NCBI GenBank assembly: GCA_013336275.1
Contig: JAAXUA010000005.1
Location: forward strand, 13,863-77,862
DNA from: Candidatus Falkowbacteria bacterium
Lineage (GTDB): Bacteria > Patescibacteriota > Patescibacteriia > Patescibacteriales > GWE2-39-37
Reading direction: 5' to 3'
Length of the DNA stretch: 64,000 nucleotides
This document shows, one piece after another, positions 1-64,000 of the stretch. A model generated the notes under the pieces. That model was given only the letters and a program-made list of their open reading frames with translations, was not told where the DNA came from and did no database searches. A program made the translations under genes and the position numbers. Numbering within the stretch: position 1 is the first letter of the stretch; each line of letters begins with the position of its first letter.

Positions 1-1328
1 AAATCCGTTTCCAGTCTTGCTTTATCGAATTTATGGCTGCCATCGAAAAAGCCGATGATCTGTTCGACATTCTTGGCCGCGTTCTTGAGGCAGGAGGTGG
101 CGCCGGGTGACGGCGTAATGTTGAAGATGATGTTTTCTCCGGTTATCCCGATTTCGCCCATCATCAGTTTCCGGTTCTGGATATCGATAAGCTGCGGCCT
201 GATTCCAGCCTTGGTTTTCCCGTTTTTGAAGTCGGCATAAGTCAGGCCGGGAATTATTTTTTTGGCCAGCTTGGCGAAAGCGCGCGGCCCGAAATAGGGC
301 AATTCATAGACGAGGCTGCGGCAAAGAAAAGTGAAGAGGGTCGGCTCGAAGACGACCTTGAGCAAAGCGCGCAGCGAAGAGTAGCTGTCAGCAGACGAGC
401 TCAGGAAGTCGGTGAAGGTTCTGAGGCTGTTACGCTCGAGGAAAGGCATAATGTTGGCCGTCGGGCCGAAACGGGTATGGACGGAGTCGCCAAGATTCGG
501 GTCGCCGTGCACGGCGGCGAAGGGCAGCTTACCTGATTGCATGGTGTAGACCTTGCCCTTGAGGGTCTGCCGGTTGGAGGTGTAAAAATTGCCGCCGACG
601 GGCAAGATGGCGAATTCACGGCCGTATCCGAGCGACTTAGCGAACATCAGGCTGTGCGAGCACATAGCGACCACGACAGCCTCGGCTTCGATGCGCGCCT
701 TGTCCGTTGTAATGACATAGCCGCTGGGGGTTTTTTTGATGTTGGTTACCTTGGCGCCTAAGAAAAGTTCGGTCATCTGGCCGGCTTTGCAGCCTTCATT
801 AACAAGTGATTCGGCCAATTTGCCGAAATCGACCGTGTAGCCCTTGTCGGTATAGCAGGCGGCAAGAGTTTCATCGGCTTTGCGTCCGTTGACGATTTCC
901 GGTTCAAGCTTGGCGATTTCTTCACGGCCGATCAGGCGGGAATCGGGGAACAGCTCTTTGAAGCGCTCGTGGCGCTCAGCCAAAGCGGCCACCTCCTTTT
1001 CACCTACTGCCAAAGCCATCTTTTGCGACACCTCATAGATGCCGCGGCCGTCATTTCCCAAAGACAGAAGATAGGCCACGACCATTTCCGAAGCGGCTTT
1101 AGTGACGCGGGCTTTTTCCAAAGAGTAATTGGTCTCGATATCGCCGAAGTGGAGGGTCTGGCTGTTGTTGCTGCCGCGGGAATTGATCTGCCCGAGCTGC
1201 GGACATTTTTCAACCAAGCAGATCGAGCCGACGTCGGTGTACTTGGCTAGGGTGTAGAAGGTAGCTGCGCCGGAGATTCCGCCGCCCAGAACCGCCACCT
1301 TGAATTTTTTTCCTTCCGTTGATTCCAT
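1..1328 (-). CDS. mqo: malate:quinone oxidoreductase-like FAD-dependent oxidoreductase; 3' end runs off the left edge (absent from supplied ORF track)
   Basis: Own translation of the minus strand from ATG 1328..1326 stays open to base 1 (442 codons): MESTEGKKFKVAVLGGGISGAATFYTLAKY (GxGxxG), NNSQTLHFGDIETNY, LPVGGNFY, RFGPTANIMPFL, ITPSPGATSCL, in the motif order of the Mqo family. Confidence 0.75.
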   Translation of the reverse strand, partial: MESTEGKKFKVAVLGGGISGAATFYTLAKYTDVGSICLVEKCPQLGQINSRGSNNSQTLHFGDIETNYSLEKARVTKAASEMVVAYLLSLGNDGRGIYEVSQKMALAVGEKEVAALAERHERFKELFPDSRLIGREEIAKLEPEIVNGRKADETLAACYTDKGYTVDFGKLAESLVNEGCKAGQMTELFLGAKVTNIKKTPSGYVITTDKARIEAEAVVVAMCSHSLMFAKSLGYGREFAILPVGGNFYTSNRQTLKGKVYTMQSGKLPFAAVHGDPNLGDSVHTRFGPTANIMPFLERNSLRTFTDFLSSSADSYSSLRALLKVVFEPTLFTFLCRSLVYELPYFGPRAFAKLAKKIIPGLTYADFKNGKTKAGIRPQLIDIQNRKLMMGEIGITGENIIFNITPSPGATSCLKNAAKNVEQIIGFFDGSHKFDKARLETD

Positions 1329-1580
1329 GGATTTATTTTAAGGCATTATTATATAAAAAGCTGAAGTGTTTTCATATGGTCGGGAATTCATGTCCATTGA
1401 CCACAAAAAAACCGACTCGTTTTGAGCCGGTTTTGCTTCGAGGCGTCCGCTATTCAGCTTCGCTCAAACCAAAACCGACGGCAATCATTATTGCCGTTAT
1501 TATTATCATTATTCAGCTGTCGGAAATAGGACATTGACATATGACTATATGCTAGCAGGAAATGAAAGTTTGTTCAAGCG

Positions 1581-1608
1581 TAAAAAAAGGCACCCTTGCG
1601 AGTGCCTT
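1581..1608 (-). terminator. rho-independent terminator ending the hisS transcription unit
   Basis: 7-bp stem AAGGCAC (1587-1593)/GTGCCTT (1602-1608); on the minus strand it is followed by a T7 run (A-run 1582-1588). Confidence 0.7.
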
Positions 1609-1633
1609 GTCAGTTCAGAACAGTTGTGCGGAA

Positions 1634-1840
1634 TCAGGCCATTTCGGCGCTGATGACGAATTCCATGCGTTCGAAATCGGCGAGCGCGTGCGGAGTAAGG
1701 TTGTCCCTTTCCACATAAAGCTCGATTTCACCGTGGTTGCCGTCTACTGAAGACAGGGAGGCCGATTCGCCGAAAATGCTTCTGGCGGTCGCTTCCATCT
1801 CATCAGGGTCGTCGTTGTGGCGGATCAGAATCCTTGCCAT
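1634..1840 (-). CDS. small acidic hypothetical protein (68 aa) downstream of hisS
   Basis: ORF with GAGGAGGTG 4 nt upstream of the ATG on the minus strand; ends just before the terminator. Confidence 0.55.
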   Translation of the reverse strand: MARILIRHNDDPDEMEATARSIFGESASLSSVDGNHGEIELYVERDNLTPHALADFERMEFVISAEMA

Positions 1841-1869
1841 GGCGCACCTCCTCAGGGCTATGTGCGGTT

Positions 1870-3219
1870 TTACGACTTGAGCAAGGCGATGACAGCTTCC
1901 TGCGTCAGGGTTTGCTGTTCGCCGGTTTCGAGGTTCTTGACAGTCAGGTTCTTCTCTGCGAATTCGGTCTCGCCAGCGATGATGACGTACTGGAATTTCT
2001 TCTTGTTGGCGTATTTCATCTGCGCTTTGAGGGAGAGCGGTTCGAGGAAGATTTCAGTGTTGATGCCTTCTTGGCGGAGCGCGGTAGCGAGCTCCAGGTA
2101 ATCTGCTATCCTGTCCTGGTCCATCGTGGTGACGAGCACCTTGGCGACGGTCGCCGGTCCGGCAGTAAGGATATCAGCCTTCAGCAAGCGGTCGAGCAGC
2201 CTGGTCAGGCCGATCGAGATGCCGACGCCAGGGAGCTTCTTGTCGGTGAAGTGGCTGGCCAGGTTTTCGTAGCGTCCGCCGGAGCAGATGCTGCCGATTC
2301 CCGGGTGGTCCTTGAGTACCGTCTCATAAACGGTGCCGGTGTAGTAGCCGAGTCCGCGAGCGATGCGCAGGTCGATGACCAAGTAGTCATCGGGTACGCC
2401 GAAGCGTTTGACGTTCTCGTAGACGCTGCGCAGCTCGGTGACACCTTCGAGAAAAAGCGCGTTGGTTTCCATCCGTTCCAGCCGGTCCAAGAGCTCGTCG
2501 TTGCCGCAGTCGGAAGAGATGACGCTCATCAGCTCGCTGATGCGTTCAGGCGCCATGCCCGTAACATCCTCGATGCCGCTGACGACTCGTCCGGTGCCGA
2601 TCTTCTCCATCTTGTCGATGAGGGTGAGTACGGCTGCGATCTTGTCGTCCGAGATGCCGTAGTGCTGGCAAAGGCCTTGGAGGACCTTGCGGTTGTTCAG
2701 GCGGATGGCGAACTTGCCGATGTTGACCTCGCGGAAAACCTGGTAGATGATGCTGGGGATTTCCGCATCAGTCATGAGGCTCAGTTCACCGTCGCCGATA
2801 ACGTCGATGTCGCACTGGTAGAATTCCCGGAAACGGCCGGATTGCGGACGTTCGCCGCGCCAGACCTTCTGGATCTGGTAGCGGCGGAAAGGGAAGGCCA
2901 GTTCGTTGTAGTGCTGGGCGACGTAGCGGGCCAGCGGGACGGTAAGATCGAAATGCAGGGCAAAACCGGTTTCGGGAGATTCACCCTCTTCGGCCGAGAG
3001 ACGGCTTAAGGCGTAAATTTCCTTCTCGTCCCCGCCCTTCGAGGTCAGGGTCTCAGCCCTTTCGATGGCAGGGGTTTCGATCGGTACGAAGCCGAACTTC
3101 TCGTAGCTGGCCCGGATGATGTCAAGCAGCCTGTTTTCCAGGATCTTGACGCTGGGGAGCCACTCGGGGAAGCCGCTGATCGCTTGCGGCCTGACGATTT
3201 TTACTTCGGATGTTTTCAT
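1870..3219 (-). CDS. hisS: histidyl-tRNA synthetase
   Basis: 449 aa; class II aaRS/HisRS signatures FREFYQCDIDVIG, IARGLGYYTGTVYE, C-terminal anticodon-binding region; GGAG upstream of ATG. Confidence 0.95.
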   Translation of the reverse strand: MKTSEVKIVRPQAISGFPEWLPSVKILENRLLDIIRASYEKFGFVPIETPAIERAETLTSKGGDEKEIYALSRLSAEEGESPETGFALHFDLTVPLARYVAQHYNELAFPFRRYQIQKVWRGERPQSGRFREFYQCDIDVIGDGELSLMTDAEIPSIIYQVFREVNIGKFAIRLNNRKVLQGLCQHYGISDDKIAAVLTLIDKMEKIGTGRVVSGIEDVTGMAPERISELMSVISSDCGNDELLDRLERMETNALFLEGVTELRSVYENVKRFGVPDDYLVIDLRIARGLGYYTGTVYETVLKDHPGIGSICSGGRYENLASHFTDKKLPGVGISIGLTRLLDRLLKADILTAGPATVAKVLVTTMDQDRIADYLELATALRQEGINTEIFLEPLSLKAQMKYANKKKFQYVIIAGETEFAEKNLTVKNLETGEQQTLTQEAVIALLKS

Positions 3220-3248
3220 GCTTTTTCTCCTATGTGGTTTGTTGTTAA

Positions 3249-3956
3249 CTACAGTTTAGGGTAGTCGTCGAGGTTCAGCTTTTCGCGCATCAGGTCGGCG
3301 GCAGCATAGCCGGTAGAAACTTTGCCGAACGGCATGCAACGGGAACGTACTTCAGCTTTACCCCAGACGAAGGGCAAACCGTCGGCAACGCCGCCGGTGC
3401 CTGCTATGGGGATGATGTACTTGACCGTTTCGCCGCTCTTGATGATCGCCTCGTTGGTCTTGAGGATGTGGGCGGATTCGATCAGCGTGCCTGCACCTCC
3501 GCCATAGACTATGACGCCGTCGAGCAGGCTCGTGAACATCGGACTCTCGTCACCCCAACGGCTTTCGCCGACCAGCGGCTCAACGCAGATGGAGATATCG
3601 AGAAATTCGAGCGGCAACGCGTGTTTGCGGCCGACGAGCGGGTATATCCCGATCGTCTTGAGACCGAGTTCCTTCGCTTTGAGCGTCGCCGTCTTGGGTA
3701 CGCCCCATTTGGTTCCGCCGGTCAGGATAGCAATCTGGAAATTCTGCAGCTTCATCATGGCTTCGCCGATAATCCGCTCCTCCATCCGGCTGGCGAGTTC
3801 CTGGTACTGTTTCTGCAAGGGGTCATCCTGGGACAATCCTGCTATTTCCGCGTCTGCGCCGCCGGAAAAGGCGACAATCTTGTGCAAGCCGTTGTCTGAC
3901 ATGAATTTGCGGATCGCTCGGGAATAATCTTCTTTGCCGCTGACTACGATATGCAT
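3249..3956 (-). CDS. LOG/SLOG-family Rossmann-fold nucleotide-binding protein (lysine-decarboxylase-like family)
   Basis: Motifs ILTGGTKWGVP and VIVYGGGAGTLIE (PGGxGTxxE-type LOG motif). Start moved to internal ATG 3956 because AAGGAGGTG lies 4 nt upstream; the track ORF extends to 4040. Confidence 0.65.
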   Translation of the reverse strand: MHIVVSGKEDYSRAIRKFMSDNGLHKIVAFSGGADAEIAGLSQDDPLQKQYQELASRMEERIIGEAMMKLQNFQIAILTGGTKWGVPKTATLKAKELGLKTIGIYPLVGRKHALPLEFLDISICVEPLVGESRWGDESPMFTSLLDGVIVYGGGAGTLIESAHILKTNEAIIKSGETVKYIIPIAGTGGVADGLPFVWGKAEVRSRCMPFGKVSTGYAAADLMREKLNLDDYPKL

Positions 3957-4173
3957 GGCCCACCTCCTTTCGTTTGTCTGACTGTCAGTCTGCTTGGGGT
4001 TTTGAAAAGATCCTTTACAAAAATAAAGCTTGTAAATCATTTAATCTTGGCAGATATAGGCCTCGCTGTCAAGCTGGCTGCCCTAGACCGTTCAATGCCC
4101 CGAGAGGTTGACAAATACCCAGTAAATGTTATCTTATAAAAAATTCGCACTTTAGAAAAGGAGGAAGGGGAAG

Positions 4174-4719
4174 ATGGAGCAAAAATTGGAGATTCTCAGT
4201 TTGGCAGGAAATCAAGTGGACAACACGATTCTTGATAAATGCGCTAACCTGTATTGCGGCATCTGGAGGGAGCCGCCTTGGAACGAAGATTTCTGGAAAC
4301 CTCAGGAAGTGAAGCAGGATATAATCCGGGATTCAGCGAAAGAAGCCGGTGACTGCCTGATCGCCGTTATCGGCACGGACAGAGTGGCCGGCTTCACTTG
4401 GGGCTACATGGCGCCGGACAATTATCTGGACGAGATTTCAGGGTCCGACTATTTCACTTCCTCGGGAAAGTTCACCGAAACGACGTTCTATGTCGATGAG
4501 CTGGGAGTCGATGCCGGTTGCCGCGGCCACGGCGTAGGCAAGCGGTTGACGAGAGCTCTCATCGACCATGCCGCGATCAGCGGAGCACGTTCCTTGGTTT
4601 TGCGGACCGACGAAAAGGCCTTCGCTGCCAGGGCGCTTTACGCCAAGCTCGGCTTCGTCGAAATCCCGGTGCGCGATGCGAAGTACCCGACCAGGACGTA
4701 TTGGCATCTTGCAATTTAA
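4174..4719 (+). CDS. GNAT family N-acetyltransferase
   Basis: 181 aa; acetyl-CoA motif A VDELGVDAGCRGHGVGKRL; AGGAGGAAGGGG upstream of ATG. Confidence 0.8.
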   Translation: MEQKLEILSLAGNQVDNTILDKCANLYCGIWREPPWNEDFWKPQEVKQDIIRDSAKEAGDCLIAVIGTDRVAGFTWGYMAPDNYLDEISGSDYFTSSGKFTETTFYVDELGVDAGCRGHGVGKRLTRALIDHAAISGARSLVLRTDEKAFAARALYAKLGFVEIPVRDAKYPTRTYWHLAI

Positions 4720-4766
4720 TGCATATCAAATGGGTAGGCCTCGGCCTACCCATTCTCATATAAATT

Positions 4767-5486
4767 ATGGAAAGCAATAAAAAAAACAAAACATTGATTA
4801 TCGCCGCCACTCACGGAGATGAGAAGATCGGGTTGGAGGTGGCTAGCGAGCTGATGCGCAAAGGACTGTCAGGACAGTTCGATCTGGCGATCGGCAATCC
4901 TTTCGCCCTGGCTGCCGGCCGGCGCTTCATCGAGCGTGACCTTAATCGCGCCTATCCGGGGGATATCGGATCTAAGCTGCTAGAGGATGTCCTTGCCTGC
5001 AAGAATCTGGACGCCGCCCGAAGCTATCGGTATGTCATCGATCTGCACGAGGCGAGATGCGGCTCGGATAATTTCATTATCGCTCCACGCGAAGAATTGC
5101 CGAAAGAGTTTCCTTTAGAAATGATCGACCTCAGGACCGTGCTGTTGTGGCCGGAACCGAAAGGGCCGATGGCCAGCCTTCTCGAGAATGCGATAGAGCT
5201 GGAGTTCGGCATGCTGGGCAAGGATAGGAGTAAGGTCGTGGCCGAGGCAGTGGCAGTGTGCGAGAAGTTTTTCTCTGGCTTGGCTAGGTCTGAAGCCGTC
5301 GATAGCGAAACGAAGGATGTTTATGAAGTCTATGGCCATTTGCCCGCCGGAGAGCCTTTTGAAGGGCAGGGGTCAGTCTTGAAAGATTTCGAACTGGCGA
5401 AGATGGGGAGCGAAGAATTCTACCCCCTACTCGTCAACCAATATATTGAAGAGGGAATCAGCTGTTACAAGATGAGAAAAAAATAG
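4767..5486 (+). CDS. succinylglutamate desuccinylase/aspartoacylase (AstE/AspA, M14-like) family protein
   Basis: 239 aa; N-terminal AATHGDEKIG and ERDLNRAYPG motifs typical of the family. Confidence 0.65.
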   Translation: MESNKKNKTLIIAATHGDEKIGLEVASELMRKGLSGQFDLAIGNPFALAAGRRFIERDLNRAYPGDIGSKLLEDVLACKNLDAARSYRYVIDLHEARCGSDNFIIAPREELPKEFPLEMIDLRTVLLWPEPKGPMASLLENAIELEFGMLGKDRSKVVAEAVAVCEKFFSGLARSEAVDSETKDVYEVYGHLPAGEPFEGQGSVLKDFELAKMGSEEFYPLLVNQYIEEGISCYKMRKK

Positions 5487-5509
5487 CCGCATTTAGCGGC
5501 TGTTTTTTT
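5476..5509. terminator. bidirectional terminator between convergent genes
   Basis: AGCCGC (5485-5490)/GCGGCT (5496-5501) hairpin flanked by an A-run on the left and a T-run on the right; overlaps both stop codons. Confidence 0.6.
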
Positions 5510-6053
5510 CTCTGATGAGATCGATTATCTTTTCTACTGCCTCAGTCTCGTTGGCTGCTTCGGCTTTAAGCCTCTTCCGGTCATCGAAGAACTGCCCGGC
5601 CATCTTGTCTGCCCAGCCGCCGGTGCCTTCGATCACTACGATCGGTATGTCGAGCTGATAGGCGATCAGCATCTCGGTCATAGTGCCGGAGCCGCCGGAA
5701 ACGGCGATGATGCCGTCGCAGGAATTGACCAGGACGAATTCGCGGCCGCCGCCCCTTTCGAGACCGCTGGAGATTATGACGTCGGTATCGCCGGCTTCGT
5801 CCCAGATGTCCTTGCCTTTGCCATAAGTGACACCGACAGTCAGGCCGTCATGTTTCTTGGCCCCCCTGGCTGCAGCCGTCGAGAGGGAATCATAATCCTT
5901 CTCGGCACCATAAACCAGGATGTTGCCGCTTTTGGCCACGTCCTCGCCGATCCTCATGGCGATAGCCTCGAGCTTCTCGGAGTAATTCAGGTCGGCCGCC
6001 GAACCCATGACGCCGATTTGGAGTTTTCTATTTTTCATAAGCTTGTTATTCAT
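5493..6053 (-). CDS. TIGR00725-type LOG/SLOG family protein
   Basis: 186 aa; IGVMGSA N-terminal Rossmann strand and IAVSGGSGTMTE (GGxGTxxE) motif. Confidence 0.75.
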   Translation of the reverse strand: MNNKLMKNRKLQIGVMGSAADLNYSEKLEAIAMRIGEDVAKSGNILVYGAEKDYDSLSTAAARGAKKHDGLTVGVTYGKGKDIWDEAGDTDVIISSGLERGGGREFVLVNSCDGIIAVSGGSGTMTEMLIAYQLDIPIVVIEGTGGWADKMAGQFFDDRKRLKAEAANETEAVEKIIDLIREKNSR

Positions 6054-6255
6054 TAGCCTCTAAATAGTAGAACATTTCGCTGCAGTTTGTCCAATTTTCG
6101 GTTTCGGGCAATTTCAAAGGTCGAACAGGAGCTCAGGAGAAAAAAATTCTTGACAGCGCATTCGAATTGGCCTAATGTTATTCAGAATGGCTGAACATTA
6201 CAATACACCAAATATTTTGCTAATTTTGGCAAAATAAAAACGAAAGGAGCGAATC

Positions 6256-7272
6256 ATGAAGACACTGGCCCAAGCGAACGGCAGCGGAAATGCGAAGTCC
6301 TACATCATCACCTCGAGCCTGTTGAAGAAAATCAGGATCCTCAAGACCAGCCTCGGCCTCACCGTCTCGGATGGAGACAAGGCTTTCTGCGAGGAATCGC
6401 GTTGCGAAGTCGAGAAGTTCGTCAGCCGGTATTTTCCCGGAGCGAACATCTTCTTCGTCGACATGGATCAGCTCGGAGACGAAGTGTTCTCGAGCGCGGT
6501 CAAGGCCCATTCCGCTGTCAGGGGAGCGACGCTGCTCAGTACCTGTTCGGAATTCACCGAGCTTCACAAAGGCAAGAACCTCCAGATCAACCGGATTTTC
6601 GATTGTACCGGACAGAAGATCGGACTCGGACCCCGTCCGGGCTACCCCACCATCGACGAGCAGATCAAGCAGTTCATGGCATCGTTCCGCGGCGATCCGA
6701 TCGTGATCATCGAGGACGGATCCTTCACCGGAACCACTCTGGCCTTCATCATCAAGAAGTTCAGGGCGGCCGGCGCCAAGATCGATTCCATCATCCTCGG
6801 CTTCGCCTTCCCAAAAGCGATCGAGAACATCACCGAGGTCTACGACGGCAAGATCATCCAGATGCAGCAGATGGACAACATCATCGACTGGATGCCGGAT
6901 CATGATTTCTTCCCCTTCCTTCCGAACTGCGGCCGTGTCGTCGGCCACGCCTGGGGAGAACAGAACCTGCCGCTGTACGGACATGACGGGGCCGCCTTCT
7001 GCATCCCCTACATCATGCCTTTCGTCAACCGCGAAACCATGGAAGCCTGGACCGGCATCCCCAAGGTCTACTGCCAGGAATTTTCCGATTATTTCCTCAA
7101 GAAAGCGCTGCGCTTCTACGAAGGCGTTGAACGGGAGCTGGGAGAGCCTCTGACCATCAAGCATCTCGCCAACACCACGCCCAGGATCTGCACGCCGTTG
7201 AGCGTCAACCAAAAGACGCTGCCCGATGTCCACGCATCGGTAACCGAGTTCATTCGAGACTGTCTTCATTGA
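6256..7272 (+). CDS. phosphoribosyltransferase-domain protein of unknown specificity
   Basis: 338 aa; type I PRTase PRPP loop PIVIIEDGSFTGTTL; AAAGGAG upstream of ATG; the longer antisense ORF 6220..7299 is Asp/Gly/Arg-rich shadow. Confidence 0.65.
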   Translation: MKTLAQANGSGNAKSYIITSSLLKKIRILKTSLGLTVSDGDKAFCEESRCEVEKFVSRYFPGANIFFVDMDQLGDEVFSSAVKAHSAVRGATLLSTCSEFTELHKGKNLQINRIFDCTGQKIGLGPRPGYPTIDEQIKQFMASFRGDPIVIIEDGSFTGTTLAFIIKKFRAAGAKIDSIILGFAFPKAIENITEVYDGKIIQMQQMDNIIDWMPDHDFFPFLPNCGRVVGHAWGEQNLPLYGHDGAAFCIPYIMPFVNRETMEAWTGIPKVYCQEFSDYFLKKALRFYEGVERELGEPLTIKHLANTTPRICTPLSVNQKTLPDVHASVTEFIRDCLH

Positions 7273-7377
7273 CACTGATTTGCAGCTAATGCAATGCAAT
7301 TAGGCCCATACGCTAAGTATGGGCTTTTTGATAATTCCGTGATATCATCTTTTTAGCTAATATCGATAATATAACAT

Positions 7378-8508
7378 ATGAAATTTTCCAAGCGTTCGAC
7401 CCACCTGGTCTCATCTTCGCTGTATGTCTTTTTCCGCAAGGTCAAGGAACAAGAGGCGCTGGGCAAGAAGATAATCTCTTTGGGCGTCGGCGAACCGTAT
7501 CAGGACACGCCCGAGCCGATCAAAGAGGCTGGCATCGCCGCCATCAAAGCTAACAAGACCCGCTACAATACGGCGTCAGGCTCTATGGCTTTGCGCCAAG
7601 CCCTGGCCAAAAAATATGATGTTGCGCCCGAACAGGTGGCGCTGGCCTCCGGGGCTAAGCCGTTTCTCGGCTCGATCATGTGGTCAGTAATCGACGAGGG
7701 GGACATCATCTTCATGGCCGGACCGGTCTATCCGCCGTTCTTCCAGATCGCTGAATCGAACGGCGCCCGCGTCGTTTTGATCGACACGAAACCGAACGGC
7801 TTCAAGATGACCTTGGCGGCTCTGGAAAAGGCCTACCTGGACGCTGAGCTCAGCGGCCACGCCGCCCACATCCTGCTTAACTCACCCAACAATCCGACAG
7901 GCGTTGCCTACGATCGGGCGGAGCTGGAAAAGATCGTCAGCTTCTGCCGCGAGCGCAACATGACGATCATCTCCGACGAGTGCTATAACAATTTCAGCGC
8001 CGACCCGGATTTTACGGTCAGGCAGCTTGACGACCAGGCGATCATCATCAACTCTTTTTCCAAGACCTATGCCATGACCGGCTGGCGCTTGGGTTACGCT
8101 ATCATGCCCCAGGATTTGGCTGTCGTGGTTGGGCGCTATCTGGACAATTATCTCGGTTGCGCTTCGTCGATCGCCGATGCGGCCGCCATGACGGCGCTCG
8201 AGACGGAGCCGCTGGCTGACTTTACCGAACAGCGGGATATGATTCATACCTGGCTCGACAAGCACGGCATACCCTATGCTCCATCGACCGGCGGCATCTT
8301 CGTTTTTCCTGATTTTGCGCCCATCATGGCCAAGAAGGGCATCGCCGATTCGACCGGTCTGGCCTCCTATTTTTTGGAGCAGGCTGAGGTGGCCGCCACT
8401 CCAGGCTCTGCCTTCGGCGAGGCTTATGACACCCACTTGCGCCTGTCGTATTGTATCCGGCCTGAAGAGCTAAGATTAGCCTTAGAGAGGTTGGACGCGG
8501 TCATCTGA
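7378..8508 (+). CDS. class I/II pyridoxal-phosphate aminotransferase (aspartate/aromatic type)
   Basis: 376 aa; LNSPNNPTGVAY and NSFSKTYAMTGWRLGY (PLP-lysine motif). Confidence 0.9.
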   Translation: MKFSKRSTHLVSSSLYVFFRKVKEQEALGKKIISLGVGEPYQDTPEPIKEAGIAAIKANKTRYNTASGSMALRQALAKKYDVAPEQVALASGAKPFLGSIMWSVIDEGDIIFMAGPVYPPFFQIAESNGARVVLIDTKPNGFKMTLAALEKAYLDAELSGHAAHILLNSPNNPTGVAYDRAELEKIVSFCRERNMTIISDECYNNFSADPDFTVRQLDDQAIIINSFSKTYAMTGWRLGYAIMPQDLAVVVGRYLDNYLGCASSIADAAAMTALETEPLADFTEQRDMIHTWLDKHGIPYAPSTGGIFVFPDFAPIMAKKGIADSTGLASYFLEQAEVAATPGSAFGEAYDTHLRLSYCIRPEELRLALERLDAVI

Positions 8509-8566
8509 GCTTGAAGGGGCAGTTATAGATATTTTGGCTAATTTTAAATTCAATTTAACCAAAGAC

Positions 8567-8594
8567 TTGCAAATTTCTCAAAATATGCTATAGT
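8567..8594 (+). promoter_or_regulatory. sigma70-like promoter
   Basis: TTGCAA (8567-8572), 16-nt spacer, TATAGT (8589-8594). Confidence 0.5.
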
Positions 8595-8600
8595 TATCCA

Positions 8601-8764
8601 CATATGATTAAGACAGCACAAAAAACTAATTTCTGGTTTAGCTTCTATTTTATGAGCTCCCGGCGGAGATCAGTTTTTTGTGGTGTTTTGACTAAGTAGA
8701 AAGTTAAAGCTCATCACAGGGAAAACAAACTGACCTCCGGAAACGGAGGTCTTTTTGTTTTATC
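8601..8764 (+). ncRNA. candidate structured leader or small RNA (promoter-to-terminator unit, about 160 nt); also contains a near-leaderless 31-codon ORF 8604..8699
   Basis: Long stem between CAGCACAAAAAACTAAT and ATCAGTTTTTTGTGGTG; terminator GACCTCCG-GAAA-CGGAGGTC (8732-8751) followed by TTTTTGTTTT. Confidence 0.35.
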
Positions 8765-8814
8765 GGCGTTCTTTTTAAAAAAATACTTCGGGATAGATAT
8801 GAAAGGAGGATTGT

Positions 8815-9051
8815 ATGGCAATCTTGCAGGCGGCAGTTCAAAGCTACACGGATTATTCAAGTGATGTCCACGAATTGCTGCAGTTCTGGGTGCCGGGCTG
8901 CGGCCTTGATGGTGGCGGTCTGGACGAGGACGAATGTCCGAATTGCTTCGGCGGAAATATCGGGACGATTTTCAGCGAATCAGGCGCGCAGCTCCAGTGT
9001 ACTGGCTGCGGCGCAACAGGCGCGGTGTTCGCACCGACGACAGGGAGGTAA
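8815..9051 (+). CDS. zinc-ribbon microprotein (78 aa), paralog of 9194..9433
   Basis: AAGGAGG 5 nt upstream; CPNC...CTGC four-Cys motif; shares W..PG.G-CPxC-x3-IGT...CxxC..G pattern with the third gene. Confidence 0.6.
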   Translation: MAILQAAVQSYTDYSSDVHELLQFWVPGCGLDGGGLDEDECPNCFGGNIGTIFSESGAQLQCTGCGATGAVFAPTTGR

Positions 9052-9053
9052 CC

Positions 9054-9197
9054 ATGGAAAGGTTGGATAATGATCAGTTAAGGACGGTTATGGCCCTTAG
9101 TCTGGCTGGCGGCAATCGTTCTAAGGCTGCGCAAGCCGAAGCGATACTCATCATTCGTGAGCAAGATCAACAAGACCAGCAAGGAGGCGGCAAATGA
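9054..9197 (+). CDS. 47-aa hypothetical protein (MERLDNDQLRTVMALSLAGGNRSKAAQAEAILIIREQDQQDQQGGGK)
   Basis: GGGAGG 5 nt upstream of ATG 9054, 2 nt after the previous stop; its stop overlaps the next start (ATGA at 9194-9197). Confidence 0.45.
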   Translation: MERLDNDQLRTVMALSLAGGNRSKAAQAEAILIIREQDQQDQQGGGK

Positions 9198-9433
9198 AAG
9201 GTCCCTATTTCGTAACAAACCCTGGATTGATGCCGCCGGTTGCGCACATCGCAGCGATGCCCGTTCCGGAAAAGATGTTCGAGAACTGGCGCAGCTGGTC
9301 GCCTGGAGACGGCGTCTGTCCGGCGTGCAACGGCACCCATATCGGAACCGAAGAAGTTATCAGCGGTGATTTGCGAGGCGAACGTCTCAGATGCAAGGAC
9401 TGCAACGCAGTCGGCGGAGCGAGCGTTTTCTGA
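9194..9433 (+). CDS. zinc-ribbon microprotein (79 aa), paralog of 8815..9051
   Basis: GGAGG 6 nt upstream; CPAC...CKDC four-Cys motif. Confidence 0.6.
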   Translation: MKGPYFVTNPGLMPPVAHIAAMPVPEKMFENWRSWSPGDGVCPACNGTHIGTEEVISGDLRGERLRCKDCNAVGGASVF

Positions 9434-9446
9434 GCAAGCAACACAG

Positions 9447-9470
9447 GCGGGGCTGAACATTCAGCCCCGC
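9447..9470 (+). terminator. GC-rich hairpin after the microprotein operon
   Basis: GCGGGGCTGA-ACAT-TCAGCCCCGC, 10-bp perfect stem; no clear U-tract. Confidence 0.4.
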
Positions 9471-9540
9471 TCCAATTATCCAAAATAGATTTACATATGT
9501 TATGCTATTGCAGAGGGAGATTATTCGTGTATAAAATATT

Positions 9541-9795
9541 ATGAACAATGGACTGGAAGGCTGGCGCAAGGAAATCAACGAACTTGACCGCCAGCTGATC
9601 AGGACTCTGGAGGCACGCTTCCGGGTCGTTGAAAAGATCGCCGGCTACAAGCGGACCAATGGTTTACCGGTCCGCGACGAGAAGCGCGAGCAGGAACTGT
9701 TAGCCTTGCTGGCGGAAGACACCAGCCTAAGCCCGCAATTCTTAAGGGACTTGTACGCGGTCATCTTTGCTAACTCATATCTAATCGAACAATGA
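9541..9795 (+). CDS. chorismate mutase (AroQ class)
   Basis: 84 aa; WRKEINELDRQLIRTLEARFRVVEKIAGYK, typical AroQ helix pattern. Confidence 0.85.
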   Translation: MNNGLEGWRKEINELDRQLIRTLEARFRVVEKIAGYKRTNGLPVRDEKREQELLALLAEDTSLSPQFLRDLYAVIFANSYLIEQ

Positions 9796-10385
9796 ATATG
9801 TCAAAAATCACTATCGGCGTTTCGGGAGGGGTCGGCAGCTTCTCCGAAGAAGCGGCTAACTACCATTGCCAGAAGGAAGGCATCAAGGATTACGAATTGA
9901 AGTATTTGGTGAGCGTCGAGAACGTCTTATCCGCCTTGGATAAGGGCGAAATCGATGAGGGGGTTTTTCCGATAGAGAATTCTAATGGCGGCATCGTCAT
10001 TGAGGCGGTGTATGCCATGGCCAAACACCAGTTCCAGATCAAGAAGATGTTCGAGATCGATATCAGGCACAATCTCTTGGCCCGCCGCGGCCTGAACCCT
10101 GGGGATATCGCGGCCATCGCCTCGCATCAGCAGGCGCTGAAGCAGTGCCGCATGTACCTCAAGCGCAAGTGGCCGGAAGTCGAGCTGGTCGAGTACAAGG
10201 ACACGGCCGAGGCGGCGCGCGACATCGCAGAAGGGCGGCTGCCAGCCACGACGGCAGTAATCGCCAACCGCGTCTGCGCCGAGCTGTATGATCTGGAAAT
10301 CCTGGAAGAAGGCATCCAGGACCTGAAATTCAATTTTACGACGTTTATCGTCGCCACGACTGCGGGCGAGCAGTCGGCTCTCTGA
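9792..10385 (+). CDS. pheA: prephenate dehydratase (catalytic domain only, no ACT domain)
   Basis: 197 aa; GVGSFSEEAA, PIENSNGGIV, TTFIVAT motifs; ATGA overlap with chorismate mutase. Confidence 0.85.
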   Translation: MNMSKITIGVSGGVGSFSEEAANYHCQKEGIKDYELKYLVSVENVLSALDKGEIDEGVFPIENSNGGIVIEAVYAMAKHQFQIKKMFEIDIRHNLLARRGLNPGDIAAIASHQQALKQCRMYLKRKWPEVELVEYKDTAEAARDIAEGRLPATTAVIANRVCAELYDLEILEEGIQDLKFNFTTFIVATTAGEQSAL

Positions 10386-10463
10386 AGACCCCGCAAGGGG
10401 CGAAGAGAGCAGCAATAATCTATATTTTATAGACGAATCTGCGAACTTAATTATATAAAATAA

Positions 10464-11192
10464 ATGAAAAAAATAGCAATCATCGGCTTCGGGCGTTTCG
10501 GTGAGCTCTTAGCTGACATTTTGAAGAATCACGGACAAGTTCATATCATGAGCCAAAGCGGCCATTCCGGCGCCTTTCCGCTGATCGGCAAACAGCAGCT
10601 CGGGGAGATGGACTGGGTGATACCGGCCGTGCCGATCTCCGCACTGGAACAGACCTTGCAAGACATCGCTTCCGAGCTTAAGCCTGACGCCTTGGTGATG
10701 GACGTCTGCTCGGTCAAGGTGAAGCCGTGCGAATGGCTGTTCAAACATGTTCCGGCCGGAGTCGAGATTATCGGTTCACATCCCATGTTCGGGCCTGATA
10801 GCGCCAAGAACGGCCTCAAAGGTTTGCAAGTGGTCTTGTGCCCGTTGCGTGCCGCCGAGTCGACCGTCGAGGAGGTGCGTGAAGTGTTCAGAAAGCTGGA
10901 GTTGAAGATTATCGAAACGTCCGCCGACGAGCACGACCGCCAAGCTGCGAATTGTCTGGCCATGGTCCACTTTTTGGGCAGAGGCCTGGATGAGATGAAG
11001 TTGGAAAAGCAGGAGATAACCACCATGGGCTTCGAGCGCCTCTTGGCGGTCAACGAGACTGTCGCCAATGACACCTGGCAGCTGTTTTTGGACATGCAGT
11101 ATTATAATCCGTATGCTGCCGTCGCCCGCAAGGCGCTTGTGTCAGCGCTTGAAACTGTCGAGGCTCAAATTCTGGCGGACAAAAGGGAATAG
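10464..11192 (+). CDS. tyrA: prephenate dehydrogenase
   Basis: 242 aa; IAIIGFGRFG NAD fold, DVCSVK, GSHPMFGP motifs. Confidence 0.85.
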   Translation: MKKIAIIGFGRFGELLADILKNHGQVHIMSQSGHSGAFPLIGKQQLGEMDWVIPAVPISALEQTLQDIASELKPDALVMDVCSVKVKPCEWLFKHVPAGVEIIGSHPMFGPDSAKNGLKGLQVVLCPLRAAESTVEEVREVFRKLELKIIETSADEHDRQAANCLAMVHFLGRGLDEMKLEKQEITTMGFERLLAVNETVANDTWQLFLDMQYYNPYAAVARKALVSALETVEAQILADKRE

Positions 11193-11200
11193 TGATTTTC

Positions 11201-11229
11201 TTGCAATTATTTTTAGGCTTTGCTAAAGT
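11201..11229 (+). promoter_or_regulatory. sigma70-like promoter of the DUF62 leader
   Basis: TTGCAA (11201-11206), 17-nt spacer, TAAAGT (11224-11229). Confidence 0.45.
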
Positions 11230-11235
11230 AGCGCC

Positions 11236-11286
11236 ATGACAAAAACCTTACTGACAAATCCAGGCTTAATGATGATGCGCCCTTAG
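11236..11286 (+). CDS. candidate leaderless leader peptide MTKTLLTNPGLMMMRP (16 codons, three consecutive Met)
   Basis: ATG lies 7 nt after the -10 box, so it is predicted leaderless. ATGATGATG at 11269-11277; the stop TAG overlaps the loop/3' arm of the first terminator hairpin. Confidence 0.3.
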   Translation: MTKTLLTNPGLMMMRP

Positions 11287-11299
11287 GGCGCCGGTTTTT
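11277..11299 (+). terminator. terminator/attenuator hairpin 1
   Basis: GCGCCC (11277-11282)/GGGCGC (11286-11291) then T5 at 11295-11299. Confidence 0.5.
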
Positions 11300-11317
11300 G
11301 CTTGCTTTCGCTTTTCA

Positions 11318-11357
11318 AACCGGGCCATTCTTCTGAAGAACGGTCCGGTTTTTTTGT
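11318..11357 (+). terminator. terminator/attenuator hairpin 2
   Basis: About 14-bp stem AACCGGGCC.TTCTT/AAGAA.GGTCCGGTT followed by a T9 run. Confidence 0.65.
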
Positions 11358-11386
11358 TCTAAATTTTTTTGAGGCACTTGTGAATG

Positions 11387-11458
11387 GCCAAGCTTTTGGA
11401 ACTCGATTTTTGCTTAGATGGGTACATATGCGCAAAAATCGAGTTCCAAAAGCTTGGC
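11387..11458. repeat. perfect 27-bp inverted repeat with 18-nt spacer
   Basis: GCCAAGCTTTTGGAACTCGATTTTTGC (11387-11413) is the exact reverse complement of 11432-11458; ends 40 nt upstream of ATG 11499. Confidence 0.9.
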
Positions 11459-11498
11459 TGGCGCAATAATATATTATTTATTTTTTAAAGAAAAAATT

Positions 11499-12287
11499 AT
11501 GAATCTGACAATCATTAACGACTGCCGTGACGACAATGCCAAAGTCCGGCAACTGGCCCGGGCCAAGAGCCTGATCGGCCACGAGGCCGCATTCATCGGA
11601 GTAGCTAACGACCTGGAGGCAGCAGGCTGTATCATCGACGTGCTTGATGCTTATGGCGAGGCGGGCGGTACGATCATTGCCAACGTCGCGCCGCGCAACG
11701 GCGGAGGCAAGCGCTGGCCCAACGGTACGCCGTTCGCTTACGCTCGCATCGGCAACAGCCTGGTCGTGGCCTCGATCAGCGGGCTGACTTGGTCACTCGT
11801 CCGCAAGCTCGGGTTGGCCCGATCGATCGAGGTGATGGATATCCCGACCGTGCTCAAGGAATTGGCCGAGGCAGGCGTCCTGGATTCTGATCTGATCGAA
11901 CCGATTACCAAGAGCCAGTTCAGAAGTTATGAGTTCTTGCCCCGCGTCGCGGCCTTCTTGCTTTCCGGCGGTGCAGTTCCGAGCGAAACCGTCTCTCTCG
12001 ACGAATTGGATCAGGCGGAACCGGCTGTCTGGTGGGCGGATAATTTCGGCAACTGCAAAACCAGTTTACTGGCGCAAGAGGTTTCGTTTAAGGCAGGGAG
12101 CAGCGTAAGTACTATCTGGGGAGAATTGCCAGGGTATGAACGGCTCAAGGACGTGCCTGACGGCGAGCCGGCCATCATCATCGGCAGCTCCGGTTTCGGG
12201 TCAGCGCGCTTTCTTGAATTGGTTGTCCAAGGCGCAAGCGCGGCCCAGCATTTCGGGGTAAAAAGCGGCCAGAGCATCCTCGCCTAA
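11499..12287 (+). CDS. DUF62 / SAM hydroxide adenosyltransferase (chlorinase-fluorinase) family protein
   Basis: 262 aa from internal ATG 11499 (the track ORF starts at 11418 inside the inverted repeat); ANVAPRNGG, WWADNFGNCKTS (DxFGNxxT) and SSGFGSARFLELVVQGASAA C-terminal motifs. Confidence 0.7.
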   Translation: MNLTIINDCRDDNAKVRQLARAKSLIGHEAAFIGVANDLEAAGCIIDVLDAYGEAGGTIIANVAPRNGGGKRWPNGTPFAYARIGNSLVVASISGLTWSLVRKLGLARSIEVMDIPTVLKELAEAGVLDSDLIEPITKSQFRSYEFLPRVAAFLLSGGAVPSETVSLDELDQAEPAVWWADNFGNCKTSLLAQEVSFKAGSSVSTIWGELPGYERLKDVPDGEPAIIIGSSGFGSARFLELVVQGASAAQHFGVKSGQSILA

Positions 12288-12289
12288 TC

Positions 12290-12317
12290 TTGATTTTTGG
12301 CGGCTTAATGCTACAAT
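12290..12317 (+). promoter_or_regulatory. sigma70-like promoter
   Basis: TTGATT (12290-12295), 16-nt spacer, TACAAT (12312-12317). Confidence 0.5.
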
Positions 12318-12323
12318 ATAGGT

Positions 12324-12594
12324 GTAGGAAACAACGTTCTTACCAGAAAAGTTCCACCGAAGACTGATGCAAGTTTTGGATCAAACTATAAGACATTGGC
12401 AGGCCGTTTTAGTCCCGGGCTGAGGCTCGGTCTATAGGCCCACAAGGGTGAACTGGCGAGAGACGGATTGTTCAGAGGAATCCGAGTAATCCGTCACGAA
12501 CCAAATTTCGCTTCGAGCGGCTTGTCCGCACGGCGCGAAAACCTATTTCTCTCTTTAGCCAATTCTTGATCAGCCATTTGGTGGAACTTTTTTG
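12324..12594 (+). ncRNA. structured non-coding RNA of unknown class (about 270 nt)
   Basis: No ORF. Four nested helices: AAAGTTCCACC 12348-58/GGTGGAACTTT 12580-90, CTGAT 12364-68/ATCAG 12569-73, ATTGGC 12395-400/GCCAAT 12558-63, GCCGT 12403-07/ACGGC 12530-34. Inner 8-bp GACGGATT/AATCCGTC hairpin; terminal U-tract. Confidence 0.5.
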
Positions 12595-12606
12595 CATATG
12601 AAGATT

Positions 12607-12677
12607 CGGGGTATCGTATAGTGGCAGTACGCGTGGCTGGGGGTCATGTAGCTGCGGTTCGATTCCGCATACCCCGA
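12607..12677 (+). tRNA. tRNA-Pro (anticodon GGG)
   Basis: Cloverleaf folded by hand: acceptor CGGGGTA/TACCCCG, anticodon loop CTGGGGG, T-arm TGCGG-TTCGATT-CCGCA, discriminator A; CCA not encoded. Confidence 0.9.
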
Positions 12678-12688
12678 CAGGGAAATGT

Positions 12689-12719
12689 AAAAAAAACGGG
12701 TTTAGGGCCTGTTTTTTTT
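12689..12719. terminator. A/T-flanked hairpin after tRNA-Pro
   Basis: A8-CGGG...CCTG-T8 palindromic arrangement. Confidence 0.5.
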
Positions 12720-12814
12720 GTTAATATTGACAAAAGCATTTAAAAGTGGTATGGTCATTTTTCCGCTGTAAAGCAGGCTCATTCTAAAAACCACCCACCA
12801 AAGGAGGGCGTATT

Positions 12815-14047
12815 ATGAGAGGAAATAGCATCAAGAGATTGGTAGATATGCAGGGAGTTATCGCGATGGTGTTGGCTGGCGGTCGCGGTGAAAGGCTGAT
12901 GCCTTTGACGGCCGAAAGAGCCAAACCGTCGGTCCCGATAGCTGGCAAGTATCGGATCATCGATTTCATCATGAACTCGCTGGTCAATTCCGGATTGAAC
13001 GAAATCAGAGTCCTGATCCAGTTTAAGTCCCAGCCTCTGTACCGCCACATCACCGCCCTGTATCCGTCGGCCCCGATCCACAACCGTTTTATCGAACCGG
13101 TGCCGGCTCAGATGCGGGTCGGCCAAGGATGGTATTCCGGTACCGCAGATGCCGTATATCAGAACAGCTACATGCTGGAAGATTTCGGTTTCGAAGTAGC
13201 GGCCATATTCTCGGGTGACCACATCTTTGTCGTCGACGTCAGCCAGATGTACGAGTATCACTGCCATAAAGAGGCAGACTTCACCATCGCGGCGATACCG
13301 ACCCCGGTCGAACAAGCGGCCGGACAACTGGGCGTCATTGTCGTCGACGAGCAGGACCGGATCATCGGCTTCGATGAGAAGCCGGCCGTGCCCAAAGAGA
13401 TTCCTGGCAAACCGGGCTGGTGTTACGCCTCGATGGGCAACTATCTGGCGAACATCCCCATCCTTACCGAACTGTTGAAGGAAGACGCTCAAAACGAGGA
13501 ATCAAGCCATGATTTCGGCAGAGATGTCATTCCGATGATGCTCGACCGTGGCCTGGCTGTCTATGCTTATGATTTCCACACCAACAAGATCGCCGGTCAG
13601 GAGGAGCCTTACTGGCGCGACCTCGGAACGATCGCTTCGTACCACGCTGCCAACATGGATGTCTGCAGCGTCGATCCGGTTTTCAACCTGTACAACAGGA
13701 TGTGGCCCTTGCGTTCGCCGGCCGATAACTCGCCGCCCCACAAAGGCGGACTGGGCTCCCGGCTCGACAACTACCTCATCAGCGGCGGCTGCATCGTCAA
13801 CAAGTCGGAAATCTACAGTTCCGTACTGAGCCCGTTCGTCCGCGTCGAAGCCTCTCAAGTCATGGAGAGCGTCATCTTCTCTAATGTGAACATCGGTCCG
13901 GGATCCAGGCTCAAACGCTGCATCGTCGACAAGAACGTGCGCATCCCTCCGGGAACGATGATCGGCTTCAGCGCCGAAGAAGACTCCGCACGCGGCCTGG
14001 CTGTCGTTGACGGCATTACGGTCGTTCCCAAGAGCTTCCAATTCTGA
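12815..14047 (+). CDS. glgC: glucose-1-phosphate adenylyltransferase
   Basis: 410 aa; VLAGGRGERLMPLTAERAKPSVPIAGKYRIIDF N-terminal signature, left-handed beta-helix C-terminus; AAAGGAGGG upstream. Confidence 0.92.
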   Translation: MRGNSIKRLVDMQGVIAMVLAGGRGERLMPLTAERAKPSVPIAGKYRIIDFIMNSLVNSGLNEIRVLIQFKSQPLYRHITALYPSAPIHNRFIEPVPAQMRVGQGWYSGTADAVYQNSYMLEDFGFEVAAIFSGDHIFVVDVSQMYEYHCHKEADFTIAAIPTPVEQAAGQLGVIVVDEQDRIIGFDEKPAVPKEIPGKPGWCYASMGNYLANIPILTELLKEDAQNEESSHDFGRDVIPMMLDRGLAVYAYDFHTNKIAGQEEPYWRDLGTIASYHAANMDVCSVDPVFNLYNRMWPLRSPADNSPPHKGGLGSRLDNYLISGGCIVNKSEIYSSVLSPFVRVEASQVMESVIFSNVNIGPGSRLKRCIVDKNVRIPPGTMIGFSAEEDSARGLAVVDGITVVPKSFQF

Positions 14048-14069
14048 AATTAAATTTTCGCAACCCGAC

Positions 14070-14101
14070 GAGGGCACCTACGAGTGCCCTCATTTTTTTT
14101 G
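14070..14101 (+). terminator. rho-independent terminator of glgC
   Basis: GAGGGCAC (14070-77)/GTGCCCTC (14084-91) followed by a T9 run. Confidence 0.8.
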
Positions 14102-14120
14102 CCAAAACAAAACGCACGGG

Positions 14121-14285
14121 CTAGCCGTGCGCGAAGGCAGAGATGGCGAAATTAAAGATAGCGGTGAACGCTTGTTCGAGGAGCTTGAAGAAAAGAACAT
14201 GCTTGGCTCCTTGAAACATTACGAAACCGCCGAGCCCGACGAAGGCCATACACGAACACACTGGGAAAATCAACCGCTTATTCAT
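14121..14285 (-). CDS. 54-aa small membrane protein (below the track threshold)
   Basis: Own translation MNKRLIFPVCSCMAFVGLGGFVMFQGAKHVLFFKLLEQAFTAIFNFAISAFAHG; AAGGAGGT 6 nt upstream; followed by GCACGG/CCGTGC hairpin and a T-run on the minus strand. Confidence 0.5.
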   Translation of the reverse strand: MNKRLIFPVCSCMAFVGLGGFVMFQGAKHVLFFKLLEQAFTAIFNFAISAFAHG

Positions 14286-14317
14286 GGCTTGACCTCCTTG
14301 TCCGCTGCCTCGCAGCG

Positions 14318-14578
14318 TTAATCGTTAGCAGCCGGTTCTTTGTAGTATTGTTTCAAGGTTTCAATCAGTGCTTTCACCATGGTGATGTGCCTTTCTTCGT
14401 CGCTGGCGATATCGCGCAACAAGTCCTGGTCGTCCTGATCGGTCAAGAGTTCGGCGAGAAATTGGTAGGAATCGAGCGAGCGCTCTTCAGCAATCAAAGC
14501 CTGGTTCAGGTCAAACAAGGCGTCATCAAGATTCATATCGCAAGTGCGGGGTTTGAAGTCGGGTTGGTTAGACATCAT
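14318..14578 (-). CDS. half-ferritin/rubrerythrin-like two-helix protein (86 aa)
   Basis: ALIAEERSLDSYQFLAE ... IASDEERHITMVKAL gives an E-x29-ExxH diiron half-site pattern. Confidence 0.55.
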   Translation of the reverse strand: MMSNQPDFKPRTCDMNLDDALFDLNQALIAEERSLDSYQFLAELLTDQDDQDLLRDIASDEERHITMVKALIETLKQYYKEPAAND

Positions 14579-14840
14579 ATTTTTTGATTAATCCTTGTAC
14601 GGCCTCTTTGTGCCGTATCGATTCCTGCTGGATCTGGGTCAGAGCCTGGCGGAAGCCGGGACGCTTGTCTTCGGGCAGGCAACCGTCGATGCCGACATCA
14701 AGCAAAGTCAGGTAGAGCCCGATCATCTGGGATTCCATGACCTCATCTTGGCGCAGGCCCTCGATTATTTCCTTTAAAGATTCTTGTTTCATATGTTTGT
14801 TTAGTATGTTCATTATATCATCGAATGTTTTTTTTGCCAA
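14568..14840 (-). CDS. acidic helical protein (90 aa), degenerate paralog of the half-ferritin gene; start uncertain (TTG at 14840 or internal ATG)
   Basis: RQDEVMESQMIGLYLTLL ... IQQESIRHKEAVQGLI aligns with the downstream protein; 11-nt overlap with it. Confidence 0.45.
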   Translation of the reverse strand: MAKKTFDDIMNILNKHMKQESLKEIIEGLRQDEVMESQMIGLYLTLLDVGIDGCLPEDKRPGFRQALTQIQQESIRHKEAVQGLIKKYDV

Positions 14841-14853
14841 TTACAGCTGAATC

Positions 14854-14882
14854 TTGAATAATCGGCAGGGCAGGGGTAGAAT
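14854..14882 (+). promoter_or_regulatory. sigma70-like promoter of mscL
   Basis: TTGAAT, 17-nt spacer, TAGAAT. Confidence 0.5.
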
Positions 14883-14912
14883 ATAGGTATTAACCCAATA
14901 ACTTATAAGACT

Positions 14913-15254
14913 ATGCAAGAACTGAAAGATAAGATGATCAAGGAGCCGTTGGTCGGTTTCGTGCAATTCATCCGGGAGCAGGGAGTTGTCGGTCTGGCTA
15001 TCGGTTTCATTCTCGGCACCTCGATCAACAAGGTCGTGACCTCCTTGGTCAACGACATCATCCAGCCAGCAATCGGCTTGCTGTTCGGTTCGGGACAGGA
15101 ACTAGTCACGCTCAAGTTCAGGAATATAATGTATGGGCGATTCCTGGCCGGCTTGATCGATTTCGCTATCATCGCCGCCGTGGTCTACTTCGGCTTCAAG
15201 GGTATGAAGCTTGATCGCCTTGACCTCAAGAAGGAAGACCCGGCCAAGAAATAA
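14913..15254 (+). CDS. mscL: large-conductance mechanosensitive channel
   Basis: 113 aa; FIREQGVVGLAIGFILGTSINKVVTSLVNDIIQP, typical MscL TM1 region. Confidence 0.9.
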   Translation: MQELKDKMIKEPLVGFVQFIREQGVVGLAIGFILGTSINKVVTSLVNDIIQPAIGLLFGSGQELVTLKFRNIMYGRFLAGLIDFAIIAAVVYFGFKGMKLDRLDLKKEDPAKK

Positions 15255-15282
15255 AAAAAAGAGGGGCGCGGATGCGTCCCTC
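15253..15282 (-). terminator. terminator of the response-regulator gene (hairpin shared with the mscL 3' end)
   Basis: 9-bp stem GAGGGGCGC/GCGTCCCTC; followed by T8 on the minus strand. Confidence 0.6.
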
Positions 15283-15291
15283 GGGGAAACC

Positions 15292-15642
15292 TTACTTCAG
15301 TAGAGAATTTACGGCCGCGATCAAGTCGTGCGGCCTGAACGGCTTGGCCAGGTAGAGGCCGGCTTGACACCTTTCCCGAGTTTCGGGGTTGCCGGACATG
15401 GCCAGGATCTTGGCCTTCGGTTCGATCATCAGGATCGAAGAGATGACGGCCGGACCATCGACATTGGGCATTTCCATGTCTACGACTACCAGGTTAATGA
15501 TGCTGCGGTGGCTGAGCCAGATGTCGGTGCCTTGCTTGCCTCCGGACGCGGTCAGGACATTGAACCCCTCCCGCTCCAGGATATCTTTGGCAATCTGCAC
15601 GATGGACGGCTCGTTGTCTATAATCAGTATCGTTACACTCAT
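15292..15642 (-). CDS. single-domain (CheY-like) response regulator
   Basis: ILIIDNEP...VVVDMEMPNVDG...LAKPF receiver motifs. Start set to ATG 15642, 6 nt after AAGGAGG; the longer track ORF would overlap the rlmN promoter. Confidence 0.8.
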   Translation of the reverse strand: MSVTILIIDNEPSIVQIAKDILEREGFNVLTASGGKQGTDIWLSHRSIINLVVVDMEMPNVDGPAVISSILMIEPKAKILAMSGNPETRERCQAGLYLAKPFRPHDLIAAVNSLLK

Positions 15643-15695
15643 GTACATCCTCCTTGTTGTGGTTTCCTTTTTAAAATAGGCGTCCGAAGACGCAC

Positions 15696-15724
15696 TTGAC
15701 AATGAGCTGAGTTGTCAGTATAGT
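15696..15724 (+). promoter_or_regulatory. sigma70-like promoter of rlmN
   Basis: TTGACA, 17-nt spacer, TATAGT. Confidence 0.6.
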
Positions 15725-15896
15725 TACATTTCTAATGATTTGTCAATACCTATGAAAGCCGGAACCAGAAGCAAGGTCGGGAACCGGAAAAGCAACCCTT
15801 CTTATCGCACGCCTTCGCGTTGGCGGGCTTTGCCGGCTATCGACAAGAAAACCCTAACAAACAAACCGGCCGTCGCGCCTTTTCATAAACAAGAAA

Positions 15897-16937
15897 ATGA
15901 ATACAAAAAGACTAAATGAGATTTTGGCTGATCAGCCGAAATACCGCTGGCAGCAGGCTGAGCGGGCGATTTATGTCGATTTGGTGTCTGAGTGGTCCGA
16001 GGCTACGGTTCTGCCAGCGGCTTTGCGCCAGCAGTTGGCCGAGGAGTGTCCGCTTGCCATCGATGTGGAGGAGTCTGTTTCCGCTGACGGCAGCCAAAAG
16101 GCCCTAATCACATTGGAGGATGATTTGAAGATCGAGACCGTGCTCTTGAAGCACAAGGATGGCCGCCATACGGTCTGCGTCTCCTCGCAGGTCGGCTGCC
16201 CCTTGGGCTGCCTTTTCTGCGCGACCGGCCGCTTGGGTTATAAACGCAATCTGAGTGCTGAAGAGATCGTCGAACAGGTGCTATATTTCGCGCGCCAGCT
16301 CAAGAAGCAAGGCAAGCAGGTCACCAATGTGGTATTCATGGGGATGGGCGAGCCGCTTTTGAATTATGATAACGTCCTGTCGGCGATACGTACTTTGAAC
16401 CGTTTCGACGGCTTCAATCTTGGTGCCCGCCGCATGTCGATCTCGACGGCCGGCATTCCGAAGGGCATCCGGCAGCTTTCGCGCGAAGGTCTTGAAGTCA
16501 ATCTGGCCTTGTCGCTGCACGCGCCTAATAACGAGCTTCGGGGACAGATCATGCCGATCAGCAAAAACTATACCTTGACCCAGGTCATGACCGCCTTGGC
16601 CGAATACATCGAGGCGACCAATCGCCGCGTCATGTTCGAATACGTCATGATCAAGAATATCAATGACGCGCCAGAACACGCCAAGCAGCTGGTCAAACTG
16701 CTGTCCGGCTGGCTGGCCTTCGTCAACCTGATCAATTACAACGAAACCGAATTGTTCTACCCCTCGACCAAGGAACGTATCGATAAGTTCAAGAAGATAC
16801 TTGAAGACGGCCACATCACGGTGGTCCAAAGGCACGGCTTCGGCCAAGGCATCGATGCCGCCTGCGGACAATTGGCCGCTAAAAGGAAAGCGGCCAAGCC
16901 GCAAAAACGAAACAATACCGCCAAAGCCGGCCGCTAG
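15897..16937 (+). CDS. rlmN: 23S rRNA/tRNA adenine-C2 methyltransferase, radical SAM (RlmN/Cfr family)
   Basis: 346 aa; CVSSQVGCPLGCLFCATG radical-SAM cluster, MGMGEPLLN, SLHAPN motifs. Confidence 0.9.
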   Translation: MNTKRLNEILADQPKYRWQQAERAIYVDLVSEWSEATVLPAALRQQLAEECPLAIDVEESVSADGSQKALITLEDDLKIETVLLKHKDGRHTVCVSSQVGCPLGCLFCATGRLGYKRNLSAEEIVEQVLYFARQLKKQGKQVTNVVFMGMGEPLLNYDNVLSAIRTLNRFDGFNLGARRMSISTAGIPKGIRQLSREGLEVNLALSLHAPNNELRGQIMPISKNYTLTQVMTALAEYIEATNRRVMFEYVMIKNINDAPEHAKQLVKLLSGWLAFVNLINYNETELFYPSTKERIDKFKKILEDGHITVVQRHGFGQGIDAACGQLAAKRKAAKPQKRNNTAKAGR

Positions 16938-16954
16938 CCGGCTTTGTTTTTTTT
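16925..16954 (+). terminator. terminator of rlmN
   Basis: AGCCGGC/GCCGGCT hairpin followed by TTTGTTTTTTTT. Confidence 0.65.
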
Positions 16955-17000
16955 GCCGGTTTAGTGATATAATTCTTTTATCTAATAGTAAATAAAAAAA

Positions 17001-17942
17001 ATGAGTTTCAGTTTCTTTGTCATCATTTTGGGCTTGGTCGTCTTCGAAGTCATTTCCAGCATCGACAATGCCATCGTCAATGCCCACGTCCTGAAGACCT
17101 TGCCGGAAAAATATCGCAAGATTTTCCTTGTCTGGGGACTTTTGCTCGCCGTGTTTGTCGTACGCGGCGTCCTGCCATTCCTGATCGTCTGGATGGTCAA
17201 CCCGAGCCTGTCGGTTACCGAGGTCTTCGCCTTCGCCTTCTCCGGCGACCCGCAAATAACGGAGTATGTTGAAAAATCCAAGCCTATCCTGCTTTTGGGC
17301 GGCGGGGTCTATCTGTTTTTAGTCTTTTTGGCCTGGCTTTTCCTGGAAGAGAAGAAATACGCCTTTTTGGTCGAGCATTTCATTCATCGCCGCGGCGCTT
17401 GGTTCTATGCCATCTCCTCTATCGCCTTGACCACCATCACTTGGGTGGCCCTCAAGATCAATCCGATTCTGGCTTTATCCGCTTCGATAGGTGCAACAGC
17501 CTTCTTTATAACTGATGGATTCAAGAAGAATGCCGAAGAGCAGGAGAAGAAACTGCTTATAGATTCCAGCATGAGCGCCTGGTCGAAAATACTTTATTTG
17601 GAAGTTCTGGACGCCTCGTTCTCGATCGATGGCGTAGTCGGCGCTTTTGCCTTTACGGTTTCAGTGCCTTTGATACTGATCGGCAACGGCATTGGCGCAG
17701 TTATCGTCCGGGAATTCACCATCCGCGGCATCGATGTGATTTCCAAATTCGCCTACCTGAAGAACGGCGCCATGTATTCGATCGGTTTCTTGGGCGGCAT
17801 CATGATTTTGGAATCTTTGGGCAAGCATTTCCCGTTCTGGGTCGCGCCTCTGAACACTTTCCTCTTCCTGGGCCTATTTCTGTTCTTGTCCTATCGGGAA
17901 ATCCGGTTGGAAAAACTGGCTGAGCAAAAAGTTACAAACTAA
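17001..17942 (+). CDS. DUF475/TerC-like integral membrane protein
   Basis: 313 aa, multi-pass; duplicated EVISSIDNAIVNA and LDASFSIDGVVGAFA motifs. Confidence 0.7.
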   Translation: MSFSFFVIILGLVVFEVISSIDNAIVNAHVLKTLPEKYRKIFLVWGLLLAVFVVRGVLPFLIVWMVNPSLSVTEVFAFAFSGDPQITEYVEKSKPILLLGGGVYLFLVFLAWLFLEEKKYAFLVEHFIHRRGAWFYAISSIALTTITWVALKINPILALSASIGATAFFITDGFKKNAEEQEKKLLIDSSMSAWSKILYLEVLDASFSIDGVVGAFAFTVSVPLILIGNGIGAVIVREFTIRGIDVISKFAYLKNGAMYSIGFLGGIMILESLGKHFPFWVAPLNTFLFLGLFLFLSYREIRLEKLAEQKVTN

Positions 17943-17953
17943 ATATAGTCATT

Positions 17954-19786
17954 ATGACTTCGATTTTTCAAGGAGAAAGGGCAATCATCCGCATCGTGCT
18001 GATGGCATCAATCATTTTGGCTGGTCTTGGCTGGCAAACCGCGGCACAGGCCCAGGTAGCTTCGACTACCGCCGCATCATCGACCTCGCCAGCCAATTTT
18101 GCGCAGGTAGAGTCCAAGGCCTACGCGGCCACGGTCAAGATCAAGGTTTTCAATCTTAACGAAGATTTCGCCATGACCGAAATCGGTTCCGGTTCCGGCT
18201 TTTTCATTAATTCGACCGGGCTGGTGCTGACCAACTATCATGTGGTCACAAATGAAGATGAGTCATCAGGCATCGACCTTTCGGATCAGCCATTGGGTTA
18301 TCAGGTCTGCGTCACCAAGCAGACCAACCTCGAGCCCGAGTGCAACTATACGGCATCGGTCGTGGCTAAGGATCGGGATCTTGATGTCGCTTTGCTGCAG
18401 GTGAAGCCTACTCCCAAAATGAGCGAAATCACCTCTTTCCCTTATCTTGAAATCAACTCCAGCGATCAGACTTCGATCAATGATACGGTTATCGCTGTCG
18501 GCTATCCCGGCATCGGCAGCGAAACCATTACTATCACCAAGGGCATCGTCTCCGGAAAGACCTCGAAATATGATCGCCAGTGGCTGAAGACTGACGCCAT
18601 GATTTCTTTCGGCAATTCCGGCGGCGCCGCCATCGATAGCGCTGGACGCGTAGTCGGTATCACGACTCAGACGTATTCTGATTTCGTCGGGAGCATCGGC
18701 TACATCATGAGTACCGCGTCGTTCTACGGCTGGCTGCAGTCTCATCAGAACGACAAGCCGAAAGACAATCCGTTGTCGCAACGGGCCGGCGATTTCGCCT
18801 GGAAGTCAAAAATACTCTTAAGCAGCAACAAATATATCAGCTTGGATCCGCCATTCGAATTCTCGAAGCCCAAGGACTGGAAGTTCTTCTATAATGGAGA
18901 AGATGATGTCATGGTGCGCAAAGAAAAGGACCAGGATGGCGGCGCGGTGCGCGTCGTCTGGACCAGGTTGCCGTTCGTCCCATCGATCGCCGATCTGAGC
19001 ATCATTGCCAAGCAGCGATTGGATACGGATTTGCTCGATGTCAATTCCATTAAGGAAGCCGACGTCAAACGGGGCAAAACAGTTATCGGCAGGAAGTTCA
19101 CAGTCAATAGCCGCAGCTACCAAGGCAATAGCACAAGCAATACCTATCTGTTCGCGGCCAGCAATTACGTCGTAACCGTCGATTATAATTATGGCAAGAA
19201 CAACAAGGACAAGGCGGTCGTCGATTCGATTATTAACTCGTTCAATCTGCGCGGCGGCGCCAAACCGTTCCGTCCGTTGGCCAGCTATGATCACCGTTTT
19301 GCCGGTGTGCCGCGCCTGATCATGAAGGCTGGCGGCGATTGGCAGCTTCACGTCCTGAATTCCAAAGATCAGCCAATCCAGTTCTTCAACAAGAAGAACA
19401 AGCTGTATTCCGGAGAAATCTCCTTGCGAAAAATCAATCCTGAAGAAGAAGATATTTCCTTGGCTGCCTTGACTGAGAATAGCAAGAAAGAATTGGAAGA
19501 TGTGGTGCAGATGCTCAAGGTCAGGAGCGACATCCAGCTTATCAGCGAGGTCAAGGGTAATTTCAAGTTCAGCAAGGGGCTTTCGGGCATGGTTCGCCGC
19601 AAGATGATCCTATATAATAAGAAGAGCAGTCTGAAATATTATGTCGGCACGGTCGAATATATCAAGCCTATCGGCAGCGAATACGTCATGACCGCCTCGC
19701 TTAATATCGTCGAGACCGACAAGAAGAAGATCGATAAGATGATCATCGATTTCGAGAAGATGCTCTCTGGCCTGGCAATAAAATAA
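17954..19786 (+). CDS. secreted trypsin-like (S1C/HtrA-like) serine protease with an uncharacterised 330-aa C-terminal region
   Basis: Signal-peptide-like N-terminus; catalytic-triad contexts TNYHVV, DLDVALLQV, GNSGGAAID. Confidence 0.8.
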   Translation: MTSIFQGERAIIRIVLMASIILAGLGWQTAAQAQVASTTAASSTSPANFAQVESKAYAATVKIKVFNLNEDFAMTEIGSGSGFFINSTGLVLTNYHVVTNEDESSGIDLSDQPLGYQVCVTKQTNLEPECNYTASVVAKDRDLDVALLQVKPTPKMSEITSFPYLEINSSDQTSINDTVIAVGYPGIGSETITITKGIVSGKTSKYDRQWLKTDAMISFGNSGGAAIDSAGRVVGITTQTYSDFVGSIGYIMSTASFYGWLQSHQNDKPKDNPLSQRAGDFAWKSKILLSSNKYISLDPPFEFSKPKDWKFFYNGEDDVMVRKEKDQDGGAVRVVWTRLPFVPSIADLSIIAKQRLDTDLLDVNSIKEADVKRGKTVIGRKFTVNSRSYQGNSTSNTYLFAASNYVVTVDYNYGKNNKDKAVVDSIINSFNLRGGAKPFRPLASYDHRFAGVPRLIMKAGGDWQLHVLNSKDQPIQFFNKKNKLYSGEISLRKINPEEEDISLAALTENSKKELEDVVQMLKVRSDIQLISEVKGNFKFSKGLSGMVRRKMILYNKKSSLKYYVGTVEYIKPIGSEYVMTASLNIVETDKKKIDKMIIDFEKMLSGLAIK

Positions 19787-19823
19787 TTTCTCATAAGGGG
19801 CGCGCAAGCGCCCCTTCCTGCAT

Positions 19824-20678
19824 ATGGCAAACAAACCAAACATCGGCGCTCATGTCTCCGCGGCAGGCGGCCTGTATAATGCCTTCATCAATGCTGAGAG
19901 GATCGGCGCCGAATGCGTCCAGATTTTTGGCGGCTCGCCCAAGATGTGGCGAGCCAAACAGCCCGATGAAGCAGTTTTGAAAAAATATTTCGAGGCCCAG
20001 AAGCTGTCGAAAGTCGGCAACGTCTATCTGCACGCCAGCTATCTCGTAAATCTGGGCAGTGATAAGGACGCCAACAGGGAGCAGTCGGTCATGAGCTTGA
20101 TTGACCACTTGGCGATTGCCGACAAACTCAAAGCGCGAGGCCTGATCTTCCATCTCGGCTCCAGCATGTCAGGCACCAAGGAAGAGGCGATGAAATTCAC
20201 TATCGCTGGGATGAAATCGGTTCTCAAGGCCGTACCGGGAGAGTCCTGGCTGATTATGGAGAATTCAGCCGGCGGCGGACACAAGCTCGGGCGCGAGTTC
20301 TCTGAAGTCGGTGATATAATCAAGGCTGTCGGTTCGCCGAGAGTGAAAGTCTGCCTGGACACGGCCCACATCTTCGAAGCAGGCGGCATCGACGAGTATT
20401 CTAAGCCCAAGGTCAAGAAGCTGTTCGATGACTTCGATGAGCATATCGGTTTGGATAATCTGGTCGCCCTGCACATCAATGATTCCAAGACGCCCTTCGA
20501 CTCGCACAATGACCGTCATGAAAACATCGGCGCTGGGCATATCGGCTTGGACGGCTTCAAGAATCTGGCTGCGGACAAACGTCTGCATGGCAAGGATTGG
20601 TTGTTGGAAGTTCCGGGCATGGACAATATGGGCCCGGATAAGGAGAATATGGAAATAATCAGGAAGCTCTTCAGATAA
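19824..20678 (+). CDS. nfo: deoxyribonuclease IV (endonuclease IV)
   Basis: 284 aa; IGAHVSAAGG, HASYLVNL, ENSAGGG, CLDTAHIFEAG, LHINDSK motifs. Confidence 0.9.
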   Translation: MANKPNIGAHVSAAGGLYNAFINAERIGAECVQIFGGSPKMWRAKQPDEAVLKKYFEAQKLSKVGNVYLHASYLVNLGSDKDANREQSVMSLIDHLAIADKLKARGLIFHLGSSMSGTKEEAMKFTIAGMKSVLKAVPGESWLIMENSAGGGHKLGREFSEVGDIIKAVGSPRVKVCLDTAHIFEAGGIDEYSKPKVKKLFDDFDEHIGLDNLVALHINDSKTPFDSHNDRHENIGAGHIGLDGFKNLAADKRLHGKDWLLEVPGMDNMGPDKENMEIIRKLFR

Positions 20679-20684
20679 GATATC

Positions 20685-20713
20685 AAAAAGCCGCCCTTAG
20701 AGGGCGGCTTTTT
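20685..20713. terminator. bidirectional terminator between nfo and the DedA/PAP2 gene
   Basis: GATATCAAAAAGCCGCCC-TTAGA-GGGCGGCTTTTTGATATC, an 18-bp perfect inverted repeat with A/T runs on both sides. Confidence 0.8.
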
Positions 20714-20723
20714 GATATCTTGG

Positions 20724-22862
20724 TTATTTTTGTTCGGGTAGAGTTTTGGCATCGTACTTCACGTAAATCAAGCGGCCATCAGTCTGGAATGTCTTGATCC
20801 GGCTCAGCACCGAGGGCTTGATCCACTCGATGGGTCGGATCTCGGCAACAGGAACAGCGTACTCAAGCTCGGCTCTTAGCCAGTCTCTGGCCGTGTCGAT
20901 GTCGGGTTCGATCTGCTTGCCGAAGAGCCAAAAGTGGCGGGCCGTATCCTGGCTGACAGCGCCGATGAAGACTCGCTGCCCATCGGCATCAGCGATGTTA
21001 GTCTGCCAGAGCCTTAGTTGGAGCCGGGATTGCCTTCTCTTGCCGTCCAAGGGTTTTTCATATGCGATCACATTCGGTTCGCCGCCCCAGAAGCTGGGAT
21101 TTATCGGCGCCTTGCTGTAGTTGATCCGGCGGACCCAGGAGCCGAGCGACTTTTTCAGGGATTTGATGCCTAATTCATCGGCTTTGTACCAGCCAAGGCT
21201 GGCGAAGCTGGAATCGATGGCGCTGGCTGCGGGCGCGATGATCAGGAAGTTCATCGGCTGCTCGATCGTTCCATCGATAGTTTCGCTGAAACGGGGGAAA
21301 GAAGCGTCGGACAACGTCTGGAAGACATCGGCGCTCTTGATCGGCGGCAGCTTTTCGATAGCGCTGAAATTTATGCCGTAAAGATAGGATATGGTGGCGA
21401 TGGTATAGCTGATGATGGCAAGTGAAGCAAGGAAGTAACCGAAGTGCCACATCGGCTTGGCCAGGGGCTTGAAGTATTCGGTCGGACCGGATCGCCGCAG
21501 ATGCCATTCCGCTAAACCGATGCCGACCAGGAGCCACAGCAAGCCCAGAACGAAACCGCCAAGGACGTCGCTCAAGTAATGGACTCCCAGGAATAACCGG
21601 CTGAAGCCGATCAAGAATATCAGGATAAGCCAGCCGAAAGTCAGGTTAACGCGGCGTGACCAGGTCGACCGTCGCCAGGCCCAATACAGCAGGTAGCCGT
21701 AAAATGAGACCGACAGGGCGGCGTGGGCACTGGGGAAAGAGAAGCTGGCTTCTTCATAGACGCCGCCCAGGGGACGTGGGCGTTCAATGGTGATCTTGAT
21801 GATGAAAGAGAACAGTGCAGCGCCGCCGACCGACACCCAGAGTCCGGATAAGAAGCGTTTCTGGTTCAAACGCCACAGGAAAAGCGTCAAAAGCAAAGCG
21901 AAGATTATGATGATGCTGAACTTGGCTAAGACCGTTATGACCAGGAACGTCTCGACCAGGACAGGATGGCGGAAAGCGATCAGCATCGTCTCGAGCCATT
22001 GGTCGATGCGCGTGATCGGGTCAGAGTAGATGACATCTTCGACTAGGCCGCCCAAAAGCAGGGCGGTGTAGCCGCCGATCAGGGCCAGGATGGTCAAGGG
22101 AAACCCGGTGAATCTCTGTCGGGTGAGGCGGCGATGCAGGAAGCTGATGAGCTGGGGGTGTGATATCAAGAATTTTTCCAGACGAGGCCGATGCTGCAAA
22201 CGGTGGTAACGCGACTTGAGCAGGTCGTTAAAGGCCAGCCAGAATTGCTCGCCCTTCCTGATGAAGAGCCACTTGATCAGGTAGAACAGTCCGAAAAGAA
22301 TGGCCGCCACCAGAGTGAAGACTTCAAGACGGTTGAGCCAAATCTTAACCAACCCCAAGGCTTGGCCGAAAAAATAGCCGACCATGATATGGATTATGGT
22401 CCAAGAGATCGCGCTGAGAGCGTCTAGCACAAGAAAGCGTCGGAACGACATTTTGCCTAGGCCGGCGATAAAAGCGGTCATCGGACGGAGGAAGCCGATG
22501 AAGCGTCCGAAAAAGACGCTTTTGTTGCCGTGCTTGTCGAAGAAGGCTTGGCCTTTCTCGAGGTGGGCCTCTTTGAGCAAGCGATTCTCGTCGCTGAACA
22601 TGCCGCCGCCGCGCTGGCCGAGATAATAGCTCAAGCAGTCTCCCAGAACGAAGCCTATGGTCGCGAAGGCGATGATGTCGCCTAAGTGGAAGACGCCTTG
22701 GGCGGTCAAGGCTCCGATCAGGATGGCAACGACCGCACCAGGGATTATCAGCCCGATGAAGACGATCGATTCGGCGAAAAAAATCAGACCGACGATCCAG
22801 TAGCTAAGGTCGCCGATATTCTGTATGAATGAAGAGAATGAGTTGATTAGGTTTTCGATCAT
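20724..22862 (-). CDS. fusion membrane protein: DedA/SNARE-associated domain + PAP2 phosphatase + LssY-like C-terminal domain
   Basis: PAP2 motifs SFPSAHA and SRLFLGVHYLSDVLGG; N-terminal DedA-like TM region. Start uncertain: ATG 22862 or 22874 preferred because ATG 22946 abuts the rpmB terminator. Confidence 0.75.
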   Translation of the reverse strand: MIENLINSFSSFIQNIGDLSYWIVGLIFFAESIVFIGLIIPGAVVAILIGALTAQGVFHLGDIIAFATIGFVLGDCLSYYLGQRGGGMFSDENRLLKEAHLEKGQAFFDKHGNKSVFFGRFIGFLRPMTAFIAGLGKMSFRRFLVLDALSAISWTIIHIMVGYFFGQALGLVKIWLNRLEVFTLVAAILFGLFYLIKWLFIRKGEQFWLAFNDLLKSRYHRLQHRPRLEKFLISHPQLISFLHRRLTRQRFTGFPLTILALIGGYTALLLGGLVEDVIYSDPITRIDQWLETMLIAFRHPVLVETFLVITVLAKFSIIIIFALLLTLFLWRLNQKRFLSGLWVSVGGAALFSFIIKITIERPRPLGGVYEEASFSFPSAHAALSVSFYGYLLYWAWRRSTWSRRVNLTFGWLILIFLIGFSRLFLGVHYLSDVLGGFVLGLLWLLVGIGLAEWHLRRSGPTEYFKPLAKPMWHFGYFLASLAIISYTIATISYLYGINFSAIEKLPPIKSADVFQTLSDASFPRFSETIDGTIEQPMNFLIIAPAASAIDSSFASLGWYKADELGIKSLKKSLGSWVRRINYSKAPINPSFWGGEPNVIAYEKPLDGKRRQSRLQLRLWQTNIADADGQRVFIGAVSQDTARHFWLFGKQIEPDIDTARDWLRAELEYAVPVAEIRPIEWIKPSVLSRIKTFQTDGRLIYVKYDAKTLPEQK

Positions 22863-22946
22863 AATACCATCCATTATACTGCTAATCGGGGGAATAAAAA
22901 AGCCGAAGGTTTTTCGCGTAGCCGGCAATTCATGACCTTCGACCAT

Positions 22947-22971
22947 AAAAAAACCACCCCAACGGGTGGGG
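22947..22971 (-). terminator. terminator of rpmB
   Basis: CCCCACC-CGTT-GGTGGGG hairpin followed by T7 on the minus strand. Confidence 0.75.
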
Positions 22972-22988
22972 CGGTTCGGTAAAACAAT

Positions 22989-23168
22989 CTATTTTGCAGT
23001 GATTTTTGCCAGGGTCCTGATGCAGCTGGTGCAGATTTTCAGCTTTTCGCCGGCAATCTTTTTGCTTTGCAGGTTGATGTGCTGGCGCTTGATTGTCTTG
23101 ATGTTCGAGTGGGATCGGGAAGCGTCCTTGGTAGCGCCGCGTCCGCATGCATCACAACGTTTTGCCAT
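22989..23168 (-). CDS. rpmB: 50S ribosomal protein L28 (59 aa, below track threshold)
   Basis: Own translation MAKRCDACGRGATKDASRSHSNIKTIKRQHINLQSKKIAGEKLKICTSCIRTLAKITAK; SHSN-K-K/R signature of L28. Confidence 0.85.
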   Translation of the reverse strand: MAKRCDACGRGATKDASRSHSNIKTIKRQHINLQSKKIAGEKLKICTSCIRTLAKITAK

Positions 23169-23224
23169 ACTATTTCCTATCTAAAGATTATATTAAACAA
23201 TACACCCTATAATATCACAATCAT

Positions 23225-23253
23225 TTGCTTTTGGCAAGGGTAGTTGGTAGAAT
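23225..23253 (+). promoter_or_regulatory. sigma70-like promoter of the M50 protease gene
   Basis: TTGCTT, 17-nt spacer, TAGAAT. Confidence 0.45.
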
Positions 23254-23289
23254 GAAAGTCTGGATAATTTTTTTGATTAAACCATAATT

Positions 23290-23976
23290 ATGATAATCAC
23301 CCTATTTTTTATAGTCGCCTTGATATTTTCGGCCATCGTCCATGAGTATGCTCATGGCTGGGTGGCTCTGAAATTGGGCGATCATACAGCCGAAGACGCT
23401 GGCCGTCTAACTTTGAACCCGATACCGCATCTTGACCCTGTCGGATCTATTTTATTGCCAATGTTACTTCTTTTAAGTAAAACGGGGTTCTTTATCGCTT
23501 GGGCAAAGCCTGTTCCTTACAACCCCAATAACCTGCGCGACCAGAAATATGGCGACTTGAAGGTGGCCCTAGGTGGTCCGGGCAGCAATCTGGCCTTGGC
23601 CCTGTTTTTCGGCCTTTTGTCTAGGTTTTTGCCTCTGGCACAGCAATTGAAGCTAACTTTAGCCTCTGGAGTCTTGATGAGCGATGGCGATGCGGTATTA
23701 GGCTTGATGCAAGGACAGCCATTGGCCGCCATGTTCGTCATGTCGATCATCCTTTGTTTCGTTAATTTGGCATTGATGATATTCAATTTGATTCCGCTGC
23801 CCCCGCTGGACGGTTCAAAGGTAATCTTGCCTTTCCTGTCTTATCGCAATCAGATGCGCTACCATCAGTTAAGCGCATACGGGTTCCTTATTATATTAGT
23901 CCTTGCTTATCTCGGGGTATTCAGTCTGCTGACAATCCCTTTGACCTTGATTTTTTCCCTTATAACCGGGCTTTAG
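23290..23976 (+). CDS. site-2 protease family (M50) zinc metalloprotease
   Basis: 228 aa, polytopic; HEYAHGW (HExxH) in the first TM region, LIPLPPLDGSK second motif. Confidence 0.85.
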   Translation: MIITLFFIVALIFSAIVHEYAHGWVALKLGDHTAEDAGRLTLNPIPHLDPVGSILLPMLLLLSKTGFFIAWAKPVPYNPNNLRDQKYGDLKVALGGPGSNLALALFFGLLSRFLPLAQQLKLTLASGVLMSDGDAVLGLMQGQPLAAMFVMSIILCFVNLALMIFNLIPLPPLDGSKVILPFLSYRNQMRYHQLSAYGFLIILVLAYLGVFSLLTIPLTLIFSLITGL

Positions 23977-23991
23977 CGCCCATTTCGGCTG

Positions 23992-24020
23992 TTGACACAG
24001 CCTCTTAAAACTGCTACATT
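23992..24020 (+). promoter_or_regulatory. sigma70-like promoter of the str operon
   Basis: TTGACA, 17-nt spacer, TACATT; about 155-nt leader before rpsL. Confidence 0.6.
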
Positions 24021-24179
24021 ATTTAAGCAATAAAAATGCCCCAATTCTTTGGGGGATTTTAGTTTTTCGGAAAGTTGAGTCGTGCTGCACTCGACTGACC
24101 GACCTGACTCATCATCAATCCTGTGGCTAGGCTTGCGGGATGAGCGCTTTTGAAGCTAATATTAGAAATTTTTGTATTT

Positions 24180-24608
24180 ATGCCAACAATCAACCAATTA
24201 GTTCGCAAAGGGCGTATCAAGACCAAGACCAAGAGTAAGAGTCCAGCCCTGCAGTCCACTTTGGACACTCTGCACCGCAAGCGCACCATTCTGCCTGCCG
24301 GTGCCGCTTTCAAGCGCGGTGTTTGCTTGAAGGTTACCACTACCACTCCGAAAAAGCCTAACTCGGCTTTGCGTAAGATCGCTCGTGTCCGCCTGTCTAA
24401 CGGCATGGAAGTCACCTGCTATATTCCCGGCATGGGCCACAACTTGCAGGAGCATTCGGTCGTTCTGATCAAGGGCGGCAAGACCAAGGATCTGCCAGGC
24501 GTCCGCTACAAGATCGTGCGCGGCGTTTATGATACCCAGGGTGTTGCCAACCGCAGACAGTCCCGCTCCAGCTACGGCGCTAAGAAACCTAAGGCGGCCG
24601 CTAAATAA
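24180..24608 (+). CDS. rpsL: 30S ribosomal protein S12
   Basis: [12 protein letters not shown]...; start moved to ATG 24180 (the track ORF begins 30 nt upstream). Confidence 0.95.
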
Positions 24609-24628
24609 TCGCAAGTAATTAGAAATAT

Positions 24629-25096
24629 ATGAGAGGAAAACCAGCACCAAAACGCAAGATCGAAGGCGACATCCGCTATAACGATATCGACATCGCCAAG
24701 TTCATCAACTATATCATGAAGGATGGCAAGAAGACCGTTGCCCAGAAAGTCGTTTACTCCGCTTTTGATATCATCAAGGACAAGACCAACCAGGATCCGC
24801 GCCATGTCTTCAACAAAGCATTGAAGAATGTCGCACCTTTGCTCGAAGTCCGCGGCAAGCGCGTCGGCGGCGCCAACTATCAGGTTCCGCACCAGGTCCG
24901 TGGCGAACGTCGTTTCGTCTTAGCCTATCGTTGGATCATCGCTGCCGCCGCTGCACGCACCGGCAAGCCTATGGGTGAGAAATTGGCCGAAGAGCTGATG
25001 GCCGCCTTCCGCAACGAAGGCACTGCTATCAAGAAGCGCGACGATGTCCACCGCCAGGCCGAATCCAACAAGGCCTTCGCCCATTTTGCGCGCTAA
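24629..25096 (+). CDS. rpsG: 30S ribosomal protein S7
   Basis: 155 aa; GKKTVAQKVVYSAFDII, VEVRGKRVGGANYQVP. Confidence 0.95.
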   Translation: MRGKPAPKRKIEGDIRYNDIDIAKFINYIMKDGKKTVAQKVVYSAFDIIKDKTNQDPRHVFNKALKNVAPLLEVRGKRVGGANYQVPHQVRGERRFVLAYRWIIAAAAARTGKPMGEKLAEELMAAFRNEGTAIKKRDDVHRQAESNKAFAHFAR

Positions 25097-25132
25097 GACT
25101 CGAATTTTCACATTTAATCTTGAACTTATATT

Positions 25133-27211
25133 ATGCCCCGAGAATATTCACTCGAAAAGACCCGCAATATCGGCATTATCGCCCATATCGATGCCGGCAA
25201 GACGACCGTGACTGAACGCATCCTGTTCTTTACCGGCAAGAAGCACAAGATCGGCGAAGTGCATGAGGGAGCGGCCACCATGGACTGGATGGAACAGGAG
25301 CAAGAACGCGGAATCACCATTACTTCCGCCGCTACGACTTGTTTTTGGAACAACCATCGCATCAATATTATCGACACCCCGGGCCACGTGGACTTTACCG
25401 TTGAGGTAGAGCGCTCTTTGCGTGTCCTTGACGGCGGCGTCATGGTTTTCGACGGCGTTGCCGGCGTTGAGCCGCAATCCGAGACCGTCTGGCACCAGGC
25501 TGAGAAGTACAAGGTACCGCGCATCGCCTTCATCAACAAGATGGATCGTACCGGCGCCGATTTCTATAAGGATTTGGAGTCTATCCATACCCGCCTGACC
25601 AAGAACGCTTTTCCGATCCAGCTGCCAATCGGCGCTGAAGCGGATTTTTTAGGTATTATCGATCTGTTTGAACGCGAAGCTCACTTCTATCTCGACGAAC
25701 TCGGTACCAAGCACGAAGTCCGTGATATTCCTGAAGACATGAAGGAGAAGGTCGAGACTTTCCGCGCTCAGCTGGTTGAAGCGATCGTCGAGAATAACGA
25801 GACGCTGATGGAGAAATATCTGGCTGGCGAAGAGATCGAAGTGGCAGTCTTGAAAGCTGAATTGCGTAAGGCAGTCATCGCCAACAAGCTGCTGCCAGTG
25901 CTTTGCGGCTCAGCTTTGAAGAATAAGGGCGTCCAGTTCTTGCTCGATTCGATCGTTGAGTTATTGCCTAACCCGTTAGACATCCCGCCAATGATCGCTA
26001 CCGATCCTGAAGACGAAACCAAACAGATTACCGTACGCATTGCTGATGATGAGAATTTTTCAGCGTTGGCCTTTAAGATAGCTACCGATCCTTTTGTCGG
26101 CAAACTGTGCTTCATCCGCGTTTATTCAGGCGTCTTGACATCCGGTTCATATGTTTTGAACGTCTCCTCTGGCGAACGCGAGCGCATCGGCCGCATCGTC
26201 CGCATGCATGCCAATAGCCGTGAAGAGGTCAAAGAGGTTTACTCGGGTGAAATCGCCGCTGTTATCGGCTTGAAGGGAACTACTACCGGCAACACTTTGT
26301 GCGACCCTGAACATCCGGTCTTGCTCGAATCAATCACCTTTCCCGAGCCGGTTATCCAGATCGCAGTCGAGCCGAAGACCAAAGTCGACCAGGAAAAGAT
26401 GGGTATCGCTTTGTCCAAATTGGCCGAAGAAGATCCGACTTTCCGCGTCACTTCGAACGAAGAGACTAATCAGACTTTGATCGCCGGCATGGGTGAGCTG
26501 CACTTGGACATCATTATCGATCGTATGAGGCGCGAGTTCAACGTCGAAGCCAATATCGGCCAACCGCAGGTTGCCTATCGCGAAACCATCAAGACCAAGG
26601 CCGAGGCTGAAGGCAAATATGTCAAGCAGTCCGGCGGTCGCGGCCAATACGGCCATTGCTGGCTCCGCATCGAGCCGAATGAGCAGGGCAAGGGTTATGA
26701 ATTCAATGATGAGACTAAGGGCGGTTCGATTCCGCGTGAATATATCGCTCCGATCGGCAAGGGCGTCAAAGAAGCTCTGGGCCGCGGCGTTCTGGCCGGC
26801 TATCCGATGGTCGACATCAAAGCTACCGTTTTTGACGGTTCATACCACGAAGTCGACTCTAACGAAGCTGCCTTTAAGATCGCCGGTTCCATGGCATTCC
26901 AAGAGGCGGCCCGCAAGGCCAAGCCTGTCATCCTTGAGCCGATGATGAAAGTCGATGTCGTTACCCCGGAACAGTTCATGGGCGACGTGATCGGCGATCT
27001 GAACTCTAAGCGCGGCCAGATCGAAGAGATGGCTGACCAGGGTCAGGCCAAGGTGATTCACGCCAAGGTGCCTTTGGCCAACATGTTCGGCTATTCCACC
27101 AGCTTGCGCTCAATGACCCAAGGAAGAGCCAGCTATTCCATGGAATTCGCCTATTACACCGAGGTACCGAACAATGTCGCTGAGGAAATCATCGGCAAGA
27201 ACAAGAAATAG
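25133..27211 (+). CDS. fusA: elongation factor G
   Basis: 692 aa; [27 protein letters not shown] GTPase motifs. Confidence 0.97.
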
Positions 27212-27237
27212 CCTTAACTATTAATCACATAGCCCGT

Positions 27238-27642
27238 ATGTCCAACCAATTGGAAAAAGCCTTGGCACTATGCAAGAAGACCGGCGACCGGATTATCGTT
27301 TTCGAAAGTCCGCAGGCCGAAAACCCCTTCGTGCTGATGAACTTGACGGATTATGAGAAAATAGCTGTTTCTGGGAGCGAGGTCCGTGGCTTGACAGAAG
27401 CGGAGTTACTTGATAAGATAAATCGCGACATTGCGCTGTGGAAAAGCGAACAGGAGACCCTTGAATCGACCGACAGCGCAGTAGATTTTCTTGCTAGTAT
27501 TAAAGAAGATATGCCACTGAGTGATGAGTCGGCGACCCCCGAATCCAAGCGCTCCCAGTGGGCCATCAAAGACGAGGTTAAGAATGCGGCCGAAGAAGTG
27601 ATCGAAGAAGACCGCCAGTACCTCGAGACAGTCACTTATTAA
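27238..27642 (+). CDS. acidic hypothetical protein with Phd/YefM-antitoxin-like N-terminus, inserted between fusA and tuf
   Basis: 134 aa; GDRIIVFESPQAENPFVLMNLTDYEKI resembles the Phd/YefM core strand-helix; the rest is Glu/Asp/Ser-rich. Confidence 0.5.
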   Translation: MSNQLEKALALCKKTGDRIIVFESPQAENPFVLMNLTDYEKIAVSGSEVRGLTEAELLDKINRDIALWKSEQETLESTDSAVDFLASIKEDMPLSDESATPESKRSQWAIKDEVKNAAEEVIEEDRQYLETVTY

Positions 27643-27759
27643 ATCATTTATTAAATAACCTAATTAAACTAACGGCTGGTTGCCTCTATAATCAGTTGGG
27701 CTAATAACCTCCACACGTTCTTTCGTTTGGTGGGCCGTGTAAAAAAAGGAAAAAATAAT

Positions 27760-28947
27760 ATGGCAGAGAAATTCGAACGAACAAAGCCGCATGTCAACAT
27801 CGGCACCATCGGCCACGTTGACCACGGCAAGACCACTCTTACCGCAGCTATCCTCAGGGTTCTGAGCGACCGCGGTTTGACTGCTTCTGATCGCTCAGTC
27901 GACCAGATCGACTCAGCTCCGGAAGAGAAAGCTCGCGGTATCACCATCGCAACCGCCCACGTCGAATACGAATCGGAGAAGCGCCACTACGCTCATGTCG
28001 ATTGTCCTGGTCATGCTGACTACGTCAAGAACATGATTACCGGTGCTGCTCAGATGGACGGCGCTATCTTGGTTGTCGCTGCGACTGATGGCCCTATGCC
28101 TCAGACTCGCGAGCACATCCTTTTGGCTCGCCAGGTCGGCGTGCCTTACATCGTCGTCTTCTTGAACAAGTGCGACATGGTTGAGGACAAGGAATTGATC
28201 GACCTCGTCGAAGAGGAAGTCCGCGATCTCTTGAAGAAGTATGAATTCCCAGGCGACGCAACTCCGATCATCCGCGGTTCCGCTTTGCAGGCTTTGAACA
28301 ATCCTGCCGGCGAATACGGCGACAAGGTCATGGAACTGATCAAAGCTTGCGACGAATATATCCCAGAACCGATCCGCGATACCGATAAGCCTTTCTTGAT
28401 GCCTATCGAAGACATCTTCTCCATCGAAGGTCGCGGCACTGTTGTCACCGGCCGTATCGAGCGCGGTGTCATCAAGGTCAACGAAGAAGTCGAGATCGTC
28501 GGTTTGGGCGAGACCCGCAAGACCGTCGTTACTGGTATCGAAATGTTCAACAAGCAGTTGGACCAGGGTATGTCCGGCGATAACGCTGGCTTGCTCTTGC
28601 GCGGTACCAAGAAGGACGAAGTCGAGCGCGGCCAGGTATTGGCTAAGACCGGCACCGTTACTCCTCACTCCGAATTCGAAGCCGAGGTCGTCATTTTGAC
28701 CAAGGAAGAAGGCGGACGCCACAAGCCTTTCTTCAAGGGCTACAAGCCGCAGTTCTATATCCGCACCACTGACGTTACTGGTGAGGTCGAACTGCCAGCC
28801 GGCACTGAGATGGTTATGCCTGGCGATACCGTCAGCTTCACCGTCAAGCTGTTGACTGCTGTTGCACTCGAAGAGAAGATGCGTTTCGCTATCCGCGAAG
28901 GCGGTCGTACCGTCGGCGCTGGTGTCGTAACCAAGATTCTTAAATAG
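27760..28947 (+). CDS. tuf: elongation factor Tu
   Basis: [26 protein letters not shown]; start moved to ATG 27760. Confidence 0.97.
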
Positions 28948-29012
28948 CAGATTCATCCCTCGTCAAGAAATTGGCGAGGGTTAATCTATTATGTAAGTAA
29001 TTAAGCAATTTC

Positions 29013-29375
29013 ATGACCGAAGCAAAAGGAAAAACCGAAGCGAAAAAGGTTGCCGGCGGCAAGGAAGAATTCTCCCAGCGCATCCGGATCAAGATCAAGG
29101 CCTTTGATCATAAGATCATCGACCAATCGACCAAGACCATAATCGACACAGCTTTAAGGAGTGGTGCCAAGGTCTTCGGCCCGATCCCGTTGCCGACCGA
29201 GAAGAAGAAGTACACGGTTAACCGTTCCACCTTCGTGCACAAGGATGCTCGCGACCAGTTCGAGATGCGCATCCATAAGCGCATCGTGGATATCGTCGAG
29301 CCGTCTGCTCAGACCATCGAGGCGCTTTCTTCGTTGAGCTTGCCATCTGGCGTCGACGTGGAGATTAAGATGTAA
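29013..29375 (+). CDS. rpsJ: 30S ribosomal protein S10 (with about 20-aa Lys-rich N-terminal extension)
   Basis: [24 protein letters not shown]...[35 protein letters not shown]. Confidence 0.93.
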
Positions 29376-29515
29376 AACGAGATTGTCCTATCGCTCGAAA
29401 GGGCCACTGAGGACTGATGAGTAATCATCACCAAGATCTCAAAACAATCAGTAACGAACTCATGACGATCGACCCATCGTCACCTGCTTTATTTACCCGA
29501 ACTCAGATATCATAC

Positions 29516-29546
29516 AAAAACACCCGGCTTAACCCGGGTGTTTTTG
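29516..29546. terminator. bidirectional rho-independent terminator after rpsJ
   Basis: A5-CACCCGG (29521-27)/CCGGGTG (29334-40 offset: 29534-29540)-T5. Confidence 0.8.
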
Positions 29547-29598
29547 CTTTCAGGGCAAGAAGAAGCGCGCCGTTATCAGCGGCGCGCCTGGGGGATCG

Positions 29599-29772
29599 TC
29601 AGGCATAGATGTTTATCTTTGCCTTCGGTGCAGAGACTGTTAAAGGGGTGGGGTTTTTGAGGAGATATCTCCCCTGATTTCGTGTTGCCTCCAATTGAAT
29701 TTTTTGAAATTCTTCTCGGAAGCCGAGGTCGGTTAAAAAGTTGCTTTTTTGTTTTTTAGGTTTTGCCAACAT
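29599..29772 (-). CDS. 57-aa basic microprotein encoded antisense within the rpsJ-rplC gap
   Basis: Own translation MLAKPKKQKSNFLTDLGFREEFQKIQLEATRNQGRYLLKNPTPLTVSAPKAKINIYA; GGAGG 5 nt upstream; own consensus promoter; runs into the bidirectional terminator. Confidence 0.45.
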   Translation of the reverse strand: MLAKPKKQKSNFLTDLGFREEFQKIQLEATRNQGRYLLKNPTPLTVSAPKAKINIYA

Positions 29773-29807
29773 GGCAGCCTCCGGTTCGGTTGATTAAAAT
29801 ACTTAAT

Positions 29808-29836
29808 AATATAGCATAATTTGTTAAATTTGTCAA
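29808..29836 (-). promoter_or_regulatory. consensus sigma70 promoter (minus strand)
   Basis: TTGACA (complement of 29831-36), 17-nt spacer, TATATT (complement of 29808-13). Confidence 0.65.
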
Positions 29837-29928
29837 TGTATCTTGTGGTTATTTGAAGCCGGTTAGGGCGGCTTTTCTTGGTCCTTGCGGGCCCTTCTGG
29901 GCACTGGCAACACGCCCGTCGCAGAGCC

Positions 29929-29957
29929 TTGACATAGTGCTAGTTTTCGTGTAAGAT
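29929..29957 (+). promoter_or_regulatory. sigma70-like promoter of the rplC-led operon
   Basis: TTGACA (29929-34), 17-nt spacer, TAAGAT (29952-57); predicts a roughly 308-nt leader. Confidence 0.6.
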
Positions 29958-30144
29958 TTAATAGTTCGAAAGAAATATAAGTTTCCAACAAGCAATTTTA
30001 CACTTCTTTTATCTAAAGTTAGCTAAAAGAAAAGGTGAGAAAGCGACTCTGGAAATTGCAGGAGTAACATTCATAAATAAGCTACATAGTCACGGGATAA
30101 AAGTTCGAGCTCAAGAGGGCCTTAAGAACGATTATTTGTTTAGA

Positions 30145-30179
30145 CTGGTTTGTTTATGAACAAAGCAGTTTTTTATTTT
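30145..30179 (+). terminator. attenuator-like hairpin plus U-tract inside the rplC leader
   Basis: CTGGTTTGTT-TATG-AACAAAGCAG (9 of 10 bp) followed by TTTTTTATTTT, about 95 nt before the rplC ATG. Confidence 0.5.
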
Positions 30180-30271
30180 ATAAAGATATTATCGAATTCT
30201 CTGGATCCTTAAGGGGTCTGGCAGGCAAATGAGCCGATGGTTCCGCTTTGCTGGATTGAATTCAACAGATT

Positions 30272-31480
30272 ATGAAATTCGCATTAGCCAAGAAAGTTGA
30301 GATGACCCAGGTTTGGCGTAACGAGATCGCAATCCCCGTTACCAAGGTAAAACTCGAGCCAGGTTCAATCGTTCAGATCAAGACATCAGACCGCGACGGT
30401 TATGATGCTGTTGTCGTTGGTTTCGGTTCACGCCGCGCCAAGAATATCGCTAAGCCACAGCTCGGGCAGATGAAGGGCGTCGGCAATTTCCGTTATTTGA
30501 AAGAATTCCGTTATCGTTTGGATATCCGCACTAACGAGAAGGCTGAGTTTGCCGCTCTGACTCGCGGTTTGGCCATCGACCCAGCCACTTTCGAAGTCGG
30601 CGACATGGTCAAGGTCCAGGGTGACAGCAAGGGCAAGGGCTTCCAGGGTGGCGTCAAGCGCCATCGTTTTGCCGGCCATAAGACCACTCATGGTACCAAA
30701 GACCAGGTCCGTATGCCTGGCTCGATCGGCGCCGGTGAGCCGCAGCACGTTTTCAAAGGCACCCGCATGGCTGGCCGCATGGGCGGTGAGTCTGTTACCG
30801 TTTCGAATTTAGAGATTATCGATATCGACCTTGAAGAAGGCACTATGCTGGTCAAAGGCGCTTTGCCAGGCGCTCGCAACGGCGTTCTGACCATCGTCGG
30901 ACGCGGCGACCTCAAGACCAAGGCTGCAGCTGAAGCAAAAGCTGAAGAGAAGGTCGAAGAGGTGAAGCAGGAAGAAGCTAAGACCGAGGTCAAAGCTGAA
31001 GAGAAGGTTGAAGAAACCAAGGCAGAAGAGAAGACCGAGACTAAGGCTGAAACAAAGGCCGAAGAGAAGCCAGCTGCCGAAGTGAAAGAGGAGGCTAAGG
31101 TTGAAGAGAAGTCGGAAGAGAAAAAGGAAGAGCCTAAGCCAAAGACTGAAAAGAAAGCTGAAGAGAAGTTTGAAGATAGCTATATTGATAAGTTCAATCA
31201 CTTACCAGAAGCTGAACGTGAGAAATATTCACAGCCAGCCATCATGGATGCTTTGAACGAATTGGAAAGGCAATATAACATTGATTTGGTTCCTGTCTTG
31301 ACCAAGGTTGCAGTTGCCGAACTCAAGACCGAAGAGGTCGCCAAGTTCATCGAGACCGAATTCAAGCTTGAGACCGCCAAGGCTGAGGAAATCGCCAAGG
31401 CCATGCAAGATAAAATTTTTAACCTCGTTGCCGCCGCTCCGGCTGCCCCAACAGAGGCTCCAGTAACTAGCGAAAAATAA
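30272..31480 (+). CDS. rplC: 50S ribosomal protein L3 with about 190-aa C-terminal extension
   Basis: 402 aa; L3 core to about residue 212 (FQGGVKRHRFAGHKTTHGTKDQVRMPGSIGAG), then a Lys/Glu/Ala repeat tract and an extra C-terminal segment. Confidence 0.92.
   Translation: MKFALAKKVEMTQVWRNEIAIPVTKVKLEPGSIVQIKTSDRDGYDAVVVGFGSRRAKNIAKPQLGQMKGVGNFRYLKEFRYRLDIRTNEKAEFAALTRGLAIDPATFEVGDMVKVQGDSKGKGFQGGVKRHRFAGHKTTHGTKDQVRMPGSIGAGEPQHVFKGTRMAGRMGGESVTVSNLEIIDIDLEEGTMLVKGALPGARNGVLTIVGRGDLKTKAAAEAKAEEKVEEVKQEEAKTEVKAEEKVEETKAEEKTETKAETKAEEKPAAEVKEEAKVEEKSEEKKEEPKPKTEKKAEEKFEDSYIDKFNHLPEAEREKYSQPAIMDALNELERQYNIDLVPVLTKVAVAELKTEEVAKFIETEFKLETAKAEEIAKAMQDKIFNLVAAAPAAPTEAPVTSEK
30925..31180 (+). repeat. 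in-frame degenerate tandem repeats encoding KAEEK(V/F)E(E/D) units inside rplC
   Basis: AAAGCTGAAGAGAAGGT(C/T)GAAGA at 30938-60 and 30992-31014, AAAGCTGAAGAGAAGTTTGAAGA at 31154-76, plus more diverged copies between them. Confidence 0.8.
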
Positions 31481-31482
31481 CT

Positions 31483-32136
31483 ATGACTAAAGTTAAGTTG
31501 TACAATCAAAAAGCCGAGGCAATTGGCGAGCAGGAATTGAATGACCGTATTTTCGCTGTTGCTTTGAATGATGGCTTGGTCCATCAGGCAGTCGTTACCC
31601 AGCTGGCTAACGAACGACAGGTTTTGGCCCACACCAAAGGTCGCGCTGAAGTGCGCGGCGGCGGCAAGAAGCCATGGAAACAGAAGGGCACCGGACGCGC
31701 TCGCGCCGGTTCATCCCGTTCACCGATCTGGATCGGCGGCGGCGTGACCTTCGGTCCGTTGAACAATCGCAATTTCACAAAGAAGATCAACACGAAGATG
31801 AAGCAGCAGGCTTTATATATGGCTTTGACCGACAAGTTGGCTCACAATCAGCTGATGCTGCTTGATAAGGTCGAGTTCACCGAAATCAAGACCAAGGTTT
31901 TTAGTGAGATGCTTAAGGGTATCGAGACTAAGGTTTTGCCTCGCGAGGCTAAGACTAAGCGCAGCGCTTTGGTCGTATTAGCCGGCAAGGATGAAAATAC
32001 CAAGCTTTCTGGACGCAACCTGGCTGGCGTCGAGGTCATCAATCTGGACAACCTGAACATCGTCGATGTCCTGAAATACCGCGACCTGATCATGACCGTC
32101 GATGGTGTTAAAAAATTAGAAGCAAGATTAAAGTAA
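31483..32136 (+). CDS. rplD: 50S ribosomal protein L4
   Basis: 217 aa; RGGGKKPWKQKGTGRARAGSSRSPIW. Confidence 0.95.
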   Translation: MTKVKLYNQKAEAIGEQELNDRIFAVALNDGLVHQAVVTQLANERQVLAHTKGRAEVRGGGKKPWKQKGTGRARAGSSRSPIWIGGGVTFGPLNNRNFTKKINTKMKQQALYMALTDKLAHNQLMLLDKVEFTEIKTKVFSEMLKGIETKVLPREAKTKRSALVVLAGKDENTKLSGRNLAGVEVINLDNLNIVDVLKYRDLIMTVDGVKKLEARLK

Positions 32137-32140
32137 ATCT

Positions 32141-32608
32141 ATGGCAATATTTGGCAAAAAAGAAGAAACTGCAGCTGCCAGCAAGCCGGCCGCCAAGAAA
32201 TCGGCTGCCCCTAAGACTGCTAAGACTGCCGCTGCCAAGGCTCCAGCCGATTCCAGCATGAAGGATCTTTATTCGGAAGGCGGCAAGAAAGCGTCTGATA
32301 AGACCGAGAGCAAGCGCAAGTATGATCAGGCTTATCGCTGGATCGTCAAGCCGTTGGTTACTGAGAAGGCCAGCGTCCTGAACGCCTTGAACCAATATGT
32401 TTTCGCCGTTGCTAAGGATGCCAACAAGATCGAGGTGGCCAAGGCCATCGAGTCGATCTACGGAGTCAAGCCGGTTTCCGTAAACATGCTGCGTGTCTCT
32501 GGCAAGAACGTCCGCTTCGGACGCATCCAGGGCAAGCGCAAGGATTGGAAGAAGGCCGTCGTCACTCTGCCGGCCGGCAAGTCGATCAAAGTTTACGAAG
32601 GAGTTTAA
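32141..32608 (+). CDS. rplW: 50S ribosomal protein L23 with about 55-aa Ala/Lys-rich N-terminal extension
   Basis: L23 core IVKPLVTEKASVLNALNQYVFAVAKDANKIEVAKAIE in the C-terminal 100 aa. Confidence 0.92.
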   Translation: MAIFGKKEETAAASKPAAKKSAAPKTAKTAAAKAPADSSMKDLYSEGGKKASDKTESKRKYDQAYRWIVKPLVTEKASVLNALNQYVFAVAKDANKIEVAKAIESIYGVKPVSVNMLRVSGKNVRFGRIQGKRKDWKKAVVTLPAGKSIKVYEGV

Positions 32609-32634
32609 TAGAAAGTAATTCGCATTGAGCATAT

Positions 32635-33474
32635 ATGGCTATTATCAAAGTAAAACCTACAACCAATGGACGGCGCGGAATGAGTTTTGATGATTTTTCA
32701 GACATCACCAAACGCGAACCGGAAAAGGCATTGGTCATCGTAAAAAAGCGCTGCTCTGGCCGCAATAACCAGGGTAAGATCACTGTCCGCCATCGCGGCG
32801 GCGGTTCTAAGCGCGGCATCCGCATCATCGATTTCAAGCGTGACAAGTTCGGCATTCCGGGCAAGGTCGCAGCTATCGAGTACGATCCGAATCGCGGAGC
32901 CCGTTTAGCTTTGATTAATTATGCCGATGGCGCGAAGCGTTATATCGTCGCTCCTGTCGACTTGAATGTCGGCGCAGCCATTATGAGCTCACAAGAGCAG
33001 ATCGAGATCCTTCCAGGAAACGCGATGCCGGTCAAGTTCATCCCAGCCGGTGTCATGATTTACAATATCGAGTTACAGCCTGGCCAGGGCGGCAAGATCG
33101 CCCGCGGTGCCGGTGTCGGAGTCCGCGTGATGGGCGTCGAGGGCAATTTCGCCCAGATCAAGATGCCATCCGGCGAAATCCGCCTGATCAAGAAAGAATG
33201 CTTGTGCTCTATCGGCCAAGTCTCCAATCCTGACCATTCGAAGATCAATGTCGGCAAGGCCGGACGCAGCCGCCGTATGGGCATCCGTCCTACCGTCCGC
33301 GGTACGGCCATGAATCCGAATGATCATCCACATGGCGGCGGCGAAGGCAACCAGCCGATCGGTTTGAAGCATCCGAAGACCAAGTGGGGCAAGCACGCTT
33401 TGGGCGTCAAGACTCGCAGGAGCAAGAAGTCCTCGAGCAAGCTGATCATCCAGAGGCGCAAAAAGAACAAGTAA
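32635..33474 (+). CDS. rplB: 50S ribosomal protein L2
   Basis: 279 aa; [31 protein letters not shown]. Confidence 0.97.
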
Positions 33475-33491
33475 TTCAACATTCCAATATT

Positions 33492-33779
33492 ATGTCGAGA
33501 AGTTTAAAAAAAGGTCCATACGTTAATGAGCGCATCGTAAAGAAGGTGCTGAACCTGAAGCCAGGCGATAAGACTGTGATCAAGGTTTGGGATCGCGCTG
33601 CCACCATCACCCCGGAAATGGTAGGATTCACATTCGGCGTCCACAACGGCCGCCAGCACACTCCGGTTTATGTGGTTGAGAACATGGTCGGCCACAAGCT
33701 GGGAGAATTCTCTCCGACCAGGAAGTTCGTCAGCCATGGCGGCAAGATGGCCAAAGATCAGGCCAAAGGCAAGAAGTAA
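33492..33779 (+). CDS. rpsS: 30S ribosomal protein S19
   Basis: [10 protein letters not shown]...[11 protein letters not shown]; start moved to ATG 33492. Confidence 0.95.
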
Positions 33780-33812
33780 GCATTTAACTAAACTTGGACA
33801 TTAGGTAATCAT

Positions 33813-34391
33813 ATGGAAATTACAGCCAAAGCAAAACATATTCACATGTCAGCACGCAAGGTCCGCCTGGTGGTTGATGTGGTGCGCGGCAATAAGGTTG
33901 ATCAGGCTTTAGCACAGTTGCAGTTCATCAATAAGCTTGCTACCAAACCGGTCGCCAAGCTGATCAATTCGGCTATCGCCAACGCGGAACACAACTTCAA
34001 TCTGGATCGCACCAACCTGTTCGTCAAGACCATCCGCGTCGATGAAGGCGTGACCATGAAGCGCTGGATGCCTAAGGCTCATGGACGCGCTACCCCGATC
34101 CGCAAGCGCTCCAGCCACATCATCGTGACTCTGGCTGAAATCAAAGATAGCGGCAGCCTGAAGGCTCGCGAGCAGAAGATCGAGGCTCCGATCAAACTCG
34201 GCACTAAGCCGACCGAAGAAGAGGGAGTCAAGGTCAAGAAGACTGACAAATCAAATGTACCGACCGAGACTGCTGATGAGAAGGGCGCCAAGGTCAATGA
34301 CCCGCGCTATACCGGACGCAGCGGACACGCTAAAGTCGAAGGCGGCAGCAAAGGCTTCGTCGGCAAGATGTTTCAGCGCAAGAGCGGCTAA
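33813..34391 (+). CDS. rplV: 50S ribosomal protein L22 with about 80-aa C-terminal extension
   Basis: SARKVRLVVDVVRGNKVDQALAQLQF...RWMPKAHGRATPIRKRSSHI. Confidence 0.93.
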   Translation: MEITAKAKHIHMSARKVRLVVDVVRGNKVDQALAQLQFINKLATKPVAKLINSAIANAEHNFNLDRTNLFVKTIRVDEGVTMKRWMPKAHGRATPIRKRSSHIIVTLAEIKDSGSLKAREQKIEAPIKLGTKPTEEEGVKVKKTDKSNVPTETADEKGAKVNDPRYTGRSGHAKVEGGSKGFVGKMFQRKSG

Positions 34392-34418
34392 TATTTTGAG
34401 AATAACTAATAAGATACT

Positions 34419-35111
34419 ATGGGACAAAAAGTCAATCCAAAAATTTTCCGAATCGGCATTACTAGAACCTGGGATTCGAAGTGGTTTGCTCAAGGCAAGG
34501 CCTATGCAAGCAATTTGGAACAGGATACCAAAGTGCGCAGGTATTTGATCAAGGAATTGCGCGAAGCCGGTGTCGATCGCGTAGAAGTCGAACGGAATCA
34601 TAAGAAGATTTCTGTCGGCATCTTTACTGCTAAGCCGGGACTGATTATCGGCCGCGGTGGCGCAGGTGCGGAAGATTTGAAGAAGAAGATCCACACCAAG
34701 TTTTTGAAAAATTATAAGATTTCCGACATTACTTTGAATATCACCGAAGTTGATCGTCCGAATCTGTCAGCCCAAATCCTGGCCCAGTCGATGGCTTTGG
34801 AAATCGAGAAGCGCATGCCTTTCCGCCGCGTCATGAAGCAGGCTATCAACCGCGTCGAGCGGGCCGGAGCCTTGGGCGTCAAAGTCGGCATCAAGGGTCG
34901 TCTGAACGGTGCGGAAATCGCCCGTAGCGAAGTCCTGACTTCCGGTTCGATCCCGCTGCACACCATGCGCGCAGACATCGATTACGCTCTGACCACTGCC
35001 GCCACCACCTACGGCGCTATCGGCATCAAAGTCTGGGTCTACAAAGGCGAAGTATTCGGCGGTGCCCAGTCCAAGAAGGGCGAAGTCATCAGAGAAAGGT
35101 CTAAAAAGTAA
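34419..35111 (+). CDS. rpsC: 30S ribosomal protein S3
   Basis: MGQKVNPKIFRIGITRTWDSKWF; KH and S3-C domains. Confidence 0.97.
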   Translation: MGQKVNPKIFRIGITRTWDSKWFAQGKAYASNLEQDTKVRRYLIKELREAGVDRVEVERNHKKISVGIFTAKPGLIIGRGGAGAEDLKKKIHTKFLKNYKISDITLNITEVDRPNLSAQILAQSMALEIEKRMPFRRVMKQAINRVERAGALGVKVGIKGRLNGAEIARSEVLTSGSIPLHTMRADIDYALTTAATTYGAIGIKVWVYKGEVFGGAQSKKGEVIRERSKK

Positions 35112-35140
35112 TTTTTGTATAATAGTTTGAAGAAAATACT

Positions 35141-35548
35141 ATGTTAATGCCCAAGAAAACTAAATGGCGCAAATCACATAAAGGCAGCCGCGGAGGCAAG
35201 GCTACTCGCATGATCGATGTCAGTTTCGGCGAGTTCGGCTTGCAGAGCACTGAGAACTGCTGGGTTACCGCCCGTCAGATTGAAGCTACCCGCCGTGTCT
35301 TGACCCGCTACTTGAAAAAGGGCGGCAAGCTCTGGATCCGCGTTTTCCCGCACAAGCCGGTCACTCAGAAGTCAGGCGAAGTGCCTATGGGTAAAGGTAA
35401 GGGTTCAGTCGATCATTATGTGGCAGTCGTCAAGCCAGGCATGGTCTTGTTCGAAATCGAAGGTATTACCGCTGAATTGGCACGCGAGGCGATAACTTTG
35501 GCCGGCCACAAGCTGCCGGTGAAGTCTAAGTTCGTAACTAAGCACTAA
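35141..35548 (+). CDS. rplP: 50S ribosomal protein L16
   Basis: [15 protein letters not shown]...[13 protein letters not shown]. Confidence 0.96.
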
Positions 35549-35552
35549 GAAT

Positions 35553-35753
35553 ATGGAACTAAAAGAGTTAAAAACCAAGAGTGAAGCGGAATTGCACCGT
35601 TCGTTGGCCGAATCACGGGAGAAGTTGCGCGATCTGCGCTTCAAGGACGCTTCACGACAGCTGAAGGATGTGCGCGAAATCAGGGAAGTGAAAAAGCTAA
35701 TTGCCCAGATTTTAACTCTGCTCCATCTGCCGAAGCAGTCGAGTGATCAATAA
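35553..35753 (+). CDS. rpmC: 50S ribosomal protein L29
   Basis: 66 aa; ELKTKSEAELHRSLAESREKLRDLRF. Confidence 0.9.
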   Translation: MELKELKTKSEAELHRSLAESREKLRDLRFKDASRQLKDVREIREVKKLIAQILTLLHLPKQSSDQ

Positions 35754-35771
35754 TCCAATCATTAGATAACT

Positions 35772-36044
35772 ATGACTAAAGAAGTTATTAAAACTGAAAA
35801 TACAGCCGCCGCCCCGATCCACCGCAAATTCAGCGGCGTGGTCATGAGCGACAAGATGGATAAGACCATCACCGTCAAAGTCGAGCAGGTGAAGATCCAC
35901 CCCAAGTACAAGAAGCGCTATACCGTCAGCACCAAATATAAAGTTCATGACGAGAAGAACCAGTATAAGGTAGGGGATAAGGTCAATTTCGTCGAATGCC
36001 GCCCTTTGTCTCGCGACAAGCGCTGGCGCGTAGTTAACGCCTAA
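35772..36044 (+). CDS. rpsQ: 30S ribosomal protein S17
   Basis: [29 protein letters not shown]...[15 protein letters not shown]. Confidence 0.95.
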
Positions 36045-36065
36045 GAAATATTTGAGAACAATCAT

Positions 36066-36437
36066 ATGATACAGATGGGAACACGTTTATTAGTAGCCGA
36101 CAACAGCGGAGCCAAGAGGGTCCAGTGCATTAAGGTGCTCGGCGCGACCAAGAAGCGCTATGCCCGCATCGCTGAAATCATCACCGTTGCAGTCAAGGAA
36201 GCGGCACCGCACATGTCGATCAAGAAGGGTGATGTAGCTCACGCCGTGATTGTTCGCGTCAAGAAAGAGATCAGGCGCAACGACGGGACCTATATCCGCT
36301 TCAGCGAGAACGCTTGCGTCATTATCGATAAGAACAAGAAGGAACCGAAGGCCACCCGCGTGTTCGGTCCGATCGCCCGCGAAGTGCGCAAGGCAGGCTA
36401 TCAGAAGATCGCCTCGCTCGCTCCTGAGGTGCTATAA
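36066..36437 (+). CDS. rplN: 50S ribosomal protein L14
   Basis: [26 protein letters not shown]. Confidence 0.97.
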
Positions 36438-36458
36438 CTAAAACATTGGACAGCGTAT

Positions 36459-36785
36459 ATGAAAATCAAGAAAAACGACAAAGTAATGATCCTGGCCGGC
36501 AAGGATAACGGCAAGACCGGCAAGGTCCTGCAGGTATTCCCGGTAAGGCAGCGCGTCAGCGTTGAAGGCTTGAATCTTTTGATCAAGCATTTGCGCCCAC
36601 GTCGCGAAGGCGAGAAAGGCCAGCGCATCGAGTTTCCAGCCCCATTGAACATGTCCAATGTCATGCTGGTCTGCACCAAGTGCGGCAAGCCGACCCGAGT
36701 CGCCTATAAGGTCACCGAAGGCGCTGATGGCGCCAAGAAGACCAAGGTGCGAGTATGTAAGAAATGTAAACAAGTGATCGATTAA
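36459..36785 (+). CDS. rplX: 50S ribosomal protein L24
   Basis: MKIKKNDKVMILAGKDNGKTGKVLQV (KOW motif). Confidence 0.94.
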   Translation: MKIKKNDKVMILAGKDNGKTGKVLQVFPVRQRVSVEGLNLLIKHLRPRREGEKGQRIEFPAPLNMSNVMLVCTKCGKPTRVAYKVTEGADGAKKTKVRVCKKCKQVID

Positions 36786-36789
36786 CCAT

Positions 36790-37335
36790 ATGAGATTACA
36801 AGAGCGATACAAAAAGGAAATATTGCCTAGCCTCCAGAAGGAATTCGGCATCAAGAACATCTTGGCAACACCGCGCTTAGTGAAGGTAGTGTTGAACGTC
36901 GGTGTCGGCCGCCAGACCAAGGAGCAGGCTTTCGTCGATAACGTCGAGAAGACCCTGACCAGGATCACTGGCCAGAAGCCGGTCAAGACCAAGGCCAGGA
37001 AGTCGATTGCTTCTTTCAAGGTCCGTGAGGGCCAGATCATCGGCCTCAAGGTGACTTTGCGCGGCCAGCGGATGTATGACTTCCTCGAGAAGCTGGTATC
37101 CGTGTCTTTCCCGCGCATCCGCGACTTCCGCGGCATCTCTGACAAGATGGTCGACAAGCAGGGCAATATGACCATCGGCTTCAAAGAGCACACGGCTTTC
37201 CCGGAAGTCAGAGCTGAAGATATCGACAATGTCCATGGCCTGGAGATCTGCATCGACACTACCGCCGAGAACCGCGAGACCGGTTTGGCCCTGTTCCGAG
37301 CGTTGGGTTTTCCTTTTAAGACCGAAGAAAAATAA
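36790..37335 (+). CDS. rplE: 50S ribosomal protein L5
   Basis: RLQERYKKEILPSLQKEF...PRLVKVVLNVGVG...FPRIRDFRG. Confidence 0.96.
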   Translation: MRLQERYKKEILPSLQKEFGIKNILATPRLVKVVLNVGVGRQTKEQAFVDNVEKTLTRITGQKPVKTKARKSIASFKVREGQIIGLKVTLRGQRMYDFLEKLVSVSFPRIRDFRGISDKMVDKQGNMTIGFKEHTAFPEVRAEDIDNVHGLEICIDTTAENRETGLALFRALGFPFKTEEK

Positions 37336-37348
37336 TTGATCAAAGAAT

Positions 37349-37534
37349 ATGGCGACTAAAGCACAAATCGCAAAGTCTAACAGAAAGCCGAAATTTAGCA
37401 CCAGGGTTGTCCGTCGTTGCTGGCGATGTGGTCGAAACCATGGGTACATCCGTGATTTCAACCTCTGCCGCATCTGTTTTCGCGAACTAGCCACTGCTGG
37501 CGAACTTCCAGGGGTGACGAAATCAAGCTGGTAA
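37349..37534 (+). CDS. rpsZ: 30S ribosomal protein S14, zinc-binding type Z
   Basis: 61 aa; [23 protein letters not shown] (CxxC...CxxC). Confidence 0.94.
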
Positions 37535-37571
37535 TCATTCGTTTACATAACATTTTTTAAGTAGCAATATT

Positions 37572-37985
37572 ATGATGGATCCTATTGCGGACATGCTAAC
37601 AAGGATAAGAAATGCTTCAGCTATCAGAAAGCCAGAGGTTGTTTTACCCATGAGCAAGATCAAGTTCAACATTGGAAAGATATTACAGAAAGAAGGCTGG
37701 GTTGAACGCACCGAGGTAATCAAGGCTGATGGCCAGAAAAACCAAGGCGGAGCTTTTGATCAGCTGAAGATCGTCCTGAAGTATAAGTCGGACGGCAAAT
37801 CAGCTATCAGCTCGATCAAGCGCATCAGCAAGCCTAGCTTGCGCGTTTATGTCACCAAAGAAGAGCTGCCACGCGTCTTGAATAACCTCGGCATCGCTAT
37901 CATCTCCACTTCCAAGGGGCTGATGACGAACAAAGAGGCTCGCAAGAACGGCATGGGCGGCGAAGTTGTCTGTGAAATTTATTAA
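37572..37985 (+). CDS. rpsH: 30S ribosomal protein S8
   Basis: MMDPIADMLTRIRNA. Confidence 0.96.
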   Translation: MMDPIADMLTRIRNASAIRKPEVVLPMSKIKFNIGKILQKEGWVERTEVIKADGQKNQGGAFDQLKIVLKYKSDGKSAISSIKRISKPSLRVYVTKEELPRVLNNLGIAIISTSKGLMTNKEARKNGMGGEVVCEIY

Positions 37986-38008
37986 TCACCTAAAGTTACG
38001 ATAAACAT

Positions 38009-38557
38009 ATGTCGAGAATCGGCAAATTACCAATCAGCTTACCGACAGGCACTTCCGCCAGGATGGACGGAGAATTTTTGGTCGTCAAAGGACCTAAGGG
38101 CGAGCTTCGCGAAAAGATCCATCCTTTGGCCTTAGTCGAGCTGGCTGAGCAGGAAATCAAAGTGAACGTGGCTAAGCCGGACGTCAAGAAAGAGCGCGCC
38201 ATCTGGGGACTGTTCCGCACTTTGATCAATAATATGGTAATCGGTGTCAATCAGGGTTACGAAAAGAAGTTGGAAATCAATGGTGTCGGTTATCGCGCCG
38301 CAGTCGCAGGCAACAAGTTGACCTTGAACGTGGGTTTCTCCCATCCGGTAGATTTCACTCTGCCAGAAGGCGTAGTTGCAGCAGTCGCAGCCAACGTGAT
38401 CACCTTGAACAGCATTGATAAATACCTTTTGGGCGAAACCGCTGCTCAGATCCGCAAAGTCAGGAAGCCTGAACCTTACAAAGGCAAGGGCATCAAATAT
38501 TCCGATGAAGTTATCCGACGCAAGGCCGGCAAGACCGCGGCTAAGGGCGGCAAATAA
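38009..38557 (+). CDS. rplF: 50S ribosomal protein L6
   Basis: MSRIGKLPISLPTG...GVGYRA. Confidence 0.96.
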   Translation: MSRIGKLPISLPTGTSARMDGEFLVVKGPKGELREKIHPLALVELAEQEIKVNVAKPDVKKERAIWGLFRTLINNMVIGVNQGYEKKLEINGVGYRAAVAGNKLTLNVGFSHPVDFTLPEGVVAAVAANVITLNSIDKYLLGETAAQIRKVRKPEPYKGKGIKYSDEVIRRKAGKTAAKGGK

Positions 38558-38579
38558 ATTTAGATAATATATCTCGCAT

Positions 38580-38939
38580 ATGAATCAGACTAAAGAGAAA
38601 ACATTGAAACGAGACCGCCGCCGGGCCAAGATCAGGTCCAAGGTGGAGGGTGCCGCTGCTTGTCCGCGCTTGAGCGTTTTCCGCTCGAATAAGGGCATGT
38701 TCATCCAGTTGATCGATGACCAGGCTGGCAAGACCATCGTTAGCGCTAACGCCACCGAGCTCAAGAAGGAGAAGGAAGGCGGCAAAGTCGGCGTAGGTTT
38801 CGGCCTCGGCAAGCTGATCGCTGAAAAGGCCAAGAAGGCCGGCATTACGGCTGTGGTTTTCGATCGCGGCGGTTACCAGTATCATGGACGCGTCAAAGCG
38901 GTTGCTGACGGTGCTCGCGAAGGCGGACTAGTGTTTTAA
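38580..38939 (+). CDS. rplR: 50S ribosomal protein L18
   Basis: [18 protein letters not shown]...[26 protein letters not shown]. Confidence 0.95.
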
Positions 38940-38955
38940 CTTATCACTATAAACA

Positions 38956-39606
38956 TTGGAAAATATGACAGAACCAGTCAAAAAAGAACAAACAAAGCCA
39001 GCTGATAATAGGCCAGCCGGCGCAGCTAACCGCCCAGTCAGGAAAGATGCCCGCGGCGGCGGAGCTCGTCGTCCGATGAATCGCGGCCGTCGTGAGGAAA
39101 TCATCGAGGAATTCGAGCAGAAGATAGTCGATTTGGCCCGCGTTACCCGCGTTATGGCCGGCGGCAAGAGAATGCGTTTCCGAGCTTGTGTGGTTGTCGG
39201 CAACAAGAAGGGCAAAGTCGGCATCGGTTTGGCCAAAGGCCTCGATGTGACTGCAGCTATTTCCAAGGCAGCGACCCAGGCCAAGAAGAATCTGGTCGAA
39301 GTGCCGATTGTCAACGACACCATCCCTCATGCCATCACTCATAAGCTGGGTGCAGCCGAAATCCTGTTCAAGCCGGCTTCTAAAGGCCGCGGTATCATTG
39401 CTGGCGGCGCTGTCCGCATGGTTTTGGAGCTTTCCGGCATCAAGAACATCACTTGTAAGACTTTGGGCACTAGCAACAAGGTGAATAACGCCAAGTGCGT
39501 TTCCGATGCCTTGGCCAATTTGAAGAAACCGGCCAAAAAGGCTAAAATTGAAATGAAGAAGGAGGCTGTTCCGGTCACTGAAGCCGTAGCCGAATCTGCT
39601 AAATAG
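38956..39606 (+). CDS. rpsE: 30S ribosomal protein S5 with about 50-aa basic N-terminal extension
   Basis: VDLARVTRVMAGGKRMRFRACVVVGNKKGKVGIGLAKG. Confidence 0.95.
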   Translation: MENMTEPVKKEQTKPADNRPAGAANRPVRKDARGGGARRPMNRGRREEIIEEFEQKIVDLARVTRVMAGGKRMRFRACVVVGNKKGKVGIGLAKGLDVTAAISKAATQAKKNLVEVPIVNDTIPHAITHKLGAAEILFKPASKGRGIIAGGAVRMVLELSGIKNITCKTLGTSNKVNNAKCVSDALANLKKPAKKAKIEMKKEAVPVTEAVAESAK

Positions 39607-39633
39607 TTTTTAACACATTGAATTTGATATCGT

Positions 39634-40077
39634 ATGTTGAGTTTAAGCAATTTGAAGCCGAATAAGGGCGCAACCAAGAAGCGCAAACGCGTCGGACGCG
39701 GTAACGCCTCCGGACACGGCACCTATAGTACTCGCGGTCTGAAGGGTCAGAAATCCCGTTCGGGCGTTTCCGGCCTGAAGAGGCTCGGCATGAAGCCGAT
39801 GCTTTTGAACCTGCCTAAGAAGCGCGGCTTTACTTCGCTTCAGGACAAGGATCAGGTCGTCAATCTGACGGCCATCAACCGCCACTTCAAAGAAGGCGGC
39901 AAGGTAACCCCTAACACCCTCCTCAAGGCGGGCCTGATTGAGAATGCAAGCAAATCTGTCAAAATTTTGGGACAGGGCCAGCTTTCCCTTAAAAATCTGG
40001 AGTTAGTGAACCTGAAAGTCAGCGCGACCGCTAAAGCGCAACTAGAAAAGCTTGGCGGCAAGGTTATTACCAAATAG
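39634..40077 (+). CDS. rplO: 50S ribosomal protein L15 (directly after S5; no L30 gene)
   Basis: LSNLKPNKGATKKRKRVGRGNASGHGTYSTRGLKGQKSRSG. Confidence 0.95.
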   Translation: MLSLSNLKPNKGATKKRKRVGRGNASGHGTYSTRGLKGQKSRSGVSGLKRLGMKPMLLNLPKKRGFTSLQDKDQVVNLTAINRHFKEGGKVTPNTLLKAGLIENASKSVKILGQGQLSLKNLELVNLKVSATAKAQLEKLGGKVITK

Positions 40078-40091
40078 CACCACTCATCCAT

Positions 40092-41360
40092 ATGAATAAG
40101 CTTATCCAAATTTGGAAGGCCAGAGACTTGAGGAACAACATCCTTTATGTTTTGGGCATGTTGGTCATATTCCGCATGGCTGCCCACGTTCCAGTTCCGG
40201 GAGTCGATGTCAAGGAATTGCAGGCATTCATGAATTCGAACCAGATTCTCGGTCTCATGAATCTCTTTTCCGGCGGCGGCATGGAGAACTTCTCCGTCAT
40301 CATGATGAGCGTCGGTCCGTACATCACCGCTTCGATCATCTTCCAGCTTTTGGGCATGATCATTCCTTCTTTGGAAGAAATGAACAAGGAAGAGGCGGGA
40401 CGGCAGAAAATCAATATGTGGACCCGCTGGCTGACCGTACCGATGGCTGTTCTACAGGGCTATGGCATGATCACTATCTTGCGCCAGTCTAACCGCGATA
40501 TCATCACCGCAACCAATCCTTTCGATATTTTCGTCATGCTGCTCACTATCACCGCCGGCACCGTCTTCGTGATGTGGCTCGGTGAGCTGATCAGCGAAAA
40601 GAAGGTTGGCAACGGAATTTCCTTGATCATCTTCGCTGGCATCGTCGCCCGCATCCCGGTCTCTTTGCAGCAGATCATGGTCAATTTCGACCAGTCGCAG
40701 CTGTTCACCTTGCTGTGGTTCCTGGCTATCGCCATAACCACCATTATCGGTGTTGTCATCATCAGCGAGGGCCAGCGCAACGTGCCGGTGCAATACGCCA
40801 AGCAGATGCGAGGTAACCGGATGTTCGGCGGTTCGACCAGCCACTTGCCTTTGCGAGTGAACATGGCCGGCGTCATCCCGATCATCTTCGCTGTTTCAGT
40901 CGTGCTGTTCCCGCCGATGGTCGCCCAGTTCTTCATCCAGGCCAAGACCCAGTTCATCGCCAACGCAGCCCAGTGGGTCTATCAGATATTCCAGAACCAG
41001 CTGTTCTATGCCGTAATCTATTTCATTCTGGTCTTCGCCTTCACTTTCTTTTATACCGAAGTCGTTTTTCATCCGAGCCAGATCGCTGAGAATTTGCAGA
41101 AGCAAGGCGGCTTCATTCCTGGCATCCGCCCGGGACGTCCGACTGCCGAGTATCTCGCTCAGACTACCTATAAGATCATCCTGGCTGGCGCTCTATTCTT
41201 GAGCATCATCGCCATTCTGCCTTTGATCATGCGCTACTTTACCAATATCCAGTCATTGGCCATCGGCGGCACCAGCTTGCTGATCGTCGTATCGGTCGTT
41301 ATCGAGACGGTCAAGCAGATCGAGTCGCAGCTGACCATGCGCGAATACGAAGGAGTTTAA
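40092..41360 (+). CDS. secY: preprotein translocase subunit SecY
   Basis: 422 aa, 10 TM-like segments; LRNNILYVLGMLVIFRMAAHVPVPGV, GISLIIFAGI. Confidence 0.96.
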   Translation: MNKLIQIWKARDLRNNILYVLGMLVIFRMAAHVPVPGVDVKELQAFMNSNQILGLMNLFSGGGMENFSVIMMSVGPYITASIIFQLLGMIIPSLEEMNKEEAGRQKINMWTRWLTVPMAVLQGYGMITILRQSNRDIITATNPFDIFVMLLTITAGTVFVMWLGELISEKKVGNGISLIIFAGIVARIPVSLQQIMVNFDQSQLFTLLWFLAIAITTIIGVVIISEGQRNVPVQYAKQMRGNRMFGGSTSHLPLRVNMAGVIPIIFAVSVVLFPPMVAQFFIQAKTQFIANAAQWVYQIFQNQLFYAVIYFILVFAFTFFYTEVVFHPSQIAENLQKQGGFIPGIRPGRPTAEYLAQTTYKIILAGALFLSIIAILPLIMRYFTNIQSLAIGGTSLLIVVSVVIETVKQIESQLTMREYEGV

Positions 41361-41372
41361 CCCCATCGCATA

Positions 41373-41414
41373 AAAAGCCGCCTTCCTTTCTTTAGGGGGC
41401 GGCTTTTGTTTTTT
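41373..41414 (+). terminator. rho-independent terminator after secY
   Basis: AAAAGCCGCC (41373-82)/GGCGGCTTTT (41398-407) followed by a T-rich run. Confidence 0.75.
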
Positions 41415-41459
41415 GCTAAGTTAAGTTATAATATAGGTATTCATTAGTAAATTTCCACT

Positions 41460-42074
41460 ATGTTTGGCTCTTCACCTCTGCGCAACCGGCCGACAACGAA
41501 CAATCCGAACAAGCCCTGGACCTCGACTTATCTTTCAAAGAATCTCCAAGGCAAGGAATTCGTAGGCCATTCAGCCTTCAAGCGTTTTCGCGAGCAGATC
41601 GGAAAATTCACCGGCACCAACAAGCTGGCCAACACCGGCGCTGTGAAACAGTTCATCAAGCAGAATTTCAGCGGCAAAAAGGCATATCAGGTCAATGATT
41701 TCTTGAAATTAAGATTGAAGATGAATGAAGCCCAGCGTGAAAAAGTGATTGGGGAGATCAGCCCATCGGGCGGCTTGACCAAGGAGCAGCAGCGCACAGA
41801 GGAGCGGCTTGGCAAAGTGCGGCAAAAGGACAATATCTACGAAGCCCAGAAAATGGCGAACAGCCATTTGGCCAAGAGCGAGACCACCCACATAATGGCC
41901 GGACAATCGGCTAATGTGACCACCGGTTTCGCTGGCAAGGGAACCGGACCGCAGAAGTCGGGTTTCGCCAGCGGCCCTGCCGGCAATGTCGCGCCTCTTA
42001 CCCGCACTGATGGCGGAGTCGCCAGTGGCGGCCAGTCCAACAGCACCCCCTCAAGGCCTTATTTCCAACCTTAA
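41460..42074 (+). CDS. hypothetical protein (204 aa) inserted between secY and adk
   Basis: Only long ORF in the gap; Lys-rich centre, Gly/Ser/Thr/Asn-rich C-terminus; no recognisable motif. Confidence 0.5.
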   Translation: MFGSSPLRNRPTTNNPNKPWTSTYLSKNLQGKEFVGHSAFKRFREQIGKFTGTNKLANTGAVKQFIKQNFSGKKAYQVNDFLKLRLKMNEAQREKVIGEISPSGGLTKEQQRTEERLGKVRQKDNIYEAQKMANSHLAKSETTHIMAGQSANVTTGFAGKGTGPQKSGFASGPAGNVAPLTRTDGGVASGGQSNSTPSRPYFQP

Positions 42075-42083
42075 ATAATATCA

Positions 42084-42743
42084 ATGCAAAAGAAATATTT
42101 CATCGTTTTCGGACCTCCCGGATCAGGCAAGGGAACCCAGGTCAAACTGCTTGCCGAACGCCTCAACTTGCCGGCCATCTCGACCGGCGATTTGTTGCGC
42201 ACGGAGATAGATAGAGGCACGCCGATCGGGCTGTCAGTCAAGGCGCTCCTGGCTAAAGGCAGGCTGGTTTCCGACGAGATCGTCGGTGAACTCTTGCTGA
42301 AACGCCTGCGCCGGAAGGATACGGCAGCCGGTGTCATCTTCGACGGTTATCCTCGGCGACTGAGCCAGCAGGAATTCCTGCTCGGCCATTTGTCAACCAA
42401 GAAACCTGAGCCATCGATCGTGCCTTTGCTGATCGACGTCAGTGACGAAGAGGTGGTGCGGCGCATTAGCGGACGGCGCGCTTGCTTGTGCGGCGCCGTC
42501 TATCATGTCGCCAGCAAGCCTCCCAAAGAAGATGGCAAATGTGACCGCTGCGCCGGCAAGCTGTTCATTCGCGACGATGACAAGCCGTCCGTAGTCAAAT
42601 CACGCCTTCGCACCTATCACAAGGAAAGCGCCAAGATCCTTTCTTATTGGCGCAAGCAGGGATTCTTGATCGAGATCAACGGCGAGCAACCGATTAAGAA
42701 AGTCGATGGCGAGTTGATGCGCAAACTGAAGAAATATATATGA
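42084..42743 (+). CDS. adk: adenylate kinase (zinc-lid type)
   Basis: FIVFGPPGSGKGTQ P-loop; lid CLCGAVYH...CDRCAGKL. Confidence 0.95.
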   Translation: MQKKYFIVFGPPGSGKGTQVKLLAERLNLPAISTGDLLRTEIDRGTPIGLSVKALLAKGRLVSDEIVGELLLKRLRRKDTAAGVIFDGYPRRLSQQEFLLGHLSTKKPEPSIVPLLIDVSDEEVVRRISGRRACLCGAVYHVASKPPKEDGKCDRCAGKLFIRDDDKPSVVKSRLRTYHKESAKILSYWRKQGFLIEINGEQPIKKVDGELMRKLKKYI

Positions 42744-43516
42744 TTATCATAAAAACCGAAGCTGAAATCGCCAAGATAGGCGAAGGTGGCAAGATCTTGT
42801 CACTCATTCTAAAGAAGGTTGCAGAATCAGCTAAGCCCGGAACTACCACGGCCGAGTTGGAGAAGCTGGCCTGCGAGTTGATCGATCAGGCCGGAGGCCG
42901 CCCAGCATTCAAAGGTTACTGTCCCGTGCCGCAAGGAAGGCCCTATCCCACAGCCTTGTGCATTTCCATCAATCATCAGGTCGTCCACGCCCCGGCTTTG
43001 CCGGCGCGCGCTATTTTCGATGGCGACATCGTCAGTATCGACATCGGCATGGAATATCCGGCTCGGAACGGTTACTTTACAGACATGGCGGTGACATTCG
43101 GCGTGGGCAAGATCGGTGCTAGGGCGCAGAAATTGATCGAAGCGACCAAGCAATCGCTCGAGCTGGCAATCAAGAAGGTGAAGCCAGGCGCCAGTATCTA
43201 CGACATCGGACGGGCAGTAGAAGACTATGTGGTTTCGCAAGGTTTTTCCGTGGTGCGCGACTTGGTAGGGCATGGCGTAGGCAAGGCGGTGCACGAAGAG
43301 CCTCAGATCCCTAATTTTCCGATCGAGGCCAACAAACGCATTCTGCTCAAGCCGGGCATGGTAATCGCGATCGAACCGATGGTCAACATGGGCCGGCATG
43401 AGGTCGTGACCGGTCCCGACGGCATGAGCATCGACACTGCTGATGAAAGTCTGTCGGCCCACTTCGAACATACCGTTGCCGTCACCAAGACAGGCAATCT
43501 GGTTCTGACAAGATAA
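42740..43516 (+). CDS. map: type I methionine aminopeptidase
   Basis: 258 aa; DIVSIDIG, HGVGKAVHEEP, IEPMVN, HFEHTV metal-ligand contexts. Confidence 0.95.
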   Translation: MIIIKTEAEIAKIGEGGKILSLILKKVAESAKPGTTTAELEKLACELIDQAGGRPAFKGYCPVPQGRPYPTALCISINHQVVHAPALPARAIFDGDIVSIDIGMEYPARNGYFTDMAVTFGVGKIGARAQKLIEATKQSLELAIKKVKPGASIYDIGRAVEDYVVSQGFSVVRDLVGHGVGKAVHEEPQIPNFPIEANKRILLKPGMVIAIEPMVNMGRHEVVTGPDGMSIDTADESLSAHFEHTVAVTKTGNLVLTR

Positions 43517-43528
43517 TTATTATCGAAT

Positions 43529-43909
43529 ATGGAAAGGTATTTAGGTATCGATTACGGCACGAAAAGGATCGGCTTGGCATTGGGTGACAGCCTGACTAAG
43601 CTCGCCACTCCTTTCAAAGTCGTAAGCACTCTGGCTGACATAGTTGCGGTGATCAAGGAAGAGGATATCGAACATCTGGTGGTGGGGCTTCCTTTGACTA
43701 TGCGCAAGGAAAAAGGAGAGATGCATGAAAAGGTTCAAGAATTCATTTCTGATCTGTCTGACTTGACCGGCTTGCCGATCGAGCAGGTCGATGAAAGGCT
43801 TTCCAGCAAGGCTGGCGATGCGCTAGTCGGCGGCAAGAAGGATAAAGCGCCGCGAGACGCGATTGCGGCGATGCTGATTTTACAAAGTTTTTTCGACAAA
43901 CATGCCTGA
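43529..43909 (+). CDS. ruvX: YqgF/RuvX family Holliday-junction-resolvase-like nuclease
   Basis: 126 aa; LGIDYGTKRIGLALGD, VVGLPLTM, DERLSS. Confidence 0.88.
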   Translation: MERYLGIDYGTKRIGLALGDSLTKLATPFKVVSTLADIVAVIKEEDIEHLVVGLPLTMRKEKGEMHEKVQEFISDLSDLTGLPIEQVDERLSSKAGDALVGGKKDKAPRDAIAAMLILQSFFDKHA

Positions 43910-44126
43910 TTTCGCAAAGTATCTATTGATCATAGCTTTGGTCGCGTTTGCAGCAGCAGCCATCTATTTTCTGCTGATAGGAATGAAGCTGTCGGCTTGC
44001 ATCGATAAGGTTGACGGTTCGGGAAAGTGCCAGACAATCGTCTGCCGCGGCTGGGCCTATGTCGGTCGGGATGGATTGTCATGTTTCGGCAAGATAAAAT
44101 CAATCAATGATTCTGGACAAAAATGA
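43902..44126 (+). CDS. small Cys-rich membrane-anchored hypothetical protein (74 aa)
   Basis: N-terminal TM helix; overlaps ruvX by 8 nt and recO by 4 nt (translational coupling). Confidence 0.5.
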   Translation: MPDFAKYLLIIALVAFAAAAIYFLLIGMKLSACIDKVDGSGKCQTIVCRGWAYVGRDGLSCFGKIKSINDSGQK

Positions 44127-44830
44127 TCGAAGAGACTTACCGCATCAAGGCTATCGTCCTGAAGCGCCAACCATTCCGCGAACATGACCTTCTGATTACG
44201 GCTTACAGCCCGGAAAAAGGGAAGCAGGCGCTGATTGCACGAGGGGCTAGGAAATTCCGCTCAAAAATAGCGGCTCATGTCGAGCCGTTTTGTTTTATCG
44301 ATTGCATGGTGGTCAGGGGCAAGACTCATGACTATATGGGCAGTGCTCTGAGCAGCAATTGCCTGGTCGGGATAAAATCCGATTTTGACAGGGTTGAGGC
44401 GGCGAGTCGGGTGTGCCGATTTTTTGATAAGACTATAAAGGAGGGGCAGCCAGACATCACGCTTTTTGTCGAGCTGCGCGACATCTTGGCTTTGATTGAC
44501 GGCGTCCAGCATGCCGAGGACGCCGCCCTCTGGGCCGATCTGTCGATTTTCCGGCTGCTTTCCCGGACCGGATACGAGCCGGATTTGCATAGGTGCGTTT
44601 TTTGCGGGTCTAAACCGGATGCCGAGGGCATCATGTTGGACCAGGCGAAAAATGGCATAGTCTGTCAGCGGTGCGCTGGCCAGGCCAAGGGCTTGACAAT
44701 ATCTGAAAATGCTGTTAAATTGCTAAGATTAGCCAATGAACTGGAAATCAGCCGATTCCGCAACTTAAAAGTTGACCGGAGTCTGGCATTAGAAATATCG
44801 CTCATTACAACACGGCTCATGGAGCAGTGA
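44123..44830 (+). CDS. recO: DNA repair protein RecO
   Basis: 235 aa; KAIVLKRQPFREHDLLITAYSPEKGKQALIARGARK OB fold, CxxC...CxxC zinc motif (CVFCG...CQRCAG). Confidence 0.88.
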   Translation: MIEETYRIKAIVLKRQPFREHDLLITAYSPEKGKQALIARGARKFRSKIAAHVEPFCFIDCMVVRGKTHDYMGSALSSNCLVGIKSDFDRVEAASRVCRFFDKTIKEGQPDITLFVELRDILALIDGVQHAEDAALWADLSIFRLLSRTGYEPDLHRCVFCGSKPDAEGIMLDQAKNGIVCQRCAGQAKGLTISENAVKLLRLANELEISRFRNLKVDRSLALEISLITTRLMEQ

Positions 44831-44858
44831 AACTAACACTGAAAGGAGGTGTTGCAAG

Positions 44859-45122
44859 ATGGTGATGTCTGACGGTTGGTCCAATGATAACCCTGAAGTG
44901 GTAGGTCCGTTCAATGTCTTCATGGCAGACGGTGGCAATTATCTCGATATCGCGACTTTCAAGGAAGCGACAAAGAAGGCTGACGAGCAGCCTGGCTCGA
45001 AAGTCGGCGGCCGCGGTGGAGGCGTCGTGTATGTGTCACAGGCACCACAGACCGCCGTACCTTTGCGCAGGCGAGGTGCGGGAGAGCAGCAGCGGGAAAA
45101 GCGCAGTTCTGATCTGATCTGA
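44859..45122 (+). CDS. hypothetical protein (87 aa)
   Basis: AAAGGAGGTG upstream of ATG; no recognisable motif. Confidence 0.5.
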   Translation: MVMSDGWSNDNPEVVGPFNVFMADGGNYLDIATFKEATKKADEQPGSKVGGRGGGVVYVSQAPQTAVPLRRRGAGEQQREKRSSDLI

Positions 45123-45169
45123 AGCAAGACGCCGTTTCGGCAGGAAAATTTATTTTGGAGGTATGACCT

Positions 45170-45754
45170 ATGGCTCGCAGAGTTTCATCGCCAATGCTCC
45201 AATTGAGCAGAGGCCAGGTCAAGTTTTTCGGTGAAGAGGGCTTCGGTTACGTGGTTGAGGAACATCCGAAGAAGAAAAGGGAAGTATTTTTCCGCTCCAA
45301 GCATTTTGCCGGTCCGGTCGAGCGCCATCTGGGCAAACTCGATTTCGACCTGGCAAGCCGCTTGCCGTACCGGATGGATTTCCGTCCGCCAACCCGCAGT
45401 GACGAACTGGTATATCTGACCATGTGGACCGACCGCGGTCCTATGGCCAAATACTGGGGCTTCGCTGCCGACTGGGAAAAGGCAAGCCGCCGCATTTCCA
45501 TGCGCTTATCACCCGATTCCGTCTTAGTCCGGGTCAAGCAAGTCATTCCCGAAAGAGGAATTGCGGCACCGCAAATCGTTTGGGAGGGTGAGCTCGATAA
45601 GTTCATGTTCAAGCTCGAACACGGGTTCGCCTCTACTCTCAATCAGACCGCTGTCATCGAGCAGTGTCGGGCAACCGGCTGGATGGCCATCGAGGACCCC
45701 TCGACCTGGCATCCGCAGTGTCTGAAACTTCCGCTGGAACGGAGGCAGACATGA
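45170..45754 (+). CDS. hypothetical protein (194 aa) with a cold-shock-domain-like N-terminus
   Basis: GQVKFFGEEGFGYVVEE...EVFFRSKHF resembles the CSD RNP motifs; TGGAGG upstream. Confidence 0.55.
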   Translation: MARRVSSPMLQLSRGQVKFFGEEGFGYVVEEHPKKKREVFFRSKHFAGPVERHLGKLDFDLASRLPYRMDFRPPTRSDELVYLTMWTDRGPMAKYWGFAADWEKASRRISMRLSPDSVLVRVKQVIPERGIAAPQIVWEGELDKFMFKLEHGFASTLNQTAVIEQCRATGWMAIEDPSTWHPQCLKLPLERRQT

Positions 45755-45876
45755 GCACTCCGAAGCAAGTTTTGAAAAAAACTCCCGAAATAGCGCTTGA
45801 GGCGTTCAAGGAGTTCTTCGCCCCGCTAGTTCAGCTGGGCCAGTTTATCAAAAAGAGGCTGAAAAAGGCAGCCTGA
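45751..45876 (+). CDS. 41-aa hypothetical protein (MSTPKQVLKKTPEIALEAFKEFFAPLVQLGQFIKKRLKKAA)
   Basis: ATGA start/stop overlap with the previous gene at 45751-45754; ends just before the terminator. Confidence 0.4.
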   Translation: MSTPKQVLKKTPEIALEAFKEFFAPLVQLGQFIKKRLKKAA

Positions 45877-45893
45877 TGGGCCCCTGGTCCGAC

Positions 45894-45920
45894 GCCGCAT
45901 GGAAACATGCGGCTTTTTTT
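45894..45920 (+). terminator. rho-independent terminator
   Basis: GCCGCATG-GAAA-CATGCGGC followed by T7. Confidence 0.8.
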
Positions 45921-46524
45921 ACGGAAGAAATATTTGCTCACAGAACTTCATGATGCGTTTCCGCGGGTCAATGAATTCGGAGATGATCGATGGCTGCTCG
46001 AACAGTGATGGCTGCTCAAGATAAATTAGGAATATTTTGAGAAAAAAGGTGTGGGAAATGAATAGGGTATCGTTCGTCTCTTGCCGCATATGGGCGAGCA
46101 GTTGGTCGCAACGCGCTTTGATTTCGTTTCTTGATTCAAGAAGCGAATCGCTGATAAAACCATCGATGAAACCTTGGCGTACGGCATCGCTGCCTCGCTG
46201 GGCGTAGTCTTCTTCGGAGCAGACGGTGGCGACATCGAAGCGTATCTCGCGGAGCAGGGAGGAGGCAGTAACTGAAGCCTTGTTGTTGACGATCTTTTGG
46301 CGCACAAGGAAGTCAGCGGTCTGTTTCGTGCGCAGAAGGTCTGAACAGAAAACCGCAGCAACGTCATGGAGCCGGTCGATGCCTGGCTTGTCGAGGCAGG
46401 CGCTGACCTTAGCTTCGTCCAGTGGCGGATCGTATTCTTGGCGCGTCAAAGCCGCTACGCTAGCGTACTTGGTTTTTCCGGATATTTGCGGGTCGTAAGG
46501 CCCGGTTTTCATGAGTATGATCAT
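45919..46524 (-). CDS. histidine-phosphatase (PGM/SixA-like) superfamily protein lacking the N-terminal RHG motif
   Basis: 201 aa; VFCSDLLRTKQTADFL and LFISHTFFLK resemble the family's SSxLxRAxQTA and SHG segments; the N-terminus reads ILMKTGPYD where RHG is expected. Confidence 0.5.
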   Translation of the reverse strand: MIILMKTGPYDPQISGKTKYASVAALTRQEYDPPLDEAKVSACLDKPGIDRLHDVAAVFCSDLLRTKQTADFLVRQKIVNNKASVTASSLLREIRFDVATVCSEEDYAQRGSDAVRQGFIDGFISDSLLESRNEIKARCDQLLAHMRQETNDTLFISHTFFLKIFLIYLEQPSLFEQPSIISEFIDPRKRIMKFCEQIFLP

Positions 46525-46570
46525 AATAAAGGGGAGAGGCGCTGCCGCTGTCAGCAGCGCCTCTCTAAAA

Positions 46571-47374
46571 TCAATACCACGAATCGTCGATCACGCCTAG
46601 GGGGAATTTTTGCGCGTTTTCCAGGTGGCCGCATCCAGGCACGAACCTTGAGAGGAAGAAATTCTGCAGGTTGGGCGTGAAATGGTTGATGACCACCAAG
46701 TTATGATCGGCGAACAGCTTGCGCAGCAGGCTGCCGTGGGTAACGTAAAGACTCATGCCATGGGCCGCCGCCTGGGCCGACTCCTCGGCAGTCAATCGGC
46801 GGCCGCGGAATTTAGCAGCCAGATTCTGCCGCATGGCGCAGAAAGCGTCGAATTTGCCGCTGAAAGCCCGATTGTGCTTGGCTTCGTGGAGGATGCGCTC
46901 GGCAACTTCTTCTTGGACCTCAAGATACGGGATGTTCTGTTCGGTGTACCAGCTGGAAAAGGTTTTGACTTCGCCCAAAGAGCCTATCTGCTCCTTTATG
47001 GCTTTGGCCGAAGCTTCGCAGCGTCCGATGTAGTCGTCCTTCGAAGCGGCGACCCGGAGATAGAACTCCTTTTGCTGGCTGGTGAGCTCCGGCAGGTCGG
47101 CTACTAGGATCAGCCAGCGGGTCGCGATTTCTTGACCGTTAAGACCGCTGATCAGATCGGGGACGCGCCGGAGGTGCGATGCGGCGGTCAGGCTGGCACC
47201 GCGCCCCAGTTCGCCCCTGAAGGTGTACTTGCCATCTTCGTGAGGGTAGTCCGGGCAGACAGTCGATAAGATAACGGCTTGGCCTTGGATGCGCTTGACC
47301 TTGCGTTGGTCGCTGCGGGAAAAGTGGACATCGGTTCCGTGGAAGGGTCGGTAGTCTTTGCTGTTGAATGGCAT
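46571..47374 (-). CDS. uncharacterised 267-aa protein, first gene of a T-box-controlled operon
   Basis: AAAGGAG 6 nt upstream of ATG 47374, immediately downstream of the minus-strand T-box terminator; no motif I can recognise. Confidence 0.75.
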   Translation of the reverse strand: MPFNSKDYRPFHGTDVHFSRSDQRKVKRIQGQAVILSTVCPDYPHEDGKYTFRGELGRGASLTAASHLRRVPDLISGLNGQEIATRWLILVADLPELTSQQKEFYLRVAASKDDYIGRCEASAKAIKEQIGSLGEVKTFSSWYTEQNIPYLEVQEEVAERILHEAKHNRAFSGKFDAFCAMRQNLAAKFRGRRLTAEESAQAAAHGMSLYVTHGSLLRKLFADHNLVVINHFTPNLQNFFLSRFVPGCGHLENAQKFPLGVIDDSWY

Positions 47375-47399
47375 GGTCGTCTCCTTTTTGAATGAGCGA

Positions 47400-47693
47400 T
47401 AAAAAAATAAAACTCCCCATCCCTTCGTACGACAAAAAATCGTACGAAAGGACGAAGAGTCTTCTTCGCGGTACCACCTTTCTTTCAGAAATAAAAAACT
47501 GCCACGGAATGTGCCAGCAAATGATTCCTGCTCATCGACTCCGCTTGCGCGACATCGATTAGCCCATGGTTACGGGGGCAGCCGGATTTCCACTAGCGCA
47601 GAAATCATCCCCTCCCTTGCGGGAGAAAATCAGACCCAGCCCCTCGGGAAGCCCCAAGGGATCTGATTTATGGATTTTGCGGTTGTTAATGAT
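47400..47693 (-). promoter_or_regulatory. T-box riboswitch leader (minus strand)
   Basis: Canonical antiterminator GAAAGG-[TGGTACC bulge]-GCGAAGA-AGAC-TCTTCGT-CCTTTC (47482 down to 47446). Competing 21-bp terminator ACTCTTCGTCCTTTCGTACGA/TCGTACGAAGGGATGGGGAGT (47460-40/47432-12) followed by TTTATTTTTTT. Confidence 0.85.
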
Positions 47694-47699
47694 GGGATA

Positions 47700-47728
47700 A
47701 ATATAGCTCAAAATGGCTAAAATGTCAA
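47700..47728 (-). promoter_or_regulatory. consensus sigma70 promoter (minus strand)
   Basis: TTGACA (complement of 47723-28), 17-nt spacer, TATATT (complement of 47700-05). Confidence 0.7.
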
Positions 47729-47731
47729 CTA

Positions 47732-47760
47732 TTGACTAATTTTAGCAATCATAGTATATT
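47732..47760 (+). promoter_or_regulatory. near-consensus sigma70 promoter (plus strand)
   Basis: TTGACT (47732-37), 17-nt spacer, TATATT (47755-60); -35 boxes of the two divergent promoters are 3 bp apart. Confidence 0.7.
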
Positions 47761-47766
47761 CTATCT

Positions 47767-48036
47767 ATCCTTAAAATCGAATCAAAACCATCAGTCCCCC
47801 TACGCCACAGGCTGCGGAGGATAAAACCTTGGCCAACACCAGGGGAGGTGCGGGAAGAAAGTCAGCCTGGCTGATCACTAGAACCCGTCGTAAGCTTGCG
47901 TTAAGAGCATAATTAAGTGTTTGTTTGCCTTTGGCGGGTCCGCCCCAGGCGGATAAAAACTAAGGTGGTACCACGAGAATCCTCGTCCTTAGATATGGCA
48001 TTTTGCCGTATTTAGAGACGAGGTTTTTTATTTTTA
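47767..48036 (+). promoter_or_regulatory. T-box riboswitch leader (plus strand)
   Basis: CTAAGG (47960-65)-[TGGTACC 47966-72]-ACGAG-AATC-CTCGT-CCTTAG (47987-92) antiterminator. Competing terminator CCTCGTC (47981-87)/GACGAGG (48017-23) followed by TTTTTTATTTTT. Confidence 0.85.
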
Positions 48037-48043
48037 AAACCCT

Positions 48044-48457
48044 ATGACCGATTACATCGTAATATCCAAATTCAGGAACAAACAGCAGACGGATCTTCTG
48101 GTTGCAGAGTTGGCCAAGCGAGGGAAGACTTGCTATAACCATTGCGACATCCCGGCTGACCCTGATAATCCTCATGATCATCCGGAAAAGCAGATGGAGA
48201 AGTTCGAATCGGTTTCCGATTTCTTCAATGACAAGCACTATCGGTATGTCTTTGAAGAAGATTTGCGAGGGCTCAGGGGCGCAGGTAAAGTCATCGCACT
48301 TTTCCCGGCCGGCAACTCAGTCCACGTCGAAGCGGGAATCGCCTACGGCTTGGGCAAGCCGCTGATCCTGATCGGCGAATTGGAAAAGCCGGAGACGCTT
48401 TACCTGATATTTCAGGAGCGGTACAAGACCATCGAGGATTTTTTAGAAACTATATAA
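48044..48457 (+). CDS. nucleoside 2-deoxyribosyltransferase-like (NDT/Rcl fold) protein
   Basis: 137 aa; C-terminal ALFPAGNSVHVEAGIAYGLGKPLILIG matches the NDT-family catalytic-Glu segment. Confidence 0.6.
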   Translation: MTDYIVISKFRNKQQTDLLVAELAKRGKTCYNHCDIPADPDNPHDHPEKQMEKFESVSDFFNDKHYRYVFEEDLRGLRGAGKVIALFPAGNSVHVEAGIAYGLGKPLILIGELEKPETLYLIFQERYKTIEDFLETI

Positions 48458-48469
48458 TAATTCAAAACT

Positions 48470-50284
48470 ATGTTGCGAACACACACATGCGGCGAATTGA
48501 CGAAGGCGCTGGCCGGGCAAGAGGTCGAGCTCTCCGGCTGGGTCGCTAAGCGCCGCGACCACGGCGGCATCATCTTTATCGATCTGCGCGACCGTTACGG
48601 CATCACTCAGCTGACCTTCGATGAGAAGTTCGGCGCCGAGGCTTACCAGGCGGCTGACCGCCTGCGCAGCGAATGGGTCATCCACATCAAGGGCAAAGTG
48701 GCTGCCCGTCCTGATGAGATGGTCAACGACAAGCTTCCGACCGGCACGATCGAAGTCGAAGTCTCGACGCTCGAAGTCCTGTCCGAATCCAAGCCTCTGC
48801 CATTCGAGCTCGACGACGAGAAGGCGAAAGACGTCAAGGAATCGATGCGCCTGAAATATCGTTTCCTCGATCTGCGCCGCCCGAAGCTGCAGGAGGTCCT
48901 GATGAAGCGCAACGAGGTTATCCGCCACGTGCGCGATTATTTCAAACAGCTCAACTTCGTCGAGGTGCAGACACCGATCCTGGCTAACTCCTCGCCCGAA
49001 GGCGCACGCGACTATCTGGTCCCGTCACGCCTCTATCCGGGCAAATTCTACGCTTTGCCCCAGGCGCCGCAGCAATTCAAGCAGCTCTTGATGGTCGGCG
49101 GTTTCGACCGCTACTTCCAGATCGCTCCTTGCTTCCGCGATGAGGATCCGCGCAATGACCGCCACCCTGGCGACTTCTACCAGATCGATTTGGAGATGAG
49201 CTTCGTCGAGCAGGAGGATATCTGGAACACCGTCGAGCCGCTGATGATCGAGCTGACTGAGAAGTTCGGCAACAAGGAAGTCATCCAGAAACCGTTTCCG
49301 CGCTATACCTGGCACGAAGTCATGACCAAATACGGCATCGACAAGCCTGATTTGCGCTTCGACTTCGAGATCAAGCCGGTTAGCCGGCTGGTAGCTGGCT
49401 GCGGTTTCTCGGTCTTTGCCGATGCCGTCGCGACCGGCGGCGTAGTGCATGCCTTGAAGATCGACGGCGGCGCCAAGTTCTCCCGCAAGGAGATCGATGA
49501 GATGACCGAAATCGCTAGAAGCAAAGGCGCCAAAGGCCTGGCCTACATTTCCTGGAAAGAAGACGAGGGCCTGGTCTCGCCGATCATCAAATTCTTGGGT
49601 GACGAGCTAACCAAACAGGTTATGGATGAGGTCGGGGCCAAACAGGGCGATATCGTCTTCTTCGGCGCTGATACTTGGAAGACCGTCTGCGCCGCCCTCG
49701 GCGCGGTCCGCAACGATTGCGGCAGCCGCCTGGGCCTCAAGGATAATACCAAGGCCGCCTGGTGCTGGGTCAAGGATTTCCCGATGTATGATTACTCTGA
49801 TATAGAGGACGGCCGCGTCGATTTCGGCCATAACCCGTTCTCGATGCCTCAGGGCGGCATGCAGGCCCTGCTCGAACAGAACCCGTTGGAAATCCTGGCC
49901 TATCAATATGACCTAGTCTGCAACGGCTATGAGATCTCTTCCGGTGCGATCCGCAACCATCGTCCAGACATCATGTACAAAGCCTTCGAGTTGGCCGGCT
50001 ACACCAAGGATGACGTGGACAAGCGCTTCGGCGGCATGATCCGCGCCTTCGAATACGGTGCACCGCCTCACGGCGGCATCGCTCCGGGCATCGACCGCCT
50101 GATGATGGTGCTGTTCGACCTCGATTCAATCCGCGATATCTACGCCTTTCCGAAGGACGGCCAGGCCCGCGATGCCATGATGGACTCGCCGAGCGAGGTG
50201 ACTGAGAGACAGCTCAAGGAACTGCATATCAAATTGAACATCCCGCCGAAATTGGCTGACAAGATATACGACAAAGGCGAATAG
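48470..50284 (+). CDS. aspS: aspartyl-tRNA synthetase (bacterial type with insertion domain)
   Basis: 604 aa; MLRTHTCGEL, FIDLRDRYG, QSPQ-like LPQAPQQFKQLLMVGG, FRDEDPRNDRHPGDFYQID, GGIAPGIDRL class II motifs. Confidence 0.96.
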   Translation: MLRTHTCGELTKALAGQEVELSGWVAKRRDHGGIIFIDLRDRYGITQLTFDEKFGAEAYQAADRLRSEWVIHIKGKVAARPDEMVNDKLPTGTIEVEVSTLEVLSESKPLPFELDDEKAKDVKESMRLKYRFLDLRRPKLQEVLMKRNEVIRHVRDYFKQLNFVEVQTPILANSSPEGARDYLVPSRLYPGKFYALPQAPQQFKQLLMVGGFDRYFQIAPCFRDEDPRNDRHPGDFYQIDLEMSFVEQEDIWNTVEPLMIELTEKFGNKEVIQKPFPRYTWHEVMTKYGIDKPDLRFDFEIKPVSRLVAGCGFSVFADAVATGGVVHALKIDGGAKFSRKEIDEMTEIARSKGAKGLAYISWKEDEGLVSPIIKFLGDELTKQVMDEVGAKQGDIVFFGADTWKTVCAALGAVRNDCGSRLGLKDNTKAAWCWVKDFPMYDYSDIEDGRVDFGHNPFSMPQGGMQALLEQNPLEILAYQYDLVCNGYEISSGAIRNHRPDIMYKAFELAGYTKDDVDKRFGGMIRAFEYGAPPHGGIAPGIDRLMMVLFDLDSIRDIYAFPKDGQARDAMMDSPSEVTERQLKELHIKLNIPPKLADKIYDKGE

Positions 50285-50302
50285 CTCGCAAAAACAAAAA
50301 GG

Positions 50303-50334
50303 GACTGCTGGGGTTTAATCCAGCAGTCTTTTTT
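50303..50334 (+). terminator. terminator of aspS
   Basis: GACTGCTGG/CCAGCAGTC 9-bp stem followed by T6. Confidence 0.75.
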
Positions 50335-50551
50335 GTTCAAGCTCGAGATCGAGCTTGAGGAGTTGTCGTTTTTGCTCTGGGGTGAGCTTGATTCTTTTGT
50401 AGACTGATAACTCAATCTCAAGTTCTTTTCGGGAATCAAGCCGATCCTGGAGCGGGTTTTCTTTGGGGGGAAGGAGAATGTGAGAGGTGGCGGTGGCCGA
50501 GGGGAAGGTCGAAATAAATGCGACGAAGACGGCGGTGATCAGGATTTTCAT
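50315..50551 (-). CDS. small secreted protein (78 aa) with a Spy/CpxP-like LTPEQ motif
   Basis: Signal-peptide-like N-terminus MKILITAVFVAFISTFPSATA; KLTPEQKRQLLKLDLELEQ; AAGGAG upstream; own consensus promoter. Confidence 0.5.
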   Translation of the reverse strand: MKILITAVFVAFISTFPSATATSHILLPPKENPLQDRLDSRKELEIELSVYKRIKLTPEQKRQLLKLDLELEQKRLLD

Positions 50552-50593
50552 AATCCTTTTCTCCTTTCTTGGTAAGGTTCATTTAAACAATCA

Positions 50594-50622
50594 AATATAC
50601 CATAGATTGGTATATTTGTCAA
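50594..50622 (-). promoter_or_regulatory. consensus sigma70 promoter containing a 9-bp inverted repeat
   Basis: TTGACA, 17-nt spacer, TATATT on the minus strand; AATATACCA/TGGTATATT palindrome spans the spacer and -10. Confidence 0.6.
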
Positions 50623-50761
50623 TAGTAATGTCTGTTCGCCTCCCGTTTTATTCATAAAATCTTAATGAATTGTTGCAAAAGTTAGCCAAAGTGGTATGTT
50701 ATTAATATAGGTTAACAAATAAGCCGAATCCGGCCACACATGGCCGAACGGCAACAAATTT

Positions 50762-51718
50762 ATGGAACAGCCAATCATGGCTCGCGAAGCCAACAATGCG
50801 GCTAAATTCGCCTTCCTGTATCTCTTGTCTCTGGTCTCGCTGGTGTTCGTCAGTACCTCTGTCGGCATGGTAATCTTCCAGATAATCAACAAGTTCATCA
50901 CCGACCCGATACATACCGAAGCCTTCGAGCAGGGGGCGCTGAAATACGCCGTAGCTGCCTTGATCATCGCTAGCCCGATCTATTTCCTGACTGTCCGCCA
51001 CATCAACCAGAGCCTGGTCTCAGGCAAATTGGAAATGCAAGCGGCTATCAGGCGCTGGCTGACCTACCTCATCCTCCTGATCGTTTCAGTGGTCATGATC
51101 GGCTGGCTGATCGGCACCTTGACCAGTTACATGAACGGCGATCTGACAGCGAAGTTCGGTCTCAAGGCCTTGGCATCGTTGCTGATTGCCGGAGTAATCG
51201 GCGGATACTATTGGTATGATATTCGAAGAGAGAAAGTAGAGTCAGATGATAAGACGGCGATGTGGTACGGCTATTCGAGTAGCGCCCTAGTGGTCGTCGC
51301 ATTGGTATTAGCCATTATTTATGCCGGTTCGCCCGGTGAAGCCCGTGACCGGCGTACCGATGAGCTGCTTCTGGGCCGCTTTGACGTCATTGATAGCGCC
51401 ATCAACTCGTATTATATGGAAAACGGCAAGATGCCGTCGGATCTGGATACGCTAGTCAAAGAGAAGCGGATTACTGACGAAAAACAGCTCACCGACCCGG
51501 TCAGCGGCGAGAAGATAGTCTATAAGCCGGGCAAAGACAAGCTGTATGAGCTCTGCGCCACCTTCAGGCGTGGGAATAAGGAAGAAGATCTGAATCGGTA
51601 TTATTCCTCCCGTTGGCCGCATGACGCTGGAAATCAGTGCCTTACTCAGCGCCTCTCGGCCCTGCCTGATGGCAAGACAATAGTTCCGGCTGAGCCGAAA
51701 CCGGCCCCGGTGAGATAG
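50762..51718 (+). CDS. integral membrane protein (DUF5671-like N-terminal region)
   Basis: 318 aa; about five TM helices, AAKFAFLYLLSLVSLVFVSTSVGMVIFQIINKF start typical of this family; soluble C-terminal tail. Confidence 0.6.
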   Translation: MEQPIMAREANNAAKFAFLYLLSLVSLVFVSTSVGMVIFQIINKFITDPIHTEAFEQGALKYAVAALIIASPIYFLTVRHINQSLVSGKLEMQAAIRRWLTYLILLIVSVVMIGWLIGTLTSYMNGDLTAKFGLKALASLLIAGVIGGYYWYDIRREKVESDDKTAMWYGYSSSALVVVALVLAIIYAGSPGEARDRRTDELLLGRFDVIDSAINSYYMENGKMPSDLDTLVKEKRITDEKQLTDPVSGEKIVYKPGKDKLYELCATFRRGNKEEDLNRYYSSRWPHDAGNQCLTQRLSALPDGKTIVPAEPKPAPVR

Positions 51719-51747
51719 TTGACAAATCGCGAAAAAGCCATTAAAAT
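51719..51747 (+). promoter_or_regulatory. sigma70-like promoter of the pyr cluster leader
   Basis: TTGACA, 17-nt spacer, TAAAAT; followed by three hairpins (51757-87, 51788-812, 51817-34) before ATG 51905. Confidence 0.55.
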
Positions 51748-51904
51748 AAGCAAAAATCCAAGGTAAATCGCTTGGGTTTTTGTTTTTGGTCGAGGAACAT
51801 AAATTCCCGACCATACAAAAAGCCTTTGGCTTTTATATGTCCTTTTTATCATAAACGCAATCAAGAAGCTGATAAAAATCCACCGCATCGACAAGGAGAC
51901 CGGA

Positions 51905-52741
51905 ATGAAGAAGGAAGGGGACCCGAGGAAGACCAAGGTAGAGTTGTTTCCAGAACCGAAGGATCGGATCATTTTCGCTTTGAACACTTCAGATTTCGTC
52001 CGCGCGCAGTGCCTGGTATCGCTCCTCTCGAGCCATGTCGGGTATTTCAAGTTCGGACCGGAATTGGCTAGCGCGATGCTGGCCAGCCTGCTGTGCTCGT
52101 CGGACAGTGCCGCCGCCGACAATATGCGGAAGGTACGCGCAATATTCAACGAAGCCAAGGACCGGATATTCTGGGATGGCCGGCTGGCAGGCATTGCCAG
52201 CACGATCGGCTCGACGACCAAGACCCTGTCCGACATGGGAGTCTGCATGCTCAGCGTGCAGGCCAAACAAGGGATGAGGTCAATTTCGGCCGCCAGCGAG
52301 AACAAAGGCAAGAGCCTGTTGTTCGCTGCTACGCCACGTTCGTCGGTCGACCATGAGGAATGCCGAGCGAATTGCCTGGTCACCAGCAAGCAAGAGGTCC
52401 GGCTGATCGAGATGATCAGAGACAAGGGTGTCGACGGCATCATTTGCTCGTCTCACGAGACCGCTGCCATCCGAGCCTGCTTGCCGGAAGCATGCGTCGC
52501 GACCCGCGACGTGCGTCCGCTCTGGGTGCCGGTCAGTAACCGCAGCAAGGTCATTACCCCGCACCAAGCCATCATGGCTGGCGCCGACGCCGTAATCATC
52601 GGCAAGCCGATCAGCCAACCGCCGGTTTCAGTCGGCGACCCGACTAGGGCCGCGGACCGGATCATCGAAGAAATCAAACAAGCGTTGCTTGAGCGTCAAA
52701 AACTTTTGGAATTGAACGGAGGTGAAACGGAGGCAGCTTGA
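51905..52741 (+). CDS. orotidine-5'-phosphate decarboxylase family paralog with substituted catalytic motif
   Basis: 278 aa; RIIFALN, GYFKFGPEL, IICSSHE, AVIIGKPI align with PyrF, but the DxKxxD motif reads WDGRLAGI (Lys to Arg, second Asp to Gly). Confidence 0.6.
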   Translation: MKKEGDPRKTKVELFPEPKDRIIFALNTSDFVRAQCLVSLLSSHVGYFKFGPELASAMLASLLCSSDSAAADNMRKVRAIFNEAKDRIFWDGRLAGIASTIGSTTKTLSDMGVCMLSVQAKQGMRSISAASENKGKSLLFAATPRSSVDHEECRANCLVTSKQEVRLIEMIRDKGVDGIICSSHETAAIRACLPEACVATRDVRPLWVPVSNRSKVITPHQAIMAGADAVIIGKPISQPPVSVGDPTRAADRIIEEIKQALLERQKLLELNGGETEAA

Positions 52742-52793
52742 TTAATCACGCAGCAGATTGGAGATGGAAATAACGCCAAAAGGGGGCAACTGT

Positions 52794-53537
52794 ATGAACC
52801 AGACGGAACTGTTGGACGAAGCGAGAAAGAAGATTATCGTAGCAATGGACGTACCGGACATTTTTGCGGCACATCGGGTCGCAAGACCGCTAGCTCCGCA
52901 TGTCGGCATGTTCAAGATCGGCAAGCAACTCTTCACCGCTTGCGGACCGGAAGTTATCAAGCTGATCAAAGGTATGGGCGGGGAAGTCTTCCTCGATCTC
53001 AAGTACCACGACATCCCCAACACTGTCGCCATGGCAGGGCTCGAAGCAGCCAGGCTCGGCGTCAAGATGTTCAACCTGCACGCCCTGGGCGGTCCGGAGA
53101 TGATGGAAACGACCATGAAGGCTCTGCGCGCCGAGTATCCCGACCCGGAGAATCGTCCCAAAGTCCTGGCCGTCACCATCCTCACCTCTTCTAATCAGGA
53201 AACGCTCAAAGCTGTCGGCATCGACCTCCCGGTAAAAGAGATGGTCGTCAAGCTGGCCAAGCTGGCCCAGGCCTGCGGCGTCGATGGCGTCGTCTGTTCG
53301 CCTCAGGAAATCGAGCTGATCCGCGAAGCCTGCGGTCCTGATTTCCTGATCGTCACGCCGGGCATCCGTCCGGCCGACGCTAAAGCCGACGACCAGAAGC
53401 GCATCGCCACCCCGGGAGCAGCCGTAGCAGCCGGATCCAACTATTTGGTCATCGGCCGCCCGATCATCGAGCAGCCCGACCCCGTAGCCGCCGCACAGGC
53501 CATAACGGAAGAGATCGTCCAGGTATTGCAGCAGTAA
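52794..53537 (+). CDS. pyrF: orotidine-5'-phosphate decarboxylase
   Basis: KIIVAMDV, MFKIGKQLF, FLDLKYHDIPNTV, YLVIGRPI canonical motifs. Start set to ATG 52794 (AAGGGGG upstream); the track ORF starts at 52758. Confidence 0.9.
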   Translation: MNQTELLDEARKKIIVAMDVPDIFAAHRVARPLAPHVGMFKIGKQLFTACGPEVIKLIKGMGGEVFLDLKYHDIPNTVAMAGLEAARLGVKMFNLHALGGPEMMETTMKALRAEYPDPENRPKVLAVTILTSSNQETLKAVGIDLPVKEMVVKLAKLAQACGVDGVVCSPQEIELIREACGPDFLIVTPGIRPADAKADDQKRIATPGAAVAAGSNYLVIGRPIIEQPDPVAAAQAITEEIVQVLQQ

Positions 53538-53605
53538 TCAGTATTTACGAAACATTTCAGGTAAAAGGCAAACCATCAACCACGCAGCAGAAAAAGGAGG
53601 TACGC

Positions 53606-54397
53606 ATGAGCGCAAGCGGATCAGCAGGGGGTAAGGGGCAAGTGCAATTGCTGAAAAGAAAGATCCGTCCTGAGATAGTTGAAGGACTGGACAACACGCT
53701 TAAGCGTTGTGGCGGTTTCTATGAGACGCCGAAAGACGCGGAAGGCAAGCGGCTCGGACCGTTGGTCGGCTACGCCGGCAAGTATGATGTCGGCGACGGA
53801 TCGCAAGCGCATTATGTCGGCGAAATATTCTTCAACTGCGCCAAGCTCGAGCAGTGGCCGTTCATTCTGGACGAATACGCCGAAAAGCTGCGCCGTCTCC
53901 AACTCACCGGAGTTAACGGCTATCATAGCTTTCCCATATTTCTTGGCATGCCTATGGGCGGCATCACCTTTGCACAGGCTCTGGCCCGCGCCGACTCGTA
54001 CGCCCGAGCCATCTACGCCGAGAAGAAGGTGATTGAAGCGGAGACCGCGACCCAGCGCGAGCAAAGCATCCTGGTCTTCGACAGACACACGCCTGAGCCG
54101 GGCGACCATGTCATCATTACCGAAGACGTGGTCAACAACTTTTCGACCACCAGCAAGGCGATCAAGCTCATCCTCGATGCACAGGCAGTCCCGATTGCCA
54201 TCGCTTGCATCAAGAACCGGTCTGAATTGACGGAGTATGAGTATGAGGGAATCAGACTGCCAGTTCTGTCGTTTGACCATTCGCCGGCCAAGCAGTATCG
54301 TCAGGACGACCCTTACGTCGCGGCCGACATCGCTGCGGGAAACATCGTCTGGAAACCCAAGAACAGCTGGGAAAAAATCGAACCTTTTATACAGTAA
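53606..54397 (+). CDS. orotate phosphoribosyltransferase-like type I PRTase (atypically long)
   Basis: 263 aa; PRPP loop HVIITEDVVNNFSTTSKAI; AAGGAGG upstream; genomic context next to pyrF. Confidence 0.6.
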   Translation: MSASGSAGGKGQVQLLKRKIRPEIVEGLDNTLKRCGGFYETPKDAEGKRLGPLVGYAGKYDVGDGSQAHYVGEIFFNCAKLEQWPFILDEYAEKLRRLQLTGVNGYHSFPIFLGMPMGGITFAQALARADSYARAIYAEKKVIEAETATQREQSILVFDRHTPEPGDHVIITEDVVNNFSTTSKAIKLILDAQAVPIAIACIKNRSELTEYEYEGIRLPVLSFDHSPAKQYRQDDPYVAADIAAGNIVWKPKNSWEKIEPFIQ

Positions 54398-54531
54398 TCA
54401 TACCGATGATACTGTCCGGGGGATGCGCGCGCATCCCCCTTTTTTATTTTGCCAGAAGCCGGAAAGTCAGTTATAATAAGGTCAATTAGGCTTTATTTAT
54501 TAAAAATCGACCATTGTTCGGTTATAAATGT

Positions 54532-55185
54532 ATGGTTAAAAAACCAGTAGCTAAGAAAAATAGCGAAAAAAAGCCAAAAAAAGTCAAGAAAGCCCTGCCG
54601 ATTTCCCCCAAGATCATCGCCTATCTGGAAAAGGCCGGCGTGCCCCATGAGGTAATCGCGCACAAGACCGTTTATACGGCTTTTGACGCGGCCCAGACCC
54701 TTAGGCGCAAGCTTTCGGAGATTGCCAAGTCGCTTCTGGTCAAGGCGGACCAGGATTATTTCGTCGTCATCTTGCCGGCTGATCACAACCTGGATATCAA
54801 GAAGCTCCAGGCCGCGATCGGCAAGCAGACCAAAAAGGTTATCAAGGTCATTAAGATTCCGGGTGAAGATATCGTAGAACAGATTACCAAGACCAAGAAC
54901 CAGGCCCTGACCGCCTTCGGCGGCTTGCACAATCTGCCAGTCATTATCGATGAGAATTTGGCCAAGGCCAAGAAGGCGATCTTTTCGGCCGGCAATTCCA
55001 ACCATTCGATCGAAGCGGCAGTCAAGGATTTCATCAAGGCCGAGCAGGCGGCTGTCGCCAAGTTCGGCGTGAAGCGCGTCATCAAAAAGGTAAAGAAGGC
55101 CGTTGCTAAGCCGAAAGCTAAGCCGGCGGTGAAGAAGGTCGCGGCCAAGAAGGCTGTCGCGAAGAAGCCGGCTAAGAAAAAATAA
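54532..55185 (+). CDS. YbaK/ProX-type aminoacyl-tRNA deacylase domain protein with Lys/Ala-rich N- and C-terminal tails
   Basis: Core HKTVYTAFDAAQTL...IAKSLLVKAD...FVVILPADHNLDIKKL...SAGNSNHSI. Tails KKPVAKKNSEKKPKKVKK and KKAVAKPKAKPAVKKVAAKKAVAKKPAKKK; first in-frame ATG is 54532. Confidence 0.7.
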   Translation: MVKKPVAKKNSEKKPKKVKKALPISPKIIAYLEKAGVPHEVIAHKTVYTAFDAAQTLRRKLSEIAKSLLVKADQDYFVVILPADHNLDIKKLQAAIGKQTKKVIKVIKIPGEDIVEQITKTKNQALTAFGGLHNLPVIIDENLAKAKKAIFSAGNSNHSIEAAVKDFIKAEQAAVAKFGVKRVIKKVKKAVAKPKAKPAVKKVAAKKAVAKKPAKKK

Positions 55186-55203
55186 ACCGATCGCACATAG
55201 CCA

Positions 55204-55908
55204 ATGATCATAAAGCTTGAAAAATTCGAGGGCCCGTTGTCTCTCCTCTATCAATTGATCGAGAAGGAAGAGCTAGACATCACCCAGGTCAGCCTGGCCA
55301 AGGTGGCGGACCAGTACATGTTCTACATCAAGGCGATGTCCGAGGCCAATCCCGAGGAGATGGCTGATTTTTTGGTGGTCGCGGCGCGGCTACTCTTGAT
55401 CAAGTCCAAAGCGTTGCTGCCTTATCTATATCCGGAAGAGGAAGAGGAAATCGCCGAGCTCGAACATCAGCTCAAGATGTACCAGGAGTTCTTGGAGGCG
55501 ACCAAGGTGATTTCTGCCATGATCGGCAAAAAGCATTTCATGTTCGCTCGCCCATTCAACCGTAAGGCCGCCCTGTACGTCGATAACCAATTCTCGCCGC
55601 CGAAAAATCTGGTCAAAAGCCTGATCGCTACCGTCTTTGAGGAGTTGCTGACGCGCATCAAGCCGGCAGAAACGGCGCTTGAAGAGAAAATTTTGGAACG
55701 AAAAATCAATATCGAAGAGAAGATACTCCTAATTGAGCAGCGTTTGCTTGAGCGCATGAAGGTCGGGTTCAACCAACTGATCGCGGAGGCCGAGAACAAG
55801 ACCGAAATCATCGTCTCTTTCCTGGCTATGCTCGAGCTGGTGCGCATGCGGCAGATCGACGTCAATCAGGACGAGATGTTCGGCGATATCGAAATCAGCA
55901 AGTTATAA
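55204..55908 (+). CDS. scpA: segregation and condensation protein A
   Basis: KLEKFEGPLSLLYQLIEKEELDITQVSLAKVADQY. Confidence 0.88.
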   Translation: MIIKLEKFEGPLSLLYQLIEKEELDITQVSLAKVADQYMFYIKAMSEANPEEMADFLVVAARLLLIKSKALLPYLYPEEEEEIAELEHQLKMYQEFLEATKVISAMIGKKHFMFARPFNRKAALYVDNQFSPPKNLVKSLIATVFEELLTRIKPAETALEEKILERKINIEEKILLIEQRLLERMKVGFNQLIAEAENKTEIIVSFLAMLELVRMRQIDVNQDEMFGDIEISKL

Positions 55909-55920
55909 TTAAATTAGCAT

Positions 55921-56472
55921 ATGGATAACCTTAAGTCGCAAATAGAATCGCTGTTATTCATCTCCGCCAAGGCGATGACACTGAAGACGATTGCGGATCT
56001 GACCGGCACCCAGCCGAAAGAGGTGGAAAAAGCCGGCGAAGAGATGATCGAGCAGTACAAGCAGTCGGGCAGCGGCATGCAGATCATTCGCAATGGCAAC
56101 AGCTTGCAGATGGTCAGTGCGCCGGAGAATGCCAAACTGATCCAGGATTTCATCAAGGACGAGACGACCGGCGAGCTGTCGCGGCCGAGCTTGGAGACTT
56201 TGACGATCATCGCCTATCGCGGTCCGATATCCAAGCTGGACATCGACCGCATCCGCGGCATCAACTGCAGCCTGATCCTGCGCAATCTTCTCCTGCGCGG
56301 CCTGATCGAGAGCAAGCACGACAAGACCAAGGACGACGCCTATTTCTCGGTCACTTTCGATTTTATCCGCTTTTTGGGCCTGAATGACGTGAAAGAATTG
56401 CCTGATTACGAGCGTTTGCATAAGGATGATACGATTGATCGCATGTTGGAGCAGCCGGAGGTCGCAGTATAA
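55921..56472 (+). CDS. scpB: segregation and condensation protein B
   Basis: IESLLFISAKAMTLKTIADLTG; LSRPSLETLTIIAYRGPISKLDIDRIRG. Confidence 0.88.
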   Translation: MDNLKSQIESLLFISAKAMTLKTIADLTGTQPKEVEKAGEEMIEQYKQSGSGMQIIRNGNSLQMVSAPENAKLIQDFIKDETTGELSRPSLETLTIIAYRGPISKLDIDRIRGINCSLILRNLLLRGLIESKHDKTKDDAYFSVTFDFIRFLGLNDVKELPDYERLHKDDTIDRMLEQPEVAV

Positions 56473-56487
56473 ACAAGACGTTCAATT

Positions 56488-57516
56488 ATGTTTTTAGCCA
56501 GTCTTCTAGGGGGAGTGATCTCCTCCATATTTTTCTTAAACATCAGCTTGAGTGTTCCTGATTGGCACATGCCGCAGGAGCCGATTTTGCCATGGGTCAA
56601 AAAGGAGCGCATCGACCAGGCCATACATTGGTCGACTGAATTGCTGGTCGGCCGCACGGCCTTGGCCTTGATCGGCCATCGGCAGATGCTCCGTCTCACC
56701 AATAACGGCTTGCCGATCGCTGGTCTGCGGATGCCGGTCCGACGCGATGCCAGTTCGACCGATCCCTTAGTCAATGCATCATCAAGCATCGTCCTTGACG
56801 GCATGAACGAGATGGTGCTTTTCGCCAAGAACGAGAAGGCGGTCTGGCCGATTGCCAGCATCACCAAGCTTGTTACGGCCATGGTTTTTCTGGATCATAA
56901 TCCCGGATGGGACAAGGTCTATGAGATGCGCCCGAGCGATCGGCGCGATGGCGGCAAGATCTATCTGTTCAACGGAGACCAGGTTAAGGTCAAGGATCTT
57001 TTCTATCTGAGCTTGGTCGCCTCAGGCAATAGTGAAACGGTGGCTTTGGCAAATTCGACAGGCCTGACGACTGAGGAGTTCGTAGCCAAGATGAACGAGA
57101 AGATGCGCGACCTGGGATTGAACCAGAGTTCGTTCGCCGACGTTGTCGGTTTGTCTGACCAGAACGTCTCGAATGCCCAGGAGGTGGCGCTGATCGCCAA
57201 GACAGCTTTGGCTCAAAAGGAGATCAAGGATGCGACCCTGACCGACAGCTATCGCACCAAGACTTTGGCAGGCAAGGAGGTTTTTGCGCAGAGCACGGAT
57301 AAGCTCCTTGATGATGAGTTCAGTGACGGCATTACTCTTCTAGGCGGCAAGACCGGGCACATCATCAAGGCAGGGTATTGCTTCGTGGGAATATTCGCTA
57401 ATTCTAGCCGTAATCCAGTCATCTCGGTAATTCTTGGCAGCCCTAGCGATGCCTCGCGCTTTCATGAAGCTTACCGTCTGGCTGACTGGACCTATCGGAA
57501 TTATCGCTGGCAATAG
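56488..57516 (+). CDS. D-alanyl-D-alanine carboxypeptidase (S11, PBP5-like)
   Basis: SxxK ASITK, SxN SGNSE, KTG GGKTGH motifs; N-terminal TM anchor. Confidence 0.85.
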   Translation: MFLASLLGGVISSIFFLNISLSVPDWHMPQEPILPWVKKERIDQAIHWSTELLVGRTALALIGHRQMLRLTNNGLPIAGLRMPVRRDASSTDPLVNASSSIVLDGMNEMVLFAKNEKAVWPIASITKLVTAMVFLDHNPGWDKVYEMRPSDRRDGGKIYLFNGDQVKVKDLFYLSLVASGNSETVALANSTGLTTEEFVAKMNEKMRDLGLNQSSFADVVGLSDQNVSNAQEVALIAKTALAQKEIKDATLTDSYRTKTLAGKEVFAQSTDKLLDDEFSDGITLLGGKTGHIIKAGYCFVGIFANSSRNPVISVILGSPSDASRFHEAYRLADWTYRNYRWQ

Positions 57517-57564
57517 CGGCTAAGCGTGCTATAATATATATGATTAATTTTTTAATGAAATATC

Positions 57565-58356
57565 ATGGAAAAAGATAACAAGGGGCGATCCAAGGTCGTC
57601 GTGGCCAACTGGAAGATGAAGCTCGGACTCAAGGAAAGCGTCGAATTGGCCAAAGAGATGAAAGAGCTATTCACGGATTTCAAGAAGGCGCGAGTCGGCG
57701 TTTGTCCTAATTTCTTATCCATCAAAGATGTCAAAGAGGTCTTGAAAGATACCCCGATTGCGGTCGGCGCCCAAGATATTTTCTGGGAAGACCGCGGTGC
57801 CTATACCGGCGAGGTCTCGGCCAGCATGCTCATCGAGGCCGGCTGCGAATACGTGATCATCGGACACTCGGAAAGGCGCAAGTATATGTTAGAGAACTAC
57901 GAGATGATCCACCAGAAGCTCAAGGCGGTTTTGAATACCGACGGCCTGACACCGATCGTCTGTTTGGGCGAGAGCGAGGATGAGCGCAAGACCGATCGCC
58001 GCGATTTCGTCTTGGTACACCAGTTGCAGCAGTCGCTTGGCGGCATTAACCTTTTGGAAAATCAGCGCATCATCGTCGCTTACGAACCGATCTGGGCGAT
58101 CGGTTCCGGCATCGCCATCGAACCGGAAGAGGCAGTTTATGCCCACAAGATCATCAAGCTGACACTGAACGACATGTTCGGCCCGCAAGTCTCGAGCAAC
58201 AATTTCCAAATCATTTACGGCGGCAGCATCTCGAGCAAGAACGTTAAGGACTTCGTCAATCTCGAGAATATCGACGGCCTTTTGGTCGGCGGCGCCAGTC
58301 TCGACGCCAAGGAGTTCCACAAGGTGGCCAAGGCCATGCTGACCTGCTGCTCATAA
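57565..58356 (+). CDS. tpiA: triosephosphate isomerase
   Basis: VVANWKMK, IIGHSERR, AYEPIWAIGSG, GGASL motifs. Confidence 0.95.
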   Translation: MEKDNKGRSKVVVANWKMKLGLKESVELAKEMKELFTDFKKARVGVCPNFLSIKDVKEVLKDTPIAVGAQDIFWEDRGAYTGEVSASMLIEAGCEYVIIGHSERRKYMLENYEMIHQKLKAVLNTDGLTPIVCLGESEDERKTDRRDFVLVHQLQQSLGGINLLENQRIIVAYEPIWAIGSGIAIEPEEAVYAHKIIKLTLNDMFGPQVSSNNFQIIYGGSISSKNVKDFVNLENIDGLLVGGASLDAKEFHKVAKAMLTCCS

Positions 58357-58377
58357 TTAACCATCAAAGAATAACCC

Positions 58378-59244
58378 ATGCTAGTCCACATCAAGAACAT
58401 AGTTGAAGATGCCCGCAAGAAGGGCTACGCGGTCGGATCGTTCAATATCCACAACGTCGAGACGGCGCTGGGCGTCGCTCATGCCGCGCAGAACAACTGC
58501 TCGCCGGCCATTATCCAAGTCTCGGAAAGCACGATCAAATATCTGGGCCTGAAGCCGGTGACCCATATCGTGTCTACTGTGGCCAAGAATATCGCGCCAG
58601 ACATGCCGATCGCCCTGCATCTAGATCACGGCAAGAGTTTCGCCTCGGTCGTCGAGTGCATCAATGCCGGTTTCAGCTCGGTCCATATCGACGCCTCTGA
58701 CCTGCCCATCGATGAGAATATCGCCCTGACCAAGCAGGTGGTCGAATTCGGCCATAGCAAGGGCGTGTGGGTCCAAGGTGAGGTCGGAGCTATGGTGGGA
58801 GGTCATGGCAGCGTTGGCGGCGAAATCGATATTCCCAAGGCCAAGCTCGAGGACGTAATCCGTTTCGCTGAGGAGACGGGGGTCGACACCATCGCTGCCG
58901 CCATCGGTACGGCCCACGGCGCTTACACTAACGAAGCTATAGATTTCGAGCTCTTGCGTAAAATCAAGGAAAAGGTTAAGATACCTTTCATTCTTCATGG
59001 CGGGTCAGGGAATGACGACAACGAGATGCGCCAGGCCATCAAGGGCGGAGTCGATGTCATCAATATCGGCACCGACATCAAAGTGGCATTCTGCCGCACT
59101 CTGATCAAGAACTGCAAAGACAACCCTGACGAGACTGATCCGCGTAACCTGCTGTCACCGACAATCGCGGCTGTCGAAGCCGTGGTGGCGGAAAAAATGA
59201 AGGTCTTCGGCTGCGCGTTCTGCATCCCCAAGCCGAAAAAATAA
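58378..59244 (+). CDS. fba: class II fructose-bisphosphate aldolase
   Basis: GYAVGSFNIHNVE, ALHLDHG, GTAHGAY, LHGGSG motifs. Confidence 0.92.
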   Translation: MLVHIKNIVEDARKKGYAVGSFNIHNVETALGVAHAAQNNCSPAIIQVSESTIKYLGLKPVTHIVSTVAKNIAPDMPIALHLDHGKSFASVVECINAGFSSVHIDASDLPIDENIALTKQVVEFGHSKGVWVQGEVGAMVGGHGSVGGEIDIPKAKLEDVIRFAEETGVDTIAAAIGTAHGAYTNEAIDFELLRKIKEKVKIPFILHGGSGNDDNEMRQAIKGGVDVINIGTDIKVAFCRTLIKNCKDNPDETDPRNLLSPTIAAVEAVVAEKMKVFGCAFCIPKPKK

Positions 59245-59251
59245 ATAAACT

Positions 59252-60124
59252 ATGTACGATATTATCCCTCTAATCTTAATGTTGGTCAGTTTCGGCGTGA
59301 TGGCAGTCATTGCCATCAGAAAATTTCCGGCACTGGCCAGTCTTGACGTCGAAAATATTCCGGCTGAAAAAGAAGCCCGCTTCAAGGAGCGGATTTTAAG
59401 CAACCGCCTGAAGCGTAACGTCTTGCGCTGGTATGCCAAGGTCGCCCGTTTCACCCGGCCGGTTTTCGGCTGGCTATCGGAAGTCCTGAAGTCGCTCTAC
59501 GCCAAGCTCCACGACCTTAAGGAGAAATATCGGACCGAACAGCCCTCCACTCCCGAAGACGCAGAAAAGCGCATCGCGGCCTTGTATGAGGAGTCAGAAG
59601 AGCTGCGCCGCCAGGAGGATTACGGGCCGGCCGAAAAGAAATTGATTGAGATTATCAGCATCGACAGTAAGAATATCAAGGCCTTTAAGGCGCTCGGCCA
59701 TCTGTATGTCGAGCGCAAGGACCTGGAAGAGGCCAAACAGACCTTCGAGCACATCTTGAAGCTGAAGGCTGACGACGAAGAAGCCTATGAAGACCTGGCC
59801 TTGGTGGCCCAGGCCTCGGGCAACCTCGAGCTGGCCAAATCCGACTATCTCCGCTCGCTCGAGATCAATAACCAGAGGGCCCAGACCTACTACCATCTGG
59901 CCTTGGTTTATGAAGAGACTGGCGATATGTTCAGCGCGGCGGACAATATGAAACTGGCTTTGAAGCTTGAGCCTAATAATCCCCGTTATCTTGACACTAC
60001 GCTAAGAATCAGTATAATAATAAAGGATAAAGTTTTGGCGCTGGAAGCTTATGACCGGTTCCTTAAGGTCAACCCGGAAAACCAGAAATTAAGCGAATTT
60101 AAGCGACAAATTGACGAAATTTAG
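59252..60124 (+). CDS. membrane-anchored tetratricopeptide-repeat protein
   Basis: N-terminal TM helix; repeated A..Y..LG/A...P TPR-like 34-mers (AFKALGHLYVERKDLEEAKQTFEHILKLKADDEEAY...). Confidence 0.7.
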   Translation: MYDIIPLILMLVSFGVMAVIAIRKFPALASLDVENIPAEKEARFKERILSNRLKRNVLRWYAKVARFTRPVFGWLSEVLKSLYAKLHDLKEKYRTEQPSTPEDAEKRIAALYEESEELRRQEDYGPAEKKLIEIISIDSKNIKAFKALGHLYVERKDLEEAKQTFEHILKLKADDEEAYEDLALVAQASGNLELAKSDYLRSLEINNQRAQTYYHLALVYEETGDMFSAADNMKLALKLEPNNPRYLDTTLRISIIIKDKVLALEAYDRFLKVNPENQKLSEFKRQIDEI

Positions 60125-60214
60125 CTTATTGCTAGATAACTATACAAAAAGCCTTTGGCTTTTTTATATTTGAAAAGTTCACTGCCGTCCGTGGCCTAGG
60201 CTAGGGACAAATTT

Positions 60215-60286
<72 letters not shown>

Positions 60287-60302
60287 CACGTTATTTAAAT
60301 TT

Positions 60303-60385
60303 GGGTCGATACCAAAGCGGTCAACTGGGGCAGACTGTAAATCTGCTGGCTTTCGCCTTCGCATGTTCGAATCATGCTCGGCCCA
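60303..60385 (+). tRNA. tRNA-Tyr (anticodon GTA, long variable arm)
   Basis: Acceptor GGGTCGA/TCGGCCC, anticodon arm GCAGA-CTGTAAA-TCTGC, 14-nt variable arm, T-arm GCATG-TTCGAAT-CATGC. Confidence 0.9.
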
Positions 60386-60471
60386 CCGAAACAGTCTTTG
60401 CTTGCTTGCGCCTACCTTCGGCTGAAATGCCGGCAACCGAGCGGACTGCATATTAAATCGAAACAACGCAT

Positions 60472-60627
60472 ATGAGCCAAGATAACATGATCAAGCTGGA
60501 GTGCACCGAGTGCAAGACGATCAATTATTTTTCTCGGAAAAATAAGAAGACTCTGAAGACGCGCTTGGAAATGAACAAGTTCTGCAAGCACTGTGGCAAG
60601 CACACCGGCCACAAAGAAACCAAATAA
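60472..60627 (+). CDS. rpmG: 50S ribosomal protein L33 (51 aa, below track threshold; may start at the second ATG 60487)
   Basis: Own translation [51 protein letters not shown] (CxxC...CxxC L33 pattern). Confidence 0.88.
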
Positions 60628-60639
60628 AAGAAATTTGCT

Positions 60640-60672
60640 CAGAGCTCAAAATTATTTTTGAGCTCTGATTTT
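60640..60672 (+). terminator. hairpin plus short T-run after rpmG
   Basis: CAGAGCTCAAAA/TTTTGAGCTCTG 12-bp perfect stem, then ATTTT. Confidence 0.6.
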
Positions 60673-60743
60673 GCGGGGTTAGTATAATGGTAGTACGTGG
60701 GTCTCCAAAACCTATGGCGAGGGTTCGATTCCTTCACCCCGTG
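60673..60743 (+). tRNA. tRNA-Trp (anticodon CCA)
   Basis: Acceptor GCGGGGT/ACCCCGT (G1-U72), anticodon arm TGGGT-CTCCAAA-ACCTA, T-arm GAGGG-TTCGATT-CCTTC, discriminator G. Confidence 0.9.
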
Positions 60744-60746
60744 CAA

Positions 60747-60782
60747 ATAAAAAACAAGGCTAAAATTAGCCTTGTTTTTTTG
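60747..60782 (+). terminator. rho-independent terminator after tRNA-Trp
   Basis: AAAAAACAAGGCTA-AAAT-TAGCCTTGTTTTTTT. Confidence 0.8.
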
Positions 60783-60823
60783 TTAATATGCTCTTAATAT
60801 AATTGGATGTATAATAATATTAT

Positions 60824-61765
60824 ATGTTAAGATCAGAAACTTATATACTAAAGGATAAAATAAATGTTGGTATATCGGCCTGTAATTTTGGTGCCTTGGT
60901 TCGGTATAATCGAAAAGGCTGGGATAGACTTGAGTCTTTGGGTCGGGAAAAGGATGCTTTTATTTGGACGCCCGTCTGTCCTGAGGTGATGAGCGGTTTA
61001 GGAGTGCCGAGACATCCTATGAAACTGGTTGATGGTAATGGTGATGATTTTTGGCAGGGTAAGTCCAGAATGAAAAATAAAAAAGGTGAAAATATCTCAA
61101 ATCTGATCAAGGAGGGAGCACTGGCTGCTCTTGGGAATATCCAAAGAGCCAATGTCGAGGCTTTTGTTTTTATGGATGGCTCACCGAGTTGCGGTGTATA
61201 TCGCACATCGCTCAAGAATGCTAGGCTGGGTAAGCCACCGGGAATATTTGGTTCATTGCTTTTGAAAGAGCAATTATTTCTCATACCGTCGCTTGACCTC
61301 GACAGTCCGTTGAAATGGTGGGATTGGCGTAGAAGACTGCATGCCTTTGTTTGGCTCAAAAGAGAGAATGTGGAAAATAAAAATAAATTGACTGATATTT
61401 GGCATAATTATAAGTTTCTTTGTCAGGAGATCTCTAGGGTGCGCGCCGACAAACTTGGTCACCAGATTGCTGAAATTTCTCAAAAATCTACAGTCACGGA
61501 GCTTGAGGTTATCAAATCAGAGGTTCTGGAAATACTGCGTCTACCTTCAAGCATTAATCGCATCAAAGCGATGGCTGAAAAACAAATGGGCTTTTATTGT
61601 AAGCATTTAGGAGTTTGTTATGTGGAAAAACTGCCATCAGTTGATTCGGCTAAGCAGAAGTTTTTTGAAAAATTAATTGAGCTTGAAAAAATTGCTCTTA
61701 AAAACAATATTAATTACGGATTTGTCCCAGTAATATATCGGGACGAATCCAGACAAACTATATGA
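60824..61765 (+). CDS. DUF523 (TudS-like Fe-S) + DUF1722 (YbgA) fusion protein
   Basis: 313 aa; VGISACNFGALVRYN...PVCPEVMSGLGVPRHP...DGSPSCG DUF523 Cys pattern, then a helical YbgA-like C-terminal half. Confidence 0.65.
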   Translation: MLRSETYILKDKINVGISACNFGALVRYNRKGWDRLESLGREKDAFIWTPVCPEVMSGLGVPRHPMKLVDGNGDDFWQGKSRMKNKKGENISNLIKEGALAALGNIQRANVEAFVFMDGSPSCGVYRTSLKNARLGKPPGIFGSLLLKEQLFLIPSLDLDSPLKWWDWRRRLHAFVWLKRENVENKNKLTDIWHNYKFLCQEISRVRADKLGHQIAEISQKSTVTELEVIKSEVLEILRLPSSINRIKAMAEKQMGFYCKHLGVCYVEKLPSVDSAKQKFFEKLIELEKIALKNNINYGFVPVIYRDESRQTI

Positions 61766-62172
61766 ATATTTTAAATTTTGCCAAGCTTTACTTTGTTGCT
61801 GTCCCGATTTTCTTTGCTCTTGATATGCTTTGGCTGGTGGTTATTGCCAAGGATACCTATCAGAAATATATGGGCCACCTAATGAAGCCGATGCCGAACT
61901 GGCCAGTGGCCATTCTTTTTTACTTATTATTTTTGGTCGGTCTGATTATTTTTGCCATTTATCCAGCGGTGCGTGAAAACTCTTGGACATATGCCTTGCT
62001 GTACGGTGCCATGTTTGGTTTTTTTACCTATATGACCTTTGACTTGACCAGCCTTGCCGTGCTTAAGGATTATTCCTGGCAGATTACCATTATTGATATT
62101 ATCTGGGGCATCGTCTTGTCTTCAACTGTTTCTGTCGCCACGTTTTTTATTGGTAGAAATTTTTTTAACTAA
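61762..62172 (+). CDS. DUF2177 family membrane protein
   Basis: 136 aa, four TM helices; FFALDMLWLVVIAKDTYQKYMGHLM start typical of DUF2177; ATGA overlap with the previous gene. Confidence 0.6.
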   Translation: MNILNFAKLYFVAVPIFFALDMLWLVVIAKDTYQKYMGHLMKPMPNWPVAILFYLLFLVGLIIFAIYPAVRENSWTYALLYGAMFGFFTYMTFDLTSLAVLKDYSWQITIIDIIWGIVLSSTVSVATFFIGRNFFN

Positions 62173-62179
62173 TAATTAT

Positions 62180-62947
62180 ATGACAATTCTCTATACTCAA
62201 GTTGTCGCCCTCATAGTATTCATGAATCTTTGGTTCTTGTATGCAGCGATAAAAAGCAGGAACGATGTGGCTGATGTAGCTTGGGGTCTCGGCTTCGTTT
62301 TGTTGGCATTGATAGGCGCCTTGATGAATCCTAGCACAAAAAATATCTTCTTGTTTTTGTTGGTTGCAATTTGGGGATTTCGGTTGGCTTATCATATTGG
62401 CACTAGATTTTTAAAAAGTGACAAGGAGGATAGTCGATATCAGAAAATGCGAGAAGGCTGGAGCGGTTCCGGGATAGTCAATTCATGGTACCGAATATTC
62501 ATGGTGCAGGGCGGGTTACTGCTGTTAGTTGGGGCGAGTATTTTGGCTGTGAGCAGTTCTCCGGCTAGTAGTTTTAGTTTAGTAAACATTTTAGGTGTGC
62601 TGATTTGGTTATTCGGCATAGTTTTTGAGACTATTGGCGATCGGCAACTTAAATCATTTCTGAGTAAAGAAGAAAACAGGGGACATATCATGAAAACCGG
62701 ACTCTGGCGCTATACTCGCCATCCAAACTACTTTGGTGAAGCAACTTTGTGGTGGGGAATCTGGTTCATTACTTTTGGTACACAATTTTTTTGGCTAGGC
62801 CTTGTTGGACCAATTACCATAACCATACTCTTGCGGTTTGTCTCCGGTGTGCCATTGGCCGAGAAACGATATACTGATAACCAGGAGTTTATTGAGTATG
62901 CCAAAAAAACTCCAGCGATGGTGCCTAATTTTTTTATAAAGCAGTAA
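62180..62947 (+). CDS. DUF1295 / steroid-5-alpha-reductase-like membrane protein
   Basis: 255 aa from ATG 62180; RNDVADVAWGLGFV, TGLWRYTRHPNYFGE motifs. Confidence 0.65.
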   Translation: MTILYTQVVALIVFMNLWFLYAAIKSRNDVADVAWGLGFVLLALIGALMNPSTKNIFLFLLVAIWGFRLAYHIGTRFLKSDKEDSRYQKMREGWSGSGIVNSWYRIFMVQGGLLLLVGASILAVSSSPASSFSLVNILGVLIWLFGIVFETIGDRQLKSFLSKEENRGHIMKTGLWRYTRHPNYFGEATLWWGIWFITFGTQFFWLGLVGPITITILLRFVSGVPLAEKRYTDNQEFIEYAKKTPAMVPNFFIKQ

Positions 62948-62978
62948 TTAAGTATGATTCTAAAATCAACGTAAATAC

Positions 62979-63668
62979 ATGACCACAGACAAGAGCCAAA
63001 ATGAAGAAATTATTAATCTCAGTAATATATCGAAATCTTTTTTTGAGAACGGAAAGGAAATTAGTATCCTAAAAGATTTGAACTTGACGGTCAGGAGGGG
63101 TGAGAAGATTGGCATTATCGGTCCCTCAGGATCTGGTAAATCGACCATTCTCTCAATCATGGCTGGATTGGACAGGCCGGATGCTGGTGAGGTTATCGTT
63201 AATTCAAAAAATTTGAATAATTTGTCAGAGGTTGACTTGGCTAAATTTAGAAATCAGGATATCGGCATTATTTTTCAGTCCTTCGAACTAATTTTGCCTT
63301 TCACAGTAAAAGAAAATGTCGCGGCTCCACAAGAAATTAGCGGGGCTAGTGATAATGATTTTATTCTATCTCTCTTGGAAAGTGTTAAATTATCACAAAA
63401 AACCAATAGTGGAGTTAATAACCTTTCAGGTGGGGAAAAACAACGTACGGCTATCGCCAGAAGTTTGTCCAATAAACCGGAGATTATACTCGCGGACGAA
63501 CCAACTGGGTCTCTAGATAGAATCACCGGCAAGAGTGTTCTGGATCTCTTAATAAACCTAACCGAGGAGGAAAACAAGGTTCTAATAATAATTACTCATG
63601 ATGAAGAGATAGCCAAGAAAATGGACAGGGTGTATGTACTAAAGGACAGAAAGCTGATTTTGATTTAG
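62979..63668 (+). CDS. ABC transporter ATP-binding protein (MacB/LolD/FtsE type)
   Basis: Walker A GPSGSGKST, signature LSGGEKQR, Walker B IILADEPTGSLD. Confidence 0.92.
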   Translation: MTTDKSQNEEIINLSNISKSFFENGKEISILKDLNLTVRRGEKIGIIGPSGSGKSTILSIMAGLDRPDAGEVIVNSKNLNNLSEVDLAKFRNQDIGIIFQSFELILPFTVKENVAAPQEISGASDNDFILSLLESVKLSQKTNSGVNNLSGGEKQRTAIARSLSNKPEIILADEPTGSLDRITGKSVLDLLINLTEEENKVLIIITHDEEIAKKMDRVYVLKDRKLILI

Positions 63669-63669
63669 T

Positions 63670-64000
63670 ATGATATTCAAATATTCACGAAAAATTTTAT
63701 ACAAAGAGAAGGAGAAGTTTTTCTTGCCTTTTATTTCCATCCTACTTACATCAAGCGTGGTGGTTTTGTCATATTTTTTGATATCATCAACCTCGGCGTA
63801 TCTGTCAGCTAGGGACAAGGAGTTTATCGGTGGTGACGTCGCCATAGAATCAAGTAAAATTTTTGATATCAGTACTTATTTATCTGAAAACAAAATAAAA
63901 AAAATTACTAAGCAGATTAATTTTCAGGGCCTGATATCAAGCAAGGAAAATGCCACGGGGGTTGATTTTACGTTTGTTGATCAAAACTTTCCCTTGTATG
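63670..64000 (+). CDS. FtsX/MacB-like ABC permease, 3' end off the right edge (absent from supplied ORF track)
   Basis: Own translation from ATG 63670 stays open to the window end: MIFKYSRKILYKEKEKFFLPFISILLTSSVVVLSYFL...; starts 2 nt after the ATPase stop; N-terminal TM plus periplasmic-domain layout. Confidence 0.6.
   Translation, partial: MIFKYSRKILYKEKEKFFLPFISILLTSSVVVLSYFLISSTSAYLSARDKEFIGGDVAIESSKIFDISTYLSENKIKKITKQINFQGLISSKENATGVDFTFVDQNFPLY

Follow-up and report, generated by a model that had tools for sequence, protein, structure and literature searches.

The stretch of DNA analysed here (hereafter the window) comprises 64,000 nt of a contig of Candidatus Falkowbacteria bacterium, in which the genes for ribosomal proteins S10 and L3 are separated by a gap of 896 nt (29376-30271). 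On one side of this gap rpsJ is the final gene of a fusA-hyp-tuf-rpsJ unit, and on the other rplC, whose product carries a C-terminal extension of ~190 aa, heads the gene order rplC-rplD-rplW-rplB and onwards. An earlier note, made from the letters of the sequence, had described the gap as a 0.9-kb insertion; the bounds it gave, with rpsJ ending at 29375 and rplC starting at 30272, are confirmed by protein family matches, and all the features it described were found where it had placed them. The features of the locus, with the evidence for each, are listed below; L085 is the sister strain, and L083, L091 and L112 are further relatives.

29013-29375, plus strand: rpsJ, ribosomal protein S10, 120 aa (Pfam Ribosomal_S10 PF00338, E 1e-32; NCBIfam rpsJ_bact TIGR01049, E 2e-40)
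29376-29514, plus strand: rpsJ 3'UTR, variable (77% identity to L085, pairwise alignment)
29515-29546, either strand: predicted bidirectional intrinsic terminator common to rpsJ (plus) and the small gene (minus), AAAAACACCCGG-CTTAA-CCCGGGTGTTTTT (inverted-repeat search, fold)
29568-29589, minus strand: 8-bp GC hairpin directly past the small-gene stop, followed by TTCTTCTT on the minus strand (terminator scan; compensatory change in L085)
29599-29772, minus strand: lineage-restricted gene for a small basic protein of 57 aa (ORF 29772-29599; orthologues in L085 and L112)
29778-29782, minus strand: Shine-Dalgarno GGAGG of the small gene, 5 nt ahead of its ATG (sequence; kept in L085 and L112)
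29808-29836, minus strand: predicted small-gene promoter TTGACA-17-TATATT with TG (11/12 positions match)
29838-29928, no strand: stretch separating the divergent promoters, where the rpsJ/small-gene module meets the leader/rplC module (67% identity to L085)
29929-29957, plus strand: predicted promoter of the rplC operon leader, TTGACA-17-TAAGAT (10/12 match; 28/29 identical in L085)
29980-30057, plus strand: leader 5' domain (MFE fold, z = -2.5; consensus fold with L085, L083 and L091)
30060-30083, plus strand: AGGAGUAAC motif, then putative antiterminator strand UUCAUAAAUAAGCU at 30070-30083 (MFE fold; 23/25 identical in L085)
30103-30129, plus strand: middle hairpin GUUCGAGCUC-AAGA-GGGCCUUAAGAAC, conserved and specific to the window-type sub-family (in the window, L085, L083 and L091, with inner-stem changes)
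30145-30179, plus strand: putative attenuator, terminator hairpin CUGGUUUGUU-UAUG-AACAAAGCAG, then U6AU4 (conservation, HMM match, folding)
30226-30250, plus strand: second conserved hairpin CAAA-U-GAGCC-GAU-GGUUC-CGC-UUUG, 22 nt ahead of the rplC start codon (alignment of 6 near relatives)
30272-31480, plus strand: rplC, ribosomal protein L3, 402 aa (NCBIfam L3_bact TIGR03625, E 2.8e-60, residues 5-208)

The gap is made of two modules and is the junction of two independent transcription units, not a single insertion. Module A (29376-29837) is lineage-specific and consists of the rpsJ 3'UTR, the bidirectional terminator, the GC hairpin and the minus-strand 57-aa gene with its promoter and Shine-Dalgarno sequence; module B (29929-30271) consists of a promoter and a leader of ~310 nt. 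Homology to L112 ends at 29837, exactly at the small-gene promoter, homology to L083 and L091 begins near 29925, and the stretch in between (29838-29928) is the one with the least conservation. The two best promoter matches within 6 kb both fall in the gap. The sister strain, whose rpsJ is 91% identical to that of the window, has two additional insertions of 69 and 54 nt in its rpsJ 3'UTR in the pairwise alignment. In L083 and L091 a window-type leader stands ahead of rplC, with rpsJ absent within 3 kb upstream in the former and in the 843 nt of upstream sequence of the latter, and in L112 rpsJ is accompanied by the terminator and the small gene, the leader being absent. The leader travels with rplC where rpsJ is elsewhere, and the element was never found away from rplC. 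The premise that the S10 and L3 genes are normally adjacent holds for E. coli, with its spacer of 32 nt, but not for the clade of the window, in which every relative examined has a long, AT-rich spacer (135-563 nt, median 228, in 78 genomes; 172-435 nt at 16 metagenome loci). The supposed insertion of 0.9 kb into a tight junction is reduced to a lineage-specific part of only ~460-550 nt (29376 to ~29925), the promoter and leader (~310-340 nt) being the ancestral state of the clade.

The inverted repeat at the end of the rpsJ unit (29515-29530/29531-29546; 16 nt, 94% complementary) lies between an A-run and a T-run; in L085 one of its G-C pairs has become A-U by compensatory change, and its stem is kept in L112. 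The GC hairpin is the first terminator-like hairpin of the small gene. Both of these structures had been recognised in the earlier note, and both are kept paired in L085 by compensatory changes (CCCGG/CCGGG to CCCGA/TCGGG; GCGCGCCG/CGGCGCGC to GCGCGCCA/TGGCGCGC). A simple terminator scan missed the main terminator, its list containing just the GC hairpin, on the minus strand. The 57-codon frame and its GGAGG, proposed on the same occasion, are likewise present, and the frame is kept in L085 and L112, whose orthologues are 59 aa long and are related to it by an in-frame 6-nt indel. In all three genomes the gene is intact and convergent with rpsJ, with dN/dS of 0.21-0.45 at dS of 0.46-1.4. Because three orthologues have dN/dS of 0.2-0.45, the frame is best taken, at the level of sequence, as a real conserved gene, an orphan of a narrow lineage that is always found beside rpsJ. 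It sits on the rpsJ side of the rearrangement breakpoint as the convergent neighbour of that gene, and the term antisense microprotein has to be dropped, the gene being antisense to nothing. Its promoter, which had been called perfect, is strong and carries a TG but matches at 11 of 12 positions. An extended promoter of the same type also occurs at 50576-50623 of the window, upstream of another minus-strand ORF.

The encoded protein has no Pfam or NCBIfam family match, a word-indexed protein search retrieved the query alone, a PDB sequence search was empty, and an exhaustive HMMER search returned the two orthologues and weak look-alikes of single TPR units; its AlphaFold model reaches a pLDDT of 66, with one long helix predicted at residues 16-39. 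The lineage-specific 0.5 kb has no relatives among 80 related loci searched with blastn, nhmmer and six-frame tblastn. The lack of a family, the confinement of homologues to three close genomes and the low-confidence model would all suit a frame that is not a gene, within 0.5 kb that is non-coding filler or a mobile-element remnant, as would an imperfect direct repeat of 12 nt at 29390 and 29961, near both ends of the insertion; with 10 of 12 positions matching, this repeat is probably due to chance. However, the frame stays open in three genomes through an in-frame 6-nt indel and keeps its dN/dS at 0.21-0.45 while dS reaches 1.0-1.4, its promoter, Shine-Dalgarno sequence and two terminator hairpins are conserved (the hairpins by compensatory changes), and the window holds no transposase, terminal inverted repeats or further copies, all of which makes the non-coding alternative improbable.

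The promoter that the earlier note had placed ahead of rplC is present with 10 of 12 positions, is conserved as TTGACG-17-TAAGAT in L083 and L091, and is expected to start transcription near 29964. The leader that follows is AT-rich, as had been stated, with a GC content of 0.33-0.38 versus ~0.5-0.55 in the flanking genes. Its 5' domain is composed of an outer helix (29980-29987/30050-30057), which shows compensatory changes in the consensus fold with L085, L083 and L091, an inner helix (29996-30001/30035-30040) and a long P2 hairpin (30004-30031). The hairpin that the note had described further downstream, a putative terminator, is confirmed, with arms at 30145-30154/30159-30168 that pair over 10 positions with one G/G mismatch and are followed by TTTTTTATTTT at 30169-30179; it is AU-rich and weak (-7.2 kcal/mol), and the simple terminator scan did not call it. 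It is, at the same time, highly conserved, being identical in L085 at 40 of 40 positions (30141-30180) and nearly so in L083 and L091, and it recurs in dozens of genomes. In the MFE fold the strand at 30070-30083 forms a 14-bp helix with 30147-30160, that is, with the 5' arm and loop of the terminator hairpin, and in the window UUCAUAAA/UUUAUGAA stands in place of the UUCAACA/UGUUGAA of relatives. This antiterminator duplex is predicted at -13.1 kcal/mol versus -7.2 kcal/mol for the terminator hairpin, and the latter forms when 30062-30083 is blocked in the folding. Closer to rplC, the hairpin at 30226-30250 has 10 pairs, six of them with compensatory changes among the 6 near relatives, and is a possible candidate for a translational operator. 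A leader peptide was considered and rejected, as the leader contains a single start codon (at 30156, opening a frame of 18 codons) that L083 and L091 do not share.

A comparison of the junction among relatives, as the earlier note had proposed, revealed a conserved RNA within the spacer, which is 135-563 nt long in 94 loci. In 48 sequences AACUC and GAAAGU are invariant, and the covariation that the note had asked about is found in helices P1 and P2, where 10 of 13 pairs show compensatory changes, 90% of cells are paired versus 33-47% with slid partners, and the covariation score is 0.605 versus 0.25 in shuffles, a value reached by 0 of 500 of them. The core was found with the covariance model of the family in 60 of 80 loci, in all cases on the plus strand within the rpsJ-rplC spacer, and outside the spacers this model gave only two weak matches (E ~0.7-0.8) in 620 kb. 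Most of the remaining loci, which are GC-rich, carry a circularly permuted form of the internal loop, with compensatory changes in 6 of its 10 pairs. A CUGG...CC[AG]G hairpin followed by a T-run is found in 62 of 78 relatives, usually 5-30 nt ahead of the rplC ATG, and the strand that follows GGAGG is complementary to the 5' arm of this terminator: cognate duplexes average -9.8 versus -7.5 kcal/mol for non-cognate ones (permutation p < 1e-4, uncorrected for phylogeny). Co-changes of the two strands are visible in L021, L073, L096 and L058, and within the window's own sub-clade the antiterminator covariation is mostly invariance. A promoter between rpsJ and the element is absent in 45 of 67 relatives, and in relatives it is neither general nor enriched over shuffles; because of this lack, the element is intercistronic in most relatives rather than a 5' leader.

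The window leader appears from its sequence to be a divergent member of this family. A profile HMM derived from 23 relatives, with the window and its sister strain left out, has its only significant match in the 64 kb at 30014-30176 (E 2.6e-5). On the gap itself, covariance model R1 gives no match and R2 a non-significant one (9.8 bits, E 0.3, 29992-30083), and intermediate relatives grade between these extremes (L096 58, L090 52, L087 29, L091 23 and L085 16 bits). The two-helix domain of P1, internal loop and P2 is rightly placed in the window, with ACUUC (30002-30006) and GAAAAGG (30029-30035) diverging from the invariant AACUC and GAAAGU of the family, and because of this replacement the window's sensor could be altered or degenerate. 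Two matches elsewhere were discarded as spurious, namely the best R1 match in the window (24604-24654, E 0.42), which covers the unstructured 3' part only and lacks P1/P2, and a weak HMM match at 63370-63414, inside an ABC-ATPase ORF. Rfam 15 holds no relevant family for the whole window at gathering score, for the gap at E <=10, for 17 relatives, or for the canonical leader of L056 at E <=10; a match to its r-protein leader models, which the earlier note had suggested looking for, was thus not obtained at gathering score or at E <=10. A description of this specific element was not found in the searchable literature. To judge by sequence and structure models, the leader is an RNA family separate from those described, present in many related Patescibacteria (ABY1/Falkowbacteria-like).

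Conservation, covariation, mutually exclusive pairings and linkage to rplC are shown for the leader itself; that transcription terminates there in vivo, which way it is regulated and which ligand is sensed are inferred. The leader probably throttles the ribosomal protein operon, and the most likely way would be transcription attenuation with an r-protein being sensed. We give a probability of about 0.6 to the reading that the rplC operon is under its own promoter, with rpsJ and the small gene forming a separate unit, and that its ~310-nt leader is a terminator/antiterminator attenuator responding to a trans-acting factor, likeliest an r-protein encoded downstream. In such an attenuator, the fusA-tuf-rpsJ unit would end at the strong bidirectional terminator at 29515-29546, on which the small gene converges, and transcription of the rplC operon would begin at the promoter at 29929-29957. 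The 5' domain would fold first, during transcription, and the strand at 30070-30083 would then pair with the emerging 5' arm and loop of the downstream hairpin, thus blocking the weak terminator, so that the default state would be read-through of RNA polymerase into rplC. Binding of the trans-acting factor to the internal-loop domain and the adjacent GGAG motif would hold the antiterminator strand, the CUGG...CAG hairpin with its U-run would form, and transcription would stop ~90 nt ahead of rplC. The factor would most likely be a downstream-encoded ribosomal protein in excess over rRNA; L4 may be proposed as a candidate ligand by analogy with E. coli, and L3 or another protein is possible. 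The hairpin just ahead of the rplC start codon may add translational control.

Several features of this attenuator could also be produced by a constitutive, unregulated partial terminator, or by an RNA-processing or stability element, which would have no ligand and would set rplC and the genes downstream at a fixed lower level than tuf and rpsJ. The terminator hairpin is weak, as a leaky stop would be, and in the 45 of 67 relatives without an intervening promoter such an element would be reached by transcription reading through from tuf-rpsJ, a highly expressed unit. A fixed leak, however, needs neither an invariant internal loop preserved through circular permutation nor an antiterminator strand whose sequence follows that of the terminator arm, and in the window, L083 and L091 the element is preceded by its own promoter, so that there is no upstream unit for it to be set against; we therefore regard a fixed leak as unlikely. 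The same anatomy, in which a conserved sensor domain precedes a terminator/antiterminator platform, would also be at home in a riboswitch or in a leader that binds a non-ribosomal factor, such as a (p)ppGpp-like small molecule, a tRNA or NusB/S10 at a BoxA-like site, and that would couple r-protein synthesis to a growth signal and not to free r-protein. By eye, UUCAACAA in the window's sub-clade is faintly BoxA-like and CUGG/UGGU could pair with the ACCA of tRNA. T-box and BoxA were nevertheless rejected, as neither is supported by a model match and the main family lacks the motifs, having GGAGGUAAAUCAGC in place of the BoxA-like stretch. Neither the window leader nor that of L056 matches a riboswitch or T-box model of Rfam 15 at E <=10, the core is minute, with two helices and an internal loop of 2/3 nt, and withstands circular permutation, behaviour more typical of sites bound by proteins than of metabolite pockets, and the element stands only ahead of rplC; sensing of a non-ribosomal signal is accordingly quite unlikely. 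The segment from promoter to terminator (~29964-30179) might, finally, be a stand-alone small RNA gene of ~215 nt placed ahead of rplC by chance, and its own promoter and terminator and its high conservation in the window would fit such a gene. In most relatives, however, only 5-30 nt separate the terminator from the rplC ATG, which leaves no room for a second promoter, so that rplC must be transcribed through it, and the element never occurs apart from rplC, making a free-standing small RNA very improbable.

An attenuator that senses an r-protein might be expected to mimic the rRNA site of that protein, and a convincing mimic was not found in E. coli 16S and 23S rRNA with the covariance model and motif descriptors, such matches as arose being judged to be at chance level. 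The covariance model gave no match in the E. coli rrnB operon, and a simple motif search pointed to 23S 431-475 (UACUCC...GGGAAAGGC), with an estimated chance probability of ~0.2. A two-strand descriptor had more matches in E. coli rRNA than in mononucleotide shuffles (16S 10 vs 1.8; 23S 23 vs 6.8), none of them placeable in a known rRNA helix of 16S or 23S. A resemblance was also seen between the 23S stretch at 1235, UGGAGGUAUCAG, and GGAGGUAAAUCAG.

A wider reading, which we offer tentatively and would put somewhat short of even odds, is that an undescribed, clade-wide RNA attenuator governs the rplC-led cluster in ABY1-type Patescibacteria, that its minimal two-helix internal-loop sensor, in two circularly permuted forms, binds an r-protein as an rRNA mimic, and that the otherwise universal rpsJ-rplC linkage became breakable in this lineage because the element puts rplC under control of its own. 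Successive stages of this break-up would then be represented by the window, L083 and L112, and the small basic protein would be lineage-specific and possibly ribosome-associated.

The S10 operon leader of E. coli is controlled by L4 through NusA-dependent transcription attenuation and translational repression. The Patescibacteria element resembles it in the L3-L4-L23-L2 gene block downstream, in a hairpin with a U-run just ahead of the first cistron under control, in a second structure near the start codon that suggests dual transcriptional and translational control, and, by analogy, in the presumed logic of autogenous feedback. The E. coli leader precedes rpsJ as its 5'UTR, and the element, by contrast, follows rpsJ in the window and in every relative; it shares no sequence or structure similarity and no Rfam match with the E. 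coli leader, and it has an explicit antiterminator alternative. The earlier suggestion of an analogous, relocated r-protein autoregulatory element is thus borne out in so far as an attenuator anatomy is tied to rplC, as expected of a functional analogue placed differently, but the element is no relocated homologue of the E. coli L4 leader, given the missing Rfam match and its separate RNA family. The E. coli-type S10 leader itself is reportedly of narrow distribution, in Gammaproteobacteria (PMC3616713).

Of the general hallmarks of r-protein leaders, covarying structure, a consistent position ahead of rplC and an expression platform are found in the element. The L4-Archaeoglobi ribosomal leader candidate lies directly upstream of rplC, rplD, rplW and rplB, and L4 was named as its ligand solely on the strength of earlier analogy (Eckert and Weinberg, 2020, PMC7247131, Table 1). 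The Patescibacteria element likewise stands directly ahead of rplC; unlike it, the L4-Archaeoglobi candidate is archaeal and a different motif and is not known to have a terminator/antiterminator platform, and neither the window nor its relatives were matched by the Rfam 15 models. In the Bacillus subtilis L20 leader of infC-rpmI-rplT, one of the protein-dependent terminator/antiterminator attenuators of the Firmicutes, the r-protein bound to the 5' domain probably favours the terminator over the antiterminator, and binding has been demonstrated. The leader described here has the same competition between terminator and antiterminator after a 5' domain, with r-protein binding presumed by analogy, and differs in operon, RNA and phylum. 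Natural permutations of structured ncRNAs have reportedly been described in one study (PMC10085705). The sensor domain, like those RNAs, occurs in two circularly permuted topologies among related genomes, and, unlike in those RNAs, the permutation affects a simple two-helix internal-loop motif of an r-leader candidate.

The autoregulation of r-proteins has been well mapped in E. coli and Bacillus, and to our knowledge essentially nothing is known of it in the Candidate Phyla Radiation, a group of uncultured organisms with small genomes and unusual ribosomes. A conserved attenuator ahead of the largest r-protein cluster would be the first handle on the balance of ribosome synthesis in this group. 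It would also provide a new candidate protein-binding RNA motif, the natural circular permutation of which helps to define the minimal binding site, and genome annotation could gain from it, as the long rpsJ-rplC spacer is not junk. More generally, an internal control element with its own promoter can free a deeply conserved gene junction for splitting by insertions and rearrangements.

The source genome belongs to the Patescibacteria (CPR), and its nearest S10 and L3 sequences all come from MAGs labeled as Falkowbacteria, Parcubacteria, Uhrbacteria or Patescibacteria. All the features that the earlier note had described between rpsJ and rplC could be confirmed, none of them more than one base away from where it placed them, and they are listed here with the neighboring genes.

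25133-27211, fusA
27238-27642, 134-aa ORF between fusA and tuf, without family match, conserved in comparison locus L112
between the 134-aa ORF and rpsJ, tuf
29013-29375, rpsJ
29376-30271, rpsJ-rplC gap, 896 nt
29515-29546, bidirectional terminator
29568-29589, GC hairpin
29599-29772, minus strand, small-gene ORF of 57 codons
29782-29778, minus strand, Shine-Dalgarno GGAGG of the small gene
29836..29808, minus strand, small-gene promoter TTGACA-17-TATATT (11/12 match)
29929-29957, plus strand, leader promoter TTGACA-17-TAAGAT
30145-30168, hairpin in the AT-rich leader
30169-30179, leader U-run U6AU4
30272-31480, rplC, followed by rplD, rplW and rplB

The GC content of the leader, the ~310-nt RNA preceding rplC, is 0.33-0.38 compared with ~0.5-0.55 in the flanking genes. 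A promoter-like TTGACA-17-TAAGAT with TG, of the same type as the leader promoter, lies inside the 134-aa ORF (27391-27419), ~300 nt upstream of tuf. The L3 encoded here carries a ~190-aa C-terminal extension (residues ~211-402), in which a Lys/Glu/Ala-rich low-complexity stretch precedes a conserved tail that looks globular (...YSQPAIMDALNELERQYNIDLVPVLTKVAVAELK...); this tail is also found in the relative L083 (2941-4083) and is absent from the 271-aa L3 of another relative, L091.

Among 80 related loci, collected from one-per-species genomes with S10 as the query, 78 contain both genes, and in all 78 the rpsJ-rplC spacer measures 135-563 nt (median 228, none below 100 nt), with a GC content usually 10-15 points under the locus average; the spacers of 16 additional metagenome loci span 172-435 nt. 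Adjacency of rpsJ and rplC is therefore true generally, the E. coli spacer being 32 nt, but not for this clade. The extra DNA of the longer spacers (L089, L090, L092, L093, L036, L030, L025, L013, L014, L015) lies either between rpsJ and the leader or downstream of the terminator, before rplC. It is rich in the repeated words TACGAAT, TACAAAT and ATTCGTA, which form long imperfect palindromes and may represent a repeat family or protein-binding sites favoring this junction.

Side-by-side comparison of the spacers reveals a conserved RNA family, in which helix P1 leads to an invariant AACUC, the hairpin P2 and an invariant GAAAGU closing P1; ~25 nt farther on comes GGAGGUAAAUCAGC, next a variable hairpin, and then a hairpin with a CUGG...CCAG base and a T-run, usually 5-30 nt upstream of the rplC ATG. 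When 48 distinct sequences were aligned with MAFFT, compensatory changes were seen in 10 of the 13 P1/P2 pairs, 90% of the cells were paired as opposed to 33-47% with partners slid, and the covariation score of 0.605 (shuffles 0.25) was attained by 0/500 shuffles. A covariance model of this core matches 60 of the 80 loci, always on the coding strand and within the spacer, with only two matches outside spacers (E ~0.7-0.8; 620 kb). Loci without the standard core are mostly GC-rich, and most have a circularly permuted internal loop, ordered GGAG-(A/U)AAGU-[P1 as hairpin]-UAAC-CUCC instead of P1-A.AC-[P2 hairpin]-AAG.U-P1; of the 10 pairs in the permuted alignment, 6 have compensatory changes. 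Such permuted sensors occupy the rpsJ-rplC spacers of L031, L032, L038, L042, L053, L057, L060, L063, L065, L067, L068 and L070, and are also found in L097 and L100/L101. This permutation points to a small asymmetric loop between two helices, AC opposite AAG, as the functional core. Rfam 15 holds no family matching the leader RNA, and no description of it was found in the published literature searched, the sole rplC-proximal leader candidate located being archaeal; the family appears to be undescribed.

Downstream of GGAGG lies a strand complementary to the terminator hairpin in its 5' arm and, in some clades, also in its loop, and the two segments change together, as in L021 (antiterminator strand TAGACAGCC, terminator arm GGCTGGTCTA), L073 (AAGCCAAGCC, GGCTGGCC), L096 (UUUAAUAAA, UUUAUUGAA) and L058 (CAAUAAAC, GUUUAUUG). 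Across 42 distinct loci, the duplex energy averages -9.8 kcal/mol for cognate vs. -7.5 kcal/mol for non-cognate strands (permutation p < 1e-4, uncorrected for kinship). In the window's sub-clade the antiterminator helix is 82-89% paired yet nearly invariant, and hence displays little covariation there.

The core model has no match in the window, and an iterated covariance model gives just 9.8 bits (E 0.3, 29992-30083), its scores falling stepwise through the relatives L096 (58 bits), L090 (52), L087 (29) and L091 (23) to the sister strain L085 (16). A sequence profile of 23 relatives, from which the window and L085 were left out, finds its sole significant match in the 64 kb at 30014-30176 (E 2.6e-5). 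By eye, ACUUC...GAAAAGG replaces the AACUC...GAAAGU of the family, a variant shared with the nearer relatives L084, L086, L087, L089 and L090. L083 and L091 (L3 identity to the window 70% and 68%) form a window-type sub-family together with the window, all sharing the TTGAC(A/G)-17-TAAGAT promoter, the P2 sequence, a middle hairpin (GUUCGAGC...GCCUUAAGAAC) and the terminator. When 29964-30185 is folded, the MFE structure (-48.3 kcal/mol, z = -2.5) has the antiterminator helix 30070-30083/30147-30160 and not the terminator, which in predicted folds costs +3.4 kcal/mol over the MFE when forced and forms once 30062-30083 is blocked. L085, 99% identical in S10 and L3 protein, matches the window at 40/40 positions of the terminator block (30141-30180), 28/29 of the leader promoter and 23/25 of the antiterminator strand; identity is 91% in rpsJ, 94% in rplC and 67% in the inter-promoter spacer. 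Six near relatives keep a second hairpin (30226-30250), located 22 nt upstream of the ATG, and show compensatory changes in it.

The best-supported reading is that the leader is a transcription attenuator controlling the rplC-led cluster. Read-through into the cluster would be the default state, and a factor bound to both the internal-loop domain and the GGAG stretch would hold the antiterminator strand and thereby induce termination. By analogy with E. coli this putative factor may be L4, and each of the proteins encoded in the long cluster downstream is a possible candidate. The earlier note's idea of an analogous, relocated r-protein autoregulatory element is supported in part: the leader is a conserved regulatory element and an analogue of the E. 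coli S10 leader, without being its homologue. No mimicry between the leader and E. coli rRNA was found; loose likenesses to leader motifs in the 23S rRNA (L082), at nt 431-475 (UACUCC...GGGAAAGGC) and ~1235-1250 (UGGAGGUAUCAG), are not statistically convincing. The alternatives are a leak that is constitutive, control by a riboswitch or some other factor, and an sRNA independent of rplC; all of them fit less well with three observations, namely that the loop is invariant and permutable, that the antiterminator co-varies and that the element keeps a constant position directly before rplC.

The 57-aa product of the small gene has no Pfam or NCBIfam match and no homologue in a word-indexed protein search; an exhaustive HMMER search recovered two 59-aa orthologues, in L085 and L112, as well as large NACHT-TPR proteins, in which individual TPR units are weakly similar to it. 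The ORF is intact in the three genomes, its frame preserved across a 6-nt indel, with dN/dS of 0.21-0.45 at dS of 0.46-1.4. It is convergent with rpsJ in 3/3 genomes, and its promoter, Shine-Dalgarno and both hairpins are preserved, the hairpins via compensatory changes. Judged by this comparison, it is concluded to be a real, lineage-restricted gene. Its structure model, of low confidence, consists of one helix (residues 16-39). The small-gene promoter region resembles a second minus-strand promoter in the window, at 50576-50623 (TTGACAAAT...TATATT), which precedes a 78-aa ORF (50315-50551) with a signal-peptide-like start; a further stretch of this kind is L008 6165-6209. The likeness within the window suggests that this genome uses an extended promoter consensus.

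Of the 0.9 kb proposed as an insertion splitting rpsJ from rplC, only ~0.5 kb is lineage-specific insertion, and this part carries the small gene. An imperfect 12-nt direct repeat, which may be due to chance, brackets that segment, with one copy (29390-29401, ATCGCTCGAAAG) immediately behind the rpsJ stop codon and the other (29961-29972, ATAGTTCGAAAG) where the leader transcript is predicted to start. Relative to window 29376-29514, the rpsJ 3'UTR of L085 (Ga0209749_1028214) has two extra blocks (69 and 54 nt), which marks it as a hotspot of small insertions; the gap is 1027 nt in L085 vs. 896 nt in the window. L083 has a window-type leader before rplC, but the 3 kb upstream lack rpsJ, and the place is taken by a divergent ORF on the minus strand; in L091, rpsJ is likewise absent from the 843 nt upstream of rplC, which is all the sequence present. 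In L112, the fusA-tuf-rpsJ block, the terminator, the GC hairpin and the small gene with its promoter share 83% identity with the window as far as 29837, where homology ends, and no leader lies beyond. The window therefore joins two modules at 29838-29928, the least conserved stretch, and the leader belongs to rplC and not to rpsJ. Since most relatives have no promoter between rpsJ and the element, it would act there as an intercistronic attenuator, and in the window's near clade it has gained a promoter of its own.
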